Assembly: GCA_033442325.1 (NCBI GenBank)
Contig: JAWQFM010000025.1
Location: 777,215-803,639 of the forward strand
DNA length: 26,425 nucleotides
Reading direction: 5' to 3'
Origin: Salpingoeca rosetta
Taxonomy: Eukaryota > Protista > Choanoflagellata
Part shown: positions 1 through 26,425 of the stretch, piece by piece
How positions within the stretch are numbered: position 1 is the first letter of the stretch
Layout: each line of letters begins with the position of its first letter
Notes under the pieces: generated by a model
The model's input: only the letters and a program-made list of their open reading frames with translations
Told to the model about the DNA's origin: nothing
Database searches by the model: none
Translations under genes and position numbers: made by a program

Positions 1-6
1 TTCTCC

Positions 7-8
<2 letters not shown>

Positions 9-90
<82 letters not shown>
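9..90. repeat. (CA)n microsatellite in a CLUAP1 intron
   Basis: Perfect dinucleotide run ending just before the acceptor at 98-99. Confidence 0.95.
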
Positions 91-92
<2 letters not shown>

Positions 93-99
93 TGAACAG

Positions 100-1181
100 G
101 CCGGCGTTCATGGACGAGTATGAGAAGTTGGAGGCGGAGTTGGCAAAGACATACGAGGTGGGCTGCGTTGTGCTTGCAGGCAATGCCGGTTTTTGCTGTG
201 CTCTTTCGTGCCGCTGTCCTCTTCGTTGACTGCATTTAACAACGGATACACGCACACACACACACACACGCACACGCACACGCACACACACACACACCAA
301 CCCGCATCTTTCTTTCCCATTGAACAACGCTCACATCGCCCACAATGCACCACCCCATTCATCACCCCATGTGTTCCGACGACCAGACGTACATTGAGAA
401 GTTCCGCAACATTTCGTATCTCGAACAAGAGCTGGAGCAGCACAACCGCACAGAGCAGGACAAGCTCGAGGTGCAATCACTGCGGTGGCGCAATGGGGTG
501 GCGTATGGACTGCGAACTTGTGATGGGACTGGGGTTAGGGACGGGGATGGAGATTGTTGTGCAAGGATGTTTAATCTGAACACACACACACGCACACGTG
601 CCATTTCGTTTGCGTTGCTTCCTACGGTGACGGACATGTGCACAGGAAACGGAGCAGCAGCTGAAGCGCATGCAGGCGAGGTTGCGAGATGTGAGTTTGG
701 TGCTGTTTGGCACGCGGATGTTTGCGTTTAACGTGGTCTTCTTGCTCCAATCAATGCACATTATGAAATGTGTCCACACACACACACACACACATACACA
801 CACACGCACGCGCACACACACACACACACGTCTTCAAGCTGCACCATTCCCCCCCCCCACGCCACACCACACCACACCACACCACACCACACTCACGTCA
901 CATCTGCGCGACGCCGCTGCGTACAGGAGGAGATGCGGATGATGCGTGGGTCTGACGAAACGTTTGGGCTCGGCGGCGATATGGACCACAGTGACGAGGA
1001 GACGGACAGCGACGCCGATCTCGAGACGTGAGCACGGTGGCGTTTAAGTTGTTGCTTAAGTTGTTGTTGTTGTTGTTTAAGTTGTTGTTGTTGTTGTTTA
1101 AGTTGTTGTTGTTGTTGTTTAAGTTGTTGTTGTTGTTGTTGTTGTTGTTGGTTGTTGTTGTTGTTGTTGTTGTTGTTTAAG

Positions 1182-1212
<31 letters not shown>

Positions 1213-1787
1213 GTGTTGTGTCGTTGTTGTTTTTGTTGGGTGTTGTTGTTGTTGTTGTTGTTGTTGTTGTGTGTTGTACGTTGTTGTTGCTGTTGCTGTT
1301 GTATGGTGGTGTTGTTGTTGTTGTGCATGTGTGTGTGTGTGTGTGTGTTGCGTGCAATCACAGGCGCGCGCGCAGTGTTCAATCAACTCAATTCACGCGT
1401 CCATGACCCTTTGTACCTGTGTGTTCACTGCTGCTCCGCCTCGTGCTGCGTCGTTGAAGGGAGCCGCGCGGCGTTGCGACGTACGGCAGCATGCGTGGGG
1501 GCATGGACAGCGACGAGGGGGTAAGCAGCCACTAGCAAGTGAAGACGCGTGTGCCGTTTGTTATGAGCGAGTGACTCGCTCGAGGGGAACAACGCCGTGC
1601 ACCATGCTGACACACTCGTCGCTCACATGACTCCCAACACACTCGCGCACACATACACACACGCACACACAGTCTGATCTTTCTGATTCGTTTGGCGACA
1701 TCGATGATGATGATGATGACGACGACCTCGGCGGTCTTGGAGACGATCTTGATGATGATCAGTCGGACCTCTCCGATGACGCGTTCT

Positions 1788-1789
<2 letters not shown>
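100..1789 (+). CDS. CLUAP1: Clusterin-associated protein 1 / IFT38 (IFT-B subunit), 3' part; 5' exons lie upstream of the window
   Basis: Phase-consistent GT-AG exons 100-157, 387-470, 646-690, 927-1027, 1460-1520, 1673-1789 give PAFMDEYEKLEAELAKTYE-TYIEKFRNISYLEQELEQHNRTEQDKLE-ETEQQLKRMQARLRD-EEMRMMRG...acidic tail...SDDAF*. This matches the CLUAP1 motif RPAFMDEYEK..EEL...Y..Y.EKF.NL.YLEQQL and its acidic C-terminus (recognised from memory). Confidence 0.92.
1042..1323. repeat. (GTT)n microsatellite with TTAA interruptions, intronic
   Basis: Directly visible within CLUAP1 intron 1028-1459. Confidence 0.9.

Positions 1790-1874
<85 letters not shown>
1790..1874. repeat. (CA)n directly after the CLUAP1 stop codon
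   Basis: Perfect run. Confidence 0.95.
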
Positions 1875-1879
<5 letters not shown>

Positions 1880-2295
1880 GCACTGTCATGTGTTCTTCTC
1901 TCTCCCGCTGGTTGAAGAGGCGCTGCTTGTTTGTTCGTTCGTTCGTTTGCTTCATTGATTTCCGAGGTGCTGTTGCCAGCCACCATCCAGTACAGAGAGC
2001 TGCACGATGACAAGTCCTTCGTGTGCATTGTGGATGACAAGCAATAAGCAATGGTCTCCCATCGCACACAGCCACGGCAATGCTTTCCAAGACCACCACT
2101 ATCCACCACCACATCTCGCCGCAGGCGAATGCGTTCTTTGCACAATCCAGCAAGAAGTAACGGCCAGGCGCCCTGCCCTCTCTGCCCAAAGTCGCGTCCT
2201 ATCCCTATCCCTCTCGCCCTCTAGCCCTCTCAAGATCTTCAACCCACCACACCCAAAGACCCAAGCCATCAAGATCATCACGATCAGCGCTGGCA

Positions 2296-2753
2296 ATGGA
2301 GACGAACCCAGGTTCTTACCACCATCGCCGTCACCGCCGTCACCACCGCCACCATGACCACGCAAGGGTCGGTGTGAACACCAGCACCGCAGACCATGAC
2401 CGCAGCAGCGCAGAGAGCTGGGAGGAAGACTCTCCATCTCCCAACGCAGCGTCGCCGCTCTTGCTTCACAACGACAACCACAGGCCACCGCAATCGCATC
2501 AACACCAAGAACAGCCGGAACACCAAGAACAGGAACCACTGCCGCGCCCCTCTTGGTGGGGAAGCTGGAAACTGAGGCAGAGGCCCTCACACCAACAACG
2601 GCGGTCGCCTGCTCCCATGCCCAGAACGTCATCATAACTGGACACAAGGATGGCAGCGTGTCGTTCTGGCGCAAGGACACGCTCGCACACATCAATACAG
2701 TGCGCGCTGCGCACACTTCATCCATCACATGCCTCGCTGTGAGCAGTGCTTGA
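2296..2753 (+). CDS. Probable N-terminal part of the WD40-TRP gene: low-complexity leader ORF from ATG 2296, plus WD40 blades 1-2a in a different frame (2553-2753)
   Basis: ATG 2296 (gcaATGG) opens METNPGSYHH...EQEPLPRP. The frame of 2553 reads TPTTAVACSHAQNVIITGHKDGSVSFW...AHTSSITCLAVSSA*, which is clear WD40 sequence. How the pieces are joined is unresolved. Confidence 0.6.
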
Positions 2754-5718
2754 GCGAACGGCAGTGTCTGGAAGCGAGGGCGGATACCTAAAACTCTGGG
2801 ACGTGGAAGCACGCAATCCTCTGCATGACGACCCAATTGCGACGCAAAATCACGCTGCCCATGCCGTCACCGCGCTGTGCATGTTACGGGGCAATCGCTT
2901 TGCATTCGCCAGAAAGGATGGGAGCATCCAACTGTGGAACATGAACATGGGTACAGATCAGCGCTTCCAAGGTCGACGCAATGCCCACATCGGAGGTGTC
3001 ACCTGCCTTGCCGTTACACCTGACGGCCAGCACCTGGTGTCGGGAGGGCGCGACTGTACCATCAGGGTCTGGCACGTTAACCACGACGATGACGGCGACC
3101 ACGGTTTGCAGCTCCGCAACCAAATCAACACACGCGGGTCCGTGCATAATCTTGCACTGGACGCAGATGGCCAGCGCATCGTGTCCGTCTCATGGTATGG
3201 CCCGCTCCTCGTGCCACAACTGTGGGCAAGCGTGGTCACATACGTTGTCTGTGTGAGTTTGGTCTTGGGCTCGGTGGCGTTGGCGATACTGCACAGCCTG
3301 TGGTGGCTGTTCCTTGCCGCGCTCACAGCCATATTCCTCTGGCTCATCACGGGCACATCGACACAAGTGCAAATGCACGATGTGGACACCGGCCGCTTGT
3401 GCACAAGCAGGGGCCTCGTTTCCTGGCTGACAGGCTTCCATAACCCACTACGCTTCACGTTCACCAGCTATGCACGCTGCACGGTTATTGATGGGTATGT
3501 GCTTGTCTTGGATGACGACGGGCAATGCACTTTCTTCACCTGGGACGACCCCATTGACCAACTCGTTAAGATCGGCGCGCTCCAGACGCGCGTGCGCGAC
3601 CAACCACCAGCTCTGTGCACCCTGTTCAGCAATGACGAACCCATGCAGCCATGTGTTATCATAAGCGGAGAGGTGCCAGCCATATTCAACATCGCAACAG
3701 CCGTCCAAGTCTTCGCCTTGCAGGCGGGTGCTGTTCGTGGGTCACAGCTGCGTTCTACTAAACGGATGTTTGAGTTTCTGAAGCAACGCGTCGTGACTGA
3801 AGGGGTATCGACACCACTCGATGATTCTCAGCTACTGGCGCGGCTCAACAATGACATGTCGGCAGAAGACTGCCTCTCGTGGGCGGAGAAGCAAGCGGAT
3901 GAGAAGAAGCCATTCTACAACGTGCTGGAAGCCCTGATCTGGAAGCACGTCGTGCACGCAAACCCGGAGCGCGCAATGACGCTTCTTGCCCAGCGGCTTG
4001 AGCTGCCCCCAGTTCCCCGCAGGCTTGTGCCGAATGGCAGCATACCTCATTCGAAAGCCTGGGTGCGACACGGTGACTTTGTAGTGTTGAGGAAGGAGGT
4101 GCTGGCGCGCGCGCTTGAAGCAGGTGCCTTGGATCGAGGTGCACAACCCCACACGCGAGCATCGCTCAGGGAGATTGAAAGGGAGATTAGGCGACAGAAG
4201 AACAAGAAGGCGGAGAGGGTTGCGACGAAAGCCCTCTTGATGGATGTGCAGCACATGACACCGCTGCTGTCCGTGCTCGTGCACAACAAGGCATCCCAGT
4301 TCTTTGAGCTGCTTGCCATTCGCGCTGCCGTTGAGCACAAGTGGCGCGCGAACAAACCCCCGTTCGTGTGCGAGGCTGTTGTGCGGGTGGTGCAGCTGGC
4401 CATGCTCGTTGCCGTCTCCGTCTCCATTCGCGACTGGGAGGAGCGGTTCCTGGTCCGCCCAATATGGGAACAGGTCCTCATTATTGCGCTGTTCGTGCTT
4501 GACTTTCAAAACATCAATTCGCTTGAACTCCGCTACGACACCACCAACAATCGGTTCAGGGGAAACATCTGGACCTTGTTCAACCTCGCGCGCATCATCA
4601 CCATGACCACGCTGCTGACTCTCCTTCTCATACCCAACGAGAACGCCCGCACCGCCCTGGCCTTCTCCGTGTTCTTCCACTGGATTGGGCTTTTCCAGTT
4701 CCTGGTGGCCTGGGACAAGACGGGGCCCGTTGTGCTCATGATTTTCAGCATTCTCAGAGACACGTGGCCGTTCATCTTGGTGCTCGCCCTGGTCGTTGCA
4801 GGGTCTACAAACGCCCTGTATGTGTTCCTGCATCAGCCCCACCCAAACCCTGCACTGGCTGCTTCGCCAAACCACGTCGCCGGCGCAACCGCCTCGGGCT
4901 GCCGCCCGGGTGTCAATGCTGCCGCCCCTGGGTTTGAAGACTTTGCGCAAGCCCTGTTCTCCACATCGCTGATGCTGCTGTTCGGGAACATTGACACGGG
5001 CATCTTTGACGTGGACGAACAAGGAGCGCCCGCGATGGTGCGCATCTTGTTTCTGCTTGTTGCTGTGCTGACGCTGGTGATCCTGCTGAACCTGCTGATC
5101 GCGGTGCTGTCAGACTCGTACGAGCGCATCCAAGCAACTTCGGCAAGGGAGCTCACGCTTGCACGTGGCATCATCGTGGACGCGGGCTACAACCACCCGA
5201 GTGCCCGGCTGCTCTTGCGCGTGCTGTATCTGCTCCACATTGTGTCGACATCGTCACCCGAGGCGTCAGATGAGGCAGTCGTCCTCATCCCCGCGAGTGC
5301 GGAGCAGCGGACGAAGGTGCGACCGGAATGGCAGGGCGCCATGCAAGAGATCAAGCATCGCATTAATGACTTGGAGGCGAAAGTTGATGGGAAGCTGAAA
5401 GAGGTGGACGACAAGCTCGACCGCCTGCTTCAACTGTTGGCTTGCGCAATCCTTGCGTCACATCACATCACATCACAAATCGCTGCAATTGTGTACCTCT
5501 TTTACACCTCGTTACGTCACATGTGTTGGTCTTTCTCGTCAGTTGATAGTTGTCACCTCACACGCACAACTTGCTCGCGCTTTTCACTTCCACGTGTTAT
5601 GTACACGTGCCACACCAAGACTCATCACACTACAACTGAGAGAAAGTGTTTTCTCCCCCCAATGCGGCAAATCCGTATCTTCAGTTTAGCACGAGCCGCA
5701 CAGACGAACATGTCATGA
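2746..5718 (+). CDS. WD40-repeat-containing TRP-family cation channel (6TM, pore loop, C-terminal coiled coil); main ORF
   Basis: WD40 repeats such as AHIGGVTCLAVTPDGQHLVSGGRDCTIRVWH; pre-S1 AIRAAVEHKW; S4-S5 FHWIGLFQFLVAWDKTGPVVLMIFSILRDTWPFILV; pore FAQALFSTSLMLLFGNID; S6 LVILLNLLIAVLSDSYERIQ (TRP signature LLNLLIA.....Y..I); coiled coil MQEIKHRINDLEAKVDGKLKEVDDKLDRLLQLL. The listed start is GTG directly after a stop, so the true 5' end is upstream. Confidence 0.9.
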   Translation: MLERTAVSGSEGGYLKLWDVEARNPLHDDPIATQNHAAHAVTALCMLRGNRFAFARKDGSIQLWNMNMGTDQRFQGRRNAHIGGVTCLAVTPDGQHLVSGGRDCTIRVWHVNHDDDGDHGLQLRNQINTRGSVHNLALDADGQRIVSVSWYGPLLVPQLWASVVTYVVCVSLVLGSVALAILHSLWWLFLAALTAIFLWLITGTSTQVQMHDVDTGRLCTSRGLVSWLTGFHNPLRFTFTSYARCTVIDGYVLVLDDDGQCTFFTWDDPIDQLVKIGALQTRVRDQPPALCTLFSNDEPMQPCVIISGEVPAIFNIATAVQVFALQAGAVRGSQLRSTKRMFEFLKQRVVTEGVSTPLDDSQLLARLNNDMSAEDCLSWAEKQADEKKPFYNVLEALIWKHVVHANPERAMTLLAQRLELPPVPRRLVPNGSIPHSKAWVRHGDFVVLRKEVLARALEAGALDRGAQPHTRASLREIEREIRRQKNKKAERVATKALLMDVQHMTPLLSVLVHNKASQFFELLAIRAAVEHKWRANKPPFVCEAVVRVVQLAMLVAVSVSIRDWEERFLVRPIWEQVLIIALFVLDFQNINSLELRYDTTNNRFRGNIWTLFNLARIITMTTLLTLLLIPNENARTALAFSVFFHWIGLFQFLVAWDKTGPVVLMIFSILRDTWPFILVLALVVAGSTNALYVFLHQPHPNPALAASPNHVAGATASGCRPGVNAAAPGFEDFAQALFSTSLMLLFGNIDTGIFDVDEQGAPAMVRILFLLVAVLTLVILLNLLIAVLSDSYERIQATSARELTLARGIIVDAGYNHPSARLLLRVLYLLHIVSTSSPEASDEAVVLIPASAEQRTKVRPEWQGAMQEIKHRINDLEAKVDGKLKEVDDKLDRLLQLLACAILASHHITSQIAAIVYLFYTSLRHMCWSFSSVDSCHLTRTTCSRFSLPRVMYTCHTKTHHTTTERKCFLPPMRQIRIFSLARAAQTNMS

Positions 5719-5951
5719 CACATGATACATCGCAAAGCGACTGCAAATGTACAAATCTGCCAGCGTACACATGACCAGCCAGACAGACACATAATGAAGC
5801 GAGACGAAAAGCAACGCGAGTGATAAGCCCTTGCACAAGCAAGCCAAATTGAAACCGCAAGCTACCAGAAACTGTGTTTGCTTGTGAGACCAGCCAGGGA
5901 TGTCTGAATCCAACCATGCGTGTGCCACTCTTGATGATCCTCGAAACTGTC

Positions 5952-20166
<14,215 letters not shown>

Positions 20167-21586
20167 TCGTTCCCGCCGCTACCGCTGTTGCTTGACACAT
20201 CAACACCGCCTGTAAGGATCGCGGTTGCGCTCACAGCCTCGTTCTTCGTTCTTGGCACTGCCCTTGTGTTGTGATCTCGCCACACGTCGCAGCCGCCTGT
20301 TACTGCTGTTCAATGCTGTCACTGTCACTGCTGGTGCTGGTGCTGCTTGCCACCAATCCCTCTCCCCCAACTGCAGTGCGACGGCGTGTGCTGGTGGCTG
20401 AAGGCGCTCAATTTCCGTGCTGGTGCTGGTGCTGACGGTGGTGATATGGAGGTGCTGACACCAGGGGTTTGGTGCTGGCACGTATCAATATGCCGTGCGT
20501 GCCGCAACGCGTCCGCAGCCGCGCGATGCGCTCCGGTGGGAGATGTTGGGAAGCCTGTGCTGATGTGGCGGAGCTTGCGTGATGGAAAGTGGTGGTGATG
20601 GCTTGCACCCGTTTGCACCCCTTCGCCGAACACGGCTTGCGTTGCGTGTGGTGCTGGTGGCTTATGGATATTGCTGTCGATGATGATGATGGCCAGGTTA
20701 CGTTGTACGGTGCACGTTGAGGGCCTGTTGTCAACTCCACCACCACCTGGACGTGTGTCGCTCGTCGCCCTGCCGTTGCTGTGGTGCGTGTTCCCCCAGA
20801 GCAGGTTGGCTGATTGACGCGCTGCTGCTGCAACCCAAAAACCCTCGTCGTCCCCGTGCCGTGGCGGTGCCGCGGAGGTGCGTGCTGCCTCTTGTCGCTT
20901 GCTCCCCCCGTTTCCGTGATCAGGGAGGGTGTTGCTTGGTCGTGTGCTTGCCAAGAAGCCGGCAATCCAACCACCGCCTTAAAACACTAAAGACAACACA
21001 CCGCAAACAATTGAACCGCCGCCGCCAAACACGACCTCGCGTTGGGAAACGTGTGGTGGATGTTTACGGCGGTGTGGGCGGGTGTGTGTGTGTGTGTATG
21101 TTCTTCGTCTTGGCCGAGACGTCAAGTGTTGCTGATGCTTGCAGTTGATGTCGCTCTGGGTTCCGATGACGGGAGTTGATTGATGCTGGGCTGACTTGCA
21201 TGCACATGCGTGTGTGTAGCTGTGGACGTATCACAATGTGTGCGTGCGTGCGTGCAGACGTGCACGTTCGCACGCATCCGGTGTGTCTGGTGCGTGTGCC
21301 TGGTGCGTGTGCGTGCCCCACCCACCCCTTTTCCCACCTTTGACAACAATTACGAACCTGTTGGCCTTGACGCGTGTGTAGATGATCGTTGTAGGGTTTC
21401 CTTTGCGCCCACTCCCACGGGACTGTTTCACTTTAGCTTGCGGGTGTGTTTAAGCGGGGTGTGTATTTGTGTGTCTGCGATGTGTGTTTATGTGGTGTGT
21501 CGGGGTGTGCATGTGTGTGTGTGTGTGTGTGTTTGCGAGACAGCGGTACAGTGTGAGGGGAGACGGCGGCAAACAAGACATACAAA

Positions 21587-21625
<39 letters not shown>

Positions 21626-22259
21626 CACACACACACACACACGCACACCCCCCACACACACACACACGCATGCAACAGGATGCAGGCACGGACACACCGA
21701 CAGGCTTGCATGCTGCTTGAAGCAGCACATGCAAACCAAGCAAGCAAGCGTAAACACACGCGCTCGTGGGGAGGGACATACGAACATACACACGGACTAC
21801 AGGGCGAGCTTGCACGCTTGGCGTCATCAGGCACGGCAAGCAAGCAAGCCAGCGCACCTCGATATGAGCACACACAACAATGCAGTGGCAGCAGCAGCAG
21901 TAGCAGGCGTTGGTAGGCTGGCTGGCTGGTGGGGTTTGCAGCTGGTTGGTTGGTGTTGGTGGGTGCGAACCGCAACTGCAAAGAAAGACCAAGAGGCAGG
22001 AACAAGAGGCAGGAACGGTCAATCGATAATGAGCGTGTGGGTGCAAGAGCGGGTTCTCAAAGACGAAAGACGTGTCCCACCAAACGCGCGTCGTTGTAGG
22101 TGCGAAGAGCGGTTGATTGAGGTGGCGTACTCGTTGCGTGCACACACTACAAACACACGCACAAGAAGCAAACACATGCAAGAAGTGCGCTTTACACTTG
22201 ACACACGCAAAGTAGGCGGTGTCCCACTCACCCGCACAACAACACCTGCAAGGCGTACC

Positions 22260-22791
22260 TCGTGTCGCGTGCGATAAAGTGTCGACCAAAGGTGGCGATG
22301 CGAGTAGAGGAGCGAGAGGTGGGTACACAACGAGCACACAAACGAGCACACAAACACGCCCAACAGCACACGCCACCCGTTTTCTGCAAGCAAGTCTGCG
22401 AGGTGCGCAACCAAAGGTGGGCGGGGATGGTTGGGACAACGACGTTGCGCCAAACTTTGGACATTTTCTGCATCGAATCCCACACGAAACTAGCAACTGT
22501 TGAAAGACTTGATGCTGGTTTAATGAAATTTGGCCTATTCCGGGTAACTGGCATGCCCGCTTCAGGGAACTGCCTCGCACGCAAGACATTTCGCCATGTT
22601 TTCCGTTGAACGAAGGATGCCGAAACTACGACACCATCATTTATACTAACTGCACAACACCACAAAGCGTTGTTGGATCATTCGTGAAATCTTCCTATGG
22701 TTGTCACTATCCCATACAGCCACAGACAACGAGAACGACGAGTGCGAACGACGAGCACGACTGCACACACGCACACTCACGCACACACAAG
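22260..22791. promoter_or_regulatory. Probable divergent promoter region between the GEF gene (-) and RBM8A (+)
   Basis: Microsatellite-poor, more AT-rich segment between head-to-head genes. A candidate minus-strand 5' UTR donor (GAG|GTACGC) lies near 22258. Transcription start sites cannot be determined from sequence. Confidence 0.45.
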
Positions 22792-23943
22792 ATGAGCACA
22801 GACGATGCACTGGATCTCACCGCCCCAGCCGGCTTTGAGCCCGGGTACTCACATGTGTGTGTCTGTGTGTGTAAATGTGTATCTGTGTGTGTGTGTCAAT
22901 GTGTTTGTGTGTTTCTGCTGTATTTCTGCTGTATCTCTGCTGTGTGTCTCTTGATGCTGGTTAATCACATGCATACCAACACAGCACGATGTGTCTGTGT
23001 TGTGTGGTTGTGTGTTGTGTGGTGCAGAGGCGCGCCAAATGAACGCTGCTTGACTTGTCTCCATCGCCACACACTCACGCGCCCCACCCCACCCCCATGT
23101 GCTATTGCAGCATGGACGAGGGAGAGGACTTGCGCGCCACGCTCAACAAGAGACAAGGTGTGCTGTGGAGGCAGGCCTGCATCCTTTCCGTGTGCCGTGT
23201 GCAGTGTCGTGTCACATGAGCTTACATTGCATGGTGTTGTGCCGTACACCTTTTTGTTCACACGTCCTTCTCATAGCAGGCGAAGAAGCAGAGATTGCAC
23301 CAGGCGCACCGCAGCGCTGTAAGCATACCTTCCATTTGAATGTTATGCGTACGTGCGAGTGCGAACGTGAAGATGTGAGCGCTTGCTTCCTTAGTATTAC
23401 ACGGGGCCAGCCCTGTCACAGCTTTGTCGCTGACAAAAGTGTCACCGCCACCATTCCCACCTGCAGCTGTCGAGGGTTGGATTGTGATTGTGACAAACGT
23501 GCATGAGGAGGCCCAGGACGATGACATCTACGTAAGCGGGCGCACGTGTATTTGTGTGTGCGTGAACGTGTTTGTGTTTGTGCGTGTGCATGTGTGTGCG
23601 TACATTTGTGTGCGTGTTTGTGTTTTTGATGTGTGTGTCTGTCTGTCTGTTTGTGTGTGTGTGTGTGTGTGTCTGTCCGTCTGTCTGTGTGTGAATGTGT
23701 TGGCGCACTTTTTCATGAGCAAGGGATCATGCAGTGTCGAATCATGTGCGTTTGTGTGCGCAAGCACACGTACATGCTACTGTTGAGTCGTTCAGCAAGG
23801 CTAACGCAGTCACCCTCTCCGGCTCGCTTGTTGTTTGTCGCGCAAAGGACAAGTTTACAGAGTTTGGCAAGATCAAGAACCTGCACCTCAATCTGGACCG
23901 TCGCACGGGTTACGTCAAGGTCAGCCACTGGGCGTCTCTAATG

Positions 23944-23996
<53 letters not shown>

Positions 23997-24435
23997 GGGG
24001 TAGTGGGAGCTCTACTGTTGTGTGTGTGTGTGCGTGATAATATGTGGATGGACGTTTCTTCGTCCTGCTCTTGTATCCTTTGCAACACATTCCTCGCATG
24101 CGGGTTGGCGCGCAATTGACAGTTCTCTGCCTCCCTGCCCCGCCCTCCTTTCTACCTTGCTGTATTCATATATGCGTCATGGCTTGCCGATAGGGCTATG
24201 CTCTCGTGGAGTATGAGCAGCAGGAGGAGGCAGCACGCGCCGTCTCAGAGGTGCGGCAGCAGTGGTTTGGAGTGCAAGCTTCAGGCGGGGGATGGAGTGC
24301 TGGCAACGTTGTTGTTTGCATGTTCTCGTGTCCGTGTGTGTGTGTTCTTGTGTTCGGTTGTGTGTTCTTGTATTTGATTCGCACAAGCTGTCCCCTTCTC
24401 CCCTGTTGCTCCAATGCTCACCCCTACGCCCTACG

Positions 24436-24485
<50 letters not shown>

Positions 24486-24896
24486 TGTGTGTGTGTGCGT
24501 GCGTGTGTGTGTGTGTATGTGTGTGTGTGCGTGCGTGTGTGTGTGCTGCCTTTCAGGGCACGGGCCAGGAAGTGCTGGGGCAGGAGGTGACGGTCAACTG
24601 GGCGTTTGTTCGCGGCAACAAGGGCGGTCGCGGGTACGTGCACATGCTTACTACTGCTGATGCTGCTGCTGCTTGTTGAGTTTGCGTGTGTGTGTGTGTA
24701 TGTGGGAGTGTATGTGTGTGTGTGTGTGTGTTTGTGTGGGGGGGGGGGTCTGTGTGTCTGTGTGTCTGTGTGTCTGTGCGTCTGAGTAGCTTCGCTTGCC
24801 AGCGCTGCATTCAACCCCAACCCCGGCTCACTAATCACCACCTCCACAACCACTCATCGCGCTTGCATGCGCAGCCGTGGCGGCCGCTTCCGCTAA
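22792..24896 (+). CDS. RBM8A: RNA-binding protein 8A / Y14 (exon junction complex), 143 aa, 8 exons
   Basis: Exons 22792-22844, 23111-23157, 23280-23318, 23467-23531, 23848-23919, 24194-24250, 24557-24633, 24875-24896, all phase-consistent (432 nt). Translation includes [57 protein letters not shown]...VNWAFVRG, the Y14 signature. Confidence 0.97.
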
Positions 24897-24908
24897 GCAC
24901 CACCGTTC

Positions 24909-24980
<72 letters not shown>

Positions 24981-25401
24981 CGTGATGTATGACTGCAATC
25001 ACCCATGTTATGCTCGTGTTGTCGTGTGTCACTTGTGCTGTACGTGCGTGTGGTGTGCTGTTGTCTTGTTTCACTTTGTTGCTTTGTTGCAGCTTGCACT
25101 TGTGTGTGTGTGTGTGTGTCCTCCGTGAAATAGAGCACAAAGTTCTGTGATGTGACGAAACATACCGACTCTTTCTCAGCCAAACTGTTTCGCACGTACA
25201 CCAATCGGGATGGCCACCAAGGAGCAACCAAACACGGTTGCGACCAGCATCTGCAACCAAGCACACACCCATCAAGCACGAGTGCTCTCGTGTCGGGTTG
25301 GTGACATCGATTGTGGGGTGTTCGTGTTTATGGAGGAGTTGATGTCAAAACCAGAAACTCAAACTCGCATGCGTTCGCTTTGAATGAAACGCTTCAAACG
25401 T

Positions 25402-25450
25402 GGTGTTGTTATGTTGTTGTTATGTAGTTGTTGTTGTTATGTAGTTGTAG

Positions 25451-25537
<87 letters not shown>

Positions 25538-25551
25538 TTGTTGTTGTTGTT
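25402..25551. repeat. (GTT)n microsatellite between the convergent RBM8A and QDPR 3' ends
   Basis: Directly visible. Confidence 0.9.
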
Positions 25552-25682
25552 TGTGCTAATGAGCGCACGACACGTGCTTGAGAGAGAGAGTGTGTGTGTG
25601 TATGTGTGTGTGTGTGCAACAACGTGAACATGCATCATCATACCATCACACCACCATCACACCACCGTGGCCACGGCCACCA

Positions 25683-26101
25683 TCACTCGACGACGACGCT
25701 TGTTTCCGAGTTCTTGGTGATGATCTGTGCAAGCGAGCCGCTCGCTGGGCGCTCCCCGGTCACCCACCCGTGGAACAGGCTGACCACGCACACAGGGAGT
25801 TGTTGAAGAGGGAAGATGAGGGGGGTGATTGTGTGTACGCGAATGCATCGGGAAAACACAACGTACGAGGACGTACACAGAGAGACAGAGACAGAGAGAG
25901 AGAGAGAGACGAAGACGTCGCCACAGAAAGAGAAAGAAAGAAAGGGAAGACGCAAACATCGACACACACACACACATGCACTTGCACACACACACACACA
26001 CACACACGTGTGCATACCTTGCGACGGCGCCGAGTGGGGTCCAGGCGGACGTGTCCGCGTCCTTCATGAACTTGCGGTTCATGGGCGTGTCAAGCGTGAT
26101 C
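25683..26101 (-). CDS. QDPR: Dihydropteridine reductase, last two exons; the rest lies beyond the window end
   Basis: Exons 26018-26101 and 25683-25779 give ITLDTPMNRKFMKDADTSAWTPLGAVASLFHGWVTGERPASGSLAQIITKNSETSVVVE*, matching the QDPR C-terminus TLDTPMNRK.MP.AD.SSWTPL......F..W......P.SGSL. Confidence 0.93.
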
Positions 26102-26358
26102 CTGGTGGCGGCGTCGATGGTGGAGGGTGAATGGTGATGGTGAAGGGGTGAATGGGGGGACGTGAGAGAAGAAGAGAAGGAATCGCAGAGTCGCGAGTTG
26201 AAAGATTGGGATGATCAGTGGCAGATGGCCACAGGAGTAGATATCATCATGAAACAACACGACACGACACACCGCGTCATCACCACCACCACCACCACCA
26301 CCACCATAAACAACATCTTCTCCCACCACCTCCTTCTCATCTACTCCCCCCCCCCAAC

Positions 26359-26360
<2 letters not shown>

Positions 26361-26425
<65 letters not shown>
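26361..26425. repeat. (CA)n in a QDPR intron
   Basis: Perfect run to the window end. Confidence 0.9.

What the first reader, a model, noticed from the sequence alone, without database searches (positions are those of the whole stretch)
2553..5440. TRP channel with a seven-bladed WD40 propeller in place of ankyrin or MHR domains
Seen: about seven WD40-like repeats (two partly in the upstream frame, three clear, two degenerate), a helical linker, a 6TM TRP core and a C-terminal coiled coil. Known: animal TRPA/V/C/N channels carry ankyrin repeats and TRPM carries MHR domains; none has WD40. I recall, unverified, a WD40-containing choanoflagellate class termed 'TRPW', so the class may be named but appears functionally uncharacterised. 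Inference: the propeller is a ligand or scaffold module of a non-animal sensory channel.
Basis: partly seen in the sequence, partly recalled or inferred. Interest (0 to 1): 0.72.

Follow-up and report, generated by a model that had tools for sequence, protein, structure and literature searches.

The report
Known choanoflagellate TRPW channel gene
This is the Salpingoeca rosetta gene PTSG_10899, a TRP-type ion channel with WD40 repeats at its front end. It belongs to the TRPW family, which two 2026 studies named and partly characterised, and both list this exact gene, so it is not new; this copy is odd only in that its first WD40 blades are out of frame and it is barely transcribed.

Summary
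The window is Salpingoeca rosetta, and the stretch is the annotated gene PTSG_10899 (100% identity).

**What holds.** WD40 repeats and a six-helix TRP core lie in one uninterrupted 897-codon frame (2746-5436).
- Pfam gives WD40 2e-15 and Ion_trans 3e-9.
- A family profile of the membrane part hits solved TRPV channels at about 1e-37.
- Foldseek returns TRPV, TRPA, TRPC and TRPM.

**Already published.** Two 2026 studies named WD40-TRP channels "TRPW". One solved TRPW1 and showed it is a lipid-gated, Ca-permeable channel. Both list PTSG_10899. This scan has already met TRPW paralogues elsewhere in this genome.

**What does not hold.**
- A seven-bladed propeller is not shown. About 3.5 blades are confident and two are degenerate.
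- The first 1.5 blades lie in another frame, without an ATG, inside annotated intron 1.
- "Functionally uncharacterised" is out of date.

**Oddities of this copy.**
- The frame break is real in the DNA.
- A hydrophobic hairpin splits the propeller. Only the paralogue PTSG_10767 shares it.
- Transcription is nearly absent.

Verdict: already known, low interest.

The parts
2396..2555 (+). Annotated exon 1 of PTSG_10899 (frame 2), a basic low-complexity peptide. Not verified; an alternative ATG at 2296 (frame 1) gives a His/Gln-rich disordered peptide.
   Evidence: tblastn of P0001. The codon score cannot separate frames 1 and 2 here. 154 single GT-AG solutions are possible.
2565..2750 (+). Frame-0 WD40 segment: blade a plus the first half of blade b. 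No ATG in this frame. It lies inside annotated intron 1 (2556-2743).
   Evidence: Pfam WD40 2e-5. Best codon score and GC3 0.70 in frame 0. Aligns to residues 135-191 of PTSG_10767 (34% identity over the 135-201 match, E=1e-7).
2748..2754 (+). Frame break (GCT TGA G) in the middle of WD40 blade b. The blade continues in frame +1.
   Evidence: Sequence. An independent 2022 DNA contig is identical over 1900-5940. The paralogue aligns collinearly across the break.
2744..3204 (+). WD40 blades b (second half), c, d and e, in the main open frame.
   Evidence: Pfam WD40 2e-15. AF2 strands have pLDDT 75-89 over residues 1-150.
3205..3363 (+). Hydrophobic hairpin: two roughly 20-residue hydrophobic stretches joined by a 2-residue turn, inserted in the propeller region.
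   Evidence: Kyte-Doolittle peak 2.49. Strongly coding-like, score 0.43 and GC3 0.79. A hairpin sits at the equivalent place in PTSG_10767. The published table counts 8 TM segments. AF2 confidence here is low.
3364..3699 (+). Two degenerate blade-like units (f, g).
   Evidence: A few AF2 strands with pLDDT below 50. Weak strands also appear at the same place in PTSG_10767. No Pfam hit.
3700..4350 (+). Helical linker and pre-S1 region, including the family-invariant Trp of the motif ...KW.
   Evidence: AF2 helices 316-417 and 450-535. W533 is invariant in alignment A2. Aligns with PTSG_10767 from residue 394 on.
4351..5124 (+). S1-S6 membrane core with pore helix and filter region (…LLFGNIDTG…).
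   Evidence: Ion_trans 3e-9. The profile hits TRPV channels at 7e-38. AF2 pLDDT above 90. Foldseek returns TRPV5/6/1, TRPA1 and TRPC4. Family motifs seen in A3.
5125..5235 (+). TRP-helix region directly after S6 (family motif LLNLLIA..SDSYERIQ, then ..ELTLARGII).
   Evidence: One continuous AF2 helix 762-816. Aligned to the TRPV1 IWKLQR region. Motif conserved in A3.
5272..5435 (+). C-terminal beta-strand (VVLIPAS) and a coiled-coil-type helix.
   Evidence: AF2 strand E843-849 and helix H864-896. Conserved ...VLIP... and WQG motifs in A3.
5436..5689 (+). Annotated intron 2 (GT..AG). Non-coding in every frame. Sparse + strand RNA reads cover it at the same depth as the exons.
5690..5774 (+). 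Annotated exon 3 (27 codons plus stop). It overlaps the 3' end of the convergent minus-strand gene, whose poly(A) site is at 5672. Not verified.

Best explanation
The stretch is Salpingoeca rosetta gene PTSG_10899 (EGD80221), one of 17-18 paralogues of the published TRPW family. TRPW proteins are type-I TRP cation channels whose cytosolic N-terminus is made of WD40 repeats instead of ankyrin or MHR domains.

**Shown here**
- One 897-codon open frame holds WD40 blades, a hydrophobic hairpin, a helical linker, S1-S6 with a pore helix, a TRP-helix region, a C-terminal beta-strand and a coiled-coil-type helix.
- The membrane core is homologous to TRPV, TRPA, TRPC and TRPM.
- Its nearest relatives are other WD40-TRP proteins.

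**Inferred from TRPW1**
- The protein would form a tetrameric, Ca-permeable, non-selective cation channel.
- It would be gated through a lipid or ligand pocket between S1-S4, the S4-S5 linker and the TRP helix.
- The propeller would be a cytosolic docking surface rather than the ligand site.

**Specific to this copy**
- The first 1.5 ancestral blades are now out of frame and have no start codon, so the present protein most likely starts after them and carries an incomplete, partly degenerate propeller.
- The gene is almost silent under the culture conditions sampled.
For: **Identity**
- 100% match to PTSG_10899.

**Published membership**
- Supplementary table S3 of 10.64898/2026.06.15.732245 files PTSG_10899 as TRPW by both similarity network and tree, with WD40=1, Ion_trans=1 and 8 TM segments.
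- Data S4 of 10.64898/2026.06.15.732144 lists it among the TRPW genes.

**Own tests**
- Pfam WD40 2e-15 and Ion_trans 3e-9.
- The exhaustive search found 383 relatives. The nearest are the S. rosetta paralogues PTSG_08286 and PTSG_10767 and a Microstomoeca transcript, all WD40 plus Ion_trans, together with the SLOG-bearing PTSG_11274, which lacks WD40.
- About 14 paralogous loci in the same genome.
- The family profile hits TRPV-type channels at 7e-38 to 1e-31. Foldseek top hits are TRPV5/6/1, TRPA1 and TRPC4/5.
- AF2 pLDDT is above 90 over S1-S6.
- Family motifs are conserved.

**Mechanism by homology**
- TRPW1 data.

**Frame break and truncated N-terminus**
-.

**Low expression**
- 0-3x depth against 40-160x for the neighbouring genes.
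- 'no test' in the published differential-expression table.
Against: - Channel activity of this paralogue has never been measured.
- The TRP-box tryptophan is not conserved (ELTLAR where TRPV1 has IWKLQR).
- The S3 family motif WNWLD has diverged to WTLFN.
- The N-terminal frame breaks and the near-silence fit a copy on its way to loss.
- The 5' and 3' exon structure is unverified. No spliced reads were seen.
- AF2 gives no confident fold for residues 152-390.
Confidence: 0.9

Rival explanations
1. The locus is a dying paralogue, a young pseudogene of the expanded TRPW family, and makes no working channel. The long open frame is only what is left shortly after inactivation.
For: - The frame break at 2748-2754 is real in the DNA, and there is no ATG in the frame-0 WD40 piece.
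- A second frame change near 2550 is needed if the ATG at 2296 is the ancestral start.
- RNA depth is 0-3x against 40-160x in the neighbouring genes, and the published expression table says 'no test'.
- The family evolves by lineage-specific expansion and loss.
- The S3 motif and the TRP box have diverged.
Against: - The remaining 897 codons are open, with coding-type codon usage throughout, and the pore, S6 and TRP-helix motifs are conserved.
- Both lesions fall in the first roughly 14% of the gene. Two random lesions would do so about 2% of the time (my inference). This suggests selection still keeps the channel body.
- Many ATG-started spliced frames into the body are possible.
Confidence: 0.25
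2. The out-of-frame blades are still decoded. A programmed +1 ribosomal frameshift at GCU UGA G, with non-AUG or spliced entry into frame 0, would give a protein with the full set of about seven blades.
For: - A +1 shift exactly at the in-frame TGA restores a textbook WD40 blade. Its strand spacing matches PTSG_10767 (8 against 9 residues between ..LA and VSGS).
- The frame-0 piece keeps coding-type codon usage.
- The break is not a sequencing error.
Against: - Frame 0 has no ATG between its upstream stop and the break, so a second unusual event is needed.
- No stimulatory element was looked for or found, and no RNA or protein evidence exists.
- Retained codon usage is equally expected for a recent 1-base insertion.
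- Frameshift lesions are common in expanded receptor families.
Confidence: 0.05
3. The WD40 part and the channel part are two neighbouring genes wrongly merged by the gene model or by the reader.
For: - The annotated 5' exon is doubtful.
- RNA coverage is too thin to show one continuous transcript.
Against: - Blades b-e, the hairpin, the linker and S1-S6 lie in one frame without a stop for 897 codons.
- The same fusion occurs in S. rosetta paralogues and in a transcript-derived, complete Microstomoeca protein, in the 184 taxa reported in the literature, and in the TRPW1 cryo-EM structure.
- The upstream gene's poly(A) site is at 2007, so nothing else fits in between.
Confidence: 0.02

Closest known systems
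TRPW1 and the TRPW family of Salpingoeca rosetta (Coyle et al., bioRxiv 10.64898/2026.06.15.732144; TRP survey bioRxiv 10.64898/2026.06.15.732245 and PNAS 2026, PMC13663828)
   Same: - N-terminal WD40 repeats, pre-S1, S1-S6, TRP helix and C-terminal coiled coil.
- Same species, and the same published gene list (PTSG_10899 is in it).
- Shares the family motifs ...KW (pre-S1), TGP..MI, LLNLLIA..SDSYERIQ and WQG.
   Different: - It is not TRPW1: functional TRPW1 residues are numbered up to 1063, and this protein has 978 residues.
- The propeller is incomplete or degenerate rather than seven clean blades.
- A hydrophobic hairpin splits the propeller.
- The first blades are out of frame.
- It is almost untranscribed and was never tested functionally.
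PTSG_10767 (EGD79782 / XP_004988731.1), S. rosetta paralogue
   Same: - The only other family member found with the same layout: a disordered Gln/His-rich N-terminus, 4-5 WD40 blades, a hydrophobic hairpin, two weak blades, a linker and the channel.
- Both are counted with 8 TM segments in the published table.
   Different: - PTSG_10767 is intact in one 1254-codon frame with a normal ATG.
- Only 25% identity over 523 aligned residues (linker to C-terminus), and the membrane domain is more diverged (26% in A3).
Animal TRPV channels (TRPV1, TRPV5/6, Inactive/Nanchung)
   Same: - The closest solved relatives by sequence and by fold, from pre-S1 to the TRP helix, including a C-terminal beta-strand.
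   Different: - No ankyrin repeat domain (no Ank hit); WD40 repeats instead.
- C-terminal coiled coil, as in TRPA and TRPM.
- The TRP-box Trp is not conserved.

Membership tests
TRP superfamily, type I (TRPV/A/C/M-like) | Six-helix voltage-gated-like membrane domain with a pore loop, homologous to TRP channels rather than to Kv, Nav or CNG | tested here: met
   The profile of 17 relatives hits only TRPV-type chains among the 60 best, at 7e-38 to 4.5e-31. For the single sequence, TRPV1 scores 5e-8 against Nav at 1e-3. Foldseek returns TRPV5/6/1, TRPA1, TRPC4/5 and TRPM.
TRP superfamily, type I (TRPV/A/C/M-like) | TRP helix directly after S6 | tested here: met
   AF2 gives one continuous helix, 762-816, running from S6 into the TRP-helix region. 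HMMER aligns it to the TRPV1 TRP-box stretch.
TRP superfamily, type I (TRPV/A/C/M-like) | Conserved TRP-box tryptophan (WKxQR-like) | tested here: not met
   ELTLAR aligns where TRPV1 has IWKLQR. The family consensus is E..L.RA.I. This trait varies among TRP families, so it does not exclude membership.
TRPW | Membrane domain groups with the TRPW clade | tested here: met
   The nearest relatives in an exhaustive search are TRPW-type proteins at 1e-28 to 1e-49, far ahead of animal TRPs. The published network and tree both file PTSG_10899 as TRPW, and it is in the list. I built no tree with animal outgroups myself.
TRPW | N-terminal WD40 repeats on the same polypeptide as the channel | tested here: met
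   PF00400 2e-15 and PF00520 3e-9 in one open frame. AF2 gives beta-blades at residues 1-150.
TRPW | Closed seven-blade beta-propeller, as in the TRPW1 structure | tested here: inconclusive
   About 3.5 blades are confident and two are weak (pLDDT below 50). A further 1.5 are out of frame. The intact paralogue models as 4 good blades, the hairpin and about 2 weak blades.
TRPW | C-terminal coiled coil | tested here: met
   AF2 helix 864-896 with a 3-4 hydrophobic spacing read from the sequence. It aligns with the coiled-coil region of relatives but is shorter. Oligomerisation itself was not tested.
TRPW | Ligand-gated, Ca-permeable cation conductance | not testable with these tools
   Shown only for TRPW1. 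This paralogue has not been assayed.
TRPV (animal) | N-terminal ankyrin repeat domain | tested here: not met
   No Ank family appears among the Pfam hits at E up to 1. The published table gives Ank=0.

The most novel reading that the evidence does not exclude
PTSG_10899 and PTSG_10767 may form a structurally distinct TRPW subtype in which a membrane hairpin is inserted into the WD40 propeller. That would give eight membrane segments and tether the propeller to the bilayer. In PTSG_10899 the first blades might also be rescued by a programmed +1 frameshift at GCU UGA G rather than being lost.
Probability: 0.1. Interest if true: 0.5.

Novelty: already known. Interest (0 to 1): 0.15.

Why it matters
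TRPW channels matter because they are an ancient sensory receptor family, lost in animals, that helps explain where animal somatosensory TRP channels came from. That point has already been made and published in 2026, with this gene in the lists.

What this locus could add is small:
- It may be an example of birth-and-death evolution inside an expanded receptor family (N-terminal decay, near-silence).
- Together with PTSG_10767 it may be a subtype with a membrane hairpin inside the propeller. The papers record this only as '8 TM domains'.

Tried and rejected
1. **Word-index search with the channel part.** It returned only the protein itself. The exhaustive search was needed.
2. **RNA reads to settle the exon structure.** Depth over the gene was 0-3x, with no joints and no reads at all over 2845-3519, so introns 1 and 2, the transcript start and the hairpin could not be tested.
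3. **Hairpin as an unannotated in-frame intron** (GTGTGA at 3251 to AG at 3367, 117 nt). Rejected: it has the best coding score and GC3 0.79 in frame 1, and an equivalent hairpin sits in the single-exon paralogue.
4. **A mini-intron across the frame break** (GT at 2739 to AG at 2754, 16 nt). Rejected: it is far too short, and it would leave only 3 residues between two blade strands where the paralogue has 9.
5. **Sequencing error at the break.** Rejected: an independent 2022 DNA assembly is identical over 1900-5940.
6. **Extra WD40 exons further upstream.** Rejected: the upstream gene's poly(A) site is at 2007, and tblastn finds no WD40 signal before 2565.
7. **A 75-sequence alignment.** It failed in the tool, so a 35-sequence one was used.
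8. I did not build, search or fold a protein joined across the frame break or across exons; the pieces were searched apart by reference. The annotated spliced protein was used only as the database returned it (P0001).
Full report
**Where we are**

The window is from the choanoflagellate Salpingoeca rosetta. The 990-codon open frame at 2746-5718 matches the NCBI protein 'hypothetical protein PTSG_10899' at 100% identity (P0001, 978 aa).

Mapping P0001 back onto the window gives the annotated model:
- exon 1: 2396-2555
- intron 1: 2556-2743
- exon 2: 2744 to about 5435
- intron 2: 5436-5689
- exon 3: 5690-5771, followed by the stop codon

Poly(A) tails in RNA reads mark the end of the upstream + strand gene at 2007. 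They mark the end of the convergent minus-strand gene at 5672. The gene therefore has to fit between about 2010 and 5800, and there is no room for further WD40 exons upstream.

**Checking the observation**

Pfam finds WD40 (PF00400, 2e-15) and Ion_trans (PF00520, 3e-9, residues 578-798) in the same open frame. It also finds WD40 (2e-5) and EML-type propeller (1e-6) in the 66-residue piece at 2553-2750, which is in a different frame.

For the membrane part:
- As a single sequence it hits solved TRPV1 at 5e-8, ahead of every non-TRP channel.
- A profile of 17 relatives hits Inactive, TRPV6, TRPV5, TRPV3, TRPV1 and TRPV4 at 7e-38 to 1e-31, over profile positions 12-350. That spans pre-S1 to the TRP helix.

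An AlphaFold2 model of 2746-5436 with a 35-sequence alignment gives:
- pLDDT above 90 for S1-S6
- a continuous S6-TRP helix (762-816)
- a C-terminal beta-strand (843-849)
- a terminal helix (864-896) whose hydrophobic residues follow a 3-4 spacing

Foldseek returns TRPV5/6/1, TRPA1, TRPC4/5 and TRPM, and for the front end Fbw7-type WD40 proteins.

So WD40 repeats, a linker, a 6TM TRP core and a C-terminal coiled-coil-type helix are all real.

**The seven blades**

Read by eye, and by alignment to a paralogue, there are seven blade-like units:
- a, and the first half of b, in frame 0 (2565-2750)
- the second half of b, then c, d and e, in the main frame
- a roughly 50-residue hydrophobic hairpin
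- two degenerate units, f and g

Only residues 1-150 of the translatable frame, about 3.5 blades, are modelled with confidence. Residues 152-390 are below pLDDT 50.

The frame-0 piece has these properties:
- It has no ATG and ends at a TGA (2751-2753).
- It sits inside annotated intron 1.
- It still carries the best coding score and a GC3 of 0.70 in frame 0.
- It aligns to residues 135-191 of the paralogue P0125 (34% identity over the 135-201 match, E=1e-7). That paralogue then continues in the main frame from residue 193.

An independent DNA assembly from 2022 is identical over 1900-5940, so the break is not a sequencing error. I enumerated 154 single GT-AG introns that give an ATG-started frame into the channel body, and none can include the frame-0 blades.

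The simplest reading is that the first 1.5 ancestral blades were lost to a small insertion or deletion. If the ATG at 2296 was the ancestral start, a second frame change near 2550 is also needed. 'Seven-bladed propeller' is therefore not confirmed for the present protein. I did not construct or fold a sequence joined across the break; the pieces were searched apart.

**What it is**

The word-index search with the channel part found only the protein itself. The exhaustive search found 383 relatives. The closest are listed below; searches support the identifications.

| Protein | Identity | E-value | Domains |
|---|---|---|---|
| P0121 | S. rosetta 'Nudt9 protein', evidently the SLOG-bearing PTSG_11274 | 1e-49 | SLOG + Ion_trans (no WD40) |
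| P0122 | Microstomoeca roanoka transcript, complete | 7e-46 | WD40 + Ion_trans |
| P0124 | EGD77193 = PTSG_08286 | 1e-41 | WD40 + Ion_trans |
| P0125 | EGD79782 = PTSG_10767 | 3e-28 | WD40 (Ion_trans not among the 25 Pfam families shown; membrane domain aligned) |

A six-frame search of the organism's own genome finds about 14 further loci.

Shared motifs tie this protein to that group:
- pre-S1 ...KW
- TGP..MI
- the pore ..LLFG..D
- LLNLLIA..SDSYERIQ
- ..VLIP..
- WQG

Two motifs have diverged. The S3 motif WNWLD reads WTLFN here, and the TRP-box Trp is replaced.

**Comparison with what is known**

Two bioRxiv papers of June 2026, one of them also in PNAS in October 2026, name exactly this class TRPW.

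The survey paper finds 18 S. rosetta proteins in a monophyletic clade within group-1 TRP channels, 14 of them with WD40 propellers. Its supplementary table S3 lists PTSG_10899 as TRPW by both network and tree, with WD40=1, Ion_trans=1, Ank=0 and TM_domains=8.

The second paper defines 17 TRPWs. For TRPW1 it shows:
- It is a Ca-permeable, non-selective, ruthenium-red-sensitive channel.
- It is activated by a bacterial mono-unsaturated branched fatty acid.
- Its structure has a seven-blade propeller, a TRP helix and a coiled coil.
- The agonists sit in a vanilloid-like pocket in the membrane domain.

Its Data S4 lists PTSG_10899 (EGD80221) with 'no test' for differential expression. I read that as too few reads. 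It fits my own 0-3x depth, against 40-160x for the neighbouring genes.

Its statement that the class is uncharacterised is out of date. The idea that the propeller is the ligand module is not what TRPW1 shows. Earlier follow-ups in this scan reached the same verdict for other TRPW paralogues of this genome.

**How it most likely works**

Shown: one polypeptide with WD40 blades, a hairpin, a linker, a TRP-type S1-S6, a TRP helix and a coiled-coil-type helix.

Inferred from TRPW1 and type-I TRP channels:
- four subunits form a domain-swapped cation pore
- the acidic filter region (..GNIDTG..D) passes Ca and monovalent cations
- gating is driven from the pocket bounded by S1-S4, the S4-S5 linker and the TRP helix
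- the cytosolic WD40 part and the coiled coil hang below the membrane as an assembly or docking platform

Whether this particular copy still works is open. In favour of function:
- The channel body has 897 open codons with coding-type usage and conserved core motifs.
- Both frame lesions fall in the first roughly 14% of the gene. For two random lesions that would happen about 2% of the time (my inference).

Against function are the near-silence and the broken N-terminus. I put about 0.6 on a working channel, 0.25 on a young pseudogene and 0.05 on recoding of the break.

**The hairpin**

Residues 154-206 (3205-3363) form two hydrophobic stretches joined by a two-residue turn. I first suspected an in-frame retained intron, from GTGTGA at 3251 to AG at 3367. 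Two things argue against that:
- The segment has the strongest coding signature of the whole gene.
- PTSG_10767, which is a single 1254-codon frame, has a hairpin at the same place. AlphaFold2 models it as two helices between four good blades and about two weak ones, though at low confidence.

Among the 30 long relatives carrying the S6 motif (a screen that misses PTSG_10767, whose S6 reads LLSMLIA), only three have a strongly hydrophobic segment far upstream of S6, and none shows this WD40-hairpin layout. The two hairpin genes are the two TRPW rows seen with 8 TM domains in the excerpt of the published table that I read. This is the one feature that might deserve a closer look.

**Ends of the gene**

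The stretch 5437-5690 looks non-coding in every frame. It has a GT..AG pair with a pyrimidine tract. The few + strand reads cover it as deeply as they cover the exons. Annotated exon 3 also lies within the 3' end of the convergent gene. The true C-terminus is therefore unsettled: either the 27 annotated codons or read-through to the TGA at 5716. This does not matter for the classification.

**Verdict**

The object is an already published member of a named family. Interest is low. The residual novelty lies in the frame break and the hairpin subtype.

Noticed in passing
window 2748-2754 (context 2565-2800): A frame break (GCT TGA G) lies in the middle of a WD40 blade. The upstream half-blade and one more blade are in frame 0, inside annotated intron 1. 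They are still coding-like and collinear with the paralogue PTSG_10767. The break is real in an independent DNA assembly. It is either a recent 1-base lesion or, less likely, a +1 recoding site.
   Followed up: partly
window 3205-3363; P0125 residues 328-388: A hydrophobic two-helix hairpin is inserted between WD40 blade 5 and two degenerate blades. Only the paralogue PTSG_10767 shares it. Both are counted as 8-TM TRPWs in the published table, which does not comment on it.
   Followed up: partly
window 2007 and 5672: Poly(A) addition sites are seen in RNA reads. A well-expressed + strand gene ends at 2007. The convergent minus-strand gene (the large RasGEF-type gene of note s1-444816) ends at 5672, inside annotated intron 2 of PTSG_10899. 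Annotated exon 3 (5690-5771) therefore overlaps that gene's 3' end.
   Followed up: partly
window 2296-2555: The annotated first exon (ATG 2396, frame 2) encodes a basic, low-complexity peptide. An alternative ATG at 2296 (frame 1) gives a His/Gln-rich peptide more like the disordered N-terminus of PTSG_10767. Codon usage cannot separate the two, and no spliced reads exist.
   Followed up: partly
window about 1780-1875, 5968-6220, 7050-7109: There are long dinucleotide (CA/GT) and trinucleotide microsatellites in the intergenic and flanking regions. They give long poly-Cys/Val or poly-Asn/Gln pseudo-ORFs in the ORF listing.
   Followed up: no
P0098 / P0270 (ENA and Logan contigs, organism unknown): An environmental protein has about 13 WD40 repeats, a PKD_channel-annotated membrane domain and the same S6/TRP-helix motif (LLNLLI..L.DSYER) plus a coiled coil. 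This is a TRPW-type architecture outside choanoflagellates, in line with the published wide distribution.
   Followed up: no
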